Shown: piece after piece, positions 1-64,000 of the stretch | Layout: every line of letters starts with the position of its first letter | How positions within the stretch are numbered: position 1 is the stretch's first letter | Virus record (IMG/VR): IMGVR_UViG_3300036766_001333 | Location: 1-64,000 of that record | Source of the DNA: a virus | Length of the DNA stretch: 64,000 bases | Reading direction: 5' to 3' (one strand) | Program-made: the position numbers and the translations under genes | The notes under the pieces: generated by a model | Told to the model about the DNA's origin: nothing | What the model saw: the letters and a program-made list of their open reading frames with translations, nothing else | Database searches by the model: none

Positions 1-598
1 CTTCTACCGAAATATTGATTTTCATTTCTGGAATTCTAAGATGATTAGCCAAATTGTGCTTTTTAGCATCTTTTGATGTAAGATACCAATCTGCATGTCC
101 ACGTTCATGAATTATGTCAAGAAAATAGCTTTCTTTCTGGCCACAATTTTTAGAAAGTAATTTAAAAACAAGGGTATTTAGCCTATCAGTTTCATCAGCA
201 TCGGCCTTCAAATCCTCTACTTTACCATATTGAAAGCTAGAAACTTCATGAATCATTAGGGTTGCGTTCGGGGCAATAAAGCGAAATCCTTCTTTGCCAA
301 AGCCAAAAAGTATAGCTCCTGCACTCATTGCTTTTGATTCACAAACAGTAGCAACAGGCAATTTTGAATTTTGGATTTCAGCATACAGGGATAAAAGACT
401 GTAAACTGATCCTCCATAACTGTCAACTACAATAGGGATTACGTTTTGGCCTGTTTCATGGGCTTTTGCCATGTTTTCGGCAAATTTTTCTACCGTTTCT
501 TCATTAAATTTATTAATTCTTATGACAACTGGCGGCTCAATTAAATCGGCATAATTCTTAATTTTAATTTTTGGATCAACATTTAAATATTTAAGCAC
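1..598 (-). CDS. clpP: ATP-dependent Clp protease proteolytic subunit (3' end beyond window edge)
   Basis: Not in ORF track. Hand translation from GTG at 598 (GGAG upstream) gives ...IVVDSYGGSV...KAMSAGAIL...NATLMIHEVSS, matching ClpP S-x-GG, catalytic Ser (AMSAG) and MIH motifs. Frame open to window edge. Confidence 0.9.
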   Translation of the reverse strand, partial: MLKYLNVDPKIKIKNYADLIEPPVVIRINKFNEETVEKFAENMAKAHETGQNVIPIVVDSYGGSVYSLLSLYAEIQNSKLPVATVCESKAMSAGAILFGFGKEGFRFIAPNATLMIHEVSSFQYGKVEDLKADADETDRLNTLVFKLLSKNCGQKESYFLDIIHERGHADWYLTSKDAKKHNLANHLRIPEMKINISVE

Positions 599-805
599 TT
601 AGATTATCTCCCAAATATTATTTTCTGAAATAAACCGTTCTTCTTGACGTTTAATTAATTCAGAACGAGCTTTTTGTAATTCTTCAATTAACGCTTGCAT
701 CATTATAGGATTATCATAAATTACTTTATTTTTCAAGCCCTCTATAGAAACACCCTCTGAAATTAATTTAATTTTAATCATATTAGTCCTTATTTTATAA
801 TACAC
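599..805 (-). CDS. hypothetical protein (68 aa)
   Basis: ORF track; stop abuts the clpP start codon. Confidence 0.55.
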   Translation of the reverse strand: MYYKIRTNMIKIKLISEGVSIEGLKNKVIYDNPIMMQALIEELQKARSELIKRQEERFISENNIWEII

Positions 806-835
806 TCATCTTTTTTATCTATCCCTAAAGCCGTC

Positions 836-864
836 TTGATTTTTTCAAGATCAGTATATAAAAT
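836..864 (+). promoter_or_regulatory. sigma70-like promoter for the glycosylase gene
   Basis: TTGATT-N17-TAAAAT in the divergent intergenic gap. Confidence 0.45.
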
Positions 865-893
865 AGTAACTTACTTATTTTGGTATTATAAAA

Positions 894-1481
894 ATGATAG
901 ATGCAACAAAAATCACAAACTATAATCTTGATACTTATGGATTACAGCAGCATATTCTTTTCTGGATTTGTGCATCAGGGAAAAACGGGGTTACTGCTGC
1001 TAAATCCCTTCATGGTCTATTACAAATACTAAAATATAAATGTAATATTGATACATTCCCTATAGTTAATGATTTGTCTCCTTTTGAAATGATTAAGCAG
1101 CAAAAAAGACATCTTGTTTATTTCATGAAGGCAGCAGGGATCGGATGTTATAATTTAAAATCAAAGACTTTTTTGGATTTAGCTTCTAGCAATCTTGATT
1201 TAAAGAATTGTACTTCTATTGATTTAGAGAACATTAAAGGAATTGGTCCCAAGACAGCGAAGTGTTTTATCATTCACACTCGGCGTGATGCTAAGTGTTC
1301 TGGTTTGGATAGACATATATTAACATTCTTAAGAGATAAGGGGTATAATGCTCCCCTTAGTACGCCTTCAAGTAAAAAAGAATATGGTCGTCTTGAACAA
1401 ATATTTCTAAATTTAGTACCTAAAGATAAAACAATAGCTGAGTTTGATTTGAGTATATGGCTAGAATACAGAAGTAAGTAA
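894..1481 (+). CDS. HhH-superfamily DNA glycosylase/AP lyase (Ogg-like)
   Basis: LENIKGIGPKTA helix-hairpin-helix with catalytic Lys, followed by LDRHI (catalytic Asp), as in 8-oxoguanine glycosylases. Confidence 0.75.
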   Translation: MIDATKITNYNLDTYGLQQHILFWICASGKNGVTAAKSLHGLLQILKYKCNIDTFPIVNDLSPFEMIKQQKRHLVYFMKAAGIGCYNLKSKTFLDLASSNLDLKNCTSIDLENIKGIGPKTAKCFIIHTRRDAKCSGLDRHILTFLRDKGYNAPLSTPSSKKEYGRLEQIFLNLVPKDKTIAEFDLSIWLEYRSK

Positions 1482-1498
1482 TAGATCAATCATGAAAT

Positions 1499-1819
1499 TT
1501 AGTTTTTACAATTTTTCTCATTTTCTAGCCATTCTAGAAACTTTCTATACACTACACTATATGATTTTCCCCATATAATTCCATGAAAATCATATTCTTT
1601 TTCCCAGGATAAAACATGACTTATTTCATGAAGCAGCACGTCGATGGCATAATATTCAGGTAATTTTTTTTCAATTCTTATTAAAAACTTATTATTTTTA
1701 AATCTACAATCCCCATCAATTCCATTAGGAAGAGATGCTCTTTTTACTTGAATATTTAACAAAGGATTTAATGTTGATTTAAGAAACTTTGAAAGTTTAT
1801 AGAATCTAATAAGCTTCAT
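1499..1819 (-). CDS. small zincin metallopeptidase (SprT/ImmA-like)
   Basis: LLHEISH HExxH motif with downstream HG..W. Confidence 0.65.
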   Translation of the reverse strand: MKLIRFYKLSKFLKSTLNPLLNIQVKRASLPNGIDGDCRFKNNKFLIRIEKKLPEYYAIDVLLHEISHVLSWEKEYDFHGIIWGKSYSVVYRKFLEWLENEKNCKN

Positions 1820-1828
1820 TAATTATAT

Positions 1829-2486
1829 CTAGATTGTTTGATTTGTTCTTTTTACAACATCATGCACAATTACCGTTTGAAGATTAGGCCATTGAGTTTT
1901 TAAATTTTTACCAAGTTGCACAAATTGATTTATATGATCCTCTCTATCATCCCAAATTTCCAGGATTTTTATATTATTATTCATTAAATGACTGTCAATA
2001 GCAAAGGCTTTATATGAAAAAGTATCATTGCCTTTAGGATATCCTGATTTTTTTACCAAATTGAGATGATTTTTAAAAAAATAATCATCTGCGGTAATAC
2101 CATAAGCTTGTAAAATTTCTTTTACTCTAGGTTCCATTTTACTGTGCCGTCCAGTCATAACAACAACATGTGTAGTTGGATCAGCCTTATCTCTTTGTAA
2201 AGCTTGAAACACTTCCTGATTTAATTTGTCGGGAGTCGGTTCAAAAATAGGAGATCGCAAAGTCTCGTCTCTCCCATACCAGCCAACTCTCCTAAATTTA
2301 GGATCGAATCCATGTTTTTCTGCTGTTTCTTTATCTGGAATTTTCCAAGGCTTTCCCCCAGCTTCATATTTTGGAATTCCTTCTTCGGGAGTTGGAGTAT
2401 TAACCAAAGTGTTGTCGAAGTCAAAAAATAACCAGGCGAGTTTTGCCTGACCCCACTTCCTCAAAGAATTTTTTAAAGTTTAACAT
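1829..2486 (-). CDS. HAD-family phosphatase, Swiss-Army-knife RNA-repair type; +1 frameshift near 2423
   Basis: FDFDNTL (motif I), VMTGR (motif II), IWDDREDH (motif IV). ATG at 2486 gives MLNFKKFFEEVGSGKTRLVIF-TGA, which joins DFDNT after a +1 shift. The ORF track starts at TTG 2464 instead. Confidence 0.75.
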
Positions 2487-2489
2487 ATA

Positions 2490-3167
2490 TTAGTTACGTT
2501 TTCTATTTAAATTTCCTTCATATAGAATCCCATTTATTGTCCGTGTAGTTGCCCACATTGGACGCAAATTATTTAACGCATTAACTATTTTTACATTTGT
2601 ATTGGGGTCAAACGTGTGAACTTGACAAATATGATCGACATGCCATTCTTTTCCATAATTCTCCCAAGACATTTCAGGAGTCCACAGTTTTTCTAAATGC
2701 ACTTTTAGTTCCTCTGCATTATATCCTAACATTTCATATGTAGAATTGATTTTGGCTTGCTTTAACTTAAGCAAAGCAGTCCTTAATAAACTTCTCCATA
2801 AAACAATATGTTTATTTTTGTTTTTCCAATTTATTGATGCAGTATTTCTTTTAAGTTTAAATTCAGGAGATTCTTTGTTATCTTTATAAAATTTATTGGC
2901 TCTTGTCTTAATTTTTTCAGCGTTGTTGGCATAATGTTTTGTTTTATATTCCTTTACTATTTGTGGATTTTTGACAGCCCTTTCCCTAGACCTTTCTATG
3001 GTTATTTCCTTGTTTTCTAAATACCACTCATGCTGTCGAACTTTAATTTGGGGTTTATTAGCCTTAAGTTTTTTACATTCTTTGCAATAAGAATGAAATC
3101 CTTTGCCTCGTCTATGAAATTCAGTAACAGGTTTTACAAACTTACAAGAAGCACATGATTTTTCCAT
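2490..3167 (-). CDS. HNH homing endonuclease with N-terminal Zn finger
   Basis: CxxC...CKEC N-terminus; MSWENYGKEWHVDHI...NNLRPMWA...N HNH core; sits between HAD and CCA genes. Confidence 0.8.
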   Translation of the reverse strand: MEKSCASCKFVKPVTEFHRRGKGFHSYCKECKKLKANKPQIKVRQHEWYLENKEITIERSRERAVKNPQIVKEYKTKHYANNAEKIKTRANKFYKDNKESPEFKLKRNTASINWKNKNKHIVLWRSLLRTALLKLKQAKINSTYEMLGYNAEELKVHLEKLWTPEMSWENYGKEWHVDHICQVHTFDPNTNVKIVNALNNLRPMWATTRTINGILYEGNLNRKRN

Positions 3168-3188
3168 GTACTAATTTAGTAATTTTCC

Positions 3189-4748
3189 TTAAAAGAAAGA
3201 TTCATTTGGCTTCCTGAGATTATTTTTGAATTTTTCAGTTTCAATATGCCTTATAGCATCACCAAATTCTACTCCTTGTGGAGTTTTTCCAAGATGCGAT
3301 ACTATATCAGGATTAACAACCCTATTGCCAAATTCATCTTTGACATAACCTTTTGTGTCCATCTTGTGATCTGCAAATGTATCAACTGCATCTTTATTAT
3401 GCTTATTCATTTCGCCCCATTGTTTTACCAAGCTAGGCACGAGACTAGTACGATCCATTCCAGATTTCATATCATAAAATCCACCTTTACCACGTTCCTC
3501 TTTCATGCCGTGGAAAAACTCATCATCGGCTTTTCCATGCTTAGAGAACCAGCGATGAAGTTTAATTAAATGCACAATGTCATTAATTTCATTATTTTGC
3601 CAAGTACCTTTAGCCAACACTTCTTTTACATCTTCTGGTTCATTGAATCTTAAAATCCAAGCGATAGCTAATCTTTTTTCTTTTTTGTCGCTAAAGTCCT
3701 TATTCGTGTCCAGTTTGAAAATCATATCTGGAAATACTCTGTTTAACAAACCTAGTTGTTTATAAAATTTAATATATTTGACAGCATCAATATCTGGATG
3801 CTCTAGTCCTTTAATAAATTCATCTCTAATACGTTCTTCACTAACTGATTTAAGGTCTTTAACTTCTTCAATAGCCTTTTTATATTCATCTGGAATCTTT
3901 TCCTCTTTGCCATATCTTGCTAAAAATCTAACATATCTCAAAGCTCTAAGTTGATCTTCTTCGAGGCGATCTTTTGGATTGCCGATAAATCTGACTTGTC
4001 CTTGTTTTAAGTGATGGATGCCGCCATGTGGATCAAGCAATTTATTGTTAGGACCATCTGGATTTGTCAATGGAATATACATTGCATTGATTGTCAAATC
4101 TCTTCTAGATGAATCTTCTTCTAAAGAAGGTGTAAATTCCATTTTATCTGGAGTCCTTCCATCACCTGATTTGGAATCTTTTCTAAAAGTAGCAATTTCA
4201 AATTCTCGACCCTTGCTACCAGGAGAAAGCTTGATTCTAGCACCAATTACGAATTCTCTTCCAGACCGATCCCAACCTTTTGCATAAAATATCTTACTTT
4301 TATCACCACCTTCTTCAAGTTTATCATATTTTTTATCTAGAGTCATATGTTTGCCAGTTTGCGGTTTGACCTCAGTAAACCCAGCGAACTTAAGAATTGA
4401 TCTAATTTCATCTGGAGTTGCTTCAGTAGCAAGGTCATAATCTTTTGGTTCTTGATTATTTAAATGTGCAACAGTTGCGCCACCTACTAACCTTAAGGTT
4501 TTCTTTTTCATCTTAGGTTCAACTTCACCACTTTTATCCATAGTTGTAGTATGATTAGGATAACCAACTGGTATATTTGGACTATCTTCAAAGGCTTTTA
4601 TTAAAATTCTCAAATCAGGATGATTCTGCCTGTCTACAATGAAAGGCTTATATGGAGAATCATCACTTAATTTAAGTTCTGATGCCACATGCTTTTCTTC
4701 TTTTTCTTCGCCTTCTCTAAACATCAAATATTCTGAAAAATTTTTCAT
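3189..4748 (-). CDS. cca: class II tRNA nucleotidyltransferase (CCA-adding enzyme)
   Basis: LVGG...KDYDLAT (DxD), EIATFR, RRDLTINAM, EDQLRALR (EDxxR), VSEERIRDE. Confidence 0.9.
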   Translation of the reverse strand: MKNFSEYLMFREGEEKEEKHVASELKLSDDSPYKPFIVDRQNHPDLRILIKAFEDSPNIPVGYPNHTTTMDKSGEVEPKMKKKTLRLVGGATVAHLNNQEPKDYDLATEATPDEIRSILKFAGFTEVKPQTGKHMTLDKKYDKLEEGGDKSKIFYAKGWDRSGREFVIGARIKLSPGSKGREFEIATFRKDSKSGDGRTPDKMEFTPSLEEDSSRRDLTINAMYIPLTNPDGPNNKLLDPHGGIHHLKQGQVRFIGNPKDRLEEDQLRALRYVRFLARYGKEEKIPDEYKKAIEEVKDLKSVSEERIRDEFIKGLEHPDIDAVKYIKFYKQLGLLNRVFPDMIFKLDTNKDFSDKKEKRLAIAWILRFNEPEDVKEVLAKGTWQNNEINDIVHLIKLHRWFSKHGKADDEFFHGMKEERGKGGFYDMKSGMDRTSLVPSLVKQWGEMNKHNKDAVDTFADHKMDTKGYVKDEFGNRVVNPDIVSHLGKTPQGVEFGDAIRHIETEKFKNNLRKPNESFF

Positions 4749-4757
4749 GATATATAT

Positions 4758-5159
4758 TTATGGTCTAATTCCTAGTTTCCAAAGGATAATCCCGCCAATA
4801 ACAATAACAATTATATTAAATGCTATACTTATTAAGTTTTTCCATTTGTCTGTATAGTTAAGAGTCAGTACTTCCATTACGGCAACTTTTTGTTGAAGTT
4901 GATTAAAAAGTTTCATTCCTTGTTGTAATTCTTTAACATCTGCCGTTAAAACGGAAATATCTTTATATACACCATTCTTATTTTCTAAAATACTAATTCT
5001 AGAAGTTATACTTTCTTGACGTTCTATTAACTTATCAATTCTGTCATTTAGATCGCTATAAGTTTCTACAAGATTCTTGACACGTTCATCAATACGTGAG
5101 GTTAAATCATACATCATTTTCATAGAATCTGAAACTTCACAATAGAATTTGTCTTCCAT
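4758..5159 (-). CDS. coiled-coil protein with C-terminal transmembrane helix (holin/XhlA-like architecture)
   Basis: Heptad-rich body and hydrophobic tail ISIAFNIIVIVIGGIILWK; probable start MEDKF at 5159. Confidence 0.5.
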   Translation of the reverse strand: MEDKFYCEVSDSMKMMYDLTSRIDERVKNLVETYSDLNDRIDKLIERQESITSRISILENKNGVYKDISVLTADVKELQQGMKLFNQLQQKVAVMEVLTLNYTDKWKNLISIAFNIIVIVIGGIILWKLGIRP

Positions 5160-5177
5160 GAACTTATATATCATATA

Positions 5178-5660
5178 ATGAACGAACATAATAAGCAATT
5201 GGAAGAAAAAGAACCATCGGAGTTAATGGTTCCAGAAACTAAAGAGGTATCTGAGTTAGTGCCGCCAATGAATGTTAATTTGCCCGCTCAACAAACCCAG
5301 CAAAGCACAGAGCTTTCCAATCTAGTCCCTGATGAGAATTTAGTAGGAATGTTCGGAGAAATTATAGACGATTTAAGAAGCAATGAAAAAGAAATTGATG
5401 GATTAATTAATAATTTTTCAGAAATGGTTATGCATGAAGGGGATGCTACTAGTGCCAGTAAAGAAGCATTAGTTAATTTAATAAAAATTAAATCAGAATT
5501 AGCTGATAAAAAGACTAAAGTGGCAGATTTAATGACAAGAATAAAATTAAAATCCAGAGATACGTTCCCTCTTTATTTATCAGCAAAACAAGAAAATAGA
5601 ATTACTATAGATAAGAGGCAAATTATAAAGGACACAACAAAAAACGAAAAGAGTCATTAA
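5178..5660 (+). CDS. hypothetical helical protein (weak resemblance to a terminase small subunit)
   Basis: 160-aa ORF; helical core KEALVNLIKIKSELADKK. Confidence 0.5.
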   Translation: MNEHNKQLEEKEPSELMVPETKEVSELVPPMNVNLPAQQTQQSTELSNLVPDENLVGMFGEIIDDLRSNEKEIDGLINNFSEMVMHEGDATSASKEALVNLIKIKSELADKKTKVADLMTRIKLKSRDTFPLYLSAKQENRITIDKRQIIKDTTKNEKSH

Positions 5661-6573
5661 AGTTAAGTCCATTTTTAACTCTATTTTTCATATAACAAAT
5701 AGCATGTCCTTTCCTGCCCCAATTCATATAAAATGTAGCCAAGGCTTCTTTAAATATCAATTTTAAATTATTTTCATCTATTAGTAATGATTTATGCGAA
5801 CTACTAAATTCAGTATACTTAATCATTGATTTTTTATATTTGTATCCTTTGACTTCTACCCATAAATTCAGCGTAGGCAGATAAAAATCTGGAATATACC
5901 AAACTTTTAATTTTCCAATGATTAATTTAAATTTTCTTGGCTCATATTTAAATGGAATATTGAGGTGTTCAAATGCTAGTGCTATAATTAATTCAAATCC
6001 TGATCTATAGTAAATGCCCTTGTACTTTAATTTTTTAATATTTTTTCTGCCTTGAATGCATCCACATGATCTAATTGTATTTCTTCTTAAGTGTTTTCCA
6101 TCCACAATAGTCATTGCATTACAATTATGACATTTACATTTCCAACGGGCTTGCCCAGATTTAGTGGAGCCTGCTCGACCTATAACTTCTAAATATCCAG
6201 ATTTTTTGCCAATCATATCAATGGCAAGTTCGCCTTTCAAACACCCACAAGATTTTGTATTTCCAGAGAGTAAGTTGTTACTTTTTACAGTTATATTATT
6301 ACCACAATTACACCTACAAAGGAAAATAAGGTTCTTTATACATTTAATAACTAATAATCTACCATATTTTTTACCAATCTTGATTTGTATACAATGTCCA
6401 CAAGATGTGGTGTGACCATTTTGCAAATTATTACTATAAGTTACAACTTCATTGCCGCAACTACACTTACATAAAAAACAAGAAGTATGGCCTTTATGTT
6501 TTTCGTATTTTAATACAATTAACTTGCCAAACTTTCTACCAGATAAATCTTTATAAAACCCTTTTTTCGGCAT
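5623..6573 (-). CDS. homing-type endonuclease: three Cys-rich repeats plus T7 endonuclease I-like PD-(D/E)XK domain
   Basis: 3x G.K.G.L.V...C.C.C...SCG repeats; YRSGFE, FKYEP, YIPDFYLP, VEVKG. Confidence 0.8.
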   Translation of the reverse strand: MPKKGFYKDLSGRKFGKLIVLKYEKHKGHTSCFLCKCSCGNEVVTYSNNLQNGHTTSCGHCIQIKIGKKYGRLLVIKCIKNLIFLCRCNCGNNITVKSNNLLSGNTKSCGCLKGELAIDMIGKKSGYLEVIGRAGSTKSGQARWKCKCHNCNAMTIVDGKHLRRNTIRSCGCIQGRKNIKKLKYKGIYYRSGFELIIALAFEHLNIPFKYEPRKFKLIIGKLKVWYIPDFYLPTLNLWVEVKGYKYKKSMIKYTEFSSSHKSLLIDENNLKLIFKEALATFYMNWGRKGHAICYMKNRVKNGLNFNDSFRFLLCPL

Positions 6574-6641
6574 GAAAGCATTGTCATAAATTATTTTAAA
6601 AATAGCAATGCTAATTTATTAAATTGGAAAGTAAATAAGAT

Positions 6642-7970
6642 ATGGCAACTATCAATTTAGAAGATTGGCTCTTTCATGAACAAGGAGCGTATGGCACAGG
6701 TACAGACACAATGGATACTCCAGGTGGACCTCCAACATCTGATCCTAATATGGGAGGCATGGCAGTAGCACCTTCCCCCGGAGGCGATCCAAATATAACA
6801 AATCCAGCGAAACAAATGGCAGGATCAGCGAAAGAAAAAGACCCTAACCAGGAACTCCCTGATGTAACCAATGATCCGCAAACTCCTGACATGCCAAGTG
6901 ATTCAGAAAAAGAATCTCTTGATTTTGAAAGATGGAAGAAAAATTTCATTGTTGAATCTATTAAAGGAGATGTTCAAACAATGAAAATGGCTCTTATGGA
7001 CGTAAGGGATCGTGAATTAGATACTTATCAACATAAATTTGTTGAAGATAACTATCAGATTATTCTTTTAAGAGAATCTTCAAACATAGAAAAAGCTTCA
7101 ACTGAGCTTAGGAAAGAAATAAAGAGCAATTTAGATCAAAATAATCCAGCCAGTTCAATTGTTAATCACATGATAACAGTATTGCAAAAACAACCATTGC
7201 TTAATAATTGCTTTATAAAAATGACTGGTTTACTTGGCTCAAAGTCTGATGCTCATCGTAAATTTATTGCTGGGTTGACTGGCAGTGTTCAAGTAGGTAA
7301 TGGAGCCATCAATGAAGATTTAATTTTAAATGAGAAAGAATATTCTGCTCGTATCTCTACAAGATTTAATTCAAGATTTGGTGAAGTTCATATAGGACAG
7401 TGGTGTTTAAGAACTGATGATCCAGCTAGATATTTAAAGCCTCCAGAGCTTAAAAGATTAGAGGATGGTTCTCCAGAAGAAAAAGACGTTCTTAGAAGAA
7501 GAATAGTCATGGAATCAATAGCCGACACCTTTAAGACTAGAGCTTTCATTATTAATGTGGTTGGAACAGATGGCACGATCTATACTTTAGGTTGGGATAT
7601 TGCTACATCTTTAAAAGAAGCTTATACAGAAGGCAAATTAGTAGTTAGAACTAAAAGTGATGATAGTAGTGAGGCTATGATTACTGATGACGGAGAAATC
7701 GTATCATTTGCTGAAATCAAGATAATGTATATCCAAAATACAAGAGAAGTTGATGAAGAAGGCAAACCAGAGAAAAAAGAAATAGAATTTATATCATCCA
7801 AATATGGCCAATTGTTCTTAACGGCACAGCTTCCGATACTAAGAGAAGCTTCTACTTCATTCCAAGGTATAATTTTAAAAGAAATGCCGTGGCAAGGTAA
7901 TCCTAGCGACCTATTAACCCTTAGAAGGTGTGTCCCAAGTTTGCTTGAATTGTTATTAAGAACTTGTTAA
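6642..7970 (+). CDS. hypothetical protein (442 aa) with Pro/Gly-rich N-terminus, possible virion protein
   Basis: Long ORF; TAAATA 4 nt before ATG; leader MATINLEDWLFHE. Confidence 0.6.
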   Translation: MATINLEDWLFHEQGAYGTGTDTMDTPGGPPTSDPNMGGMAVAPSPGGDPNITNPAKQMAGSAKEKDPNQELPDVTNDPQTPDMPSDSEKESLDFERWKKNFIVESIKGDVQTMKMALMDVRDRELDTYQHKFVEDNYQIILLRESSNIEKASTELRKEIKSNLDQNNPASSIVNHMITVLQKQPLLNNCFIKMTGLLGSKSDAHRKFIAGLTGSVQVGNGAINEDLILNEKEYSARISTRFNSRFGEVHIGQWCLRTDDPARYLKPPELKRLEDGSPEEKDVLRRRIVMESIADTFKTRAFIINVVGTDGTIYTLGWDIATSLKEAYTEGKLVVRTKSDDSSEAMITDDGEIVSFAEIKIMYIQNTREVDEEGKPEKKEIEFISSKYGQLFLTAQLPILREASTSFQGIILKEMPWQGNPSDLLTLRRCVPSLLELLLRTC

Positions 7971-7978
7971 TCTATGGT

Positions 7979-9001
7979 ATGAATAAAATAAATCAAGAAA
8001 CAGCACAGCAAATAATAGATTTGTATGTTGGAGGGCAAACCTATAAAGGTCTTGCTTCGAAGTTTAATTTGTATTTTTCCACGATTGCCAAAATAGTACA
8101 TGGAAAAATTTGGAAACAATGTGTAAGACCAAGCAATATTAAAGAGATTACAAATCAAAGACAAAAAGAAACAGAATTTAAAATAGGCAGGATGGAACAA
8201 TTACACGCCAGTTATCCTCCTTTAACAACTTATCAAAAAGATATAATTAATGGCTCTTTGTTAGGAGATGGAACCATTAAAAAATTTGATGAAATTCATC
8301 CAAATTCAAATTTCTGCAAATTACAATGTGCAAGATTTAAAGAATACACTGATTGGCACTATGAAGTTTTAAAGCCTTATAGTTCTTGTATTGTGAAACA
8401 TTCTCAAGAAATCGAAGGAAGAATCTTTAAAGGATTTGCTACTATCACACACCATCATCCAGTTTTTACAGAATATAGAAAAAAATGGTATCCAAATGGA
8501 ACAAAGATCGTTCCCGAAGATTTAGAATTAAATCCTTTAATTATAGCAATATGGTTTTTTGATGATGGAAACAACTCCTATAGTAAAAGACAGGTTAGGT
8601 TTTACACTCAAGGATTTCAAGTAGATGAGGCTGATTTTTTGGCAGAAAAACTAAAATGTTTTGAAATTAAGTCTAGTGTATTAATAAGAATTTCACGTAA
8701 AACAGGGAAGAAACAACCGTACTTATCTGTAAATGGTCCAAGTTACGACAATCTTATTAACTTAATTGCTCCGCATTGCAAGTGGAAATGTTTTGAATAT
8801 AAGGTTAAACACAGAAAAGCTATTAAACAATGGGAACAAGATCAAGTCAAGTTATCAGAAGATAAAGTCAGAAAAATATTTTTACTTAAAAAAGATTATA
8901 CAAATAAAGAAATTGCCAGGAAATTTACCGTACATCACGGAACTATATCAAGAATTATCAATGGCGGGTCTTGGAAGCATCTCAATTTAGCAAATAAATA
9001 A
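7979..9001 (+). CDS. LAGLIDADG homing endonuclease with terminal HTH domains
   Basis: GSLLGDG and AIWFFDDG motifs; HTH-like LASKFNL..STIAKIV and IARKFTV..GTISRII. Confidence 0.85.
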   Translation: MNKINQETAQQIIDLYVGGQTYKGLASKFNLYFSTIAKIVHGKIWKQCVRPSNIKEITNQRQKETEFKIGRMEQLHASYPPLTTYQKDIINGSLLGDGTIKKFDEIHPNSNFCKLQCARFKEYTDWHYEVLKPYSSCIVKHSQEIEGRIFKGFATITHHHPVFTEYRKKWYPNGTKIVPEDLELNPLIIAIWFFDDGNNSYSKRQVRFYTQGFQVDEADFLAEKLKCFEIKSSVLIRISRKTGKKQPYLSVNGPSYDNLINLIAPHCKWKCFEYKVKHRKAIKQWEQDQVKLSEDKVRKIFLLKKDYTNKEIARKFTVHHGTISRIINGGSWKHLNLANK

Positions 9002-9025
9002 AAATATAATTTCATACATATAAAC

Positions 9026-9529
9026 ATGAAACCTTTTAAGGCATTTATAGATCATAAACATCGAGAATCTAGAAAACAACTTAAGCTTATTGAGAAAGTG
9101 CTAGAATCTCAAGGAATGCAAGTTAAAGATTTTTTAAAAGAAGACGATCCATACATCTTTATTTTGAACCCTATTAAAGAAGCTGGGTTTGATGGCATAA
9201 GATTATATAAAATTGGCGAAACCATTGCATTTAGGGTTCAAAAGAGAGAGAAGACACATCCATTTGGTGCAGCTTATGAACTTCCTGTAGAAGAAATGTT
9301 TGATGATATCTTGACAGATGTAAGAAATCCAGAAAAAGCTGGCAAAGAAGTAATTAAATTTGTCACTGAAGAAGTCAAAAGATTTTTTAAGAAGAGTGCT
9401 GAAGCGGCAGAGCAAATCAGAGGCAATATTAACTTCGATAATGACCAACAGCCTTGGAATAATAAGATAGTAATGCGCACAAATGAATTGGGTATTGACT
9501 TTGCAAATATGGTTTACACAAAAGGCTAA
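9026..9529 (+). CDS. hypothetical protein (167 aa)
   Basis: ORF track; leader MKPFKAFID; TACATA upstream. Confidence 0.6.
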   Translation: MKPFKAFIDHKHRESRKQLKLIEKVLESQGMQVKDFLKEDDPYIFILNPIKEAGFDGIRLYKIGETIAFRVQKREKTHPFGAAYELPVEEMFDDILTDVRNPEKAGKEVIKFVTEEVKRFFKKSAEAAEQIRGNINFDNDQQPWNNKIVMRTNELGIDFANMVYTKG

Positions 9530-9549
9530 ATTATACTACATAAATCTAA

Positions 9550-10053
9550 ATGGCTACAGGAGAATTTAAACTACCTCCCAATTTAGAACCTTTATTCACT
9601 ACTTTAAAAGGTCAAGATAGAAGAACATTAAAAACAGTAGGTAAAGGGTCCGTTATTACTTTTAATTATATTGGTCAAACCAAGTATAGGATACATGATC
9701 CTTATCCTATGATTATAGTATCTGATATTTTTAATGAGATGATCCGTGGGGTTAACCTAAATTACCTCACGTTACCTTATATGAAAGGCTTAGTTGTATC
9801 GTATGCGGACAATCCAAGATTCTCGTATACATATATAAAAGGAGATCAATATATAGTAGGAGCCTTTCGAAGCTACAAACGTGCCGGTATTAGTCAGTTA
9901 AGAATACTCGATACTGGATTTCTTCGTGATTTGTTAAAAGTAGTGAGATCATTAGAGCCAGGAGAAATTGAACAGATGCGAGCGCAAGTAGAGAGATTAT
10001 TACAAGAAGGAATTAATCAGCCTCCAGCGCAAGAGGGGCCAGAAATTAAATAA
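9550..10053 (+). CDS. T4 gp2-like DNA end protector protein
   Basis: G.VITFNY...HDPYPMII...GVNLNYL resembles the gp2 D.FPL...GLNLHYL pattern. Confidence 0.6.
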   Translation: MATGEFKLPPNLEPLFTTLKGQDRRTLKTVGKGSVITFNYIGQTKYRIHDPYPMIIVSDIFNEMIRGVNLNYLTLPYMKGLVVSYADNPRFSYTYIKGDQYIVGAFRSYKRAGISQLRILDTGFLRDLLKVVRSLEPGEIEQMRAQVERLLQEGINQPPAQEGPEIK

Positions 10054-10055
10054 CT

Positions 10056-13000
10056 ATGGAAGCCCGTGATGGAATAGGTCGAACAGTTAAAATGCAAGAC
10101 AATTTAACTGTCGAAGATTTAGTAAAAGCATTAGATCAAAATGAAATCAGTGTCAAACCTAATGAAGCTGAATTAGAGATGGTCCGTAAACAAGAAGAAT
10201 ACAACAAAACAGGAGACATATTAAAGAAACATTTAGAAAAATTAGTCAAACAATCTGAAGGGCAACAAAAAGCCATAGACAAATTAAATGATAAGTTAGT
10301 TGAGGCTATGAAGCTCAATGAACAATACAGAGATAAAAAAGATAAGCAGACCCCAGAAGAAAAAGAATATTACAAGAAGGCTGTTAAAAAAGGTAGCATT
10401 TATGTCCATGATGAAGGGACACATAAATTATTAGAACAAATGATTCCTTTGTTGGGCGGGAAGGCTGCTGGAAATATAACTGGTGTTGCAGGATCATTTT
10501 CATCAGACCTTCAAAAAACTCTGGAACTGTTGAATAAAGTAGCAGTAAGTGGAACTCAGTTAATTGATAGTGTCACACTAATAAACAGAAAAGGCGAACT
10601 AGGAACAGGCACAGGGAATATTCCAGGAATACCTGCCCCACCGAATCCTGACCCTGAAGTATTAAAAGATATTGAGAAAGATAACAAAGCAAGCAAGGGA
10701 GTTTTTTCTGCCATGTTAGGTTGGTGGAAAAATTGGGGGAAAAAAGGAAATGATAAAGATAAGAGTAATCATGAAGATTTAAAAAAGATTTTCGGCATGG
10801 ATATTGGCACAAGAGCTAAAGAGAAATTTAGAAGTGTTGGAGCTACACTTGTTTCAGAAAAAGCAGGGGGAGTCGATGTAGCCGACAAATTAATACGTGC
10901 AATGAATTTAGAAAGATTAATTGGTGGAATATTTAATATTACTGGAGCCGTCATAGGAAAAGCATTAACGGCTTTTTTGCCGGAAGTGTTTAACAAAATT
11001 AGTAAAACAGTTGGTAAATTTTTTGGCGGTATTGCAGAAACAAGTGCAAGCATATTCCTAGAACCTCTTAAAAAACAACTTGAAACATATAGTGACATAA
11101 GACAAGTAATAGATCAGACAACCAGAGGATTAGGTCTAAACAATAAAGAAATTGAAAGTGGGTCTATTGGTATAAAAGAAATTCGTGAAACGGGACAAGA
11201 TATAAATACAATACAAAAAGAATGGATCAAAAACTGGAAAAGAGGCATTCAAGAAATAGGAAAGACAAAGAAAGTTTTAACAACCGGCTTATCTACAGCT
11301 TATTTAATAGGATCAAGTGCAAGTGAAACTTCTGATATGTTCTCAGATTGGCATCAAAACTTAAGACTATCAGTAGGGGATTTAGGCATTATGGGTAGAG
11401 GTTTAGTAGAAATATCTAAATCTACAGGAGTTACTGGAGACAATTTACTTAGAGTAGCCAAATCTGCCGGACAATTAATGCAGAATATGAAGGACGCTGG
11501 AACCTTTACTACGTCTTATGGGAAAATGATAACCAAAATTCTAGCTGAAGCTTCAAAAGTAGGGGCAGAAGATATAGGCAAAGAAGTTCTCCAAATGATG
11601 CAAGGAGGACTAGCTTTTGGTGGAGGAGATGAAAGTTTAAAAAGATTTATGACTATGGGTGCTGGTGCTGTTGGTCCTGCTGGTGGCATGTTGACAGATA
11701 AGTTATTTAAAGGGCAAAAATTATTACCAGAGGAAATGAAACAATTAGCTACAGGCATGGAGCGAGTTATTCAAGACATGATTGATGATATAGCACCAAT
11801 TGGAACAAATTTCAAAAATTTAAACGAGCAGCAAAGGGAAGACCTGAATTTTCAAATGAAACTTGCTTTTGGGGAAAAAATTAAATCAGAGAAAATGCTT
11901 GCCTTCATAGAATCTATGAGAAAAGGATCAAAAACTTTCGCTGAAACCTTAGAAGACTTAACTAAGGAAGGCGAGAAAAATATTTCGGCAGAGAAAACAA
12001 AGCAAATAGAACAAGAAAAAAGTAATCTTATTACAAGTGAATCTTTAGACCTTTTTTCAAAATACAATGACTTACTTCAAACAGAAGGACCAAATGCATT
12101 AAAAAAATTCATGGAAATGCCAGGAGTGAAAGAAAGTTTAACAGCCTTAAATGTAAAAGGCACAACAGAGCCAGAAGTTTTAAAAGGATTATTACAACCA
12201 GTAATTAATAATTTGAACAAAAAAATTACATCCGATCCAAAATTATCAAAAACCATGAAGCCTTTCGATAGTAATGTCATAAAAGATGCATTAGATAAAG
12301 GTGCTAAAGGCATCGAAGACTTATTTGAAAATATAAACGAAGTTCAAAACCAGATAATTATACAACAAAAAGCCAATCTCGATCCAGTTAAAGCTCTTGA
12401 ATTTGCGGTTAATCAGTTATCAGGATCAGTTCAAGAATTGGCCTCAAATTTAACATCAAAATTTCACGAGTCACTCACAAAACTAGTAGTTAATTTGGAC
12501 AATTTAATCACAGCATTTACACGTTTATCAGATGAAACTAAGACAGTAATAGGATTATTAGTTGGTGGAGGCGGATTGGTTTTGGCGCTTGCAACAGTTG
12601 CAGGTACAATAAAAAATACAATTGAAGTAATTAAAACATTACGAGGATTAGGAGCAGTTCCAGGAGCAGCAGGAGCAGTTCCAGGAGCAGCAGGAGCAGT
12701 TCCAGGAGCAGCAGGAGCAGTTCCAGGAGCGGTTCCAGGAGCAGCAGGAGCAGTTCCAGTTGCCGCAAGTCCGTTGGTTCTTGCTAGCCTCCCAACTGCA
12801 CTAGCAGGATTATTTTATGTCCTCAAAAAAGGCAATGATGCTACAAGTGAAAGAACAGATGCGTTGATGGCAGAAACCCCTAAATTAATTGCAAATTTAA
12901 AGCAACAAAACAAAAACATGGAAAGTAGCGTAGCCAAAGTAAATGCAGATAAAATTAAAGAGGAAATGCAAAACCTTAGTCAACAAACAATAGCTTTAGC

Positions 13001-14438
13001 AAAAGCTGCGCAGGAAGATATAAATAGTCTCAATAGTGCAAAAGCTAAAGTTGATGATGCATTTCAATCTTTCTTTTCAGCAAAATGGTTTAGGTCTAAC
13101 TATATGACAGAGAGAGATGCAGAAATTCTTCAGAATCAAATTACACAAGATAGAGTGCAAAGAGAATTAAATGACAGACAGAAAACCCTTGAAGAATCGT
13201 TGGCTAGAGCTTCTGCTAGAGAAAACATAGGCAAAACAACAACAGAAATTGGCGAACATGAGAAAAAATTAGCAAATGCTAGACAAGAAGAAAAAGACCT
13301 TAATAAATTATTGGCAGAAAAGAGAAAAGAATTTGATAATCGTGGGTTTTTTCAATCCAAGACAGACCTAAGAATAGAAATTAATGATATAAACGCTAAA
13401 ATTAAAGAAGCTACAGAACTTAGAATTGAAGAAGAAAAACTTGTTGATCTTAAAAAACAAGGTCTTTTAGCCAGTAAAGTAGACTATATGGTTGATGTTG
13501 GCGCTAATAAAGTTAAAGGAAAAAACTTAGGTTTATTAGAACAATATTCTGAAATATTTATGAAAATGCGACAAGCCAAAGGAACTGGTTGGGATGCCGC
13601 TACAGACCCAGAAGTTCAGCTTATGAATAAACAACTTGGCATAAATCTTGCTGACCTGGAGAAAGAATCTGCATTGCGACAAGAACTTTTTGGCAAAAAA
13701 AGTGCCGCTCAAGAATCACTTGGGATAAATAGAAAAAAAATGGAAGAATATCTCAACAAGTGGAAAGATAACAAAGATTGGAATAATTTCATGCGAGCTA
13801 GCATGAATGAACTTGGAAATACAAATTATAAAACCTTTGATGAAGCTATTACCAATGCAACTCCTGAAGTAATTGCTAAAGCGCTTCAGGCATATTCCAC
13901 CGAACGTCCTCAATATACTTTGAACACAGGTAAGGAAATAGCAAATGCACTTATTGAATCACAAAATAGACTTGGAAAAGCAGATGAAGACATAAAGAAA
14001 TTAGCCGATGCTGGTCTTAAAAAAGACAGTATTTATGTTTATGATACTCATGCTGAGTTAGTTTTAGCCAAAATTTCAGAAAGTATAAACAAGCTATTTG
14101 CAACACCAATATTGCCTGGACCTATAGACCCAGAGGCAGAAATAAAAAGAAGAAAACTAGAAGCAGAGGAAAGAAATAAACCTATAGTTATAGAAAATGA
14201 TGACCTTTCTTCTATAGAAGAAACCAATAGAACAGTTGCAGAAAAAATAGCTATTGTTGCTGATCTCCTAAAAGACATTAAGGAATCCTTAGCTCCAAGA
14301 AAAAGATATGCTGGAGATAGTGGCAGAGATGTAAGCGAAGAACCTTATAATGATGGAGTGTTAGATACAGAATGGGTACAGGCAAGATTTGATGAAATGT
14401 CTCCTGGACTCGGAGGAGAATACACGGATGGAGCTTAA
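10056..14438 (+). CDS. tail tape measure protein
   Basis: 1460 aa, helical, A/G/K/E-rich with hydrophobic segments; directly upstream of baseplate genes. Confidence 0.75.
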   Translation: MEARDGIGRTVKMQDNLTVEDLVKALDQNEISVKPNEAELEMVRKQEEYNKTGDILKKHLEKLVKQSEGQQKAIDKLNDKLVEAMKLNEQYRDKKDKQTPEEKEYYKKAVKKGSIYVHDEGTHKLLEQMIPLLGGKAAGNITGVAGSFSSDLQKTLELLNKVAVSGTQLIDSVTLINRKGELGTGTGNIPGIPAPPNPDPEVLKDIEKDNKASKGVFSAMLGWWKNWGKKGNDKDKSNHEDLKKIFGMDIGTRAKEKFRSVGATLVSEKAGGVDVADKLIRAMNLERLIGGIFNITGAVIGKALTAFLPEVFNKISKTVGKFFGGIAETSASIFLEPLKKQLETYSDIRQVIDQTTRGLGLNNKEIESGSIGIKEIRETGQDINTIQKEWIKNWKRGIQEIGKTKKVLTTGLSTAYLIGSSASETSDMFSDWHQNLRLSVGDLGIMGRGLVEISKSTGVTGDNLLRVAKSAGQLMQNMKDAGTFTTSYGKMITKILAEASKVGAEDIGKEVLQMMQGGLAFGGGDESLKRFMTMGAGAVGPAGGMLTDKLFKGQKLLPEEMKQLATGMERVIQDMIDDIAPIGTNFKNLNEQQREDLNFQMKLAFGEKIKSEKMLAFIESMRKGSKTFAETLEDLTKEGEKNISAEKTKQIEQEKSNLITSESLDLFSKYNDLLQTEGPNALKKFMEMPGVKESLTALNVKGTTEPEVLKGLLQPVINNLNKKITSDPKLSKTMKPFDSNVIKDALDKGAKGIEDLFENINEVQNQIIIQQKANLDPVKALEFAVNQLSGSVQELASNLTSKFHESLTKLVVNLDNLITAFTRLSDETKTVIGLLVGGGGLVLALATVAGTIKNTIEVIKTLRGLGAVPGAAGAVPGAAGAVPGAAGAVPGAVPGAAGAVPVAASPLVLASLPTALAGLFYVLKKGNDATSERTDALMAETPKLIANLKQQNKNMESSVAKVNADKIKEEMQNLSQQTIALAKAAQEDINSLNSAKAKVDDAFQSFFSAKWFRSNYMTERDAEILQNQITQDRVQRELNDRQKTLEESLARASARENIGKTTTEIGEHEKKLANARQEEKDLNKLLAEKRKEFDNRGFFQSKTDLRIEINDINAKIKEATELRIEEEKLVDLKKQGLLASKVDYMVDVGANKVKGKNLGLLEQYSEIFMKMRQAKGTGWDAATDPEVQLMNKQLGINLADLEKESALRQELFGKKSAAQESLGINRKKMEEYLNKWKDNKDWNNFMRASMNELGNTNYKTFDEAITNATPEVIAKALQAYSTERPQYTLNTGKEIANALIESQNRLGKADEDIKKLADAGLKKDSIYVYDTHAELVLAKISESINKLFATPILPGPIDPEAEIKRRKLEAEERNKPIVIENDDLSSIEETNRTVAEKIAIVADLLKDIKESLAPRKRYAGDSGRDVSEEPYNDGVLDTEWVQARFDEMSPGLGGEYTDGA
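12651..12758 (+). repeat. 21-bp tandem repeat encoding GAVPGAA inside the tape measure gene
   Basis: ggagcagttccaggagcagca, about 5 copies, one shortened. Confidence 0.95.
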
Positions 14439-14450
14439 TGAAAGGTAATT

Positions 14451-15050
14451 ATGAGGGCAACTAATTCAGACGGAACCCTAAGAACATTAGAGAGATGTAA
14501 AATCATAACCCCCAATGGGACAGTTGACTTAAAAATACTCCCAGATATAAGCGATAGCAAATCGGCAAGTTGGGCCAGTGAACCCATTTTTGGTCGTTCG
14601 TCTCCTATGGTAACTTTTAGTTATTCTGATGCTAGAACCATACAGACTGATTTGCATTTTATGATAACTAAATGCACAGACATCAAAGATAATTTAAAGT
14701 ATCTAAGAATCCTACAAAGTTTAGTATATCCAGGAAAATCCACAGGGGATGTTCCTTTCACGCCGCCTCCTGTATCCAAAATAATTTGCGGACATCTGTT
14801 AGCTTCTCAAGGAGATGAAGGGAAGGGATGTACAGATGGCGTATGTGTAATTATGAGAAATTATAATGTAAGATATCCAACTGACGTGGCCTGGGACGAA
14901 AATGATCCTAATGGAGTCAGTCCTAGCTACTTGCCATATAGATTTACATTAAGCTGTTCTTGGGAAGTAGTTTATGCTTGCAAGGATTTACCAACTAATA
15001 ATATGATAGCAAAACAAGCATTAGATTGGTGTGGAATTGTAAAGGTTTAA
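14451..15050 (+). CDS. baseplate tail-tube initiator (CIS tube-like domain)
   Basis: W.SEPIFGRSSP..F....R.I...L.F and LQSLVYP...PPP pattern; follows tape measure. Confidence 0.65.
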   Translation: MRATNSDGTLRTLERCKIITPNGTVDLKILPDISDSKSASWASEPIFGRSSPMVTFSYSDARTIQTDLHFMITKCTDIKDNLKYLRILQSLVYPGKSTGDVPFTPPPVSKIICGHLLASQGDEGKGCTDGVCVIMRNYNVRYPTDVAWDENDPNGVSPSYLPYRFTLSCSWEVVYACKDLPTNNMIAKQALDWCGIVKV

Positions 15051-15052
15051 TT

Positions 15053-15370
15053 ATGGCTCTATATACAAGATACGCAAATATACCAGCATCTAGATTTGTT
15101 CAACCAACAAGCAGATACGCAAATTCTAAGACTATATTTTACACAGAGGATAAAAAAATAACATTTGATACTTATAAAAGAAAACCTTATGTTGGCGAGG
15201 GCAGTTGGCTAGAAATTACAAGTTCTGTTGAATATAGACCAGATTTAGTGTCTTTTGAATTCTATGGTGCCCCTGATTTTTGGTGGAAAATCATGGAAGT
15301 GAATGGGATGATGGACGTTTTGCAATTTAAACAAGGAATAAATATATTTTTGCCTAGTAATATTTTTTAG
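15053..15370 (+). CDS. gp53-like / LysM-like baseplate wedge protein
   Basis: YRPDLVSFEFYGAPDFWWKIMEVN. Confidence 0.8.
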   Translation: MALYTRYANIPASRFVQPTSRYANSKTIFYTEDKKITFDTYKRKPYVGEGSWLEITSSVEYRPDLVSFEFYGAPDFWWKIMEVNGMMDVLQFKQGINIFLPSNIF

Positions 15371-15379
15371 GACATCAAA

Positions 15380-17365
15380 ATGACTGTTTTTTCAACTACG
15401 TGTGGGCCTACTATTCCAAATGAAGTTTATTGTTCTTGTAGCACTCCATATATTACTGCTGGAGAGGGTGCGGATGCGGGCAAAACATTCGTTGGAAATT
15501 GTAAAACAGGCAATCCAAAAAGTAAATTTTTTGTTAAAGATTCGGTTAAATTAAAAACTTTATTAGCAGGAACAAGAATATCTCCGTGGGCTAAAATAGA
15601 ATTTATAGAACCTTGTAGTCACTTTTTCATAACTACAGGAAATGAATCTATGGAGTGGCAACTTAAAGGCGAGCCTGTAGAAAAGAATTGTCGTGCTGTA
15701 ATTAAATCATTCCAATATTCATGGGGAACCACAGGTCAAGGGAATACAGCTAAAGTTATAATTCATGACGAACAAGGAAGCTCTTTTAAGCTTTTTGTAG
15801 ATAGATTGTTCAAAAACTTACCGGGCGGAGCATTGCCACAACATGGTGTATATAAAGTAGTTGCAACTTGGGGATGGTTTGTTTCTGGAATGAATGGTTG
15901 CGATAGTGGCATTGCTAATGACGACCAAATCATATGTAGTCCGCAATGTTGGTTTATTCCAATGGGCGTTCAATCTAGTATCCAAAATGGTAAATTCATA
16001 TATGAAATAGAGTTAACTGATACTTTGCAAAGAGCACAATACTCAATAAATGAACAAACTATCGGCAAGCCATCTTTTCTTGGTATAACTCCTTTAACAT
16101 ATTTCACTGACGCTGTAGAACAATTAGGAAGAATTTCCAGACCTCAATTTAGAGCAGCATTTAAACAAGTTGATGATAATGGTGTAACTGTGCCGATGAA
16201 ATTTCATTTACAGTCCGGTACAACTCCAAATAAATTTCATCCAGATAAAGGGCTAGGAAAACAATCGTGGAAAACAGATAGTCGTGACCCTCTTAAAACC
16301 ATATGTAATTGGTTAAAAGAAGTATTAGCAGAGGGGGGGATTAAAGATCAAGGTCGTGGCATAACAATTAATTACGATCCTACGTATCATTGTAAATATT
16401 ATGATGGAGCATCTGATAACACTGATAATTATGGAAACCCATGTAAAGATGATAAAATTCCAGCAAACGGACAATTATTGTTTTGGGCCGATCCTCAAGC
16501 AGCAACCAATGGAAAAAATTTAAATGTAACTAATAAATGTAAAGCTTTATACATTGTAAATGGCGGTAATTGCTCATCAGTGCTAAGTTTCCAGCCAACA
16601 ATGAAATGGAATTTTCAAAGTGCCGTAAACGCTGGAGGTACAGCAACAACTAATTCGGGTGAAATGAGAAAACTATCAGCAGACAACCTTCTTAAATCTT
16701 TCGGGAATGTTATAAAATCTTATGTCCCCGTTACCGATGACGCCATAGATGCTTTGGGCAAGGAGGCTTTACCATACATATATAAATGTATATCAAATAA
16801 CCATAGGGCCAATTTTCCTATAGACTCTATAGAAGCCGAGTTAAGAGTCCAAGGCGATCCATCTCTATTTTTATGTACTCCCAGAGAAGGGACTGGAAGA
16901 ACTGTGGCAATCGTAGTAGTAAACCCCTTTTATCTAGATAGCGCCGATCCGCTCGTCAACCCAAATGATTGTTTGAAATGGACGCAAGGGCCAGGCACAG
17001 CATCCACTAATAGTAGCTCTTGCAATGAAATATTAACTAATAGAGCATGGTTTATTAGGTCAGTAGACCATCAAGTAAAAGAAGGGTCATATATAACTAC
17101 ATTAAAAGTATGGTTGCCAGTTCCAGGATCAGAATTAGCAACATTTGGTTCGCCGTTTACTCCTTTAGGCGGCGACGAACTTGGTTATACATTTGATGAC
17201 CCAACATCAGGTGGCGTACCTATAGGGTATGGGACACAAGAATGTATACATAGATATCCCGTAGGCGGAGAAGCTGTTGATTCACAAGGTTGTGCGTTAA
17301 TACCTGGCGATGGCGGATCGGAAGGATATGGAGACTTCTGCGATGGCGATCCTCATATACCATAA
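15380..17365 (+). CDS. putative baseplate hub protein (gp27/gpD-like), Cys-rich
   Basis: Synteny between gp53-like and gp5-like genes; AELRVQGDP and WFIRSVDHQV..G.YITTL C-terminal barrel pattern. Confidence 0.6.
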   Translation: MTVFSTTCGPTIPNEVYCSCSTPYITAGEGADAGKTFVGNCKTGNPKSKFFVKDSVKLKTLLAGTRISPWAKIEFIEPCSHFFITTGNESMEWQLKGEPVEKNCRAVIKSFQYSWGTTGQGNTAKVIIHDEQGSSFKLFVDRLFKNLPGGALPQHGVYKVVATWGWFVSGMNGCDSGIANDDQIICSPQCWFIPMGVQSSIQNGKFIYEIELTDTLQRAQYSINEQTIGKPSFLGITPLTYFTDAVEQLGRISRPQFRAAFKQVDDNGVTVPMKFHLQSGTTPNKFHPDKGLGKQSWKTDSRDPLKTICNWLKEVLAEGGIKDQGRGITINYDPTYHCKYYDGASDNTDNYGNPCKDDKIPANGQLLFWADPQAATNGKNLNVTNKCKALYIVNGGNCSSVLSFQPTMKWNFQSAVNAGGTATTNSGEMRKLSADNLLKSFGNVIKSYVPVTDDAIDALGKEALPYIYKCISNNHRANFPIDSIEAELRVQGDPSLFLCTPREGTGRTVAIVVVNPFYLDSADPLVNPNDCLKWTQGPGTASTNSSSCNEILTNRAWFIRSVDHQVKEGSYITTLKVWLPVPGSELATFGSPFTPLGGDELGYTFDDPTSGGVPIGYGTQECIHRYPVGGEAVDSQGCALIPGDGGSEGYGDFCDGDPHIP

Positions 17366-17378
17366 ATAGAGAACAAAA

Positions 17379-19550
17379 ATGAGACAAGAAATTGATAGAA
17401 TTTGGAATATTATAAGTAGACATGAAAAAAAATTGCGTGGCATGAATGTTAACAAAGCCATCAATAAATTTTTCAAAAGAAAACGAGGATATTTTAGACA
17501 ACAAGCTCCCCGTGGAGTTCATTTGGCTCTTTGCGTCGATACTCGTGATCCTTGGAAACAAAACAGAGTTAGATTTTTTAGCCCTGCTTTTAATCTTCCT
17601 AAAAATGCAATAGCTACTGTTGCTACTGCTCCTACTAGTCCTCAAAGTGTTACTACTAAAATAAGCCAATTAAGATGGGCATCTCCAATATCATCAATGG
17701 GAGGATTTGATGATTGTGGGATGACATGGGTTCCGCCTCCAGGATCAACTGTTTGCTTATTATTTCAAAATGGCGACCCAGAGACAGCTTTCTATATTGG
17801 CACAACTTGGCATAGAGATAGAGGGCCAGTAAATAATCATAACTGGAACTACGACATTGATGAATACCAAAAAATATTCGAAGGTCATAGGCATGGTTAT
17901 ATGGTAGGAAAAAATGATGAATCTCAAGTTCTACCACCATTTAATACAGATAATTATCAAGGGTATGACCTAGATACTAACTCTGATGTTAACTTAGTGC
18001 CAGATGCCCAAACCAAAACAACATGGCCGCACCAATACGGATGGAAAACTCCTGAAAAACATATGGTTCGTATGGATGATGGCGATCCAAAATGCAATCG
18101 TCGGTGGAAGCGATTTGAAATAATGTCAAGTATGGGTCATTATTTTTTAATGAAAGACGATCCGTATCATCATTGTGGAGAATGGACTAATCCAAATTGT
18201 AAAATATCTTATATAGACATTGTTCCTAGTGTGTGTATTGGAAGTTTTATATCAACTTCCTATATCAGTCCAGTATCTTCAAATATAGTTATCAGTATAA
18301 CGGATTTGCCTTATGTTTGCCTACAAGGACCAGAAAATTGTCCTACCTCACCAGAAGGATCAATAACTCCTGTAGAAGATGAGTATCTAGGAACGGAATA
18401 TCTTTGTCCAGGATTTTCTCCACCTTCAACTATTTCGACAATGCCCGTTGATTGTTTGGGAGTATTAAGAGGATTAACTGATTTTTGTTTTTCTTTCAAT
18501 AATCAAGGCAAGAATAGATATCACAAGCATAAGCAAGAATGTTTTCCATTTTTATGTAATAAATGTGCTTTACTTCAATCAGGAATGCAACTTCTATCTA
18601 GATCAGGTGCCACATTAGTTATGGACGATTCGGTAGAAGAACCTAGAGAAAGGCCAGAATGGGAAAGAGCACTAGAAGAATTTGACATGGATGGATGCAC
18701 TGGAAACTTTAAAGGAAGAACTTTTTTGAGATCAGCTACAGGTCATTACATAGAATTAAATGATACAGAAGATCAACCAAAAGTTAGAAGTATCAGAAAT
18801 GGTATAAACATTGTTACTGCAAGTGGCAACGAAATATGTTTAAACGATCATTCAAAGCCATGCTGTATTGCTGGAGAGCTTAGAGGAATTCATATAAAGA
18901 GTACAGCAAACCATACTCTCGACATGGTTGATGATACCAACAGACAATGTAGTGATGAAAGAAATGGTTGTTCAAAAACTGGCCCCTATGCAAAAAAGGC
19001 ATTTGTAAGACTTAGAAGCGGGTATGGAATAGCAGTAACATTAAGTGATTCTAATGACCAAACAAAAACAGATCAGCAGTATCTTCAATTAATGGCACCT
19101 CAAAAAGATAACCTTGTAAGAGGTTCACATATATTCCACATGCAAGAAAGACCTAGTGGGCCTGGGCAAATTTTTCTCCGAGCAGGCGGAGATTTCATAG
19201 TTCAAACTTATGATAGCATGGTAGAAGTAGTAGGAGATGAAAAAGATAATCCTGCTAATAAACTTGAATTTGTATCTAGGTCGAAAATAGTAAGTGTAAA
19301 AGATGTTTATTATAATAAGGCAAAAACTCATGTTTTTTGGGCAGATGATTATATATTATTATTAGCGGGCAAAGATTGCGGGCCATATGAAGGAGATGAT
19401 AAGGGGACGCCATGTGTGTTTCCAGTAGTTGTTGCCGTGCAGCCAATACCAGAGTTTGTTACTGCTGCAACAGGCATGAAAGCTTCCACACACGTTTTTG
19501 CAAGTTCTTTGCCATCAATACCATGTGAAGGCATAGCTAGTGATTTATAA
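17379..19550 (+). CDS. gp5/VgrG-like baseplate central spike
   Basis: OB-fold signature DPWKQNRVRF...WASP...VPPPGSTV.LLFQNGDP..AFYIG; repeated S.GH...DD beta-solenoid segments. Confidence 0.8.
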   Translation: MRQEIDRIWNIISRHEKKLRGMNVNKAINKFFKRKRGYFRQQAPRGVHLALCVDTRDPWKQNRVRFFSPAFNLPKNAIATVATAPTSPQSVTTKISQLRWASPISSMGGFDDCGMTWVPPPGSTVCLLFQNGDPETAFYIGTTWHRDRGPVNNHNWNYDIDEYQKIFEGHRHGYMVGKNDESQVLPPFNTDNYQGYDLDTNSDVNLVPDAQTKTTWPHQYGWKTPEKHMVRMDDGDPKCNRRWKRFEIMSSMGHYFLMKDDPYHHCGEWTNPNCKISYIDIVPSVCIGSFISTSYISPVSSNIVISITDLPYVCLQGPENCPTSPEGSITPVEDEYLGTEYLCPGFSPPSTISTMPVDCLGVLRGLTDFCFSFNNQGKNRYHKHKQECFPFLCNKCALLQSGMQLLSRSGATLVMDDSVEEPRERPEWERALEEFDMDGCTGNFKGRTFLRSATGHYIELNDTEDQPKVRSIRNGINIVTASGNEICLNDHSKPCCIAGELRGIHIKSTANHTLDMVDDTNRQCSDERNGCSKTGPYAKKAFVRLRSGYGIAVTLSDSNDQTKTDQQYLQLMAPQKDNLVRGSHIFHMQERPSGPGQIFLRAGGDFIVQTYDSMVEVVGDEKDNPANKLEFVSRSKIVSVKDVYYNKAKTHVFWADDYILLLAGKDCGPYEGDDKGTPCVFPVVVAVQPIPEFVTAATGMKASTHVFASSLPSIPCEGIASDL

Positions 19551-20953
19551 AACTTATCAATCATTATTTCTACATTTTCATATTCCCAATATGGAATAAT
19601 TAATAAATGAATGTTATTTTTGACACACCAATTTTTCTTTATTTTATCTTTTAATTTAATTAATTTAAAATTATCAATAGCTTTTTTGTTGGTCCATTTT
19701 TTGCCAGCAAATTTTATAGGCTTGTAATGTTGTTCTCCATTGTATTCTATTAAAAATAAATTTTCTTCTTTTTGGTTTTTAATTAAAAAATCAAATGGCA
19801 ATTTGCGTTTGTATGTACATGATTTAAATGATGCCTGTCTTGTAAAAATTAAGTTTTTTCTGGACAAATGTTCTCTTATTTTTATTTCTCCTTTAGATTC
19901 ATTGCATATAGGACAATTTTCTCCGTTACCTTTATTTTGAGTTCTATAAGATATCTTGGCCGACCACTCATGTCCTTTATTGCATTGCCACCAAACCAGC
20001 TTTCCAGAATGGGCAGAATAATCATTAGGAGTAGAAATGCCATTTTTTTTAAGATGCCATTCGGCAGCTATTTTAGGGAAAATAACAGCAAGAGAATTTG
20101 TCATATTAACTCTTAATCCTCTGCAATATGGACAATCATTTTTACCACTAGTTCTAGTGTTAATTGTCGCATCCCATTCATGCCCACATATACCTAACCA
20201 CCAAACTTTTTTATGGGAACTAAAACTAACTTGATAAGGAGTTAATTTGTTTTTAATTGGATGCCATTGTTTAGCAATTTCGGGGCTTAAAGTAGCCAGA
20301 CAGTTAGATAAAACTACTTTTCTTCCACAACAACATGGGCATCCTCGATTCCCATTTTTTCTAGTCCTATCGTTAGGACTGGCTTCCCATTCATGGTCCG
20401 AGGCATCACCGCACTTCCACCAAAATTTCTTCATTGATCCAGAAAATATATCATATGGGGTAAATTTCCCATTCTTAGTTGGATGCCACTGCGATACAAG
20501 GCAGGGATATTTAGTTGCCAAACAATTCGAAATATCAATTTTCCTATTGGTACAATATGGACATTTTGAATCGTTAGCACTTCGCTCATAAACTGCCGCT
20601 TCCCATTCATGCCCACACATTCCCATCCACCAAACCTTTTTACTTGATTTAATAGAAATATTAAATGGATTTAAATTGTTTTTAGTTTGGTGCCATTCTT
20701 TAATAAGGTCAGGTCGTAAAATTGCCAAACAATTAGATAGTGAAACTTTATTTTTAGAGCAAAAAGGACAACCAGTGCCTTTCCCTATTCTTCCATCTGG
20801 TGTTGCTAGCCATTCATGGTCTATTCCATTAAAACACCGCCACCAGTATTTATTATTACTTCTATGTGCTATTTCTTCAAATTTTACATCACCATTTTTA
20901 GTAGGATGCCACTCTTTTAACAATTCTGGATAGTCATTTAATGTTTTTCCCAT
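19349..20953 (-). CDS. zinc-ribbon repeat (DUF4379-like) homing-type endonuclease with C-terminal Vsr/DUF559-like domain
   Basis: Five WH..KN...WW.C/G...HEW...CP.C repeats; SKGE, LPFDF, IEYNGEQHY, LLIIPYWE. Confidence 0.8.
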   Translation of the reverse strand: MGKTLNDYPELLKEWHPTKNGDVKFEEIAHRSNNKYWWRCFNGIDHEWLATPDGRIGKGTGCPFCSKNKVSLSNCLAILRPDLIKEWHQTKNNLNPFNISIKSSKKVWWMGMCGHEWEAAVYERSANDSKCPYCTNRKIDISNCLATKYPCLVSQWHPTKNGKFTPYDIFSGSMKKFWWKCGDASDHEWEASPNDRTRKNGNRGCPCCCGRKVVLSNCLATLSPEIAKQWHPIKNKLTPYQVSFSSHKKVWWLGICGHEWDATINTRTSGKNDCPYCRGLRVNMTNSLAVIFPKIAAEWHLKKNGISTPNDYSAHSGKLVWWQCNKGHEWSAKISYRTQNKGNGENCPICNESKGEIKIREHLSRKNLIFTRQASFKSCTYKRKLPFDFLIKNQKEENLFLIEYNGEQHYKPIKFAGKKWTNKKAIDNFKLIKLKDKIKKNWCVKNNIHLLIIPYWEYENVEIMIDKFYKSLAMPSHGIDGKELAKTCVEAFMPVAAVTNSGIGCTATTTGNTHGVPLSSPSYGPQSLPANNNI

Positions 20954-21033
20954 AAGTATTTCTCAAATATAATCTATATTAACTAAATAGATTATATAAT
21001 AATATCTTTTAAAATCAAGAGAATTTAGGAAAA

Positions 21034-21429
21034 ATGCAGACATTCAAAGGAATAGAATATCCTATAAAGAAACATCCACATGGTTATTTCCATAGCACTG
21101 ATGATATTTCTCAAATAAAATCTAATATAAAAACCATTATGTTAACTGCATTTGGAGAAAGGGTGCATGAACCTCATTTTGGAAATCCATTAAGTAGATT
21201 AAAGTTAAATGAACCTCCCGAACTTTTATATGATAAAATTAAAAATGGAATAGCTTTAGCCATTAAAAAATGGGAAAAAAGAGTTCAGGTTTTAGATATA
21301 GAACTAAGCACGGAAACTGCTGAAAAATTCGATTATTTAAAAATAGTAATAACATTCACTGATCCTTCCACATTACAAACAACACATAGCGTAACAGTGA
21401 ATATACCGCTTGGAGAAAATAATGAGTGA
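21034..21429 (+). CDS. gp25-like baseplate wedge / sheath initiator
   Basis: IKSNIKTIMLT..GERV..P.FG...I..AI.KWEKRV. Confidence 0.9.
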   Translation: MQTFKGIEYPIKKHPHGYFHSTDDISQIKSNIKTIMLTAFGERVHEPHFGNPLSRLKLNEPPELLYDKIKNGIALAIKKWEKRVQVLDIELSTETAEKFDYLKIVITFTDPSTLQTTHSVTVNIPLGENNE

Positions 21430-23002
21430 AAATTGTCCATTTGATGTAACGCCTTATAAAAATGCTAAAGATGACAGAAATTCTGTTATTTATAATTTAA
21501 ACTACACTAGTCAAGATTATTGGTCGTTAAAGTCTAGAATGTTAGAAATGATAAAAGAAAAATTTTCAAATGATTTTAATGATATAACTGAAGCCTCATT
21601 AGGACTTATGATAGTTGAATTATATGCATTCGTTGCGGATTTATTATCATTTAAAATAGATCAAATAGCTAATGAAGTGTACATAGATTCGGTAACTGAA
21701 CTAGAAAATGCATTCAGAATATCAAAGTTAGTAGGATTTAAACCATTGCCTCCAGTACCAGCCAGAACAATGTTGGTTGCTAAAATAAACAATCCATATT
21801 CTCACGACATTATAATTAAAACTCCAATTTTATTAGGATACAATTTAGGAAGTGCTAATAATGACTTTACATTTGAGGCATATGCTGCTGACTCTAATGG
21901 CAATCCTATTTTTAATGAAGATATTATTATACTTTCTGGGCAGCTATCAAACAGATCAATAGTTGCAATTGAGGGACGCACTTTTACTTCTAATTTTGAA
22001 TCGACAGGCGAGCCGTGGCAACAGCATGAGATTTCAAGAGATTCAGTATTATTTAACTCTATCAGAATAATAGTCGATGGTCAACATTGGGATAAAGTAG
22101 AATACTTCTCAAACAGTCCTAAACCAGAATTCAGAATAGAATACAAATATGATTATAAACCTACAATTCTTTTGGGAGATGGATTAACAGGTCTTGTGCC
22201 CATGAAGGGATCAAAAGTATTTGTTTCTTATAGAACTGGTACGGGATCAAATGGCAATATAATTACAGGAGCAATTGACCAAAATGTTCATGTTAATGTA
22301 GATGGTCTAGATTTTCCAGTAATAGTAAATTTCAATAATTACACAAAAGGATTGTATGGATATGGCGGTGACACTATTGAAGACATTAGAAGAAAACTCC
22401 CTACATATCTTAAAACACAAGATAGGGCAGTTACAGGTGCCGATTACAAAGCTATAATAGAGCAATTTAGTACTCAAAACAATGGCACGGTGGGTAAAGC
22501 AACTGTATCTCTAAGAAATCATGGATGTTCTGGAAATATTATTGATGTTCACATATTAGCCAGAAATAACAATGAATTAGTTGAGCCTAATGAAAATCTT
22601 AAAAATGAATTAATTCAAGAACTTGAAACTAAAAAAATGTTTACAGATTTTATTTGTATAAAATCTGGAACCATATCCTTAGTAGATGTTCACATAGATA
22701 TATTTTTAGACCGATCTCTAAAGAAATATGAGGATAGTATCAAAGAAAAAACAGATAGGAGAATAAAGCATTTCTTTTCAATATATAATTGGGAATTTGG
22801 TCAGACTTTAAGAGAAGCAGATATTATTAAAATTTTAGCCGATATAAAAGAAATTAAAAGAATAGAGTTGAATTTTACTACTGCTAAAAACTTAGAATCA
22901 GGAGATGGTCACAGTCAAACAATAACCGCACATCATAATGAAATTATAAGGCCGGATAACATTAATATAGCTTTTAATTATCAAAATATTGGAGAAACAT
23001 AA
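21422..23002 (+). CDS. baseplate wedge subunit (gp6 / P2 gpJ-like)
   Basis: YTSQDY.SLK, D.LSFKID..ANE.YI, LGDG..G..P, YRTG.G..GN, QDRAVT..DY. Confidence 0.9.
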   Translation: MSENCPFDVTPYKNAKDDRNSVIYNLNYTSQDYWSLKSRMLEMIKEKFSNDFNDITEASLGLMIVELYAFVADLLSFKIDQIANEVYIDSVTELENAFRISKLVGFKPLPPVPARTMLVAKINNPYSHDIIIKTPILLGYNLGSANNDFTFEAYAADSNGNPIFNEDIIILSGQLSNRSIVAIEGRTFTSNFESTGEPWQQHEISRDSVLFNSIRIIVDGQHWDKVEYFSNSPKPEFRIEYKYDYKPTILLGDGLTGLVPMKGSKVFVSYRTGTGSNGNIITGAIDQNVHVNVDGLDFPVIVNFNNYTKGLYGYGGDTIEDIRRKLPTYLKTQDRAVTGADYKAIIEQFSTQNNGTVGKATVSLRNHGCSGNIIDVHILARNNNELVEPNENLKNELIQELETKKMFTDFICIKSGTISLVDVHIDIFLDRSLKKYEDSIKEKTDRRIKHFFSIYNWEFGQTLREADIIKILADIKEIKRIELNFTTAKNLESGDGHSQTITAHHNEIIRPDNINIAFNYQNIGET

Positions 23003-24743
23003 AGTGACTGTTAAAAAACTTACTGATAAGCCAACTATTAATGACACGATTGTAGTAGATTTATATACTCCTGGTCCATCTATAGATTCAAACCCGTACT
23101 CTATAGAAAGTGTATTAATTTATTTTATAGAAGTTGATAGAATTAATAATTATCAATTTATTAAAAATGAAAATGCTTTTTATTACAAAGACGCTCAACT
23201 TGTATGGCGAGCAAGTAAGCCAAAAACTATAGCATGGACTGTGGAAGAACCGTCAAAAGGTTTAACTAATTTACTTACAGAGAAAGGGCAGGCTAAACTA
23301 GGACATTTTGGATTCATATGGCAGCCAAAAACATTAAGAGAAGGAAATTATGTAGTTCATTGGACTTGGAAGCCTACTAATGAATCAAAAATTAAATCTG
23401 CTTATAAATCTTTTTCTTTATTTTCTGATCGAACTGCTAGAACAAGTTCCACTGGAAGGTATACCGTACCAGATAAATATGAAATGTTGTTAAGCAAATA
23501 TCTCCCAAATGTTTACAAAGTTCAAATAGTAAAAGATGACTTAACCCCATATGTTTTAAAAAATTTTAATGCCTGTGTAGCTCAAGGATTTACAGAATTA
23601 GAAGATTTGGCCAATCAATTAATTGAAATTCTTGATGCCGATTTAACTCATCATGTTTTTTTGCCTATATTAGCTAATATGTTTAACATAAGGCTGAAAA
23701 CCGATGACGTGTGTTTGTGGCGAAGACAAATTAGCCAAGCAATTCCTACTTTCAAGAAAAAAGGAACTTATGAAGGATTAAAGCAAGCATTAGATCAAAT
23801 TGAGGTCAGTTTAAACAAAATTACAAGGTTGTGGCAATGCGTTTCCAAATACTATTGGACTGAATCCTTTCAAATAACACAAGATACTGATAATAAATAT
23901 TCAGATGATTTCGGCTTTATTATTGGCACATTAATCAATAAACCTTTTGATAATGAAATAGAAGTATCAATTAGACCTTCAGGGGCTAAAGATTATACAA
24001 GAGTTTCAAAAAATTACATATCTTTCTTGCCATGCCTACAACCTACTGATCCTATTACAGTTATATGGCATAAAGAAGCTATTGATCCAGAAATTAATTT
24101 ATTTGCTGGAGATATTGTAAAAATTACTTATAAATTACAGGAAGTGCCACCACATTATGAAGATATTGAAAAATATATAAATGATCTTCCTACTGCCGAT
24201 CAAAGAGATGAATCATTACAAAAACATCCTATAAAAAATTGGAATATAAAATTAATTGAAGAAACTGATCCTATGTTCGAGAGAATTGTATCAGAGAAAC
24301 ATCCATTTCAACCAATTTTAACTTATGGCAAAATAAGAACTAAGTTTTTATTTAGTGAGAACACATATAACATGGATACATACAATGGAAGTTTAAGAGA
24401 CTCCCATATTCCATGCGATATAGACAAAGATTTCTTAGATTCTTGTTCTTTGTGTTTAAGCAGTAGTTTTAATGTAGATTTAGATGTAAAAAATTTAGAT
24501 GAAGATAAATTATTAGAAATTAAAAATATAATTCAAGAATATTCACCATTTCATGCAATTCTACACTCAATGTATATTAAGAACACAGTGAAGGAATTTG
24601 TTCTATCTCCCACTGAAGATATTAATTCGTCTATTAAAGCAAATAACCGACCTGATGAGTTCAAAGAAGTCATTAAGCAAGAAGAAACCATAAGATTTAA
24701 AATAAAATACAAAGATGGACGAGTAGAAGAAGGTAAAATATGA
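22989..24743 (+). CDS. baseplate/tail protein (gp7 / P2 gpI-like)
   Basis: FLPILA....I.L...WRRQI..A...FKKKGT..GL and C-terminal PFHA motif; follows baseplate J. Confidence 0.65.
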   Translation: MEKHKVTVKKLTDKPTINDTIVVDLYTPGPSIDSNPYSIESVLIYFIEVDRINNYQFIKNENAFYYKDAQLVWRASKPKTIAWTVEEPSKGLTNLLTEKGQAKLGHFGFIWQPKTLREGNYVVHWTWKPTNESKIKSAYKSFSLFSDRTARTSSTGRYTVPDKYEMLLSKYLPNVYKVQIVKDDLTPYVLKNFNACVAQGFTELEDLANQLIEILDADLTHHVFLPILANMFNIRLKTDDVCLWRRQISQAIPTFKKKGTYEGLKQALDQIEVSLNKITRLWQCVSKYYWTESFQITQDTDNKYSDDFGFIIGTLINKPFDNEIEVSIRPSGAKDYTRVSKNYISFLPCLQPTDPITVIWHKEAIDPEINLFAGDIVKITYKLQEVPPHYEDIEKYINDLPTADQRDESLQKHPIKNWNIKLIEETDPMFERIVSEKHPFQPILTYGKIRTKFLFSENTYNMDTYNGSLRDSHIPCDIDKDFLDSCSLCLSSSFNVDLDVKNLDEDKLLEIKNIIQEYSPFHAILHSMYIKNTVKEFVLSPTEDINSSIKANNRPDEFKEVIKQEETIRFKIKYKDGRVEEGKI

Positions 24744-25183
24744 TAGATAAAGCTCAAATTCTTGGATCAATTAAAAAAACTACCAAATATAAAGATGGAC
24801 GAGTAGAAATAGACCAATTTTGGAATATGATATTAAAAACTGGCAAAAATACAATGGCTAATCTTTTGACGAACCAAGAAGATAATTTATTCATTACCAA
24901 TATGCTTTTTGGAGATGGAGGAGTAGACCAAGAATTAACGCCTGACCAAACAAGTTTATTTGGAATCACAAGAGTTAATAAAAAGGTAATAGCTCAAGTG
25001 GCAGACGAAACGAGTGCTAGTTTTACAGCAACTATCGGATTTAATGATGCAAATGGTTATACTTTGAATGAAATGGCTTTAATGTTGAATAATGAACGGT
25101 TATACAGCATGGCCCTATTCCCAGGTTTCACTAAAACGGAACAAATAGAAATAATTTGGGAATGGCAGTTGTTAATGCTATGA
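24740..25183 (+). CDS. tail/baseplate collar-like protein
   Basis: N.I...G...I..M.FGDGG...F.A.I....ANG..LNE..L...K.....I.W pattern of tail-collar N-terminal domains. Confidence 0.5.
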   Translation: MIDKAQILGSIKKTTKYKDGRVEIDQFWNMILKTGKNTMANLLTNQEDNLFITNMLFGDGGVDQELTPDQTSLFGITRVNKKVIAQVADETSASFTATIGFNDANGYTLNEMALMLNNERLYSMALFPGFTKTEQIEIIWEWQLLML

Positions 25184-25208
25184 ACTCTCACATAATATCG
25201 CCGATTAA

Positions 25209-25751
25209 ATGAATAATTCATATAAGCAAAAAAATATTAAGTTCGGATTTGTCGTTCTATCGCCAGAATGTAATATAAAACCTTTAATTACAACTATTAA
25301 TTCTATAAAAACTTATTCTTCTACCAGCAAATCAATTTGTGTGTTTTCTAAAAATTGCTCCCCAAAAATTTTAGAAGATGCAAAACAATATTGCCCTGCA
25401 CATATAAGCGAAAACTCCATTACATCTATGATAAATTATGGACTCAATAATGCTCCATGCGAAGAATGGAATTTTATTATAATAAGTGGGAGTTGGCTGA
25501 CGAACCGTTTTACCGATAAGTTTTCTTGTTTTATAGAAAATTCCAAAGATATATTATTTCCTTTGGTTAATAAAAAAATGAATTTTGTAGACGGAACTAT
25601 AAATGGGATGCTTATACAAAAAAGTGCTTTTAAAGATATAGGAGAGTTTCCAGAAGAGGGTTCATTGGAAGTTAATAAATCATTTTGGGGATCAACAGCA
25701 GTAGTAAAAGGATATAAATTCAAAGCAATTTTAGGAATAAAACTAAATTAA
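25209..25751 (+). CDS. hypothetical protein, degenerate GT-A-like fold
   Basis: L..TI.SI, IN.GL..A, F..IG.F resemble a GT2 scaffold, but no DxD. Confidence 0.4.
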   Translation: MNNSYKQKNIKFGFVVLSPECNIKPLITTINSIKTYSSTSKSICVFSKNCSPKILEDAKQYCPAHISENSITSMINYGLNNAPCEEWNFIIISGSWLTNRFTDKFSCFIENSKDILFPLVNKKMNFVDGTINGMLIQKSAFKDIGEFPEEGSLEVNKSFWGSTAVVKGYKFKAILGIKLN

Positions 25752-26258
25752 ATTATAAGTATACCACCAACGATTATTGCCTTTATGTTGACCTGAATTT
25801 ACTTCTCGTAAATAAGAATACAAGCATCCCCAATTATCAAACATAAAATCTACAGGAATAAATCCATAAAACCACACAGGAATTTTTTCCTTGCCACCAT
25901 CTGAAACCAGAAGGACAGGTTTTTTGGCATTATTACTTTGAATAATCTCATGAGTAGTACCGAATGTTGAAACCTTATAAGGGAGATAAGCTACAAGAAA
26001 ATCAGCACGATCACACATTGATAAATCCTTTCTGACAAAGGATTTAGCTATTTTAGCCAAAACATCATAGTCTTTCTTTTCCTGTGCGTCTTTTATTGGT
26101 TGCCGCCATTGTTGCAGAGGATCACTAAATGGGTCATATAAATTTAATTTAAATTTTTTAGTTAAAACCTCTGTGGGAGCAGTACGCCAATTGCGATTGG
26201 TACTATCGAATTCGATTGGGCCAGATAAATAGCATCGCTTGCCTTCTAAAATAGTCAT
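25743..26258 (-). CDS. nucleoside 2-deoxyribosyltransferase-like protein
   Basis: CYLSGPI, WR, DL..CDRAD.LVA, STFGTTHEI, KPV. Confidence 0.75.
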   Translation of the reverse strand: MTILEGKRCYLSGPIEFDSTNRNWRTAPTEVLTKKFKLNLYDPFSDPLQQWRQPIKDAQEKKDYDVLAKIAKSFVRKDLSMCDRADFLVAYLPYKVSTFGTTHEIIQSNNAKKPVLLVSDGGKEKIPVWFYGFIPVDFMFDNWGCLYSYLREVNSGQHKGNNRWWYTYNLI

Positions 26259-26299
26259 TTTTTAACTCCTATAGATCAATATTAATAAAAGGAGGAATT

Positions 26300-26995
26300 A
26301 TGTCAATAGATGTGGTTAAAATAAACAAGATGCTTCAAAAGCTGCCAGAGGCCAGGCACAGTTATTTCCAGATGAAATATTTTATCATAGGTAAGGAGCC
26401 TACAGTACAAGCTCAATTATGGAAATGTCTAAGAGAACTTAAAGTAAAAAAAGATGCAATGGATTCTATCTACTTAGAAATGGAGGACTTAAAGGATCAA
26501 ATAGAATTATTGACTATTCATATAGAGAGAGAAGAAATTCAATATACATTCACAGATGTAAGCAATACCAAATTAATAGACCTTGCAAATCAAGAAAAAG
26601 CTATAAAAATTAGACAAAATCAAAGAAAAGAAAGAATTTTAAAATCCGCACTGGCTAAATGTGAGGAAAATTTGAAATATCTAGAGCAAGAAACTAGATT
26701 TTTCATTCAAACATATGAGGCTTTAGAGAAAATAGAGCCACTCAAAGATTACGATGATGAAATAGCCCAAAAAGAGTATTGGAATGAAAAACTTTCACAA
26801 GAAGTTGGACTCAAAATCTTATTACAACAACCCATAGATATAGAAGTAGCCAAAACAGTGCTTGCCTTGCATGATGATGCCCCAATTAAATTACGAGTAG
26901 TTAAATTGTTGAATGACACTCATGCTAGGCTAGAAAAAAATAATGCAATTAAAAAGGAGGCAAATGTATCGAGCATCGAATCTAAAAGGAGTTAA
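26300..26995 (+). CDS. hypothetical coiled-coil protein
   Basis: ORF with strong AAGGAGG ribosome-binding site. Confidence 0.65.
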   Translation: MSIDVVKINKMLQKLPEARHSYFQMKYFIIGKEPTVQAQLWKCLRELKVKKDAMDSIYLEMEDLKDQIELLTIHIEREEIQYTFTDVSNTKLIDLANQEKAIKIRQNQRKERILKSALAKCEENLKYLEQETRFFIQTYEALEKIEPLKDYDDEIAQKEYWNEKLSQEVGLKILLQQPIDIEVAKTVLALHDDAPIKLRVVKLLNDTHARLEKNNAIKKEANVSSIESKRS

Positions 26996-27000
26996 AATCA

Positions 27001-27984
27001 ATGGTTAACAAAGTTTCTTCACACACACCAGGATACAAACACGGTATCCTCTCTGTATTTCCGCATGGTAAAGACAGTAAACTAACTTTATACGAAGCCA
27101 AAAATAATGCTGAAACCACTTTAAAACAAAGTCTATCCTTAAACAGTAAATATATAATTTTAGAAGACGCCAATAACTTTCCAGACACAGGATTAATTAA
27201 AATAAATTTAGATAATAAAGAGTCTTCAGAGGTAGTATATTATGCAAGGAAAATAGGAAATCAACTTCACTCACTTCACAGGGCATTCAATGGATTCAAG
27301 CAAAGTAACTGGCCTGCTGGCAGTAAAGTTTCATGCCCTGTAATGGCTGACCACCATAATGCTCTAAAAGATGCCATTATAAAAATTCAGAAAACCTTAG
27401 GATTAGCAATAAATCCAGACTCAGAATCAATAAACAGACATTTAAAGAAGTTAGAAAACAAATGGTTGTCTCCAAAAATTGCTTTTAAAGCCTATCCAAC
27501 ATCAGGATCAGCACCATTAACTGTTAGATTTCAAAATTTTTCTGGAGGCTATGGCACGAAATTCTTATGGGATTTTGGAGACGGACAGACCTCCATAGAG
27601 AAAAATCCCACTCACATTTTCGAAAATGAAGGTATTTATAGAATTAAATTAAATCTAATGTCGGCAAACAACGCACATGGATTAGCAGAAAAGCCAAATT
27701 ACATAGAAGTAAATAATTCAATATTTCCATCATATTTCTATGGTTATCCGAAAGAAGGACAAATTGGAACAGAATTCACTTTTGTAGATCAAACTCAAGG
27801 AGATGTGCTTGAAAGACATTGGTTTTTTACAGATGGATGTGACGAAACAGTATCAAATCCAGATATCCATACTATAAATCATATTTTTAATAAGACAGGC
27901 TTTTATATGCCTCAATTAATGGTCAGAATGAAAAATGGAAAAATAAGAACAATAAATATATTAGAAGGAGTAAATGTATTATGA
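27001..27984 (+). CDS. PKD-domain virion/fibre protein
   Basis: SGSAPLTVRF, WDFGDG, NPTH.F...G.Y; second PKD-like domain. Confidence 0.8.
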   Translation: MVNKVSSHTPGYKHGILSVFPHGKDSKLTLYEAKNNAETTLKQSLSLNSKYIILEDANNFPDTGLIKINLDNKESSEVVYYARKIGNQLHSLHRAFNGFKQSNWPAGSKVSCPVMADHHNALKDAIIKIQKTLGLAINPDSESINRHLKKLENKWLSPKIAFKAYPTSGSAPLTVRFQNFSGGYGTKFLWDFGDGQTSIEKNPTHIFENEGIYRIKLNLMSANNAHGLAEKPNYIEVNNSIFPSYFYGYPKEGQIGTEFTFVDQTQGDVLERHWFFTDGCDETVSNPDIHTINHIFNKTGFYMPQLMVRMKNGKIRTINILEGVNVL

Positions 27985-30008
27985 TGCCTCAAGGAAGTAA
28001 TTATCCAAGTCAATTCGATGATGAAAAAAATTTGCTTATAGCACATGATTCTTTACAAGTAACTTTAAAAAGAGATCATTACATAGGAGAAAATTTTGTT
28101 TTAGTGGATGGAGATACAAATAAATTTCCTGAAAATGGAATTATAACTTTAACAGACCAATGCAGTGATCCAAATGACCGATCAGTATCTTTCTATTATG
28201 GTAAAAAAAACAAAGAAGGATTCTTTGAATTAGAATTACTTCCAGAAAGTAGAGATGTTTTTAAATCCAAAAAACTCACTACTGTTTCTCAGCAAGTAAT
28301 GGCCGAATACCATGAAATCATTAAAAATTCAATTATAGCTATTGAAGAATTCATGGGGACAAGAAACACTATAGATACACAACCTAATGGCTCAACTATA
28401 TTTGGCAGGATTAATTTCTTAAGAAATCTTCTGTATGCACCTAAAGCATGGTTTGAAGCAGACAAAGTATTAGGACTTGCTCCATTAACAATCAAATTTA
28501 AAAGTGTGAGTAGTGGAAAAGATATTATATGCGACTGGAATTTTGGAGATGGCACTGAAGATCAAACAATAAATCCTGAAATTATTAAAATATATACTGA
28601 GCCTGGAATATATGACGTTAGTTTAACTGTAAGTAATGCATTTGGATCAGATAATGTAATATTTCAGAAAATGATACAAGTTAAAGCAGAAGCTCCTGAA
28701 GAGGCTTTTATTGAATTTACTCCTAGCGAAAATCAAATATTAGATGCTCAACAAAAATTAAGAACTTCAATAAATGAAATTATAAATCTAGAAGTTCCAC
28801 AAGGCATAAGCCCCAAAAATGCGACAAAAAGATATTCGGGAGAGGCAGTTAATGATGAACAACAACCTTTAAATGCCATTACTAAATACACTTGGAACCT
28901 GAGTGATGATTTGCCACATGATAATCTTCCAAAAACTGTAGCATCTTATAGTATAGGCGGATTATATGATGCCATATTAAGAGTAGATACTAAATTTGGG
29001 ACTTATAGAACTACAATAATGCCCAAGTCTATTGACGTTATTGAATTTATAAATCTATGGCTGTGGACAAAAACTGACAGTGCCTATTCCGCACATGAAT
29101 TTGGCCTTATATGTGAAACTTTTAAATCAAATTATAATATACCACTAATTATAAATAGAAATAATGATTCTTTAATTTCTGACAGGTCAAAAAAAGAGTT
29201 TCAATTTAACAATGGTTTTGCTCCTAAAAATAATTCTTCTGGACACAAAGGTAATGTTTTACTTTTTTGGGCTAGCGATGAGAACAAGATTGAATTTGTT
29301 GAATATAACGCTTTTTTAGATACATATAATTTTTCAATAAATCCAATGACTCGACCTTGGAATTGGGTGTCCCTAATATCCCCAACCACCATATATTTTA
29401 TATTAGGAACGACAGAAGGATTGCCGCCACCAACGACTTCTCCTACAAATCAAACCAAAACCTGTTTTAGTATAGGAGATGGATTTACAAAAAATGAACC
29501 GCTTACTTATCTAAACGGGGCACATGAATTAGGTAAAAATGCAGTTACTTATGATAAATATGGTGAACCAACTGAGGGGCATTTTAGTATCTATAGAACT
29601 GCTTGGAAAGATCAATCTGGCTATCTTTTAAGAAGTAGCGATCAAGGAAACTTAAGTAATTTTTATAAGACAGAAGGAACTTTAGGCTATCCTTTTATAA
29701 ATTTAACAAAATTAGTAGACATGCCACATCTAAATAACAAAGACGGCCAAATGGTATCTTTAAGTGAGGGCATATATTTCTTTGGCAGTACAGGTACAGT
29801 AGCCGCTTTTAAAGATACAACCGGAACTTGGGAAGTCGGACCACAAGCTAACATAAATAATGAATTTATATTGGCTACATCAGACGGAGATAAAAGGGCT
29901 TATTTAACTACTAAGGATAAATTAATAAAATTTAATGAAGTAGATTTAACATTTACAACAATAGCGTCAATTCCTGGAACGGAACAATGGTTAATTGGCG
30001 TGTATTAA
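27981..30008 (+). CDS. PKD-domain virion/fibre protein
   Basis: GLAPLTIKF, WNFGDG, Y..PG.YDVSLTV; N-terminal domain shared with neighbours. Confidence 0.8.
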   Translation: MMPQGSNYPSQFDDEKNLLIAHDSLQVTLKRDHYIGENFVLVDGDTNKFPENGIITLTDQCSDPNDRSVSFYYGKKNKEGFFELELLPESRDVFKSKKLTTVSQQVMAEYHEIIKNSIIAIEEFMGTRNTIDTQPNGSTIFGRINFLRNLLYAPKAWFEADKVLGLAPLTIKFKSVSSGKDIICDWNFGDGTEDQTINPEIIKIYTEPGIYDVSLTVSNAFGSDNVIFQKMIQVKAEAPEEAFIEFTPSENQILDAQQKLRTSINEIINLEVPQGISPKNATKRYSGEAVNDEQQPLNAITKYTWNLSDDLPHDNLPKTVASYSIGGLYDAILRVDTKFGTYRTTIMPKSIDVIEFINLWLWTKTDSAYSAHEFGLICETFKSNYNIPLIINRNNDSLISDRSKKEFQFNNGFAPKNNSSGHKGNVLLFWASDENKIEFVEYNAFLDTYNFSINPMTRPWNWVSLISPTTIYFILGTTEGLPPPTTSPTNQTKTCFSIGDGFTKNEPLTYLNGAHELGKNAVTYDKYGEPTEGHFSIYRTAWKDQSGYLLRSSDQGNLSNFYKTEGTLGYPFINLTKLVDMPHLNNKDGQMVSLSEGIYFFGSTGTVAAFKDTTGTWEVGPQANINNEFILATSDGDKRAYLTTKDKLIKFNEVDLTFTTIASIPGTEQWLIGVY

Positions 30009-30036
30009 ATCCAACATTTGTTTTTATATATATTTT

Positions 30037-32256
30037 ATGCCAGCAATCCCAGAATTATTATACCCTGTAGATTTAGATTCAGACTATACATTATTCAAAG
30101 CGTATAATAGTACGCAAGGCATCCTTTCTAAAAACATAGACTTAGAAACAGATGAAATTGAACTAATAACCAAAGATGATTATAATTGGCCAGGTAACGG
30201 TTTTGTAACCATAGAAGAAGAGTTAATTTATTACGATCAGACTGAAAGAAATGACTTTGGAAAATTAATAAAATTAAAAAAGTGCTTAAGAGCCATAGAA
30301 GGAAAAAGAGCAGCACATTTAGCTGGATGTCCCATATATGGAAATGTAGTGGCGCAACATCACAATCGCCTAGTTGATTCAATAGTTCAAATAGAACATA
30401 CAATAGGAGATTTAAGAGAATTATTAAACACGCCAGAGCAAATGTTAATTGCAAATGTAGATATGGGATTTTCGGAATCTCTCCATGCTGCTTTAGGGAA
30501 TTTAACATATTGCGCACCTGTTGGAGATGATGCGTGTCCAGATGTAGAATTTGAATTTAATTTTTTGTCTCCAACAGAAGCAGAATTTTGTTTAAGAATA
30601 TTTGGAGAATATACATCTTTTAAAATAGATTTTGATGATGGTAATTTTACTACAACTGAATTTGCTGGAACGCATACTTATAGCGGAGCAGGAACATATA
30701 GTCCCACAGTTACAGTGGAATCACTAAAATGTTGTATTTTACAACAACCAACAACCCCTACAGAGGGATGTGAAGCCCCAATATTGCCAACACCTTCAAT
30801 ACCGTTTTCTGTAAAAATACCAGACGTTCCAGAATTCCCATCTTTTATTAGGCCAAGTCAAACATGCCCAGGACAATTATTTAATTTGCCGCCTATATTA
30901 ATTCCGTCGATGACTGCATGTGAGCCAAGTTCTACTTTTTTATGTACTCCTATAGATTGTCCAGAAAACAGTCAAATATGCAGTTTTATAATAAGTGTTA
31001 TTGGAGATGTCTTCCCAAGTATAATAAGCATAGAAGGCTGTTGTCCTCCAAGCATTATTTCAATAATTAGTTGCACTTTTCCTAGTGAAATATCAATAGT
31101 TGGCTGTTGTCCTCCTAGCGTTATTAGCATAGAAGGCTGTTGTCCTCCTAGCGTTATTAGCATAGAAGGCTGTTGTCCGCCTAGCATCATTAGCATAGTT
31201 GGTTGTTGTCCGCCTAGCATCATTAGTTTTAATTGTTGTGTCCCAAGTGAAATAACTTTCAATTGTTGTCCTCCCAGCGAAATATCAATAGTTGGCTGTT
31301 GCCCTCCTAGTGTCATCAGTTTTGATTGTTGCAATTTCCCAAGCATAATATCTTTTGCAGATTGTTGTAATTTCCCAAGCACTATTAGCCTTATTGCAAA
31401 ATGTTGTGAATTCCCTAGCGTTATTAGCATGACATGTTGTGATATACCTAGTGAAATCAAACTTGTCGGTCCTAGTGAAATCAAACTTGTCGGTCCTAGT
31501 GAAATCAAACTTGTCGGTGCCCCTAGTGAAATCACCATTGTTGGGACAATACCTAGTGAAATTACACTTACTGGCACAGCAGCAATCCCTAGTGAAATTA
31601 AAATTATATGTTGCACTATACCTAGCGAAATTAAAGTTACTTGCTGCGAAAATCCTCCAAGTTTTGATTGTATTAAATTCTGTGACCCTCCAAGTTTTTC
31701 GCCTATACAGTTTGGTACACCACCTACAGTTAATGTTAATTGGGGAAGTCCGCCAACATTGTCTTGCATTGTTAGTGTGAATTGTCCATCCACATCAAAC
31801 ATGGCTGGTCCTCTTGAAGAGTTTGAAAATGCAATAGGGGGAGGAGAAATTCCTAATATACCTGTAGCTTATGAAATACCAGAAGTAATAAAACTGGTAC
31901 ATAATCTACCTAGAGAATTAACCCTAAAGGTTCCTGAGAACATAGTTATAAAAACAGACATGCCTACCTCGATAAAATTAGAGGCAGCAGATTTGCCCAA
32001 AAGTATAAAGCTAGAACCGGCACCTAATTTTCCAAGTGTAATAAGGGTAGTGGATATGCCGGATACTTTGTCTGTAACTGGAATACCTAAATCAATTGAA
32101 ATTATTGGTTTCCCAAGTTTTATTCAAATGGTTATGCCAGAGAATCCAGTTGTTGAAATGAAATACATGGGAGGTGCAATGCCTCTTGATGTAAGAGTTC
32201 ATCTAACAATAGACAAAATCCTTAGTGATATCATTATTGCCAATCCAGCTAACTAA
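30037..32256 (+). CDS. PKD-domain fibre-like protein with dicysteine repeat shaft
   Basis: IDFDDG...H.Y...G.Y PKD domain; long PS[IVE]I[ST]..GCC repeat tract; probable start MPAIP at 30037. Confidence 0.75.
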   Translation: MPAIPELLYPVDLDSDYTLFKAYNSTQGILSKNIDLETDEIELITKDDYNWPGNGFVTIEEELIYYDQTERNDFGKLIKLKKCLRAIEGKRAAHLAGCPIYGNVVAQHHNRLVDSIVQIEHTIGDLRELLNTPEQMLIANVDMGFSESLHAALGNLTYCAPVGDDACPDVEFEFNFLSPTEAEFCLRIFGEYTSFKIDFDDGNFTTTEFAGTHTYSGAGTYSPTVTVESLKCCILQQPTTPTEGCEAPILPTPSIPFSVKIPDVPEFPSFIRPSQTCPGQLFNLPPILIPSMTACEPSSTFLCTPIDCPENSQICSFIISVIGDVFPSIISIEGCCPPSIISIISCTFPSEISIVGCCPPSVISIEGCCPPSVISIEGCCPPSIISIVGCCPPSIISFNCCVPSEITFNCCPPSEISIVGCCPPSVISFDCCNFPSIISFADCCNFPSTISLIAKCCEFPSVISMTCCDIPSEIKLVGPSEIKLVGPSEIKLVGAPSEITIVGTIPSEITLTGTAAIPSEIKIICCTIPSEIKVTCCENPPSFDCIKFCDPPSFSPIQFGTPPTVNVNWGSPPTLSCIVSVNCPSTSNMAGPLEEFENAIGGGEIPNIPVAYEIPEVIKLVHNLPRELTLKVPENIVIKTDMPTSIKLEAADLPKSIKLEPAPNFPSVIRVVDMPDTLSVTGIPKSIEIIGFPSFIQMVMPENPVVEMKYMGGAMPLDVRVHLTIDKILSDIIIANPAN
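31012..31650 (+). repeat. degenerate 24-36 bp coding tandem repeats (PSxIS..CC / PSEIKLVG)
   Basis: About 20 PSxI units; exact 24-mer cctagtgaaatcaaacttgtcggt x3 at 31447-31518. Confidence 0.9.
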
Positions 32257-32293
32257 GTTAAAATGTGGCACAAAATATAAAAGGAATCAATAA

Positions 32294-33127
32294 ATGTTAG
32301 GAGCTATTAAAAAACATAGAAATAAAAACGATTATTGTCTCGTAGATGGCGGATTGTGGATCAGAAATTTTACTAAGAGTTCGGTAAAAGAAATTGACAT
32401 TAACAATTTAATAACATCTAATGATATGGAACTGATGCTTAATAATGAAATACAAAATCATCAGAAGATATTGCAAAAAATAGAAACAGAGTCTTTCAAT
32501 CACCCAAATATTATTATAATAAGTAGCGGGTTCAAATTCGAAGAAGAACAGCATCTTCTTGAATCACTTAAAGACAACACCATTGTTATAGGGGTTAATG
32601 AAACTTTAGATAAATGGAATGTTCCAGTTAAGATGTTTTATTATGTGATTAATAATCCATATGAAGAATGTTTAAATTTTATTCCTAAAAATCAAAAGGT
32701 TTGGCCAAGATACATATGTTCTTCAAGGACTAATCCAAAATTTATAGAAAAAACTAAAGGACTTATTTACACATATGCTCCAGTATGTGATGAAAATTAT
32801 AGTGGATTAAAGTCAGAAGCAGATTATTATATAGATGATTATAGAAATCCTATTGCTGCCGCTATCTGTTTGGCCTATAAGTTTAACGTAGAAAAGTTAA
32901 TGTTACTTTTTTCAGATGAAATTTACGAAGAACAACGTCCGGCAACTGTTGAAATTTCAAAAGGAATATGGACATATCCTCAGCAAAAAATAGCACATTC
33001 AATTATAGATGGTAATTTACATTGGTTAAAAACTAAAGAAATAAAAATAAGTTATTATCCAAAATGCATAGAATATAAAAATGCAGAATATATAGACAAA
33101 GAAGGGTTGAAAGACTTTTTTAAATAG
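32294..33127 (+). CDS. Rossmann-like protein, Maf/glycosyltransferase-related
   Basis: IIIISSG, VIGVN, AI.LAY..NVEKL.L resemble a Maf/MptE-like scaffold. Confidence 0.45.
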   Translation: MLGAIKKHRNKNDYCLVDGGLWIRNFTKSSVKEIDINNLITSNDMELMLNNEIQNHQKILQKIETESFNHPNIIIISSGFKFEEEQHLLESLKDNTIVIGVNETLDKWNVPVKMFYYVINNPYEECLNFIPKNQKVWPRYICSSRTNPKFIEKTKGLIYTYAPVCDENYSGLKSEADYYIDDYRNPIAAAICLAYKFNVEKLMLLFSDEIYEEQRPATVEISKGIWTYPQQKIAHSIIDGNLHWLKTKEIKISYYPKCIEYKNAEYIDKEGLKDFFK

Positions 33128-33140
33128 TCTTTAGATTAAA

Positions 33141-33446
33141 ATGAATACAGAACCATCTTTTTCATTAAATAATTTCAAAAAATGGATGTCAACACAAAAA
33201 GAAATATTTTTAAAACGTGAAACTATCACCAACAGTTCCAATTTAGTTGGATTACATGTAGAATCTAGACTCAGTGCCAAAAAACTACAAGACAGAATAT
33301 TTAGTGAAGAAGGAAATATCCATGCTATGGCTAAGAATTTTAAAAAAAATGGAGGATTAGTAACTAACATTGATGAAGATCACAATTTATTCATAAAAGT
33401 AGACGGTGGCACTTTCCGTATTCATAAAATATTCGTTAAAATTTAA
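33141..33446 (+). CDS. hypothetical protein
   Basis: ORF track; FSLNNFKKWM near N-terminus. Confidence 0.6.
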   Translation: MNTEPSFSLNNFKKWMSTQKEIFLKRETITNSSNLVGLHVESRLSAKKLQDRIFSEEGNIHAMAKNFKKNGGLVTNIDEDHNLFIKVDGGTFRIHKIFVKI

Positions 33447-33591
33447 TTTTAGACTTACTCACATAAAGTATATCAAGCAAGACATTGATAAAGTCAATCG
33501 TTTTCTTATCAATGGGTTGAAATTGATCTAAAAATTGAGCTATTGCCTCAATTCCAAGTTTAGTTTTTTCTGAATCGGATAATTCAATCAT
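33436..33591 (-). CDS. small hypothetical protein (51 aa, not in ORF track)
   Basis: Hand translation MIELSDSEKTKLGIEAIAQFLDQFQPIDKKTIDFINVLLDILYVSKSKIKF fills the gap exactly. Confidence 0.4.
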   Translation of the reverse strand: MIELSDSEKTKLGIEAIAQFLDQFQPIDKKTIDFINVLLDILYVSKSKIKF

Positions 33592-33913
33592 GGCTATTCC
33601 TTTCCCAAGATATAAAAAAATAAAAGATAGATATTGTATTGGATACTATGGTTATGACAAATCCATAGTATCCAAATTAATCAAAGCAAGACCTATAATA
33701 GAAAATCAACTTCCAGGAATTATTATTTATTTATCATTTCAAAATGAAATGTATGATTCATTAAGCGAAGAAAAAAATATAATTTATGTAACAGATTTAT
33801 CTAAACATAGCGGCGAGCTAGCTTGCTTTAGAGAAATTCATGATAATATTGTCAATCCTGTAGAAAAGTTACTAGAAGAATCAAATATTACATTTACTTT
33901 TGAAAATTTATAA
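33590..33913 (+). CDS. hypothetical protein
   Basis: ORF track. Confidence 0.55.
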   Translation: MAIPFPRYKKIKDRYCIGYYGYDKSIVSKLIKARPIIENQLPGIIIYLSFQNEMYDSLSEEKNIIYVTDLSKHSGELACFREIHDNIVNPVEKLLEESNITFTFENL

Positions 33914-33967
33914 GAATCTGCATAGATATAAATGACAGGGACGAGTATTCACAAGGAGTGTTTAAAA

Positions 33968-34552
33968 ATGAGCGTATTTAGAGTTAAATTACAAATGTTA
34001 CCAAATCAAGGTCAAATGGATATTAATCCAACTACAGGATTGCCATTTACCACAAGTATTCAACGTACTATGTACGTAGCTGGCCCAAGGCGTATTTATC
34101 GTAAGTTATTTGATGGTGAAACTTTCACTGATTGCAATTACTGGAAGCGATTTGCACAACCTCAGGCTTCCGCAGACACCGCTTTTATTGAAGTAGTAAC
34201 AGACGATGGAAGTGTTTATTCTGATATAGAAGAAGAAAATACTTTCCCAAGAAGCTACTCAGTATCCGTACTTTCCAGTGATACCTTTGACACTAACTTC
34301 ATTGATATCCTTGGCGATCTTGGTGGTGCTGCTAACTTCGTTCAGATCACGAATACAGGCACGTCTTCACCTAGCCAAGACGTAACAATAGAACTCAACG
34401 GTTCCTCTGATGCAACATTCGTATTAAAGGCAGGCGATACTCAGGTATTCAATGCTGGCGATCTTGCAGTCACAGCCCTTGCTTTTGATGGAGGATCATC
34501 TACCGCAGTAGTTAACATCCTCTTGGGCGTACACGTTCAATGTGCTAGCTAA
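33968..34552 (+). CDS. putative abundant virion structural protein
   Basis: AAGGAG RBS, TAGATA box upstream, beta-rich T/S/D/V composition, own terminator. Confidence 0.55.
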   Translation: MSVFRVKLQMLPNQGQMDINPTTGLPFTTSIQRTMYVAGPRRIYRKLFDGETFTDCNYWKRFAQPQASADTAFIEVVTDDGSVYSDIEEENTFPRSYSVSVLSSDTFDTNFIDILGDLGGAANFVQITNTGTSSPSQDVTIELNGSSDATFVLKAGDTQVFNAGDLAVTALAFDGGSSTAVVNILLGVHVQCAS

Positions 34553-34568
34553 ATTTAACGACTTTCAG

Positions 34569-34598
34569 GTTAAGGCCGGGTTTTCGCCCGGCCTTAAC
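34569..34598. terminator. intrinsic terminator-like hairpin
   Basis: gttaaggccggg-ttttcg-cccggccttaac, perfect 12-bp stem. Confidence 0.85.
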
Positions 34599-34609
34599 TA
34601 TTTTAAGAT

Positions 34610-35626
34610 ATGCTATTAAAAAGAACACTCTCAAAAAGAAATTTAGTTAAAGCCCCAGAAATATCCTTAAAAGATTTCCACCGAAAAAGAAATTCAATAT
34701 TGATAATAAGAAATGCCAGAGGTATAGGCGACATTCTAATGCATAGAATGATGTTTGAAGATTTTAAGCGTATTATGCCTGAATGTCGTTTAATTTTTGC
34801 TTGTCCTAAACAATATCATGATTTAGTTAAAGATCACCCTTATGTTGATGAAGTAGTAGATTCCGCAACTGTTAATCGTTTCAATTATATTGTATCTTAC
34901 GATACTAGTTATTGTGATATAAGATATGAGTGTAGTATGGCTCCCTATATAGATAAACATCGAGCAGATATATGGGCAGAGCATTGTGGTGTTATTCTTA
35001 CTAAACATAACATGCATTTATCATTTTTAGATGCCGAGAGTCTTCAATTTGGTATTTTACAAGTTCGACAAGCCAAAAATATGAACATGCAACTATATGA
35101 CAAAAATAGTCCAAGCGTATTATTCTGTCCTATTGCTTTTGATAAATTGAGGTCTTTAACCAACAAACACATAGAGGATGTGGTTTCGTACTTAAGAGAA
35201 AAAGGAGTCTTTGTTTATAGTACTCACCAAACTAAGATTCCAATATTAAATGATCTTAATGTCCCAACATTTACAGGCTACAGTACTAAAGAATGGCTAA
35301 GTTTTATTCATGCAGCAGATTATGTAATATCAGTAGATACAGCATCTTTTCACTATGCAGGGGGCATTAAAAAACCATTAGTTGGAATTTTCACTTACGC
35401 AGATGGCAAATATAGAGGCAAATACTTTGATTTTACATTGGTACAAAAGCATAGAGATAATGGGGATTGGCCATGTGGTCCATGCTATAATCATACAATG
35501 TGTACCCATCCAAAATGTAAAAATCCAAGTTCGTTAACCGAAACTAAGCCATGTTTGACAGAATTGAAATCCAGTGAGATTATTGATGGTATAGAAAAAA
35601 TGTTTGAAAAACATCCTTTTGGTTAA
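34610..35626 (+). CDS. glycosyltransferase family 9 (heptosyltransferase-like)
   Basis: RGIGDILM, HPYVDEV, I..ADYVISVDTA..HYAG, C.PC. Confidence 0.85.
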   Translation: MLLKRTLSKRNLVKAPEISLKDFHRKRNSILIIRNARGIGDILMHRMMFEDFKRIMPECRLIFACPKQYHDLVKDHPYVDEVVDSATVNRFNYIVSYDTSYCDIRYECSMAPYIDKHRADIWAEHCGVILTKHNMHLSFLDAESLQFGILQVRQAKNMNMQLYDKNSPSVLFCPIAFDKLRSLTNKHIEDVVSYLREKGVFVYSTHQTKIPILNDLNVPTFTGYSTKEWLSFIHAADYVISVDTASFHYAGGIKKPLVGIFTYADGKYRGKYFDFTLVQKHRDNGDWPCGPCYNHTMCTHPKCKNPSSLTETKPCLTELKSSEIIDGIEKMFEKHPFG

Positions 35627-35657
35627 AAATTAACCAAATGAGTAATAACTATATATT

Positions 35658-35861
35658 ATGGCATATTTAATAAAAGCTCCTATCTCAACTCAAGGAAATG
35701 AGTGTATTATTCATTTAGAAATTTCTTTAAATGTTAATGTAAATGGACAAGAACAAAAACCAGGACAAGTTCTAGAAGAAAAAAAAGAGGAAGAACATAA
35801 TTGGCCAATGCCTGAATTTGATTCATCCAACAAAATAAATTTTGGAAAGGAAAAATCATGA
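35658..35861 (+). CDS. small hypothetical protein coupled to the actin-like gene
   Basis: ATGA stop/start overlap with next gene. Confidence 0.6.
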   Translation: MAYLIKAPISTQGNECIIHLEISLNVNVNGQEQKPGQVLEEKKEEEHNWPMPEFDSSNKINFGKEKS

Positions 35862-36889
35862 GTATATCTGTAGATTGTGGTACTTATAATTTAGTAGCTT
35901 GCACCAGGGACGAAAACAATGGCTTCAAAAAGAAAAGAGAAGTAAATGCATTTGTTCAACTTTCATTAGAGGATAAATTTCTTTTTAATATGATGCGAGG
36001 CAAAAATGTACCAATTTTAGAAGAAAAAAGAAAAGATGGACAAAAAAATAAAGTAGGCTACTTATTAGGAGAATCAGCAATTAGCATGGCCCTTGCATTT
36101 AATCAAGTTGAACTAAAAAGACCAATGCGTAGTGGATGTGTTAATCCTAAAGAATCAAATGCCTTTGAAATATTAAAGGTAATGATCCATAGCTTGCTTG
36201 AAGGCATGGTAAAACATGATAAAGAAATACTTTATTATACCATTCCCGCTGAAGCTTTAAACGAAAAAACTAACGTTGAATATCACTCTAAAATACTTGA
36301 ATTAATATTTAAGGCTTTTGAATCATCAGAAGGCTATAAAGTAACTCCAAATCCAATAAATGAAGGATTAGCACTTGTATACGCAGAATTAGAAGCTAGA
36401 AATTATACTGGATTCTCAGCTTCTTTCGGGAGCGGTATGGTAAATGTATGTTTCGCCTTATTTGGAGTGCCAGTTTTTAGTTTCGCATTAGTTAATAGTG
36501 GAGATTGGATAGATGAAACATGTGCAGAAGCAACTGGCGAATCAATAGCTTTTATTAACAAGGCTAAAACAGAAACAAGCTTAATAACTACTCCTACAAA
36601 TCTAATAGAACGTGCAATTCAAACTCAATATAAAATAATGATAGAAAAAACGGTTGTAGGCATTAAAAAAGGATTAGAAAATTCAAACAAAAAAGCTAGA
36701 GTAGACCAAGATGTTGATTTTGTTATAGCTGGGGGCACTTCTATGCCTGAAGGATTTGATACTTTATTTAAGGAAGTTATAATGCAAGTTGACTTGCCTA
36801 TAAAAATTGGAAACATTGTTAGACCGCCTGATCCTCTTTACAGCGTAAGTAGAGGGGCATTATTGGCTGCTGAGGCCGCTTCAAGGTAA
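35858..36889 (+). CDS. actin-like ATPase (MreB/MamK/ParM superfamily)
   Basis: SVDCGT (phosphate 1), INEGLA, SFGSG (phosphate 2), SGDWID, IAGGTS (adenosine), P...V.RG. Confidence 0.85.
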   Translation: MSISVDCGTYNLVACTRDENNGFKKKREVNAFVQLSLEDKFLFNMMRGKNVPILEEKRKDGQKNKVGYLLGESAISMALAFNQVELKRPMRSGCVNPKESNAFEILKVMIHSLLEGMVKHDKEILYYTIPAEALNEKTNVEYHSKILELIFKAFESSEGYKVTPNPINEGLALVYAELEARNYTGFSASFGSGMVNVCFALFGVPVFSFALVNSGDWIDETCAEATGESIAFINKAKTETSLITTPTNLIERAIQTQYKIMIEKTVVGIKKGLENSNKKARVDQDVDFVIAGGTSMPEGFDTLFKEVIMQVDLPIKIGNIVRPPDPLYSVSRGALLAAEAASR

Positions 36890-36906
36890 TTTATAAAGGA
36901 GACTAC

Positions 36907-37554
36907 ATGGATAATAATCATTGTGAAGGGTGCAATTGTACTTATTGTGACGAAGAAAAACAAAAAGAATTTAAAATTCTTTTAAATGACAAAAAACAAA
37001 CAATTCCTGAATTAATGTGTTGTAGCGAACAGACAATTCATACATTCATCAATCAATCTAAGGATGATGTAAAAAAACTATTAGAGGATGAAATTAAACG
37101 TAAGACTGAAGATAAAGCAGGATTATTAATTTTAAACGTCAATAAAGAACCTAAATTAGCTTATGAAAAAGAATCTTCTGAAGTTGAAGTAAAATTAAGA
37201 TCAGTTGACGGCTTAGTAAAATCTATAGAGGATACAACAACTGAACACTTAAAAGCCACATGGCGAAAATTATCTGGAGTTCTTCCAGAAAGCTATGGTA
37301 TGGATGATACTAAGAGTATAGATTTAATGGCTGATGTATTAAAAGCCATACAAAAGAAATTTGCCAGTCTAAAACTTGACTGGTCGGATGAAGGATTCTT
37401 CAAAGTATTGTTAATAAATCAAGCTAGAACCAATATAAAACAAGAATATGTTTATGACTTATATGGTTCCCTTAAATTAATGTTTGGGGAGCATGAGTCT
37501 ATAGATTTTGTAGCAGAGATAATTGGTAAAAAACTAGCATCTTTATTCTCATAG
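36907..37554 (+). CDS. hypothetical protein with Cys-rich N-terminus
   Basis: ORF with AAGGAG RBS; CEGCNCTYC. Confidence 0.6.
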   Translation: MDNNHCEGCNCTYCDEEKQKEFKILLNDKKQTIPELMCCSEQTIHTFINQSKDDVKKLLEDEIKRKTEDKAGLLILNVNKEPKLAYEKESSEVEVKLRSVDGLVKSIEDTTTEHLKATWRKLSGVLPESYGMDDTKSIDLMADVLKAIQKKFASLKLDWSDEGFFKVLLINQARTNIKQEYVYDLYGSLKLMFGEHESIDFVAEIIGKKLASLFS

Positions 37555-37600
37555 TGTACTATTATAAGTATAGTCAAATTAACAATTTAGGGAAAATACT

Positions 37601-37834
37601 ATGGAATCAGATTTAGTACATAAATCCGTATCAGATTTAGGTGCAGCCGCTTACGTTATGATGCACAAGTATAAAGTAATCGGCAGACAAGGAAAATCTA
37701 TATATTTTGAAGTAGAAGAAAAAGAACAAGATGCATTTGATAATTTAGTGCTAGAATATCTATCAAGTGAATTTCACCGATTTGATTCATGCTTAATGTC
37801 ATTGAAGAAAATCGGTGAATTTATGCCAAAATAA
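37601..37834 (+). CDS. small hypothetical protein (DUF5659-like)
   Basis: SDLGAAAY.....Y........IYF pattern. Confidence 0.5.
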   Translation: MESDLVHKSVSDLGAAAYVMMHKYKVIGRQGKSIYFEVEEKEQDAFDNLVLEYLSSEFHRFDSCLMSLKKIGEFMPK

Positions 37835-37846
37835 ACTAAATAAATC

Positions 37847-39124
37847 ATGCAACCACAATATGAGCCAGCCGACGCACAATCAATAGATTATTTAGATAAA
37901 CAAATAGATTCTTTATTTGATGAACTTAAAAAAAGAATCTATGATTTAACGGCACCTCGTAGCACTTGGTTCGATAAGATGAAAGGCTGGACTGGCAAGC
38001 AAATGAGAACATTTGCGGATCGTTTACAACAACCCAAACAAAATCCATTATTTGCCAAAGGACCAACTCAAGAAAACAATTTATCACTTAATTTAGAACA
38101 ATATGCTCAAATTAAGGTTTTAGTTGAAGAATTAGAAATTAAAATAAACGAAAACAATGGATTTATTGATAATATTTTAGATCAATATAAAACAAGATTG
38201 AAAAATTTAATAAAATCGTATGTTGCAAGACCTAAAGTAGTTCCAAGAGTTATTAAAAGCGAACCTAATGTAGAAAAGTCATTTACAGGAAGTGAGTTTG
38301 ATGAAAGAATTCCTGGCGGCTATGTTCAGCATGATCCTTGGACGTTAGAGCCGCATAAGGAAGAACCAGAAGCAGAAGAACCCCCTTCAAAAATAGAGCC
38401 TAAAGCAGAACCTACACCTATACCTAAAATAGAACCAGAAAAAACTACTCAAGCACCTACAGAACCTAGAAGAAGGAAAAGGAGAGAACGAATTCTTCCA
38501 CAAACTCAAGAAGAAGCTCCTAAAGTAAGGCAAGTATCGCCAGAAGATGTAGAAAACATTAAATTAGGCTATGCTCTTGATCTTGCCAAGCATTTATTTG
38601 GGACGCCTTCAGAAAGCGACCTTAAAATGGCAATTGAACAAACAAAAGATCATGATATAGGTCAAATTGATGCAAGTCGTTATAATGATTTTATAAAGAT
38701 TGCAAAAGAATTTAAAAATAAGAATTCTGCACAACCAATGGCGGCATCAGAATCACCAACTCAACAGCCTCAAATTGGCCCTATGGACGTTCCCCCTGCA
38801 CCTGCATCAAACGAAAAAACCAAAGATCAATTGCTTGCAATGACCGGAAAAGAATTAAAAGATTTCTTAAAAGATCATGATCCAGAATTAGTAGATGCTT
38901 ACAATGATAGAGAGTGGCACAGTAAACATTTAAGAAAAGAAATAGTTTTAAGTTACCTAGCTTCTAAAAATCACAAAAGACAATCTGAATCTTTCGAAGG
39001 AAGAATTCAACTATATAAAACATTACTTAGGGAAGATGTCAGGCCCAAATTAATTCATTATCAATTACAAAATATTCCATTTAATGAAAAACTATCTATG
39101 ATTTTAAAAAGGATTAAAGATTAG
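37847..39124 (+). CDS. hypothetical protein with Pro/Glu-rich linkers, possible internal head protein
   Basis: TAAATA 4 nt before ATG; low-complexity segments. Confidence 0.6.
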   Translation: MQPQYEPADAQSIDYLDKQIDSLFDELKKRIYDLTAPRSTWFDKMKGWTGKQMRTFADRLQQPKQNPLFAKGPTQENNLSLNLEQYAQIKVLVEELEIKINENNGFIDNILDQYKTRLKNLIKSYVARPKVVPRVIKSEPNVEKSFTGSEFDERIPGGYVQHDPWTLEPHKEEPEAEEPPSKIEPKAEPTPIPKIEPEKTTQAPTEPRRRKRRERILPQTQEEAPKVRQVSPEDVENIKLGYALDLAKHLFGTPSESDLKMAIEQTKDHDIGQIDASRYNDFIKIAKEFKNKNSAQPMAASESPTQQPQIGPMDVPPAPASNEKTKDQLLAMTGKELKDFLKDHDPELVDAYNDREWHSKHLRKEIVLSYLASKNHKRQSESFEGRIQLYKTLLREDVRPKLIHYQLQNIPFNEKLSMILKRIKD

Positions 39125-39494
39125 CCTTTTTAAGCATTTTTTGAATATCTGAAGGGTTCACATAAGGAGTTTTTACAGTTTCGGGAGGTTTGTCTATAAT
39201 TTTTAGTTTTTCTGCTGTTAGTGGCTTTTCTTTTTCATAATCATCAATGATTTTAGCATGATTTGGATTATCCTTATATAAAACCTGTTCTTCAGCTATA
39301 GAAACAACATGCGAAAGAAAAATATAGTTTTTGCAATTGGTAATATGATGTGTCATTAAAATCCCATCATCATCTATTGAATCAATTTTCCCGGTAAAGT
39401 AATCCACCATTTGTTCATATTGAAATTTAAAATTTATAGCTAGTGTTGTAACAGTACAAACTTTGTTGATAAAGTATTTTAAATTTTCTTTCAT
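39114..39494 (-). CDS. hypothetical protein, possible Sm-like fold
   Basis: L..F.NK.CTV...FTGKIDSID..GI.M pattern; coupled to primase. Confidence 0.5.
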   Translation of the reverse strand: MKENLKYFINKVCTVTTLAINFKFQYEQMVDYFTGKIDSIDDDGILMTHHITNCKNYIFLSHVVSIAEEQVLYKDNPNHAKIIDDYEKEKPLTAEKLKIIDKPPETVKTPYVNPSDIQKMLKKANL

Positions 39495-40486
39495 TTCAAT
39501 AAAAACTCCTCTATTGCATCATTTATGAATTTTTCACTTTTAACAACCCATGCCTTGATTATATCAGAGTTAAGTTTAATCAACATTTCATTCCAATCTT
39601 TAAATCCAAAGGGCGGACGTACATATGTAACTCTAATTCCACTACGTATTAATTTATCACTCATCTCTTTTAGGCCAAGCAATCCTGCCCTATCTTCATC
39701 TAAACTTAAACAAATTTGATATCCTTTTAGCATTTCTATTTGTCTTTCTGAGAGAATCTTGCCACCGCACGCAGCACTATTAAAGCCACACAATTTAAGA
39801 GTCAAAGCATCAAATTCACCTTCAGTCAAGTAAACTTTACTTCCAGCTTGTGGCCATGAAGGGAAATAAAGAACATCGCCCTTACCAACTCCTGTAGTTT
39901 TTTCTGGGCCAAAGTATCTTAATTTAGATTTCCCGATAGCTCTGCCATTAAAATAAATCAATTTTCCAGCTATGTCATAATAAGGGATAATTATTCTATC
40001 CCCATAATCGCCGGAAATACAATAATACAATCCATCAATAGGTAACTTCCTTCCCTGTAAATAATTTACAGGTTTACTTCTGATTTTTTCTTCTAAGTCA
40101 TTAATTAGAAAGGAGTTAAGAGGCAAGGCTAATCCGATTTCTTTTTTTTCAGATTCGGCTTTCTTAACAAAGAAGTCATCTAATTTTTCTTCTAATTCTC
40201 TCATGCATATAAATTCACCTGAAAGTACCCCTTTTGCTTCATGATAAGTGCAATTGTCTACCAGCATAATCAAACCTATCAAGGTTCCTTTTTTATCTGT
40301 TTTAAAACAGTGGTAACAACCTCCTTTCCTCTTATATTTACCCCCAGATGGAGAACACCACAGATGATGGCCTTTATCCTCTGCAAAGACAGAATTTATG
40401 CGGACTTCATCACCTTTTGCAAGAACATCGCCAAATTTATCTTTGGCCCAACGCAAAAAGGAATCATAAGAACAATCTTTAGACAT
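39491..40486 (-). CDS. DNA primase (Zn-binding plus Toprim)
   Basis: YHCFK, RIIIPYY...YFNGR, YLTEGEFDAL, LDEDRAG, KDWNEML. Confidence 0.9.
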   Translation of the reverse strand: MSKDCSYDSFLRWAKDKFGDVLAKGDEVRINSVFAEDKGHHLWCSPSGGKYKRKGGCYHCFKTDKKGTLIGLIMLVDNCTYHEAKGVLSGEFICMRELEEKLDDFFVKKAESEKKEIGLALPLNSFLINDLEEKIRSKPVNYLQGRKLPIDGLYYCISGDYGDRIIIPYYDIAGKLIYFNGRAIGKSKLRYFGPEKTTGVGKGDVLYFPSWPQAGSKVYLTEGEFDALTLKLCGFNSAACGGKILSERQIEMLKGYQICLSLDEDRAGLLGLKEMSDKLIRSGIRVTYVRPPFGFKDWNEMLIKLNSDIIKAWVVKSEKFINDAIEEFLLK

Positions 40487-40527
40487 TTAAGCCCATTTTA
40501 GAAAAATGTTATACAGATTACTACTCT

Positions 40528-40556
40528 ATAATAGCATAAAAAGGAAATAATATCAA
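40528..40556 (-). promoter_or_regulatory. sigma70-like promoter for primase
   Basis: Minus strand TTGATA-N17-TATTAT with extended -10 TG. Confidence 0.5.
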
Positions 40557-40711
40557 TGTTTAGGAATTATTCATTACTTTTCCAAGAGTATTCTACAAAA
40601 AACTAAAAGCAATAATATAGCTTCCACCTCAATTATACAAAATCCTCTATAGATTTTAAAGCTAACTTTCTATATGATATGTAAATTAAATTAAATAAGA
40701 AATGGGAAATA

Positions 40712-41473
40712 ATGGAAATAGAACATATTAGCGTAAGTAGGAAGTCGATTTTTGATTTATGTGAACAAAAATACAAATTCAGGTATCATGTAAAAGCAAT
40801 CTCAGATGGGCCTGAGCCTTTTTATTTTACTTATGGGAAAATTGTTCATAAGGTAGCACAAGTTTATGTTGAAAATAAAGGCAAAAATTCAATCAATAGT
40901 ATTGCCAAAGATGTATTAAGTGGTAAGATAGAGTTAGAGGATAACAGAAAAGCACCACCACTTGAAGACGAATATAAATCAAAATTTCCAAATCATTTAA
41001 GGAATGTTGTAAAGATTACTGATAAGCTAGGATTTGAAGGGGAAGTTGAATATCCTTTTAAATATGATCTTGATCCACCTAATGAAAGGTATGTCAAAGG
41101 AGTTATAGATCGTTTAATTATCAAAAATGACAAATATTGGATTTTAGATTACAAAACGACAAAAAAAGGAAAGTTTAGAAAATCGGCAAGAGATATAACT
41201 GAAGATATACAGTTAAGATGTTATGCAAAAGTAGTGCAAAAAGAGTTCGGAGCAAAAGCTGAAGATATAAAAACTGCACTTTATTACTTAGATGATAATG
41301 AAATGGTAGGAGCCTGCTTTGGACAATCTTCATTAGATCAAGCTGAACAAGAACTTCTGCAAGCTTATATGGTCATCAAAAGCACTGATCCAAGTAAAGT
41401 TTTTGGAAGAACTGGCGATCACTGCCGCAGATGTGAATATAAAAACCAATGTCCTTTTTACTCGTTAACATGA
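40712..41473 (+). CDS. Cas4/RecB-like PD-(D/E)XK exonuclease with four-Cys cluster
   Basis: S.S.....C, G..VH, GVIDRL, ILDYKT, QL..Y, C..C.Y...C. Confidence 0.85.
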   Translation: MEIEHISVSRKSIFDLCEQKYKFRYHVKAISDGPEPFYFTYGKIVHKVAQVYVENKGKNSINSIAKDVLSGKIELEDNRKAPPLEDEYKSKFPNHLRNVVKITDKLGFEGEVEYPFKYDLDPPNERYVKGVIDRLIIKNDKYWILDYKTTKKGKFRKSARDITEDIQLRCYAKVVQKEFGAKAEDIKTALYYLDDNEMVGACFGQSSLDQAEQELLQAYMVIKSTDPSKVFGRTGDHCRRCEYKNQCPFYSLT

Positions 41474-41940
41474 AAAGACTAACTATCTCACATAGCATAT
41501 ATCTGACCAGTGAACAGGTATATTCCCTTTATGAAGGGGGAGAAATTAGAGTTATAGGAGTCAATATACCGATATGGATTATAGAAAATAAAACAACGGA
41601 ACCAGCAAAAGAAGTGTTTGCAAAATATACAATAAGTAATCAAAATAAAGGAATTAGTATAAAATATAATGAAGAAGGATACGAGATAACGCTTCCAAAA
41701 CACCATATCCCAAAGGGACATCTAATTCTAAAGGAAGTATATAACTCTCTTTCCGAAGAAAATCAAATTAAATATCAAGAACCAAGATTATGTATTGAAA
41801 ATTTATTAGATATTCCAGACGGATCGGGATGGCTAGCTTTTAGACAATTTAATAATATTAAAGTAGAAGATAAACTAGCAGACTTAGTACATTATGTGGA
41901 AATTAAAAAAATGAATGATTTATTAGAAAGTCTTTGTTAA
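41470..41940 (+). CDS. hypothetical protein
   Basis: ATGA overlap with the nuclease stop. Confidence 0.6.
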   Translation: MKRLTISHSIYLTSEQVYSLYEGGEIRVIGVNIPIWIIENKTTEPAKEVFAKYTISNQNKGISIKYNEEGYEITLPKHHIPKGHLILKEVYNSLSEENQIKYQEPRLCIENLLDIPDGSGWLAFRQFNNIKVEDKLADLVHYVEIKKMNDLLESLC

Positions 41941-41957
41941 CTGCTAAATATAGCAGA

Positions 41958-42788
41958 ATGAATTTCTATCAGTTAAATTTATTTATAGAAGAAAATCCAA
42001 TTCAGGATACGCCATCTCAAACAAATGTTGATGTAAATTTCAGACAATTGAGAAAACAAGGGATATTACATGCCAAAGACCCTTTAAATAAATATAAAAT
42101 AAATCAAGATATAGAAGAAGGAATAAATGTAGTTTGGATTACTGGAATGTATTCTGGAATGTGGCCTGGAACTGGAAAATATGGACCATTACTAAAATCA
42201 CTAGGGTATAATATTAAAGTAATAAAAACGGCTGCTGACCCCGTGGCTGCTGCGACCGGGAGAATATCAAATACTATTGATTGGGAGCCACTTACAAGAG
42301 CAAGTCAATATTTTGCATCTAGAATAGTCAACAGAAATCAAGATAAAGTAGGAAAAGAATTAGGTGGAGTAATTCCAGATTTAATTGTAGGAAGCAGTCA
42401 AGGAGGGGCAATTGCATTATCTTTAGCACCTAATTTTCCAGAAATTCCCATGATATTAGTAGCTCCAGCATGGAAAATTTTTCATATTAAGCCAACATAT
42501 CTCAACCCAAAATCAATTATCATTCATGGCAAAAGAGACGTTTCCGTTCCAACTAATGATAGCTTAGAGTTAGCCGAAATAACTGGTTTATCCCCTAGCA
42601 GAATCATACTAACTAACGATGGTCATATTATATCAAATGGTTTTTCTAGAATAATTGAAGCAATTTTTAATCTTACTAAAAACTTATTACATCAAAAAAA
42701 AGTAAATGCAAAAAGAAGATATGCTTTAGAAAATAAAGAAATATCAATTCATGTGCCGAAATTTAATTTTTATATGTTTGAAGCCTAA
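41958..42788 (+). CDS. alpha/beta hydrolase
   Basis: VGSSQGG nucleophile elbow, LVAPA, IIHG.RD..VP, DGH. Confidence 0.85.
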   Translation: MNFYQLNLFIEENPIQDTPSQTNVDVNFRQLRKQGILHAKDPLNKYKINQDIEEGINVVWITGMYSGMWPGTGKYGPLLKSLGYNIKVIKTAADPVAAATGRISNTIDWEPLTRASQYFASRIVNRNQDKVGKELGGVIPDLIVGSSQGGAIALSLAPNFPEIPMILVAPAWKIFHIKPTYLNPKSIIIHGKRDVSVPTNDSLELAEITGLSPSRIILTNDGHIISNGFSRIIEAIFNLTKNLLHQKKVNAKRRYALENKEISIHVPKFNFYMFEA

Positions 42789-42800
42789 TAAATAATTATT

Positions 42801-43607
42801 ATGTTGAGATTTAAAGAATATTTAGCTATTGAAGAAGTTAGTGAAAACTTATTTGAATCCGACAGAGAAGGGATTCGTATCAAAGGAATTTGGAAGCCCT
42901 CAGAAGAACCAATGCAAAAACCTCCTTTTCAACCTGGAGTTATCGACAAGGCCGCAGATATTATAATTAACCCTATATCCAGTGCTTTTTATGAAACAGG
43001 CAAATTATATAAAGGATTATTTAACACAGCAATAAAAATGGTGTTTAGAGGTATAGGCGAAGTCTCAAAACCTTTAATAAATCCAGTTGTTGCAGCCATA
43101 GGCGGAGCTTTAAAGATAGTTTTCGATCCGGCAACAAGGTTAATCCAAACACAAGCAAACTTTGCTCATACTACAGGCACAGATGAAATGATGCAAATTG
43201 AAAATGAAATTAAATCTAGATTTCCTAATAATCCACAATTACAACAATCAATTATGAGAAGTATTTCCAATAACTTAAAACAAATACAATCTCAAATTCA
43301 ACAAGTTCAAAGTTCGACAAAAAATAATCCAGCATTAAATAACATCAAAAATACAATAATTCAACATTTAAATGCTACTTGGAAGGCTTTTGCAAATGAA
43401 ATTAAAAATTATCCAATGGCTATTGCAAATGCCTTTACTCATAGCTTTAAATCGGAAGATTTCCATTCAAGAAGGATTCCTCAAGAATTTCAAACACAAA
43501 TAGAATTTTTAGCTAGACAAATTAAAAATCCAGATAAACAACGTCAGTTTTTACAATCTATGATTGAATTAGCAAACAGAATAATTCACGAAATTCCCAA
43601 TAATTAA
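42801..43607 (+). CDS. hypothetical helical protein, possible internal head protein
   Basis: Leader MLRFKEYLAIEE; TAAATA upstream. Confidence 0.6.
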   Translation: MLRFKEYLAIEEVSENLFESDREGIRIKGIWKPSEEPMQKPPFQPGVIDKAADIIINPISSAFYETGKLYKGLFNTAIKMVFRGIGEVSKPLINPVVAAIGGALKIVFDPATRLIQTQANFAHTTGTDEMMQIENEIKSRFPNNPQLQQSIMRSISNNLKQIQSQIQQVQSSTKNNPALNNIKNTIIQHLNATWKAFANEIKNYPMAIANAFTHSFKSEDFHSRRIPQEFQTQIEFLARQIKNPDKQRQFLQSMIELANRIIHEIPNN

Positions 43608-44350
43608 ACATATTTTATTTTTTTAATTCTAAATTTTTCTGGATTGTCATCACCCATCCACCCAAAACCATATCTGTCTCTTGAATTGTAATAATCCCAA
43701 AATCCTTGTCCTAAATTCATTTTTGCAACCATTGTTCTCCACTGACGATCAGCAGTTCCCCTATTATAAGCAGTAGCTTTTGGGTGCGCACATCTTATCC
43801 CATAATCTCTTGCAACAATTTTACCCTCTAATGCACAATAATATGCTGCTATTACCTCAATACCCCAGCCAAATAAATTGATGTTTAAATCCATTGGCCC
43901 AACTTTGTTAGAAATACTTGTTGATAAGCTCCAAATAGTACTATCAGTTGCAGGAACTTTTTTAACCCCGTCTCCCAAATCTTCTAACATATATGGATTA
44001 TAAGTCCAAGGTGTCCAATGAAAGTTAGGAGCATATATGCCTGCTTTATCACCATGTTTTTTATAAAAGTCTGTTAATCGAACCATCAATCTATTGTAAT
44101 CGAAAATAGTCACATCAGAGTTAATTAGTAAAATAACATCAGCATCGGATAATTCAAGAGCTTTATTCCAAAGACCAGAATAATAAATATTACCATATTT
44201 TTTAATTCTATCTGTTTCTTCAAATTCAGGATCATCTTTATGATGACAATTTAATAAAAATGTATCAGCCCCAATGTTAGTTAAATTTTCATATAAATCA
44301 TATGCTTTTCTAAAAATAGCATAATTAAAAATAAAAACTTGGATTCGCAT
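43604..44350 (-). CDS. glycosyltransferase (GT-A / GT2-like)
   Basis: YYSGLWNKAL, LLINSDV, GIYAP, GWGIE. Confidence 0.65.
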   Translation of the reverse strand: MRIQVFIFNYAIFRKAYDLYENLTNIGADTFLLNCHHKDDPEFEETDRIKKYGNIYYSGLWNKALELSDADVILLINSDVTIFDYNRLMVRLTDFYKKHGDKAGIYAPNFHWTPWTYNPYMLEDLGDGVKKVPATDSTIWSLSTSISNKVGPMDLNINLFGWGIEVIAAYYCALEGKIVARDYGIRCAHPKATAYNRGTADRQWRTMVAKMNLGQGFWDYYNSRDRYGFGWMGDDNPEKFRIKKIKYV

Positions 44351-44352
44351 AA

Positions 44353-44360
44353 TATAAATA
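44353..44360 (+). promoter_or_regulatory. T4-type late promoter
   Basis: Exact TATAAATA consensus. Confidence 0.7.
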
Positions 44361-44364
44361 TAGT

Positions 44365-44523
44365 ATGAATCTAAAGCTCTCTTTTAAAAAATGGCTAGAA
44401 GCTTCAGGAGCCGAAAGGATTAATCCAGATCAAACTCCAGACCCCGATAGTCTAGGTAAATTTAGATTGGACTTAACTCCTCTGCCTGGAAATAAAAAAG
44501 GTATGAAAAAAACCAAAAATTAA
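44365..44523 (+). CDS. small basic protein (52 aa, not in ORF track)
   Basis: Hand translation MNLKLSFKKWLEASGAERINPDQTPDPDSLGKFRLDLTPLPGNKKGMKKTKN; perfect TATAAATA 4 nt upstream. Confidence 0.65.
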   Translation: MNLKLSFKKWLEASGAERINPDQTPDPDSLGKFRLDLTPLPGNKKGMKKTKN

Positions 44524-45074
44524 CAATTCCCTTTCCCTGTATTCTTGTTTCTAAATTTCCTAACCCTTTGGTTTTTAGTTTTAATGACCTCTTGTCCTCC
44601 AGTTTTAAGGTCATTAGTCCCTTGACCTTCAGTTTTAACAATGCCTTGTCCTTCAGTTTTAAGGTCTTTAGTGCCTTGCCCTTCAGTTTTAGTAGGGGTT
44701 TGCCCTTCAGTTTTAAGGTCTTTAGTACCTTGCCCTTCAGTTTTAGTAGGGGTTTGACTAACATTCAATTCTTTATCTTGTCCTCCTAATTTAAGTTCAT
44801 TTGTAGATTGACCTTGAACTTTACCTGGAGTTCGAGCAGCACTTAAATCTTTAGTGTTTTGTCCTTTAATCTTTGAAGTTTTAGTCCCTTGTCCTTCAGA
44901 AATTATAGATGTTTGATTACTTATACAATGTGGAAGTGAAGCGGTATTTAGTGGTGGCGCAGTGCTTCTAAGCTCTGCAAAGGCAGAAGCATTGAAATGT
45001 TCATTTATCTTTGCAGAGCCATCAAATATTGGAATCGTCTGCAAATTCTGCATCCTTAACTGAATTAATGGCAT
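44520..45074 (-). CDS. KTEGQG repeat protein
   Basis: Repeated [KE]GQGTK.LKT units. Confidence 0.6.
   Translation of the reverse strand: MPLIQLRMQNLQTIPIFDGSAKINEHFNASAFAELRSTAPPLNTASLPHCISNQTSIISEGQGTKTSKIKGQNTKDLSAARTPGKVQGQSTNELKLGGQDKELNVSQTPTKTEGQGTKDLKTEGQTPTKTEGQGTKDLKTEGQGIVKTEGQGTNDLKTGGQEVIKTKNQRVRKFRNKNTGKGNC
44570..44900 (-). repeat. coding tandem repeats (aaaactgaagggcaa core)
   Basis: Multiple near-identical ccttcagtttta units on the + strand. Confidence 0.85.
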
Positions 45075-45092
45075 AAACTCTTCAAGTATATA

Positions 45093-45260
45093 TCAATATC
45101 TGAAATGGTTTAGTGAATTGCCCTACCCTAAAAGTAGATGGCTTCGTATATCATCCTTAACCAACTGAAAGTTCAATCGGGTTTCCTAAGTCCATACGCT
45201 TTAATTCCCGTAATTCCTACGGTACTCATTCCTTGTTTCAATATCATTCTAGATGCATTG
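45093..45260 (-). ncRNA. putative TnpB omegaRNA (reRNA) including about 20-nt guide
   Basis: Minus strand gaagccatctacttttagggtagggcaattcac: IS200/IS605 right-end hairpin ending TCAC at 45113. Guide inferred from the flank; 5' boundary approximate. Confidence 0.55.
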
Positions 45261-46345
45261 TAATCACGGTCATGTACTTTACCACAAACGCATGTCCAAG
45301 TGCGATCTTTAAGTTTTAGATTTTGATTTATCCATCCACAATCCTCACAAGTTTTACTAGATGGAAACCAACGATCTACCCTTCCTATAATGCGTCCGTA
45401 CCAATTAGATTTATATTCTAATTGACGATTAGTTTCATAGAAGGCGGCATCTTGTATCGCTCCTGCTAGACAATGATTTTTCATCATGTTCTGCACTGCC
45501 AAATCTTCAAGAATTATTACTTGATTTTCGTTAATAATCTTTCTGGTTATTTGGTGCAGATGGTTTGTTCTGATATTCTTGATTTTCTGATGTATCTTTG
45601 TTAATTTTTTTCTTATTTTTTCTCTATTTTTGCTCCCTTTCTTTTTCCTGCAAAAATTTCTCTGGAGACGTTTCATCTTTCTCTGTAAAGTTTTATATGG
45701 TTTGATATTTTCATACTTTGTGCCATCTGAACACGTTGCGAGTGTTTTTATCCCTAAATCTATACCTACTGCTTTATCGGTTTTTGGCAACTCTGGAATT
45801 TCTCTTTCTACAGTAATACTAACATAATATTCTCCACTTTTATTTTTGCTAACCGTAGCAAATTTGATTTCTCCTTCAATATTACGGTGTTTGACCATTG
45901 TGATGCCTTCAAGAAACTTCGGAATATAAAGTTTATAATCGTCTACCTTGACCGATTGTGGTACTCGAAACGATTGGTATGAGTGTTTGGACTTATATTT
46001 AGGAAACCTAGCCCTACCTGCGAAGAAATTGTTATATGCACCATCCAAACACTTCAGAGAATACTGTAAACTCTGACTACCAACTTCTTTTAGCCACACC
46101 AAAGACTTCTTCAATTCTGTTAATTCCTTAGCATTGTCATAGTAATTGAGACTGGTCTTGTCGGCAAGGTAGGCATTTTTTCTTCTGGTCAAAAAGTAAT
46201 TATAGAGATATCGTGTCGCTCCAAAGTGTTTAGCTAATAAAATACATTGGGCTTCTGTAGGATAAAGTCTAAAACGGTAAGAGCACATGAACATTCTTAT
46301 GCTAGTTTCCATTCTAGTATAATATAGTATACTAATAAGTTTTTT
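45113..46345 (-). mobile_element. non-autonomous IS1341-like element (tnpB only)
   Basis: tnpB plus right end; no tnpA; left end not clearly defined. Confidence 0.65.
45173..46312 (-). CDS. tnpB: RNA-guided endonuclease TnpB (IS200/IS605 family)
   Basis: YRFRLYPT HTH, GIDLGI (RuvC-I), ILEDL (RuvC-II), PSSKTC..C...C.C, HDRDYNA (RuvC-III). Confidence 0.95.
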   Translation of the reverse strand: METSIRMFMCSYRFRLYPTEAQCILLAKHFGATRYLYNYFLTRRKNAYLADKTSLNYYDNAKELTELKKSLVWLKEVGSQSLQYSLKCLDGAYNNFFAGRARFPKYKSKHSYQSFRVPQSVKVDDYKLYIPKFLEGITMVKHRNIEGEIKFATVSKNKSGEYYVSITVEREIPELPKTDKAVGIDLGIKTLATCSDGTKYENIKPYKTLQRKMKRLQRNFCRKKKGSKNREKIRKKLTKIHQKIKNIRTNHLHQITRKIINENQVIILEDLAVQNMMKNHCLAGAIQDAAFYETNRQLEYKSNWYGRIIGRVDRWFPSSKTCEDCGWINQNLKLKDRTWTCVCGKVHDRDYNASRMILKQGMSTVGITGIKAYGLRKPD

Positions 46346-46371
46346 TGCTGTATATGATAAATACAATAGTT

Positions 46372-46938
46372 ATGAGCGAAACATTTACAGAGCTAAATCC
46401 TGGTAGTGGCGGTGACGTATTTGATGAAGAACTGGTTTCCGGGTTCCCTGTCGCTCCAATAGACAGAAAAAGAGAAAGAGTTCAAATAGCTGGAGCCACA
46501 AGATTTGAAATAGCTCGTGTAATTAATACTAATCCAACTGGCACCGAATATGCAGTTGTAACACGAAATATAGCTTCTGGCATTCAATCAATTTCTTTGC
46601 CTGGTACTCCCGTAGTAGAATTTGGAACAATAGCTTTAGTTCCAGCTTCAACGGAGACTACCGTAGTTTCTTATGTTGTTCCGGCCCTTAAAGTATTTTA
46701 TGGCATGGGATTTATTGCATCTGGCGACGTAGATGGCAGATATGTTTTTTATATAAATGCAACAGCAAAGATTGCAGCGAGATCATCAGTAGCAGAACCT
46801 ACTGCAAACATTGATTTTAAATTTGTCTCACCAATAGCAGTGGCAGGACAAACAATAACTATAAAAGCAACCCACTATGCTACAGGAATTTTAGCAGAAT
46901 TTGAAGCTACTATTTTAGGTTACTTAATAGATGTTTAG
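46372..46938 (+). CDS. putative virion structural protein
   Basis: TAAATA box upstream; beta-rich A/T/V/I composition. Confidence 0.55.
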   Translation: MSETFTELNPGSGGDVFDEELVSGFPVAPIDRKRERVQIAGATRFEIARVINTNPTGTEYAVVTRNIASGIQSISLPGTPVVEFGTIALVPASTETTVVSYVVPALKVFYGMGFIASGDVDGRYVFYINATAKIAARSSVAEPTANIDFKFVSPIAVAGQTITIKATHYATGILAEFEATILGYLIDV

Positions 46939-46977
46939 ACTTGATTTAAAAGTGAAAATGAAGTACAAGATTAGATT

Positions 46978-47895
46978 ATGGCTTATCGTATTCTAAGCAT
47001 TGATGGCGGAGGAATTTATGGTGCAATTTCAGCCACATTAATAGAAAGAATTCATAAAAAATACCCAAATTTCTTAAACAGTGTAGATTTATACGCAGGA
47101 ACTTCTATTGGTGGCGTAATTTCTCTTTTAATTGCAAACGATTTTCACCCTAATGAAATCAAACAATTCTTTCTGAGATATCCACCAATTATTTTTGAAA
47201 ATAATTTCTTAAGAAGAATATTAAATTATTTTGGCATCACGGCAAAATACTCTAACAGAAATTTAACTTATGTGCTTTCTAAATATTTTGGTGATAAAAC
47301 GTTAGGCAATTTACACAAAAAAGTTTTAATTCCTGCTTTTGCAATAAATTGTTGTGCAGGGCCGTCACAATGGCGAGCAAAAATATATCACAATTTTGAA
47401 GGATCGGATTCAGATAAAAATGAGAGCATAGCAAAAGTTGCATTAAGAACCACTGCTGCTCCTGTGTATTTCCCAATATTTGAAAACTATATTGATGGCA
47501 CTCTAGTAGAAAATAATCCATCAATGTGTGCGATTGCTCAAACTCAAGATAATCGTGCCATAATAAATCCTCGGCCTGCCTTGAAAGATATAAAGTTAAT
47601 TTCAATTGGAAGAGAACAAACGAACCATTATATCCAAGGGAAAAATTTAGACTATGGTTTCTTAAGATGGGTGAAGCCATTAGTTCAGATGACTTTAGAT
47701 AGGGATTGTAGAGTTGTACATTATCAAGTTGAAAAAATATTAGAAGAAAATAATTATTACAGACTTGCGCCAGTCCTTTCTCCAACCTTAGATAAAGGAA
47801 TTGATAATTGGAGAAAAACAAATAGTATAATAAATGTTGCAAATCAATTTAATTTGGATGATGCATTCCAGTGGATTGAAAAAAATTGGTACTAA
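46978..47895 (+). CDS. patatin-like phospholipase
   Basis: ILSIDGGGIYG, AGTSIGG, TAAPVYF, YIDG..VENNP. Confidence 0.92.
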   Translation: MAYRILSIDGGGIYGAISATLIERIHKKYPNFLNSVDLYAGTSIGGVISLLIANDFHPNEIKQFFLRYPPIIFENNFLRRILNYFGITAKYSNRNLTYVLSKYFGDKTLGNLHKKVLIPAFAINCCAGPSQWRAKIYHNFEGSDSDKNESIAKVALRTTAAPVYFPIFENYIDGTLVENNPSMCAIAQTQDNRAIINPRPALKDIKLISIGREQTNHYIQGKNLDYGFLRWVKPLVQMTLDRDCRVVHYQVEKILEENNYYRLAPVLSPTLDKGIDNWRKTNSIINVANQFNLDDAFQWIEKNWY

Positions 47896-48323
47896 CAACC
47901 ATCTGGCTTAATTTGAATTTGATTAGGTTGAAATCTTACAATGTACCCAGCTAACGCCGGAATTGGTACTAATAAAGCCCCAAAAAATAACATGTTGCCT
48001 TCACCATAATTACCATCATCTATAATGGCAATGTCAGTAATTGTTCCCCAAGTTTTTTTTGCCATAGGGAAAGAAATAAAATTTTTATTAGTTACAAGCC
48101 CTGCTAATCCTAAATTCCAATTAATATCACCGGGATTTATTACTTGCCTGGAATAATTATTTCCAGGCTCATTTAAAACTTCTGGTATTGTAGCTCCAGT
48201 GTTACTTTTATTAGGGGATGAAGTGCATAAAGCAATAGCTATATTATTTGGTTTCGGCAAATGACCGTGTTCAAAAATATGAGACATTACCTGATTTTCT
48301 AAATAACTACTCATTCCAGACAT
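47892..48323 (-). CDS. small tail-associated structural protein
   Basis: MSSYLE...IAL.T..P...EV....YSRQ...I.FP.A...WGTI..AI.D...GNMLF.G.L pattern seen in phage tail proteins. Confidence 0.6.
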   Translation of the reverse strand: MSGMSSYLENQVMSHIFEHGHLPKPNNIAIALCTSSPNKSNTGATIPEVLNEPGNNYSRQVINPGDINWNLGLAGLVTNKNFISFPMAKKTWGTITDIAIIDDGNYGEGNMLFFGALLVPIPALAGYIVRFQPNQIQIKPDGC

Positions 48324-49843
48324 TAAAATCTTACCTTTTTAGAAACAATAGTCATCGGAATTGGATTTCCGCATTTAGAAACAGATGCAGTCGAACAAAC
48401 AGGTTTTTTCTTGCCACTACAGCTACAACCTCCATTATTTTCTGGTTTAAAAGCTTTAAGATATTCTGGCTGTCCTGGAAGTTGATTGTTATTGAAACAT
48501 TTTGAAAAATGACTTCTTATCAAGTTACCATCATTTGTTAATTCAAATGGACTTAATTTATCAGGACGAATCATATCATGATGCTTAAGAAACTCAACGC
48601 AACAATGTGCATGTTCAATTAATTCTTCAATATCAGAAGATATAATACCAACACATTCTCCAGTTCCATTGAATTCATAAAATGTATCATTGGGAGCTTC
48701 TACATTCATCATGAAATGTGGCAATGGCAATAATTCCGTTTTCTTGTTACGCACTGCAATAACATTACTTTCTTCCATAATTTCATCTGAAGCTTCAATT
48801 GATGGTTGAAACAACATCCAATTCAAATCTATCATTGGTTTAACAGGCTCACGCAAAATACCTCTTTTAATAAACGCTTGATTCATTATGGAATTATAAG
48901 AATAATTATTGCCTTTGTCTACAACTAACATAGATTTTGCAATTGAATCATAAAACCTAATATTTGCAGGAGCCATTCTAAGACTTCTAAAAGTATATCT
49001 GGCCATCGTATCTCTTGCCTTAATTAAAGCAGCTTTAGGAGGTAAAGTTTGTTTTTCTACTTCGTATATGCCAACTAGAATGTCATACCATACCCCTGTA
49101 AAAACTCTACTAAAATTATGTGGCTCTGATGTTAATTGATCGTCTCTGCCTTGACGTGGTAAAGTTTCAGGCTGACTATAATTAAAATCATTAACTGCAT
49201 TCCTTAAAAACCCAGCAGAATAACCCATTCTACCTCCAGTCATATGATAAATAGCAGCACCCATTTCTTCGGCAAGACGAGTTGCAACATTAGGCTTACG
49301 CAAATCACCAGCAGTTTCTTGAATCATTGTGTCTAAAACAAGATCATGTTGAAGAAGGTTAATAATTGCATGAATGTCACCAAATGATTCATGAAATGCC
49401 CATATTTCCATAGCTTGCACATTGTATAAATCAGGACGTAAAGCATCTAATAAGGCATGACCTAATTCATGTGCCACAACATCTGTTGAATTTGAAGCAT
49501 AAACCATATTTTTAGTTACTGGATCGGTTGCATAAAAGAACTTTAAACCCATACGATCATAATAAGCATTTAATTGCTTGCCTGCCCTTGGCTCTACAAG
49601 CAAAGTTTGTACAGATGACCATTTCTCTACAGGTTTTAGTAAAGTTGCATTAATTAAATTAATAGCGTTAACTATAGTATTATAACAACATGCAGCTTGA
49701 TGTTCTAAAGAATAAAGAACAGTTGTAGCACCTCTATATCCATCTACTTTAAAATCTAATACGCCAGGTCTAGCTGGTAGTTGCACTTGTTCAACAAGAT
49801 TAGGAGTACTAGGATCATTAAGAATATAAGTTATGTCTGCCAT
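48323..49843 (-). CDS. gluzincin metalloprotease (M4 thermolysin / M36 fungalysin-like)
   Basis: NAYY, DVVAHELGH, FHESFGD, EPH. Confidence 0.85.
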   Translation of the reverse strand: MADITYILNDPSTPNLVEQVQLPARPGVLDFKVDGYRGATTVLYSLEHQAACCYNTIVNAINLINATLLKPVEKWSSVQTLLVEPRAGKQLNAYYDRMGLKFFYATDPVTKNMVYASNSTDVVAHELGHALLDALRPDLYNVQAMEIWAFHESFGDIHAIINLLQHDLVLDTMIQETAGDLRKPNVATRLAEEMGAAIYHMTGGRMGYSAGFLRNAVNDFNYSQPETLPRQGRDDQLTSEPHNFSRVFTGVWYDILVGIYEVEKQTLPPKAALIKARDTMARYTFRSLRMAPANIRFYDSIAKSMLVVDKGNNYSYNSIMNQAFIKRGILREPVKPMIDLNWMLFQPSIEASDEIMEESNVIAVRNKKTELLPLPHFMMNVEAPNDTFYEFNGTGECVGIISSDIEELIEHAHCCVEFLKHHDMIRPDKLSPFELTNDGNLIRSHFSKCFNNNQLPGQPEYLKAFKPENNGGCSCSGKKKPVCSTASVSKCGNPIPMTIVSKKVRF

Positions 49844-49863
49844 ATAACTATATATCCACATCT

Positions 49864-50400
49864 ATGTTTGAAGAAAAAGAAAAAATCATAAAAGAAAAAA
49901 GACTAGCTGAAGTCGTTGATAAAGACTTTTTAGGCTTAAGTGGCAAGTTCGGATGTATTCTTAGACATTTAGGGCATCCTGTTGTAGAACAAGGCAGTTC
50001 ATGGATTACAAACTCGCCTCCAATTGATGTATGGGCGATTCCAGGGGAAGAAGAAATACCAACTTTAGATAGATATGAATCAACAACAGAAGTAGGGAGA
50101 TTCTTTGATGGCTTACCTTATGGAATGCATTTAGAAATAAAATATACAGAAGAAGAAAAAACATTGACAGTATATTACAAAGGTTATATGGTGTATTGCG
50201 AAGAAGCAAGCGATCTTAAGTGTTTTGTTCCCCACAAAGAATGGGAAGAATTAATAGAAAGATTATATCGAATAGCAAAGAAAGAAGAACCACAATACAA
50301 GGAAGATGCAGCTTTAGAAAAGAAAATGGAAGATAAAAGGGATAAATTAAACTTCTTAGAAAAGCTTAAAAAAGAATGGGGATTTAATATATGGAGCTAA
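49864..50400 (+). CDS. hypothetical protein
   Basis: ORF track. Confidence 0.65.
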   Translation: MFEEKEKIIKEKRLAEVVDKDFLGLSGKFGCILRHLGHPVVEQGSSWITNSPPIDVWAIPGEEEIPTLDRYESTTEVGRFFDGLPYGMHLEIKYTEEEKTLTVYYKGYMVYCEEASDLKCFVPHKEWEELIERLYRIAKKEEPQYKEDAALEKKMEDKRDKLNFLEKLKKEWGFNIWS

Positions 50401-50669
50401 AAATTCTATTAAAAGAACTTGCAAAATATGGGGTTCCAGAAAGCGAAGTTCTTAAGCTTATTAAACCAAAAACTCCAAAATTCAAAGCTATTGTTAGATA
50501 TAATAGAGGATTAGGTCCAGAATTCACTAATCTTAATATAATAGAAGCAGAAAACTTAACTGAAGCCAATAGATTAGCAGTTGAAGAAGCAGAGCTTTTT
50601 TTCAAAACCAAAGAAGGATTTGAAAAAGCTGTAATTATAGAAATTAGATTACAGCATGTTAAGGAGTAA
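50391..50669 (+). CDS. hypothetical protein
   Basis: ORF track; overlaps upstream stop. Confidence 0.55.
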   Translation: MELKILLKELAKYGVPESEVLKLIKPKTPKFKAIVRYNRGLGPEFTNLNIIEAENLTEANRLAVEEAELFFKTKEGFEKAVIIEIRLQHVKE

Positions 50670-51483
50670 CCAAATCTAAACTTGTCAAAACGTAAGGTTC
50701 TTCAGTAATTTGATCTGGACTTGAGTTCATGCCCGTATAAACGTATTTAATCTTTTTAGCCAACCAACCTTCCATAGCTCCTGCTGGATATTCTATAATC
50801 TCCGTTATTCTTCCTGACATATCTAATGTCATTTTTCTAAAAGTAAAGACTTCAGAACGACCACGTAACATTTGCCAATCTTCTTGAGGAGATGTATAAT
50901 CAAATCCAGCATCAGTAATAATAGCTTGGTCAACAGCATCAGATGTATCCAATCCAATCAACATCCCAACGGAATCTGGAAACACAAACCGATTCGCTAT
51001 TGTATGTCTTGAAAAATATACTGGTAATTCAGCAACACCAGCTTTTTTATTAAATCTTAACTTTTCTTCTGCTCCTGGATTATCAATATAAACCCTAACC
51101 ATTGGTTTTGGACGACCAGCCTTAGATTTAATTAAAACGGTCGCAGGACCAGTCGAACGAAATCGAGTAACTTCAGCAACAAACATTTCAGAAAAAGTAA
51201 GATCAGCATTTAAAAGTGTAACTACTTCAAAAGCTGTTGTTGTTCCTGGAGAAGCACCGGCAACATTAACCGCTAATGCAGAATAATTCTTGAATTCAGT
51301 ATCATAAGCATAATTTAAAGTTAATGTGGTAACTACAGAAAAATCATATGGCTCAGTATTCCAAGCTACCATAGCGTTCTGATAGTTTTTACTTCCTGGG
51401 ACTATGAAGGTTAAAACGAACTTGTTATCGCCTAATATTAAAGTTCCTCTGAATTCTGAGTCAAATGGGTTCATGTAGAACAT
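50659..51483 (-). CDS. putative virion structural protein
   Basis: Beta-rich 274-aa ORF; AAGGT RBS; TAAATA box at 51549-51554. Confidence 0.55.
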   Translation of the reverse strand: MFYMNPFDSEFRGTLILGDNKFVLTFIVPGSKNYQNAMVAWNTEPYDFSVVTTLTLNYAYDTEFKNYSALAVNVAGASPGTTTAFEVVTLLNADLTFSEMFVAEVTRFRSTGPATVLIKSKAGRPKPMVRVYIDNPGAEEKLRFNKKAGVAELPVYFSRHTIANRFVFPDSVGMLIGLDTSDAVDQAIITDAGFDYTSPQEDWQMLRGRSEVFTFRKMTLDMSGRITEIIEYPAGAMEGWLAKKIKYVYTGMNSSPDQITEEPYVLTSLDLVTP

Positions 51484-51558
51484 AACATTACCTTTTCTAA
51501 CAAATTACGAATAAAATTACCATTCCATTTATAATCAACTTCAAATATTATTTAGCAA

Positions 51559-51855
51559 TCAAATACCAGTTTTTACTAATTCTAATAAATTAAATCTTTG
51601 TAACGTAGACCAGTTAGGACCAGGAACACGATGTTTATTTCTACCAAGCTGACTCCATCTTGCTATTCTGGCACGATTGTAGCTTTTAACAGGAGCTACG
51701 TCTAACTTTCTAGTAATACTACCTTCCCTTAATTCGTATCCAGTAACAAAGTCTTTGTTGGACTCAATAATTAATATGGTACGTCTTACAGGGTGGGAAT
51801 GATTTCCTTTGTAATAAAACTTAGCGATTGGCGAATTTTTAACTATATCATACAT
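51559..51855 (-). CDS. stand-alone WYL-like domain protein
   Basis: KFYYKG.....RR.I......VTGYELR.....KSY...RI resembles the WYL fold signature. Confidence 0.45.
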   Translation of the reverse strand: MYDIVKNSPIAKFYYKGNHSHPVRRTILIIESNKDFVTGYELREGSITRKLDVAPVKSYNRARIARWSQLGRNKHRVPGPNWSTLQRFNLLELVKTGI

Positions 51856-51865
51856 TCTAAACTCC

Positions 51866-52735
51866 TTAAACAGTAATTTTATATGATAAACAATACCAAG
51901 GTATGCAAGGACGTATTATATCCAATAAATTATAATAAGACCTGCCCGATAAAACAAGCACAAATTGATTTTTATTATACGTCTGCGGCTGTACATGGCT
52001 TTTTAACACAAAAGATGTATACAGTATATTTGACAAAAATTCTACCTCTCTTTTTGTAAACCCTTGAGTGCATAACGTACAATGCTTTTGTCTTTTTTGA
52101 GGACAATTACTCCCGTCATCTAAGAACCACATTGCCAATGTTTCAGGATTTATAGTGATATCTTTGGGAACTATTTTAATATATTTCTTGTCGCCAGGAA
52201 TATACCATTTTTGCCATAAATTTGTAAATATTGGATGTGTTATTGTATTTACTACATAACCAGATTTTTTTAAATTTCCCTTTTCGTGTGTAATTTTACC
52301 TTTTGTTAAATTTATGATTTTTGAACGGCGTTTAACCAAGTATACTTTACAATTTTTCGTATACGGTAGCAATTGATCGTGTAACCATCTGATCGGCTCT
52401 AAGTATTTTTGTTGCTTTTTAAATTTACTATCACTCCATTTCCCGTTAGGTTTTTCTAACCATGCATCGCCAAGCATAGAACCTAAAATTAAACTTTCTT
52501 GAAATGGAGTAAAAGATGGCAAGCTCAATTTATGAGTATTTTTATAATATCTTAGATCATTTAATTTCTTATAAAGTTCTTCAGGCCGAACTATATCTTT
52601 ATAAAATACTCCATTTAAAATTCTACTGACAGTTGCAGCACTTATTGAATATTTTACAGAAAGTTCAACTTGTGAATATCCATTTAAATAATCATAAATT
52701 AATTTTTTAGCTTCATTTCTTCCTATTTTTATCAT
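51866..52735 (-). CDS. LAGLIDADG homing endonuclease with N-terminal HTH
   Basis: GSMLGDA and LAMWFLDDG motifs. Confidence 0.85.
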   Translation of the reverse strand: MIKIGRNEAKKLIYDYLNGYSQVELSVKYSISAATVSRILNGVFYKDIVRPEELYKKLNDLRYYKNTHKLSLPSFTPFQESLILGSMLGDAWLEKPNGKWSDSKFKKQQKYLEPIRWLHDQLLPYTKNCKVYLVKRRSKIINLTKGKITHEKGNLKKSGYVVNTITHPIFTNLWQKWYIPGDKKYIKIVPKDITINPETLAMWFLDDGSNCPQKRQKHCTLCTQGFTKREVEFLSNILYTSFVLKSHVQPQTYNKNQFVLVLSGRSYYNLLDIIRPCIPWYCLSYKITV

Positions 52736-53300
52736 TTAATTCACAATAAATATTTGTGGCATAGCTAGGATTTCCTAAGAGTTTACTAGAAAATCTAGAA
52801 TCAGACAAGGGAACTTCAAAAAGTAAATTATTTTTTATAAAATTTGGCAAACTATTGGGATAGGCTTTAGACTCTGGCATTTCTATCTCGGCCATAGCAA
52901 AATAAGTCTTATTTGTATAATCTTTAAAATAATCAATTTCCCACAATTCATCAGAATTGTGAATTAAATATCGTATTTTATCTAATTTATTAAGGCAAAA
53001 TGGCCAAATATCATTAAAATCTCGTTTTCCTATTTTTTTCTCTATTTCTACCGTTCTTCCTCCTCCATTCACCGTAGTTTTAAAAGTCATATAAAAACTA
53101 ATTTTTTTATAATTCTTTACCTTTCTAAACCTTAAGGAAATGCCTCTTCCTGCCAGCAGATATCCTTGACTTATTAATAATTTAGCCTCTGCCATTCTTT
53201 TTATAGAAGATTCAGAGGCTAAATTTAATATAAATTTTAATTCATTTTCTGTGGGAATTTTAGGCTCCAGATTTAATAAGTTGTTTAAGATGATCGACAT
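52713..53300 (-). CDS. CYTH / triphosphate tunnel metalloenzyme
   Basis: ENELKF (ExExK), ISQGYL, LRFR, EIE, KIRY, WEIDYF, MAEIE. Confidence 0.85.
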   Translation of the reverse strand: MSIILNNLLNLEPKIPTENELKFILNLASESSIKRMAEAKLLISQGYLLAGRGISLRFRKVKNYKKISFYMTFKTTVNGGGRTVEIEKKIGKRDFNDIWPFCLNKLDKIRYLIHNSDELWEIDYFKDYTNKTYFAMAEIEMPESKAYPNSLPNFIKNNLLFEVPLSDSRFSSKLLGNPSYATNIYCELNDKNRKK

Positions 53301-53694
53301 CTTTTCTGCTTTTCATCAGTTGGTCTTCTAAAAAGATTTCAATCCACTTTCCATCAACGCCGCCAAGCAATGCTGCATCTGCCATCCTTTGAACATAATT
53401 TTTAGTAACTTCTTCTTCCATACTTAAAGCATATGATAAAATATCTGTAGGAAAAGTAAAATCGGTACGAAATTCTTTGACATCTGTACTTGGGATGCCG
53501 CCTAACCCTAAAATCAAATCCCCAAACTGCTGAACATGCTGCATTTCTCCTTGAGCTTCCTCCATTAGAAACTCTCTTAGTTCCTCTCGATGCAGTCCAT
53601 TTATAACAATTGCACTATATAAATAAAAGTGCATATGTTTATATTCGTTCCCTAAATCAGAATTCAAAAGATCAATCATTTTTTCTTTATTCAT
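53260..53694 (-). CDS. ferritin-like / bacterioferritin-like protein
   Basis: DL.NE....FY, EEAQGEMQH, LGG.P, E......Y, DVDH. Confidence 0.85.
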   Translation of the reverse strand: MNKEKMIDLLNSDLGNEYKHMHFYLYSAIVINGLHREELREFLMEEAQGEMQHVQQFGDLILGLGGIPSTDVKEFRTDFTFPTDILSYALSMEEEVTKNYVQRMADAALLGGVDGKWIEIFLEDQLMKSRKDVDHLKQLIKSGA

Positions 53695-53740
53695 TATTTC
53701 TCCAACTAAAGTAATATTAAATAACTAAATATAAAATAGT

Positions 53741-55528
53741 ATGGCAGATTCAATTTGGCGTGGTAAGTATAGTACTTTGAAAGAATATTATAAAAACGAA
53801 TATCCTGAGGAATATTTCGAATTAGATGCTTTCCAGCTAGAAGTTGATCCTGATGAAACTGTCGATGAGATGTCAGCATATGATGCCGACAAACAACGAC
53901 TTGAATACAGAAGGTGCATGGCAAGTTTCCCTTATTTTGCTACCAAGTATGTTAAAATTCTCCATCCAAAAAAAGGATTAGTACCCTTTATCCTTTATAA
54001 ATATCAAAAAAGAGTACTTGGTTTTTATGACAAACATAGGTTTAACATTATTTCCAAATTTAGACAAGGTGGATTAACCTCATTGACAGAACTATGGGGA
54101 TTATGGTTATGTTTATTTAAATTAGACCAGCAAATTCTATTCTCATCTAAAACTGATAGTGAAGCTATTACAGCCGGTGAAATAGTTAACACCGCAGAAA
54201 AATATATGCCAACTTGGATGAAACCTAATAAACAAGATGGAAAATGGAACGATCACCAAAAACACTTCCCAGAAACGGGCGGGAAAATGGTCTTCGGTAC
54301 GCCAGAACGTGCTAGAGGTCTTGCCATAACCTATCTAATTTTGGACGAAGCAGCATTTATTCCAGAAATGGAAAGACATTGGAAAAGCTTGTATCCAACA
54401 CTTTCTTTAGGTGGTAATTGTATTGTTATTTCCACCGTTAATGGTTTAGGTAACTGGTATGAAGAAACATTCCATGCTGCCCAAGCTGGTAAAAATAAGT
54501 TCCATGTTATAGAATTAGATTATTGGGAACATCCTGATTATAATGATCCTTTATGGGTCAAAGAACAAAAAGCACAATTACAAGAAAAAGGATGGCTTCA
54601 GGAAGTTTTACGAAAATTCTTGGGTTCAGGTAATACTTATATTCCTTCAGACAATTTAGAATCTTTACTGAAATCAACCAAAGAAAGAATTCCAAAAAAG
54701 AGATTGTATAGGCAGCTTACTAACAAGTTTATTACAAGTTCAGAAGAAGATGCTTGGGAAGCTGAAGGAGCGATGTGGGTTTGGCAAGAACCTTTAGATG
54801 GCCACGAATATATTATGGGCGTAGATTGTGCTGATGGTGGCGGCGATGAATGTGATAACAGTTGTTTCCAAATATTCGATATAAATACCTTAGAACAGGT
54901 TGCAGAGTTTTACAGCAATAAAGTTTTATCTCATAAGTTTGCAGAGCTTATTACTGCTGTAGGCGCAACTTATAATCATGCTCTTGTTGTAGTAGAAAAC
55001 AACGTAGGCGGAGCAGTTATTAATAACTTAGAACACAAATATTATTACGATAATTTATTTTATGATATTTCATCAAAAAGATCAAAAGTAGGCATTAAAT
55101 TAAGTTCAATTAATAGACCAGTAGTGTTAGAATCCCTTCAAAATAGAATTATTAATGGTTCTATAAAAATTAACAGCAAAAGATTAGTAAAAGAATTAAC
55201 TACATTTATTTATAATGGGGCAAAAGTACAAGCAATTAAAGGGAAACATGACGATGCTATTTTGGCTGCTGCTCTTGCAATGTATGTCAGAGATACTATT
55301 TTAAGAGATGTCCCTGTAGGCGCACAATTAACTAAGGAACAAGAGGCTCCATTAAAATCAGTATCCTATGAAGAAATTAAAAGAGAATTAATGGAATTAG
55401 TTAATGAAGAGATGGGAAAAGATAATTTCGACCCTCTTCAACTTACCGCTGAAGAGGAAACCTCTTTAGGAATGGCTTATTCTTTCCGAAGAAAAAATGA
55501 AAAAATACTCTCTGAGTTTGGATGGTAA
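53741..55528 (+). CDS. terL: terminase large subunit (T4 gp17-like)
   Basis: YQK, KFRQGGLTS (Walker A), LILDEAAF (Walker B), ISTVNG, MGVD, VVENN, HDD. Confidence 0.95.
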   Translation: MADSIWRGKYSTLKEYYKNEYPEEYFELDAFQLEVDPDETVDEMSAYDADKQRLEYRRCMASFPYFATKYVKILHPKKGLVPFILYKYQKRVLGFYDKHRFNIISKFRQGGLTSLTELWGLWLCLFKLDQQILFSSKTDSEAITAGEIVNTAEKYMPTWMKPNKQDGKWNDHQKHFPETGGKMVFGTPERARGLAITYLILDEAAFIPEMERHWKSLYPTLSLGGNCIVISTVNGLGNWYEETFHAAQAGKNKFHVIELDYWEHPDYNDPLWVKEQKAQLQEKGWLQEVLRKFLGSGNTYIPSDNLESLLKSTKERIPKKRLYRQLTNKFITSSEEDAWEAEGAMWVWQEPLDGHEYIMGVDCADGGGDECDNSCFQIFDINTLEQVAEFYSNKVLSHKFAELITAVGATYNHALVVVENNVGGAVINNLEHKYYYDNLFYDISSKRSKVGIKLSSINRPVVLESLQNRIINGSIKINSKRLVKELTTFIYNGAKVQAIKGKHDDAILAAALAMYVRDTILRDVPVGAQLTKEQEAPLKSVSYEEIKRELMELVNEEMGKDNFDPLQLTAEEETSLGMAYSFRRKNEKILSEFGW

Positions 55529-55857
55529 TGAAAAATAATACAAATCATTCTAAAGACTGTTTAATAAGAGCTTTAAATAACTTGCCTCAAGATTTTGCCC
55601 TGCAAGAAACTAGAATTTATATCAATAAGGCCATTCAAGCAATCCAAAAAGTAGAAGAAAAAAGAAACAAACATAATGAAGCAACAAAATCAACACCTCT
55701 ACAAAATTGGAACAACATGCTTAAAACCAGTTTATATAATGTTCAAACTCCAATAACTTCAAAAAGAACTCTTGATATTATCAATCAAATGCTTGAAGAA
55801 GAAAAAAATACATTAAAACAACTAGATGACCAAACGGATCAAACTTTATTGGATTAA
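55528..55857 (+). CDS. hypothetical protein
   Basis: TAATG coupling to terL. Confidence 0.6.
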   Translation: MKNNTNHSKDCLIRALNNLPQDFALQETRIYINKAIQAIQKVEEKRNKHNEATKSTPLQNWNNMLKTSLYNVQTPITSKRTLDIINQMLEEEKNTLKQLDDQTDQTLLD

Positions 55858-56424
55858 ATTATTGGCTTGCAAGTAAAACAGATGTCGCTCATATGATTCT
55901 TGAGCAGCATCTATTAAATCAGAAGTCACTAAGGGATTATATTTAGGAATGTAAAATGACTCTAACTTCAAATCATCTCTTAGACTTAAATAATCTTTAA
56001 TAACATGTAGCCCACGTCCCTCAGAAAGTGAGTTCCATGTTAAGCATAATCCATTAGTTAATTTAGCCATTTCACAGATTCTTCTAAGTCTATAAACATA
56101 ATACCTAAACATACTATCAGCGTCTTCTTTGTTTTTAACTATAGCATTTAAAGAAGATTTGGCATCTCTTAACACAAATATAAACTTAACAAATTTATAA
56201 ACCGATTTATTTGTCAGATAATAATTTTGTAAAAGATGGTCCATCCAAATAGCAGAAGAATCTCTTAGCTTATGCAAGTTGCCAGTAAGCGTTTCTAATT
56301 TAAAAGGATGATCGTATACAACATTAGGATGAAACCATTTAATTCTAGAATTTTTATCTAGAATGTTACATAATACATCACTTCCTGAACCTAGATGACT
56401 AACTATAAACAGTATTTTATACAT
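55846..56424 (-). CDS. sulfotransferase-like protein
   Basis: FIVSHLGSGSDVL..IL (5'-PSB-like loop) and KFIFVLRD (3'-PB motif). Confidence 0.55.
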   Translation of the reverse strand: MYKILFIVSHLGSGSDVLCNILDKNSRIKWFHPNVVYDHPFKLETLTGNLHKLRDSSAIWMDHLLQNYYLTNKSVYKFVKFIFVLRDAKSSLNAIVKNKEDADSMFRYYVYRLRRICEMAKLTNGLCLTWNSLSEGRGLHVIKDYLSLRDDLKLESFYIPKYNPLVTSDLIDAAQESYERHLFYLQANNLIQ

Positions 56425-56464
56425 GGTTAACTAATATATAATGAGTTAGAAAATAAGGATAATT

Positions 56465-59400
56465 ATGGCGTGGACAGATTTTTTTAAGCTTTTTAATAGT
56501 ACCTTTACATTAGACCCATTATCTAAAAAATCAGATAGAAAAAATCTACCAAGCGCAGGCGTATCATCAAATGATGTTTTTCCTGATCCTAGAAATACTG
56601 ATAGCTTATCTTCTGGGACAGGCGGCTTCATAAGAGTACAAAACGATTTAGTCGATCTTACAACTACAACTAATCGAGTAAACCGATATAAAGAATATGA
56701 TAGATTAGTTGCAAGTATATCTGAAATTGAAATGGCAATGACAGTATTTGCCGATGAAGCTTGCGTATATGAAGATACAATCATAAATACAGTCTTTCAT
56801 GGCCCTAAAACCATTAAATGGCTACAACAAAATAAAACAGATGATAAGTTTCCAGTATATTGTTATGACTTTAAAAAAGAAGATTATACAGTTGGATGGT
56901 CCTATGCTCCAAGATTTGTTAAAAAAGCAAAAACCGTAAGGGTTATTCTTGATAATGGAGAAATAGAAATAGTAACTCCAGATCACAGAATACTAAGAAA
57001 AGATGGCGAATGGATAATGGCAGAAAATTTAAAGTTTGGTGATAAATTAATGCCATTTTACAAAATAAAAGCAAATCAAAATTTAACTAAAGTTAAAACT
57101 AAACAATTTCCAAGAATTTTTACACATAATAAAGGCTGGATACATGAACGTCAATTTTTAGATGAATGGAGAAGTGGGAAAGATTTACCAGAATATGAAA
57201 AAGTAAACAAATTAGGCAGATTGCTAGCCCAAAAACTTCATGTAAAAGATATCGCAAAATTAATGGGAGTCGCAGCACCTACCCTTGAATACCAGTTATC
57301 AAGTGAAGGATTTAGCTGTAAAGAATTCAGGTTATTATCTAAAAACTTATCTTACAGAAGGGTAATCAAAGTAGAACCCTGGCATGAATTAGATGTATAT
57401 GATTTGTCTGTAGAAGATCATAAAAACTTTTGCACTCAGTCTTTAGTAATGCACAATTGTCAAAAAGATGAAGATGGACAAGTTTTCAAAATAACATGCA
57501 AAAATCAAGATGTAAAAGAAGAATTAGAAACTTTATTCTTTAAAGTCCTAGAATTCGATCAATTGAATATTTGGGATAAAGCTAAAAGACTATTCATAAA
57601 AGGAGATGCATTTTGGGAAATAGTAGTAGACCCGGATAATCCAAAAGATGGAATTCTAAAGATTGCCGATTTGCCCCCAGATAATATGTATAGAATCGAA
57701 TCGACTAAAGGCAAAGTTCTTGAATATCAACAAGCAAAAGAAGGTCCAGATTATCAGGCTTTACTAAAAGCTCCATTAGGAATGGCTACTGATAATGAAT
57801 TAGCACAGTCTATGGCCATTAGATTTACCCCTGACCAAATCATACATTTAAGAATTGGAGATTATAGAAAATCCTTTTATCCATATGGCGTTAGTTTAAT
57901 AGAACCAGCCAGAGGACCAGCCCATCAATTAAAAATGATGGAAGATAGTATGGTCGTATATCGACTTTGCCTTGCTGGTAATACTAGAATTAGAACGGCA
58001 GATTATTATAAGTATATTAAAGATTTAGATATTGGCGATATTGTTTATAGTTTCTCCGAATCTGGCAAACAAATGCCAACGACAGTAGAAGCTGTTAAAA
58101 ATAATGGAAAGCAAAAAGTTTATGACGTTATTTCTAGGCATGTAAGTATTCGTGGTAATGAAACGCATCCAATTTTAGTTAACAGAGATGGCGTCTATCA
58201 ATATGTTGATGTTAAGAACTTAATTCCTGGTAAAGATAAATTTATATTAACCACTAAAGATGTTGGATTTATTCCTAGTATTCCAAGGATTTACGGACCA
58301 ATGTGGGCTAAGCTTAATGACGAAGCTAGAAAAGAATTTAAAAATAAACGCTTTAAAAACAAATCTCAACTAATGAGGCAATGTTCTTCTGAATTTGGAA
58401 GAGTAAGACAATTCTTATATACTAAAGGTAAAGCATTGCCTTTAGAAAGAGCCAAAGAAATATGTAATATATTTGGCATAGATGAATCCAAATTATTGCT
58501 AGTTAATAAAGGGGAAAATAATTCTGAAAGAATAAGTTTACCTGAGCGAGTCACTGAAGAATTTGCTAAGTTATTTGGTTTTATTTGTGGTGATGGGTCT
58601 ATTCATAACAACAATCAAATTTCATTTTCTTCTTCAGAAGACGACCAAATAAATCAATATTATTCTGGACTACTTCAAAAGTATTTTGGAAAGGTAAGAT
58701 TCGAGTTAGATAAAAGATCAAAAAAGAAATTAGGCAAATTTGTATCTGATTCTACAACTGCATGTAAAGTATTTGGTGCTATGGGATACATTCATAATCA
58801 CCACAACACGAGAATACCAAAATGGGTGTTTAATTCTCCTAAAAATATTCGACGAGCATTCGTTGAAGGGTTGTCAGATGCAGATGGATGTGAGCGATTT
58901 ACCAAGAAAGGCACTTGGTTTTCTACAATTGAATTGTGTAATGAGAAACTAATAGAAGACATTAAAGAATTATGGTCTTCTATTGGGCTTTGTTCAGGAC
59001 AGTTAAAGAAAAGGACAAGAGAAAATAAGCACTTATTACTTGGTAGAAAGCTACCTGTAAAAACCACTTCTTATTTGGTTACTATTAGTGATAATTTATT
59101 ACCTAAAGAAGAAAATATAACAAAAGTAGTAGAGGTTGGAGAGGAAGATGTATATGACATCACTGTGAATTCTAATTATCATAATTTTATAGCTAATGGC
59201 ATTCCAGTTCACAATACAAGAGCGCCTGAGCGTAGAATATTTTACATAGACATCGGTGGTCTTCCCAGCTTTAAAGCTGAAGCTTTCATTAACAGAATGA
59301 AAGATCAGTTTAGGAAGAAGAAGATGACTCATAATATGAATAATAGTACGACTGGAGCTTCGGCTGTAGATGAAAGATGGCACGCTCCAGCCGTAGATGA

Positions 59401-60244
59401 GGATATTTGGATTCCAGTAAGACAAAATTCAACTACAAGAATAGACACTTTACCTGGCGCACAAAACTTAGGAGAAATAGATGACACAGTTTATTTCAGA
59501 ACCAAGTTATTTGCCGCACTTAACTTTCCACCTAACTACTTCTACTCACAAGATGCAAATGCTACTAGAATTACACTTTCAGCGAATGATGTAAAATTTG
59601 CCAAGTTAATAGAAAGATTACAAGCTTATATGGAATATGGCTATAAAGAAATAGCCATAAGACACTTAAAATTAATAGGTTATCCAGAAAATACATTTGA
59701 AGACATAAAAATAAAGATGACGCCACCTTCTGATTGGCGAGAATTAAGTCGAGCAGAAGTCATAACAAATAGAATTAATAATGCTAATTCTCTTAAAGGC
59801 TCCCAATTGTTATCTGATTATGATATCTTAACAAAATGGATGAAATACCCAGAAGATGAAGCAAAAGAAATGATAGCTAGAATGAAAATTCAAAAATTAG
59901 AAGACTTAAAGCTTCAAGTTCTAGCTCAAAATCCTCAATTGCTTGGCGTTGGCATTCCAGGTATGGGCGAACAAGAAATTTCAGCACAGCCAGGCGGTCC
60001 TAACCCAATGCTAGGTCCAGATCAACAAATGCCACCAGGAGGTCCACCAGCAGGCCCAGAAGGTCCGCCACCTGAAGTTGCACCACAATCAATGGAGAAG
60101 TCTGAACCGGCACCTGAACCGCAATCTCAGGCCAAACCGTTACCTAATCCAACAGATGATGATATTATTAAATACGATCTTGAACTTCAGGACTACGATC
60201 AGGATCAAGATTATGAAGAACCTGACTATAGTGAAGGAGAATAA
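56465..60244 (+). CDS. portal protein (T4 gp20-like) with two inteins
   Basis: RYKEYD...EI..A....ADEA, EDSMVVYRL|TRAPERRIFYIDIG.LP..KAE, ED.WIP.R, IDTLPGAQNLGEIDD; about 611 aa after splicing. Confidence 0.95.
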   Translation: MAWTDFFKLFNSTFTLDPLSKKSDRKNLPSAGVSSNDVFPDPRNTDSLSSGTGGFIRVQNDLVDLTTTTNRVNRYKEYDRLVASISEIEMAMTVFADEACVYEDTIINTVFHGPKTIKWLQQNKTDDKFPVYCYDFKKEDYTVGWSYAPRFVKKAKTVRVILDNGEIEIVTPDHRILRKDGEWIMAENLKFGDKLMPFYKIKANQNLTKVKTKQFPRIFTHNKGWIHERQFLDEWRSGKDLPEYEKVNKLGRLLAQKLHVKDIAKLMGVAAPTLEYQLSSEGFSCKEFRLLSKNLSYRRVIKVEPWHELDVYDLSVEDHKNFCTQSLVMHNCQKDEDGQVFKITCKNQDVKEELETLFFKVLEFDQLNIWDKAKRLFIKGDAFWEIVVDPDNPKDGILKIADLPPDNMYRIESTKGKVLEYQQAKEGPDYQALLKAPLGMATDNELAQSMAIRFTPDQIIHLRIGDYRKSFYPYGVSLIEPARGPAHQLKMMEDSMVVYRLCLAGNTRIRTADYYKYIKDLDIGDIVYSFSESGKQMPTTVEAVKNNGKQKVYDVISRHVSIRGNETHPILVNRDGVYQYVDVKNLIPGKDKFILTTKDVGFIPSIPRIYGPMWAKLNDEARKEFKNKRFKNKSQLMRQCSSEFGRVRQFLYTKGKALPLERAKEICNIFGIDESKLLLVNKGENNSERISLPERVTEEFAKLFGFICGDGSIHNNNQISFSSSEDDQINQYYSGLLQKYFGKVRFELDKRSKKKLGKFVSDSTTACKVFGAMGYIHNHHNTRIPKWVFNSPKNIRRAFVEGLSDADGCERFTKKGTWFSTIELCNEKLIEDIKELWSSIGLCSGQLKKRTRENKHLLLGRKLPVKTTSYLVTISDNLLPKEENITKVVEVGEEDVYDITVNSNYHNFIANGIPVHNTRAPERRIFYIDIGGLPSFKAEAFINRMKDQFRKKKMTHNMNNSTTGASAVDERWHAPAVDEDIWIPVRQNSTTRIDTLPGAQNLGEIDDTVYFRTKLFAALNFPPNYFYSQDANATRITLSANDVKFAKLIERLQAYMEYGYKEIAIRHLKLIGYPENTFEDIKIKMTPPSDWRELSRAEVITNRINNANSLKGSQLLSDYDILTKWMKYPEDEAKEMIARMKIQKLEDLKLQVLAQNPQLLGVGIPGMGEQEISAQPGGPNPMLGPDQQMPPGGPPAGPEGPPPEVAPQSMEKSEPAPEPQSQAKPLPNPTDDDIIKYDLELQDYDQDQDYEEPDYSEGE
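56762..57457 (+). mobile_element. intein 1 (232 aa, no LAGLIDADG)
   Basis: DEA|CVYEDT...VTPDHRIL (block B)...VYDLSV..HKNF....VMHN|C. Confidence 0.92.
57968..59215 (+). mobile_element. intein 2 (416 aa) with LAGLIDADG endonuclease
   Basis: YRL|CLAGNT...NETHPIL...LFGFICGDG...FVEGLSDADG...VYDITV...HNF.ANGIPVHN|T. Confidence 0.95.
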
Positions 60245-60615
60245 TGAATAAAAAATTTCTAGATGAAGCGATGCAACTTGAAAAACATTGGGCAAAATTC
60301 CCAAATTTATTCCCAAAAATGAAAGAAGGCCAAGTTCTTTTAGAGTCACAAAGACTTCGTAATGAATTTGATGTAGGCCATGCTGGATTCTATGCAATTC
60401 ATAATAGACTAAATCTAGAAAAAGTTAATAAATGTGGATGCTATCACTGTTTAACCATGTTTGACCCAAAAGAAATCAAAGAATGGGTTGATAATGATGA
60501 CACAGCTATGTGCCCTTATTGTGAAATAGACTCAGTTATTCCAGAAAATACAGATTATTTTTTAAGCAAAGAACTTTTGACCAAAATTAATGAACATTAT
60601 TTTAAACAGGATTAA
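60244..60615 (+). CDS. small Zn-finger protein with capsid-prodomain-like N-terminus
   Basis: CGCYHC...F...EI.EW.D...TAMCPYC.IDSVI. Confidence 0.65.
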   Translation: MNKKFLDEAMQLEKHWAKFPNLFPKMKEGQVLLESQRLRNEFDVGHAGFYAIHNRLNLEKVNKCGCYHCLTMFDPKEIKEWVDNDDTAMCPYCEIDSVIPENTDYFLSKELLTKINEHYFKQD

Positions 60616-60874
60616 TTGTATCAGCAGCAGCAGGGACAACAATATCTGCCTCTTTATCTGAATCCGGCTTGTTGCTTACCGCTCCCTGATCCCTATATTT
60701 CTTCAATTCTTCGGCAATTTGCTCATCTTTTCTAGCCAAACTTCTAAAAAGCTCCACTATTGCATCTCGGTGACGCATAACTGCCATCTGCGCAATGTTA
60801 TTCAATATTTCATCTGATTCAAGATCGGCACAGGCTTCACTTCTTTGTTGATAATATTGCCGAAAACTTTTCAT
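60602..60874 (-). CDS. hypothetical protein, possible internal head protein
   Basis: GAGGAG RBS; leader MKSFRQYYQQRSE. Confidence 0.6.
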   Translation of the reverse strand: MKSFRQYYQQRSEACADLESDEILNNIAQMAVMRHRDAIVELFRSLARKDEQIAEELKKYRDQGAVSNKPDSDKEADIVVPAAADTINPV

Positions 60875-60970
60875 TTTTTAACTCCTCTTGCATATCTATA
60901 AGATAGACTCATATTTTTAAGAGTCACTGTATTAATAATTGTAAGAATTCACTATAGGAGTTATCAAAAT

Positions 60971-62737
60971 ATGAAGAGAAAATTAATCAGTCATGAAGGT
61001 TTTGACAAACTTAATGAAGGTTCATTTTGTGTTGTAGAAAACGAACTCGCCCAAGCTGAAGATGTTATATCTAAAGTAGTAGGCGTTAAAGGTTTGAAGC
61101 TAAATTGCTTCAACGAATCAACCGTAATCTATGAAACCCCAAGTAAAACTTTCTTACATGCTAATTATAAAATGAATGATAAGAAAATTGTTTTGGAGAA
61201 CATAGAAGAATTAATTATTGACGAACAATCAGCAAAACAAAAATCTAAAGCCATTGTTTCGAAAATGGTTGAAGAAATGTTACAGAAAAATGATGCAAAG
61301 GCAAATGATTTATTTAAAGAATATCTCTCATTGCCAATGGTTCGCAAAAATCTTTTAGAGTCAAAAGCTCCGCCATTTGTTAAGAAAGATAAGAAAGATG
61401 GCAAAAAAGATGACGAAGACAAAAAAAATGGCTTCTTTGGCAAAAAAGATGACGACAAGAAAGATAAGAAATTCAAATTCAAGAAAGTTGCCAAAAAGAA
61501 AATCCAAGAATGGTCAACTCTTTCTGAAAATGTATTAAATTATGTTGATTTTCATAATTTCAGCCCAACAATGAAAGATACAAAAGCCTCCCATGATGAA
61601 AAAGGCAATGTGGTAGCTTTAAGTATTCCTAATTCACATCTTCGTAATGAAGGCAAGTTACTTTCTTTCAATTGGAAGGTTTTAGACACAGAAGTTAAAG
61701 TTCTTCGTTCAAAGGCAATGAATGTGACTGAAGATACTAACTTTAGTCGTGCTATGTCTGATCTTAAGAAATGCAATAATCTCTCAGATAATAAAGCACT
61801 TGAAACAACTCTTGCTAATGTAGTTCAAGCTTGGCCACACTTAATTTACTTAACGCAATCAGAATTGGCAGCTAAAATTAGTGAGGCTCTTGAGACAGCA
61901 GGCGAAACTAATTACGACGATCAAACTTGCGAATTTATGGCAGAAGCTATTCTCCGTACAGTAGTAGAAGCCTATTCAGAAAGAGCAAGTAAAATCATTC
62001 GTCTGTCAGGTACAACAATCAAAGATAAATCAGATGACTTCTATGAAGATTTCCAAAGAGTAACTAAGGATTTCTATAAGTCAATTGATGAATCTATGAA
62101 AACTGAAATGCAAGTATTTACTGACCTTTATAACGCTTTAGTAGAAGTTTACAGGACTGCTCAAGGCGAAAGCAATGAAGTAGTTCGCAGTGAGGCCAAT
62201 GGATTCTTACATGAACTTAAATCAGTTCTTGAACAGGAATCTAAACCAACATTAGAACTTGCAGAACAAGTTGCAAGTTGGTTGGTAAATCTTGTCGAAA
62301 CTAATCTTGAAGGAAATGCATGGGATGTTTCTAACTCCCCTCACATGACAATTGTAGGCGATCATCCCCAAATGGCTAAGAATGCCAGCAAGGGTTATAC
62401 CCCATCATCTGACTTCTCTGGAGATTGGGGTGACAGCGCTCCAGTAAGTGACGGCAAGAGCTACAAAGGTAACTTAGCCAATGTAATGAGAAACGATAGC
62501 TGGGGTAATTGGTCAAGCGAAGAAACTTATCCTGGCCTTACTAATCCTTATGCCAAGGGCGTTGATGCAACTTGGACTATGAAGGGAGAAAAAGGCGTAG
62601 ATAAAGAAACTGATGGTTTGGTATTCGATGCCGAAGGCGATAAGACATGGCCTGGCTTAACTAATCCATATTGTCCAAAAGCCGAAACGCCACAAAGCTA
62701 CAAAGCAAAAACTGATAACTTAGTTATAGATCAGTAA
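60971..62737 (+). CDS. putative prohead core / head assembly protein (588 aa)
   Basis: Between portal and protease; AGGAG RBS; KKD-rich insert; own terminator. Confidence 0.55.
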   Translation: MKRKLISHEGFDKLNEGSFCVVENELAQAEDVISKVVGVKGLKLNCFNESTVIYETPSKTFLHANYKMNDKKIVLENIEELIIDEQSAKQKSKAIVSKMVEEMLQKNDAKANDLFKEYLSLPMVRKNLLESKAPPFVKKDKKDGKKDDEDKKNGFFGKKDDDKKDKKFKFKKVAKKKIQEWSTLSENVLNYVDFHNFSPTMKDTKASHDEKGNVVALSIPNSHLRNEGKLLSFNWKVLDTEVKVLRSKAMNVTEDTNFSRAMSDLKKCNNLSDNKALETTLANVVQAWPHLIYLTQSELAAKISEALETAGETNYDDQTCEFMAEAILRTVVEAYSERASKIIRLSGTTIKDKSDDFYEDFQRVTKDFYKSIDESMKTEMQVFTDLYNALVEVYRTAQGESNEVVRSEANGFLHELKSVLEQESKPTLELAEQVASWLVNLVETNLEGNAWDVSNSPHMTIVGDHPQMAKNASKGYTPSSDFSGDWGDSAPVSDGKSYKGNLANVMRNDSWGNWSSEETYPGLTNPYAKGVDATWTMKGEKGVDKETDGLVFDAEGDKTWPGLTNPYCPKAETPQSYKAKTDNLVIDQ

Positions 62738-62751
62738 TAAACGTTAAATAG

Positions 62752-62780
62752 AAAAGCCAGGAGTACTCCTGGCTTTTTTT
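62752..62780 (+). terminator. intrinsic terminator
   Basis: aaaagccagga-gtac-tcctggctttt followed by T run. Confidence 0.9.
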
Positions 62781-62841
62781 ATTTTTATTTCAAAAAACAA
62801 CTATATAACCAATAGATATTTTGTTGCAAAGGAATCAATAT

Positions 62842-63522
62842 ATGAATCAAACTGTAATGTTATTAGAAGATTGTTGCGACGGCACTTGTTTATTTGTAGA
62901 CCTTAATGAATCCAATGTTGAAAAAGGTTTAATAAAATTTAGAGGTAAATTTCAAGAAGCCGAAGCTGTAAATAAAAACAAAAGAATGTATCCGTTTGCT
63001 GTTCTCGATGAGAATGTGCAAAAATTAACAGAGGTTGTAAAAGCCCGTGGATTAGTAGGCGAACTCGATCACCCAACTGATTCTATTATCCATTTCAAAG
63101 AAGCATCACATATTATTACGAAATTAGTATGGGAAGGAAATATTCTTAATGGCGAAGGAGAAATTCTTAATACAGCACATGGCAGACAATTAAAAGCATT
63201 AATTAGTGATGGAGTAAGAGTTGGTATTAGTAGTCGTGGTGTTGGTAATGGAAAAGTTAATGAAAATGGAATCCTTGTAATTAGTGAAGGTTATAAATTA
63301 ATTACATTTGATGCTGTAGCTGATCCCTCAACATTTGATGCTTATCAGCAACGTGTAACTGCTGCTAAAAGAGAAAATGTAATAGTTCCAAAAAATTTTG
63401 AAGATTATGTTACAAAAAATGAAACTAAGCGCATAGATAAAATAAGTAAAGAAGCAGTAGTAGCTGCTTTTAGTGGAATTATTAAAGAACACAAAGATAA
63501 AATTTTAGAGAGGTTAAAATAA
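62842..63522 (+). CDS. prohead core protease (T4 gp21-like)
   Basis: N.NKR.YP, GELDHP, SHII, GISSRG.G, TFDAVADPS. Confidence 0.95.
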   Translation: MNQTVMLLEDCCDGTCLFVDLNESNVEKGLIKFRGKFQEAEAVNKNKRMYPFAVLDENVQKLTEVVKARGLVGELDHPTDSIIHFKEASHIITKLVWEGNILNGEGEILNTAHGRQLKALISDGVRVGISSRGVGNGKVNENGILVISEGYKLITFDAVADPSTFDAYQQRVTAAKRENVIVPKNFEDYVTKNETKRIDKISKEAVVAAFSGIIKEHKDKILERLK

Positions 63523-63523
63523 A

Positions 63524-64000
63524 ATGAGTAAAGTTATCGAAGCCCTTAAGAAACTCCTTCCTGAAGAAAATCTTACTGAAGTAGCTTCTACAGTTGAAGG
63601 CATGCTGTCTGAGGCTAAGCAAGAATTAGAAACCGAGTTTAATAAGAAACTTGAAGAAGCTTACTCAGAATTAGCAAACGAATTAACCAACGCAGAAAAA
63701 ACTGCTGTTGAAGGTTACGAACAAGCCTTTTCAATTATAACCGATCTTCGTAATCGCATTGATACTCAGAAGACCGAAATGGAAAAGGTAATGTACACAG
63801 GTTTCGAAGAAGCATATCAAATGATCGAAACCGAAAAGAAAAAGACCAGTTCTCTTGAAGTAGATGTATATGACGAATATGACAAGAAACTTCAAGAAAT
63901 GACAGAATATATTGTTGATCGTGTTGACGCTTTCTTGCAAGAGAAGGGCGCTGAAATTTATGAACAAGCCAAGAAAGACGTTCTTAATGACCCACGTATG
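63524..64000 (+). CDS. prohead scaffold protein (gp22-like), runs off window
   Basis: Not in ORF track. Hand translation MSKVIEALKKLLPEENLTEVASTVEGMLSEAKQELE..., acidic coiled coil immediately after the protease. Confidence 0.75.
   Translation, partial: MSKVIEALKKLLPEENLTEVASTVEGMLSEAKQELETEFNKKLEEAYSELANELTNAEKTAVEGYEQAFSIITDLRNRIDTQKTEMEKVMYTGFEEAYQMIETEKKKTSSLEVDVYDEYDKKLQEMTEYIVDRVDAFLQEKGAEIYEQAKKDVLNDPRM

Follow-up and report, generated by a model that had tools for sequence, protein, structure and literature searches.

The region analysed here, part of a 64,000-nt stretch (the window) from the incomplete genome of an uncultured huge phage whose head is of the T4 type, is on sequence grounds a module conserved within a clade of huge phages with such heads. 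Its CCA-adding-type tRNA nucleotidyltransferase and its HAD phosphatase both carry a modular N-terminal leader, which is absent from distant homologs and resembles the capsid-targeting sequence (CTS) of T4. Packaging of the leader-tagged proteins is plausible, and on balance we think it probable. Towards the proposal as a whole, a tagged tRNA-end module that a CTS-like propeptide would load into the prohead for injection with the DNA, we also lean, a little less firmly. The cargo would handle tRNA 3' ends; what it does there is less certain.

The module comprises, in order, genes for a coiled-coil protein with a hydrophobic tail, the CCA-adding-type tRNA nucleotidyltransferase, a SAK-type HAD phosphatase and a small SprT-like protein (Table 1). 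Relatives' loci were retrieved with an alignment query; 80 were fetched and 53 remained after dereplication. The preliminary description had the co-oriented CCA and HAD genes separated by an HNH gene alone, and this was confirmed: the insertion gave no Pfam match and fell in the endonuclease VII/HNH-type families of PHROG. Relatives have no HNH gene at this position, and their HAD gene comes straight after the CCA gene. The start of the coiled-coil gene at 5159 is a likely one, taken from the ortholog in the complete relative LR756511. This gene and the ClpP-like gene at the other end of the block are each syntenic in 26 loci. The SprT-like gene, found in 35 of the 80 fetched loci, is preceded at 6 nt from its ATG by a separate TAGATA box, and its LR756511 ortholog matched Pfam SprT-like at 9e-6. 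Megablast against phage records gave no match, and no tRNA genes were found in the window or the contig.

Table 1. Features of the CCA-HAD region and the prohead protease gene, in window coordinates.
Feature	Position	Strand	Basis
ClpP-like protease, end of conserved block	2..598	-	Pfam CLP_protease, 1.4e-23
Small SprT-like (HExxH) protein, conserved third cluster gene	1499..1819	-	Pfam SprT-like, 0.0016
HAD_SAK_1 phosphatase body (TTG ORF)	1829..2464	-	Pfam PF10307, 1.1e-12
Short ORF with HAD leader (MLNFKKFFEE...RLVIF), ending in TGA	2421..2486	-	Sequence and ortholog alignment
T6 run splitting the HAD gene, one base too many	2423..2428	T6 on - (A6 on +)	Context TTT-TGA-C
HNH/endonuclease VII-type homing endonuclease	2490..3167	-	PHROG phrog_1035, 6.6e-10
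Class II CCA-adding-type nucleotidyltransferase, 519 aa	3189..4748	-	Pfam, PHROG, PDB, AF2 model
Variable acidic linker, residues 13-21 of CCA protein	4686..4712	-	AF2 and alignment
CCA leader, codons 1-12 (MKNFSEYLMFRE)	4713..4748	-	Ortholog conservation, AF2
TAAATA box	4755..4760	-	6 nt before CCA ATG
Coiled-coil protein, hydrophobic C-terminal stretch	4758..5159	-	Directly upstream of CCA gene, 9-nt spacer
gp21-type prohead protease (Peptidase_S77)	62821..63522	+	Pfam, 9.4e-26; PHROG head maturation protease, 1.9e-46

The assignment of a CCA enzyme in the preliminary description was borne out. The protein matched the Pfam PolyA_pol head (PF01743) at 7e-22, together with the RNA-binding domain PF12627, the PHROG tRNA nucleotidyltransferase family at 2e-43 and, in a PDB profile search, human TRNT1 at 6e-41. 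Its AF2 model (mean pLDDT 92.4) has the predicted head-neck-body-tail fold of CCA enzymes; the top Foldseek match was 4x4w at 1e-15, with other CCA enzymes ranked lower. The same fold and the motifs DxD, RRD and EDxxR are common to the class II enzymes (human TRNT1, 4X4W/8CBM; Geobacillus, 1MIV; Thermotoga, 3H37; E. coli Cca), and the window protein keeps these motifs at D103/D105, 215-217 and 264-268. It differs from them in an N-terminal extension of 82 residues (leader, linker and a clade-specific domain of ~60 aa), the core beginning near residue 83, and in an insertion of ~30 residues in the head. Motif A reads GGATVA instead of GGxVRD; VRD, lost here, is kept in 112 of 115 orthologs in the database set, and the closest relative of the window protein reads GGGSIG. 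E. coli Cca carries an HD phosphohydrolase domain, which the window protein does not.

The HAD phosphatase was likewise correctly named. Its body scored 48.6 bits against Pfam HAD_SAK_1 (cut-off 25.6), matched the polynucleotide-kinase family of PHROG and gave a weak PDB match to Pnkp1. All four HAD motifs, I (DFDNT), II (MTGR), III (Lys) and IV (DDR.EH), are intact, and their columns are invariant in the alignment. Pfam membership and motifs I-IV are shared with the standalone 'Swiss-army-knife' and PNKP-type HAD domains (PF10307; T4 PseT; Pnkp1, 4XRP). As with the HADs of a jumbo-phage survey, in which the HAD and CCA families were already read as RNA-repair parts, the HAD is encoded on its own here, by a large phage whose genes include CCA-adding and RNA-ligase ones (PMC7824862). 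It departs from the standalone SAK HADs in its N-terminal leader, in its place directly behind a CCA-type gene and in being frameshifted.

The preliminary description had reconstructed the HAD start as MLNFKKFFEE. This start is real: translation from the ATG at 2486 gives MLNFKKFFEEVGSGKTRLVIF, to which intact orthologs align at their N-termini (MNLNFRQYVE..., MNINFKEFME...). It lies, however, in a frame other than that of the HAD body, and runs into the TGA at 2421-2423; the body frame, +1 relative to the leader frame, reads ...LAWLFFDFDNTLV. Removing one T of the T6 run restores ...RLVIFDFDNTL, as in the intact orthologs. The frameshift was confirmed in a Logan contig (7869 nt; word depth 9.4) that is identical over 1800-4800, with no indel; this contig is an independent assembly of the probable source sample, the only sample from which support for the frameshift comes, a second DNA run having no coverage of the T6 run. 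Every other HAD ortholog that was read is in a single frame, and one (locus L005) has an internal deletion.

Alignment with homologs, a check that the preliminary description had suggested, shows both leaders as phage-only additions ahead of the catalytic folds. In more than 100 CCA orthologs, from phage contigs of 500-670 kb, the leader is followed by a linker that varies and the linker by the fold. Conservation is 0.49 in the leader against 0.50-0.66 in the enzyme body and 0.29 in the linker, the least conserved segment, which varies from 0 to 43 residues in length. The leader motif, 12-13 residues long, closes with a conserved h-[KR]-E and has the family consensus [RK][KR][ST]F.E[YF][LVMI].L[KR]E; across 50 orthologs F4 never varies, and conservation of E12 is 90% or more. 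Synonymous codons differ among orthologs at the conserved residues, and F/Y/W, L/V/I/M and K/R interchange. In the AF2 model of the window protein, which begins MKNFSEYLMFRE, a helix is predicted at residues 4-14 (pLDDT ~68), and the linker after it is predicted to be disordered, residues 14-19 falling below 50. Distant CCA homologs lack the leader, and distant HAD homologs begin at motif I, whereas clade HADs begin with leaders such as MKNFLEYLCMKES or MNLNFRQYVE. Leaderless HADs in six loci (L022, L025-27, L031 and L033) adjoin a CCA gene that is still tagged, so the pair is not always tagged together. P0002, which with P0122 represents the closest CCA and HAD relatives, starts MLKES... with no apparent leader, which may reflect a truncated gene call.

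The claim that both leaders resemble the T4 CTS was supported at positions 4, 7 and 8 and at the putative cut-site Glu. A CTS of the T4 type is an N-terminal peptide of 10-19 residues. In the T4 CTS, residues 4 and 7 serve targeting, and residues 8 and 10 govern cutting (PMC9026906). The residues that match these roles are F4, Y7 and L8 in the CCA leader and F4, F7, F8 and E10 in the HAD leader. The N-termini in the T4 record (MKTYQEFIAE, MKTFKEF...) share with the window leaders their extreme N-terminal position, the aromatics at 4 and 7, the hydrophobic residue at 8 and the cut-site Glu. When a matrix built from CCA leaders was run on the 148 T4 ORFs, IPI ranked first and IPIII fifth. At the presumed cut site the family consensus reads L-[KR]-E, and 87 of 101 leaders have the Glu. 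Compared with the T4 CTS, the CCA leader has 2-3 more residues and its L-[KR]-E occupies +6 to +8 relative to the Phe, and the window leaders have Phe rather than Leu or Ile at P3, reading F-R-E (CCA) and F-E-E (HAD) against (L/I)-x-E. The T4 likeness of the leaders depends on a short amphipathic motif.

Head genes of the T4 type accompany the tag. The S77 protease is 30% identical to T4 gp21 (E 6e-27) and keeps the GELxHP and SSRG motifs, and both the contig and LR756511 encode such a protease as well as a gp20 portal and a gp23 capsid protein. As in T4, the tag sits on unrelated proteins in a genome with T4-type protease, portal and capsid protein. Phmmer searches with T4 gp55, gp22, gp67, gp68, Alt and PseT found no match in LR756511 or the contig; for gp55, a divergent homolog could be missed by this method.

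The leader is common to dozens of unrelated proteins of the same genomes. A matrix made from the CCA leaders of other genomes found four N-termini in the window phage's own contig, against 0.15 expected. With the CCA-leader matrix there were 25 in LR756511 (1.9 expected) and 126 in the clade loci (3.6 expected), and counts in other phage loci were close to expectation, L078 excepted. A looser motif matched 54 N-termini in LR756511 against 9.7 expected (P = 2.5e-23), or ~45 tagged proteins per complete genome. Ten large leader-bearing proteins of LR756511 matched no informative Pfam family. Relative to T4, the cargo would differ in this number and in including a 58-kDa nucleotidyltransferase and a HAD phosphatase.

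The TAAATA reported 6 nt before the CCA ATG is indeed there, and its TAA (4758-4760) doubles as the stop codon of the upstream gene. TAAATA belongs to a TAnATA class that ends 3-9 nt before an ATG and is found at 21 of the 94 ORFs of the contig, including terL, a gp2-like gene and the CCA gene. Leader genes nearly always have TAnATA at this distance and no Shine-Dalgarno sequence. In LR756511 the element precedes 19 of 27 leader ORFs against 74 of 1066 others (P = 1e-15), and also virion structural genes, with gp2-like and gp6-like genes among those it precedes. A stop codon followed by an AT-rich spacer was considered and rejected as the sole explanation of TAAATA, because in this genome, with its G+C content of 42%, the box recurs at the same spacing before these 19 of 27 leader genes. 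No enrichment of the exact T4 late box, TATAAATA, was seen in the window (11 matches, 13.1 expected).

These observations suggest how tagged proteins would reach the host. The TAnATA element would act as a late-type promoter giving mRNAs with almost no leader, and the leader peptide as a T4-like capsid-targeting propeptide that binds the scaffolding core and brings its protein into the prohead. There the gp21-type protease would cut after the conserved Glu, and the mature proteins would later be injected along with the DNA. Where catalytic residues are intact, CCA is probably added to the phage's own and to damaged tRNAs, with the HAD partner probably removing 3'-phosphates.

Repair by CCA re-addition, which had been put forward as the purpose of the pair, did not stand as a conserved function. 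CCA addition needs DxD and the D and R of EDxxR (PMC11784652). Among the 53 clade loci (IMG/VR), 30 encode a CCA-type protein without the catalytic Asp, RRD or EDxxR residues, with the leader kept and the HAD often kept; in the database set, DxD, RRD or EDxxR residues are altered in 29 of 115 orthologs. CCA re-addition cannot be the conserved function, because these 30 orthologs lack catalytic residues yet stay tagged. As half of the clade has lost the catalytic residues and kept both protein and leader, tRNA-end binding is the more likely conserved role. In the window phage the enzymatic pair may be impaired, since a frameshift interrupts the HAD gene and the CCA protein has a degenerate motif A. 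The proposal of a packaged and injected repair pair is supported by the leaders, the gp21-type protease and the shared box, and is weakened on the side of repair by the HAD frameshift and the lost VRD.

Co-occurrence of the two genes in relatives, which the preliminary description had suggested checking, was found in part. Of the 53 dereplicated loci, 18 have a HAD gene immediately downstream of the CCA gene, nine more have one elsewhere in the 10-kb flank (two of these on the opposite strand) and 24 have no HAD nearby. Adjacency of the HAD showed no association with the catalytic integrity of the CCA protein (P = 0.59). In two unrelated phages (L070 and L076), HAD_SAK_1 proteins adjoin leaderless CCA genes.

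The same genes might serve ordinary cytoplasmic tRNA maturation, the CCA enzyme finishing phage tRNAs and the HAD acting as an accessory end-healing phosphatase. The leader would then be a translation constraint of near-leaderless mRNAs, a localization signal or a degron, and not a packaging tag. LR756511 has 63 tRNA genes, ~59 of them without an encoded CCA, from which a maturation role for the CCA enzyme would follow. With the leader so tightly linked to a near-leaderless mRNA, the conserved start could also be read in translational terms; most leader codons are AT-rich, and a ClpP-like gene lies within the conserved block. However, the leader is conserved at the protein level while its synonymous codons vary, over a length of 12-13 residues and up to the h-[KR]-E end, and the T4 IP proteins bear the same peptide. 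It is kept in the CCA protein of LR756511, where 22 nt separate the ATG from the box and the start has an SD-like GAGAGG, and in orthologs with altered catalytic residues. We regard maturation without packaging as rather unlikely. The pair could also be a decaying remnant in the window phage, with no 3'-end repair, the CCA-type protein being kept for non-catalytic tRNA binding and the HAD being either a recent pseudogene or made in a leaderless version from the TTG start. The T6 frameshift in the independent contig of the same sample, the deletion in the L005 HAD and the 24 of 53 loci whose CCA gene has no HAD nearby point this way, as do GGATVA and GGGSIG at a motif that nearly all orthologs keep and the changed DxD, RRD or EDxxR residues in 30 of 53 clade orthologs. 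Set against this, one extra T is the sole lesion of the HAD gene, the four HAD motifs are intact, and so are D103/D105, RRD and EDxxR in the window CCA protein. Decay is a possible reading, and a tentative one.

The split HAD gene might instead be read through by a programmed +1 frameshift, in which ribosomes pause at the weak stop TTT-TGA-C and slip one base on the U run, giving mostly a 21-residue leader peptide and, as a minority product, full-length leader-tagged HAD. Shifty-stop +1 sites are known from prfB and the Listeria phage PSA. The slip would yield exactly the ...RLVIF-DFDNTL of the orthologs, the T6 run is genuine in the sample DNA, and the remainder of the HAD gene is intact. Yet this would be the one case among orthologs that otherwise read in a single frame, no Shine-Dalgarno-like stimulator was found upstream of the T6 site, and HAD decay occurs elsewhere in the clade; such recoding seems improbable.

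A broader form of the packaging proposal, which we offer as speculative, is that a late-type box at the ATG and a CTS-like leader together make up a portable cassette. This cassette would load ~45 proteins per genome into the capsid, including a CCA-family tRNA 3'-end binder that stays tagged after its catalytic residues are lost. With or without CCA addition, the injected cargo might shield, sequester or carry tRNAs, or decoy tRNA-targeting defences, as soon as infection begins. Should the leader be a genuine head-loading tag, the DNA of huge phages would enter the host along with a preformed set of proteins, tRNA-end enzymes among them. The internal-protein principle of T4, where it concerns a few small proteins, would then cover dozens of cargoes, and the box-ATG-leader rule would allow injected proteins to be predicted from metagenomic sequence alone. 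That a tagged CCA-type protein has repeatedly lost its catalytic residues raises the question of what use a non-catalytic tRNA binder is to the phage. Given how closely the tag resembles the T4 CTS, the idea is testable in T4, without culturing a huge phage. In phiKZ and SPN3US a prohead protease related to that of T4 cleaves many of the proteins inside the head after Glu, and these proteins are then ejected into the host (PMC5694885). The motifs there are A/S/G-x-E and the propeptides mostly exceed 100 residues, whereas the leader here is short and T4-like.

The strongest result of the analysis is a putative tag system, consisting of a promoter-like box, the ATG and an N-terminal leader, on a conserved tRNA-end module of phages with T4-type heads. 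The contig is 77.9 kb long (33% G+C), with the window as its first 64 kb, and contigs with window DNA occur in two sediment-metagenome runs. Its T4-type head module comprises a large terminase, an intein-containing gp20 portal, a gp23 capsid protein and an S77 prohead protease that shows 30% identity to T4 gp21 and retains the GELxHP and SSRG motifs; gp2-like, gp25-like and gp6-like genes are also present. The closest database relative of the window CCA protein is P0002 (84% identity), and the closest complete public record is LR756511, an unannotated 595-kb uncultured phage (58.5% identity over residues 3–516). The standard code reads the window well. The portal gene, of 1259 codons, contains intein splicing and LAGLIDADG domains. 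A ClpP-like protease, with PHROG families named head maturation protease, ends the conserved block; it is a second protease besides the gp21-type one near the capsid gene.

The preliminary description recorded a CCA-adding enzyme and a HAD phosphatase separated by an HNH gene, both with leaders, and TAAATA ahead of the CCA gene; all of these were found in the sequence. The former is a class II CCA-adding-type enzyme of 519 residues (N-terminus MKNFSEYLMFRE), and the latter a HAD_SAK_1 body with four of four HAD motifs. The homing endonuclease between them is not at that position in relatives, where HAD directly follows the CCA gene with no endonuclease gene between. The pair is indeed linked in related phages: of 53 dereplicated syntenic loci, 18 have HAD immediately after the CCA gene, nine more have it elsewhere within the 10-kb flank (two on the opposite strand), and 24 have no HAD in that flank. 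HAD_SAK_1 proteins also adjoin leaderless CCA genes in two unrelated phages, and both families have already been assigned to the RNA-repair repertoire of jumbo phages (PMC7824862). The three homing-endonuclease-type genes within 9 kb around the module point to heavy mobile-endonuclease traffic. In 35 of 80 fetched loci, CCA and HAD are followed by a conserved third gene, which encodes an SprT-like (HExxH) protein of ∼105 residues. The LR756511 cluster also has a histidine-phosphatase-family gene and a legumain/caspase-like (Peptidase_C13) gene; the latter, on the opposite strand, occupies the place of the window's HNH gene.

Features of the window and of related loci (L001, LR756511 locus; L005, a related locus)
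Feature	Position	Strand	Remark
ClpP-like protease	window 2-598	-	
SprT-like gene	window 1499-1819	-	L001:8932-9243 in LR756511
HAD_SAK_1 body	window 1829-2464	-	
TGA ending the upstream HAD frame	window 2421-2423	-	
T6 run	window 2423-2428	-	
HAD ATG	window 2486	-	
HNH/endonuclease VII-type gene	window 2490-3167	-	homing-endonuclease-type, between CCA and HAD
CCA gene	window 3189-4748	-	
GGATVA codons	window 4467-4484		CCA gene; in place of GGxVRD
HNH plus endonuclease gene	window 5623-6573	-	homing-endonuclease-type
Conserved gene	window 6642-7970	+	leader-like start INLEDWL
LAGLIDADG gene	window 7964-9001	+	homing-endonuclease-type
Conserved gene	window 9026-9529	+	leader-like start MKPFKAFID
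TAnATA boxes (examples, own contig)	window 42789-42800, 44353-44364, 53725-53740		before ATG, no Shine-Dalgarno
T4-type portal gene	window 56465-60244	+	
gp21-type prohead protease (S77)	window 62821-63522	+	
Peptidase_C13 gene	L001:7508-8200		
Histidine-phosphatase-family gene	L001:9287-9913		
HAD with internal deletion	L005:11600-12030		
tRNA, anticodon CTA	LR756511 179588-179661		

The N-terminal consensus [RK][KR][ST]-F-x-E-[YF]-[LVMI]-x-L-[KR]-E is shared by more than 100 CCA orthologs, many of them from 500–670-kb contigs. In a 50-sequence alignment F4 was invariant and E12 at least 90% conserved. Leader and enzyme body are conserved to the same degree (mean frequency of the commonest residue in the leader 0.49), and the segment that follows the leader, 0–43 residues long, has a value of 0.29. 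Codons differ at the conserved leader residues (TTT/TTC, GAA/GAG, AAA/AGA/AGG/CGT), so that it is the peptide on which selection acts. The AlphaFold2 model of the window CCA enzyme (mean pLDDT 92.4) has a helix at residues 4–14 and disorder at 14–19, with the fold confident from residue 21 onwards. The catalytic core starts near residue 83, both by comparison with a PDB profile and by tblastn against other phages. Many HAD orthologs also bear leaders (MNLNFRQYVE, MILEFRKFMES, MKNFLEYLCMKES, MITFERFVTIKES), and more distant HAD homologs begin at motif I. Judged from these comparisons, the leaders lie ahead of the normal fold of the enzymes instead of aligning with it, and are real, modular additions.

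A position matrix was built from CCA leaders of other genomes, and all N-termini were scored against all internal windows. It retrieved four N-termini in the contig (0.15 expected), 25 in the whole of LR756511 (1093 ORFs; 1.9 expected) and 126 in the related loci (3.6 expected), and came near expectation in 14 loci of other phages, the L078 lineage excepted. A looser core motif was present in 54 of the 1093 LR756511 ORFs as compared with 9.7 expected (P = 2.5e-23). These counts mark the leader as an N-terminal signal found genome-wide. The median length of the tagged LR756511 proteins is 153 residues, and a Pfam scan of the ten largest scanned gave no informative family. In L078 (IMGVR_UViG_3300046028_010384), which belongs to a different lineage, seven ORFs within 20 kb bear leaders and the CCA gene has no N-terminal extension; the tag system thus reaches beyond the clade, with differing cargo sets. 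Two window proteins with leader-like starts and no family match are kept in nearly all syntenic loci and adjoin the gp2-like gene; they may be head-internal proteins.

In T4, IPII and IPIII start with MKTYQEFIAE and IPI with MKTFKEF. The first ten residues of this capsid targeting sequence suffice for loading foreign proteins, residues 4 and 7 serving targeting and residues 8 and 10 processing (PMC9026906). At these positions the window leaders have F4, Y7 and L8 (CCA) and F4, F7, F8 and E10 (HAD). When the huge-phage CCA-leader matrix was applied to 148 T4 ORFs, IPI ranked first and IPIII fifth. Given this likeness and the gp21-type protease on the contig, the leader is best read, by analogy, as a head-loading propeptide that would be removed by a protease.

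The sequence abutting the ATG allows a rival reading: the conserved protein start may serve translation of near-leaderless mRNAs. TAAATA is found 6 nt upstream of the CCA start codon, and the preceding gene ends on its TAA. Neither enrichment of the exact T4 late box nor a gp55 homolog was found. In LR756511, 19 of 27 leader genes have TAnATA ending 3–9 nt upstream of the ATG, as compared with 74 of the 1066 other genes (P = 1e-15); weaker leaders occur on many of the 74, which include HAD and the gp2-like, gp6-like and 1640-residue structural genes. Of the 94 ORFs in the contig, 21 have the box, among them CCA, SprT-like, terL and gp2-like. Boxes at this spacing without a Shine-Dalgarno sequence were seen for ∼8% of LR756511 ORFs and 22% of those in the contig. 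The box fits, and suggests, a late-type promoter giving mRNAs with almost no leader.

The interpretation offered in the preliminary description, a late-made, packaged and injected pair for tRNA 3′-end repair, is upheld in part: the tag system and the linkage support it, and three results tell against a conserved repair chemistry. The first is change in the CCA motifs. DxD, RRD or EDxxR is altered in 29 of 115 database CCA orthologs and in 30 of the 53 loci, commonly to N-x-D, N-R-D and E-D-x-x-T; CCA addition requires DxD plus the D and R of EDxxR (PMC11784652). All motif-altered orthologs retain the leader, and HAD adjacency is independent of CCA catalytic integrity (P = 0.59). The altered clade proteins (in L003–L073; more than half) are probably pseudoenzymes, since their catalytic motifs have changed while the protein stays full-length, conserved and tagged. 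Another is found in the window enzyme: DxD, RRD and EDxxR are kept, but the VRD of GGxVRD is gone, as it is in the closest relative, and 112 of 115 orthologs retain it.

The remaining result concerns HAD. Its ATG opens a frame other than that of the body (MLNFKKFFEE...RLVIF, then TGA), and removal of one T from the T6 run gives ...RLVIFDFDNTL, as in intact orthologs. The probable source sample also yielded a Logan contig (word depth 9.4), assembled separately but not from an independent sample, that is identical to the window over 1800–4800; the extra T is thus not one assembler's quirk. A second decayed HAD gene of the clade, next to CCA in L005, has lost an internal stretch running from motif I up to the part that precedes MTGR. 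The weakest link is the proposed function, in which injected enzymes would carry out repair ahead of all phage gene expression. Plain tRNA maturation would be a sufficient role for active CCA versions, because ∼59 of the 63 tRNAs of LR756511 have no encoded CCA end. Among the LR756511 tRNAs, ARAGORN predicts one with anticodon CTA, to which it gives the label Pyl and which may be an amber suppressor.

Follow-up and report, generated by a model that had tools for sequence, protein, structure and literature searches.

A prfB-like TTT-TGA-C site in a phage HAD phosphatase gene is probably the product of a one-base insertion

INTRODUCTION

In the release factor gene prfB, a short leader ORF is joined to the main body by a +1 shift at a P-site codon that re-pairs in the +1 frame and is followed immediately by an in-frame UGA and then C, GAC being the post-shift codon in Escherichia coli prfB. 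Because the prfB product itself reads UGA, the shift closes a feedback loop. A near-invariant Shine-Dalgarno (SD)-like AGGGGG lies 3 bases 5' of the slippery codon (PMC12421855). The slip site UUU_U is a rare natural prfB variant (PMC12421855, PMC5009743), present as TTTTTGA in 21 genomes of one survey, all of which keep the SD-like element too (PMC12421855); in E. coli it is far less efficient than CUU_U (PMC5009743). A different kind of slippage is "corrective" frameshifting, in which a low-level compensatory slip yields a little active product (Atkins et al. 2016, PMC5009743), and such "corrective" or "savior" indels are exemplified by the G-run of herpesvirus thymidine kinase (PMC5009743). 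As for the enzyme considered here, the closest described proteins are the phosphatase domain of T4 Pnkp and the HAD_SAK_1 RNA-repair phosphatases, which carry the DxDxT motif I.

Here we describe a HAD phosphatase gene of a phage that is interrupted by a heptamer resembling the prfB site. The DNA analyzed, hereafter the window, is the first 64 kb (positions 1 to 64,000) of a 77,880-base IMG/VR virus contig (IMGVR_UViG_3300036766_001333; CheckV completeness, approximately 15%), with a G+C content of 33% and a coding share of 93%; it is most closely related to unannotated "huge phage" records and to IMG/VR contigs of 340 to 640 kb. A preceding sequence-only reading of this DNA had offered two accounts of the site, a programmed prfB-like shift that ties enzyme output to translation stress or a single-base insertion. 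Our results favor the insertion, since relatives are continuous, a stimulator is missing, and the heptamer arises automatically, and they speak against the programmed shift.

RESULTS

On the minus strand, a leader ORF (2421-2486) consisting of an ATG at 2486-2484 and 20 further codons encodes the peptide MLNFKKFFEEVGSGKTRLVIF (21 codons) and ends at a TGA (2423-2421). As the sequence-only reading had described, the leader runs into ATT TTT TGA C in the 0-frame, with C 2420 directly 3' of the stop. When one T is skipped, so that TGAC is read as one step, the frame continues as ...TRLVIF-DFDNTLVNTPTPEEGIPK... into a 218-residue product with the predicted junction peptide LVIFDFDNTLVNTPTPEEGIPK; RLVIF is thereby joined to DFDNTL, HAD motif I, again as had been proposed, and an intact 197-residue HAD phosphatase body follows in the +1 frame (1829-2422 with its stop, minus strand). 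The T residues at the junction form a T6 run (2423-2428, minus strand; A6 on the plus strand), and T5 at this place would give a continuous ORF. The heptamer TTT-TGA-C (2420-2426, minus strand) is formally a +1 slip site, with a P-site Phe codon whose tRNA-Phe can pair again with UUU after moving one base (TTT then T at 2426-2423), an in-frame UGA at 2423-2421, and C 2420 on its 3' side. The +1 frame is open from a TTG at 2464 to the stop at 1829-1831, encoding 211 amino acids. This TTG (2462-2464, minus strand), the HAD frame's sole start codon ahead of motif I, would give MRKWGQAKLAWLFF-DFDNTL; it is situated inside the translated leader ORF.

Stop-codon reassignment was rejected as an explanation of the split: reading through the TGA yields merely LRQHFG before a TAA, TGA, although a minority stop here, ends 8 of the 61 long ORFs, and no tRNA genes were found in the window. 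When both strands of the window were scanned for pairs of a leader ORF and a long ORF in a shifted frame, no other genuine split gene appeared; a candidate at 17658 was antisense to a real gene, and another at 23000 consisted of two adjacent genes.

The ORF in the +1 frame matches PF10307 (HAD_SAK_1) with 48.6 bits against a cut-off of 25.6, as well as the polynucleotide kinase/phosphatase families phrog_415 (1.7e-6) and phrog_505. Motif I (hhhhDxDxT) is present with its nucleophile Asp, as DFDNT after RLVIF in the read-through product or after WLFF in the TTG frame. The residues that are invariant in the family, DxDxT and the columns MTGR, DT..K, and DDR..H of our alignment (A1), are all kept in the window protein; the latter columns probably correspond to HAD motifs II to IV (Thr/Ser, Lys, acidic), so that the downstream catalytic motifs would be intact. 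A PDB sequence search returned no significant relative. The matches above mark the gene as a Pnkp-type HAD phosphatase conserved in phages and as a predicted RNA-repair enzyme. Like T4 Pnkp and the HAD_SAK_1 phosphatases, it has the DxDxT motif I, an above-threshold PF10307 match, and phage "polynucleotide kinase" PHROGs, and it adjoins a tRNA CCA-adding enzyme; unlike T4 Pnkp, it stands alone without a kinase domain and carries an extra N-terminal leader.

The neighborhood of the gene is conserved as well. In the window, a tRNA nucleotidyltransferase (CCA-adding enzyme; 3189-4748), the HAD gene, and a small SprT-like protein with a weak PF10263 match (1499-1819) form a same-strand module on the minus strand (1499-4748), in which the CCA-adding enzyme is the conserved upstream partner and the SprT-like gene the conserved downstream partner. 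The same module is present at L001, L003-L026, L083, and other related loci; among the 161 HAD loci, the CCA enzyme occurs in 65 and the SprT-like gene in 73. The module fits a candidate phage tRNA/RNA 3'-end repair cassette, a role read from its gene content. Between the CCA enzyme and the HAD gene, the window carries an endonuclease VII/HNH-type ORF of 225 amino acids (2490-3167, minus strand; phrog_1035, 6.6e-10), whose TAA (2492-2490) stands 3 nt before the HAD ATG. An endonuclease at this position was found only in the window and in one distant relative, L133 (1947-2492, 38% identity), and it therefore looks like a sporadic mobile insertion, with the appearance of a free-standing homing endonuclease that would target the CCA-HAD junction. 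Approximately 900 bases downstream of the module and on the same strand, a ClpP/S49-type head maturation protease (2-598, minus strand; phrog_94, 1.5e-21) runs off the start of the window.

Several lines of evidence identify the leader as part of this gene. It resembles the native N terminus of the HAD family (M.LNF+.F.E...G..+h.IF), and the closer protein relatives open with M.LNF(K/R).F.E...G..(K/R)h.IF-DFD; a homolog in LR756511 that is 56% identical is a single ORF beginning MNLNFRQYVEGLTDHYKRVVVFDFDGTL. Identity to relatives is 33 to 57% in the leader and 48 to 78% in the body. With a family HMM built from 16 relatives, the window being left out, the read-through product scored 350.6 bits, compared to 319.6 for the body alone and 323.9 for the TTG-start product; thus, the frame-0 leader adds approximately 31 bits, whereas the N terminus in the TTG frame adds approximately 4. 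Altogether, the homology argues that the leader is real coding sequence and the native N terminus of the HAD gene.

The sequence-only reading had suggested looking for the split frame in homologous phage genes and had held that continuity in close relatives would speak against a programmed shift. Protein relatives at 33 to 75% identity were continuous in all eight cases. Related loci were collected by alignment-driven scans (80 from IMG/VR and 80 from metagenomes), and an HMM search placed the family match within a single stop-to-stop segment in 161 of 161 phage and metagenome loci. Coverage extended over both motif I and the body in 139 of these (110 distinct sequences; approximately 93 clusters at 90% identity), and none of the 139 was split. 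Of the remaining 22, 4 are truncated at a contig end, and the other 18 are distant members in which motif I still falls within the matched segment. Consistent with these counts, tblastn of the related loci gave none with high-scoring segment pairs in more than one plus-strand frame, and a single pair per locus for the best query. Among the loci with a recognized motif pair, every one has an in-frame ATG or GTG upstream except L007, which has TTG, and the window is the only case with non-homologous in-frame upstream sequence. Scanning IMG/VR with a single protein turned up no close relatives, and scanning it for the exact junction, with either T5 or T6, turned up no sibling contig. The continuity that had been expected to weigh against programming is thus observed in spirit, in relatives of which the nearest is 75% identical to the window HAD, the comparison set holding no strain-level relatives.

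How the heptamer could arise is suggested by the codons at the equivalent site in relatives, AUU-UUC-GAU, GUA-UUU-GAU, AUA-UUU-GAC, and AUU-AUU-GAC, all of which are in frame. An ancestral ATT-TTT-GAC containing a T5 run would become ATT-TTT-TGA-C by the gain of one T, presumably through recent replication slippage at the codon that immediately precedes the catalytic Asp (motif I). In that case, the Asp codon of DxD would have supplied the stop and its 3' C, and the codon of the conserved hydrophobic residue preceding this Asp would have supplied the "slippery" Phe codon. Because a T added before GAC yields UUU-UGA-C automatically, the likeness to prfB needs no selection, as far as these sequences tell. 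On balance, we consider it probable that the split reflects a real and recent one-T slippage insertion that leaves the gene mostly off, with possible low-level rescue. The absence of further damage in both leader and body fits a very recent event, and it equally fits selection on a shift-dependent product.

We then consider whether T6 is genuine. A Logan re-assembly of run X1 holds a 7,869-base contig (word depth 9.4) that matches window 1400-3600 without a single difference or gap and includes T6. Since X1 is the probable source run and the two assemblies may share reads, the agreement means that T6 is independent of the assembler but not of the reads; as minor variants are hidden in contigs, a T5/T6 mixture or a systematic read error may go unseen. 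An artefact, in which the phage would really carry T5 and an uninterrupted gene of 218 codons, would involve a single-base length change in a homopolymer known as T6 from one genome only, in assemblies that possibly come from the same reads at a modest depth of approximately 9x. Against it, two different assemblers agree on T6, and 186 of the 200 A/T runs of at least 6 in the window, including runs of 7 and 8, lie in the 61 long ORFs and leave them intact; homopolymer errors are therefore no feature of this assembly, and assembly error behind T6 is unlikely. Moreover, minimal contigs of 151 nt suggest short-read data, in which consensus errors at 6-base homopolymers are rare. We regard a sequencing or assembly artefact as unlikely. 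Run X2, a second sediment metagenome from a different study, contains near-identical fragments of the phage, none of which crosses 2214-2879. These fragments, at window 1400-1482, 1914-2209, 2901-3051, and 3562-3600 and at depths of 2 to 4, are nearly all identical or near-identical to the phage; one piece (1914-2064) has 10 differences and points to a co-occurring variant.

A programmed, selected +1 shift at UUU-UGA-C would have tRNA-Phe slip during slow termination at UGA-C and thereby set the level of leader-bearing phosphatase. The site does share with prfB a P-site codon that re-pairs perfectly in the +1 frame (UUU_U), an immediate in-frame UGA followed by C, which is a weak stop context, a short leader ORF before the main body, and GAC as the post-shift codon; the heptamer itself serves, though rarely, as a slip site in natural prfB genes, T6 is present in two assemblies, leader and body are both undamaged, and TGA ends only a minority of the long ORFs of this phage. 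Unlike prfB, however, the site lacks AGGGGG 3 nt upstream, although this element is hyper-conserved even in the TTTTTGA variants. The slippery codon is preceded by CGCCUGGUUAU, in which, as the sequence-only reading had correctly remarked, no internal SD of the prfB type is evident, the nearest SD-like purine run being GAGGAAG approximately 35 nt upstream. The split, moreover, occurs in no homolog (0 of the 139 junction-covering relatives), UUU_U shifts poorly in E. coli (PMC5009743), and inserting a single T ahead of the Asp codon accounts for the window motif. The product is a HAD phosphatase rather than a release factor; it does not read UGA, and hence there is no feedback loop and no autoregulatory logic to sustain the proposed tie between enzyme output and translation stress.

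Nor does RNA structure set the site apart. The 121 nt around it fold with z scores of -2.9 and -2.4, compared to -3.5 to +1.3 for the same region in 12 intact relatives, which form unrelated structures. As intact relatives fold equally well and differently, the fold is not tied to a shift, and on the same grounds a predicted long-range helix and small hairpin 5' of the site were ruled out as stimulators. An Rfam search of 1800-3200 found nothing. In the intact homologs L083, L084, L088, and L007, the 121 nt surrounding the HAD start, motif I included, fold better than shuffled sequence (z scores of -2.1 to -3.5), with dissimilar structures. Altogether, the continuity of relatives, the lack of an SD-like stimulator, and the absence of frameshift-specific structure render a programmed prfB-like shift quite improbable. 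A narrower version is very unlikely, namely a lineage-specific selected +1 shift in a huge phage that is SD independent, takes host UGA termination efficiency as its sensor, and sets the ratio of leader-tagged (shifted, possibly capsid-targeted), untagged (TTG 2464), and no phosphatase.

It could also be that the insertion is real and that function is kept mainly by initiation at TTG 2464, giving an untagged enzyme that begins MRKWGQAKLAWLFF-DFD, with the old leader reduced to an overlapping upstream ORF. By chance, the +1 frame upstream of the site encodes a hydrophobic LAWLFF, which might serve as strand beta-1 in place of RLVIF, and many family members begin only 6 to 8 residues before DFD (e.g., MKLDIF in L107 and MKFLHVF in L149), implying that the enzyme can fold without the leader and that a TTG start is tolerable. 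A TTG start is also found in the clade, in the L007 homolog (2489-3091), whose apparent TTG follows a strong GAGGAG by 5 nt; by contrast, TTG 2464 of the window has neither an SD nor another signal before it. This codon is, in addition, base-paired in the predicted fold, lies inside the translated leader frame, whose ATG follows the upstream gene's stop by 3 nt, and opens an N terminus with only the small HMM gain given above. Rescue chiefly through TTG 2464 is accordingly as doubtful to us as a programmed shift. Finally, a heterogeneous or phase-variable tract, with T5 (ON) and T6 (OFF) genomes coexisting and the assemblies giving the majority form, is highly improbable: homopolymer slippage is reversible, T6 rests on contigs, from which minor variants are dropped, and the HAD gene is part of an accessory repair module, which the phage may be able to do without in certain conditions, but tracts of 5 to 6 bases are short for the high-rate switching of contingency loci, and the IMG/VR scan gave no T5 sibling contig.

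DISCUSSION

The reading that we favor, a one-T insertion in the codon before the catalytic Asp, would cut the native start and the 21-residue N-terminal leader off the enzyme body. Because ATG 2486 sits 3 nt past the stop of the upstream gene, the leader is probably translated by coupling; most ribosomes that start there would terminate at the UGA and release a 21-amino-acid peptide, such that the allele would be largely off. Given perfect re-pairing and the weak UGA-C stop, a small fraction of ribosomes may slip +1 without selection and make a little full-length, leader-bearing enzyme in the manner of "corrective" frameshifting, while weak initiation at TTG 2464 may supply some untagged enzyme with an altered N terminus. 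We infer this mutational origin, and any leaky expression, from the sequence of the locus, the homology of its leader, the continuity of relatives, the lack of stimulators, and the presence of T6 in two assemblies.

On this reading, the event is an ordinary homopolymer indel. It resembles the herpesvirus thymidine kinase case in that a homopolymer indel in a viral enzyme gene falls at a site that could permit low-frequency slip-back and thus a little active product (PMC5009743); unlike the G-run there, the tract here is U6 with a stop.

The leader itself may have a role beyond the fold of the enzyme. Its N-terminal pattern, M..F..[FYW]h..E, a post-hoc pattern set after seeing examples, occurs at 5 of 64 ORF starts in addition to the HAD leader, compared to 0 of 334 internal Met positions. 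It is carried by otherwise unrelated ORFs starting at 4748(-), 6642(+), 41958(+), 42801(+), and 60874(-), along with 2486(-), and it is also seen on close HAD and CCA homologs of other phages. The tag may be a capsid-targeting or protease-processed leader, for which the pattern is suggestive only. If the leader is a targeting tag, the frameshift would uncouple the tag from the enzyme.

For annotation, the best description of the gene is a frameshifted phosphatase of the HAD/Pnkp type whose native start lies at 2486, in place of the 211-amino-acid TTG-start protein that public protein sets carry. Were the programmed reading true, an accessory enzyme of a phage would be recoded by a +1 shift that works independently of an SD. 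More generally, gaining one T in front of a GAY Asp codon automatically produces a mimic of the prfB heptamer, and sites of this kind should therefore not be called programmed unless conservation supports it.
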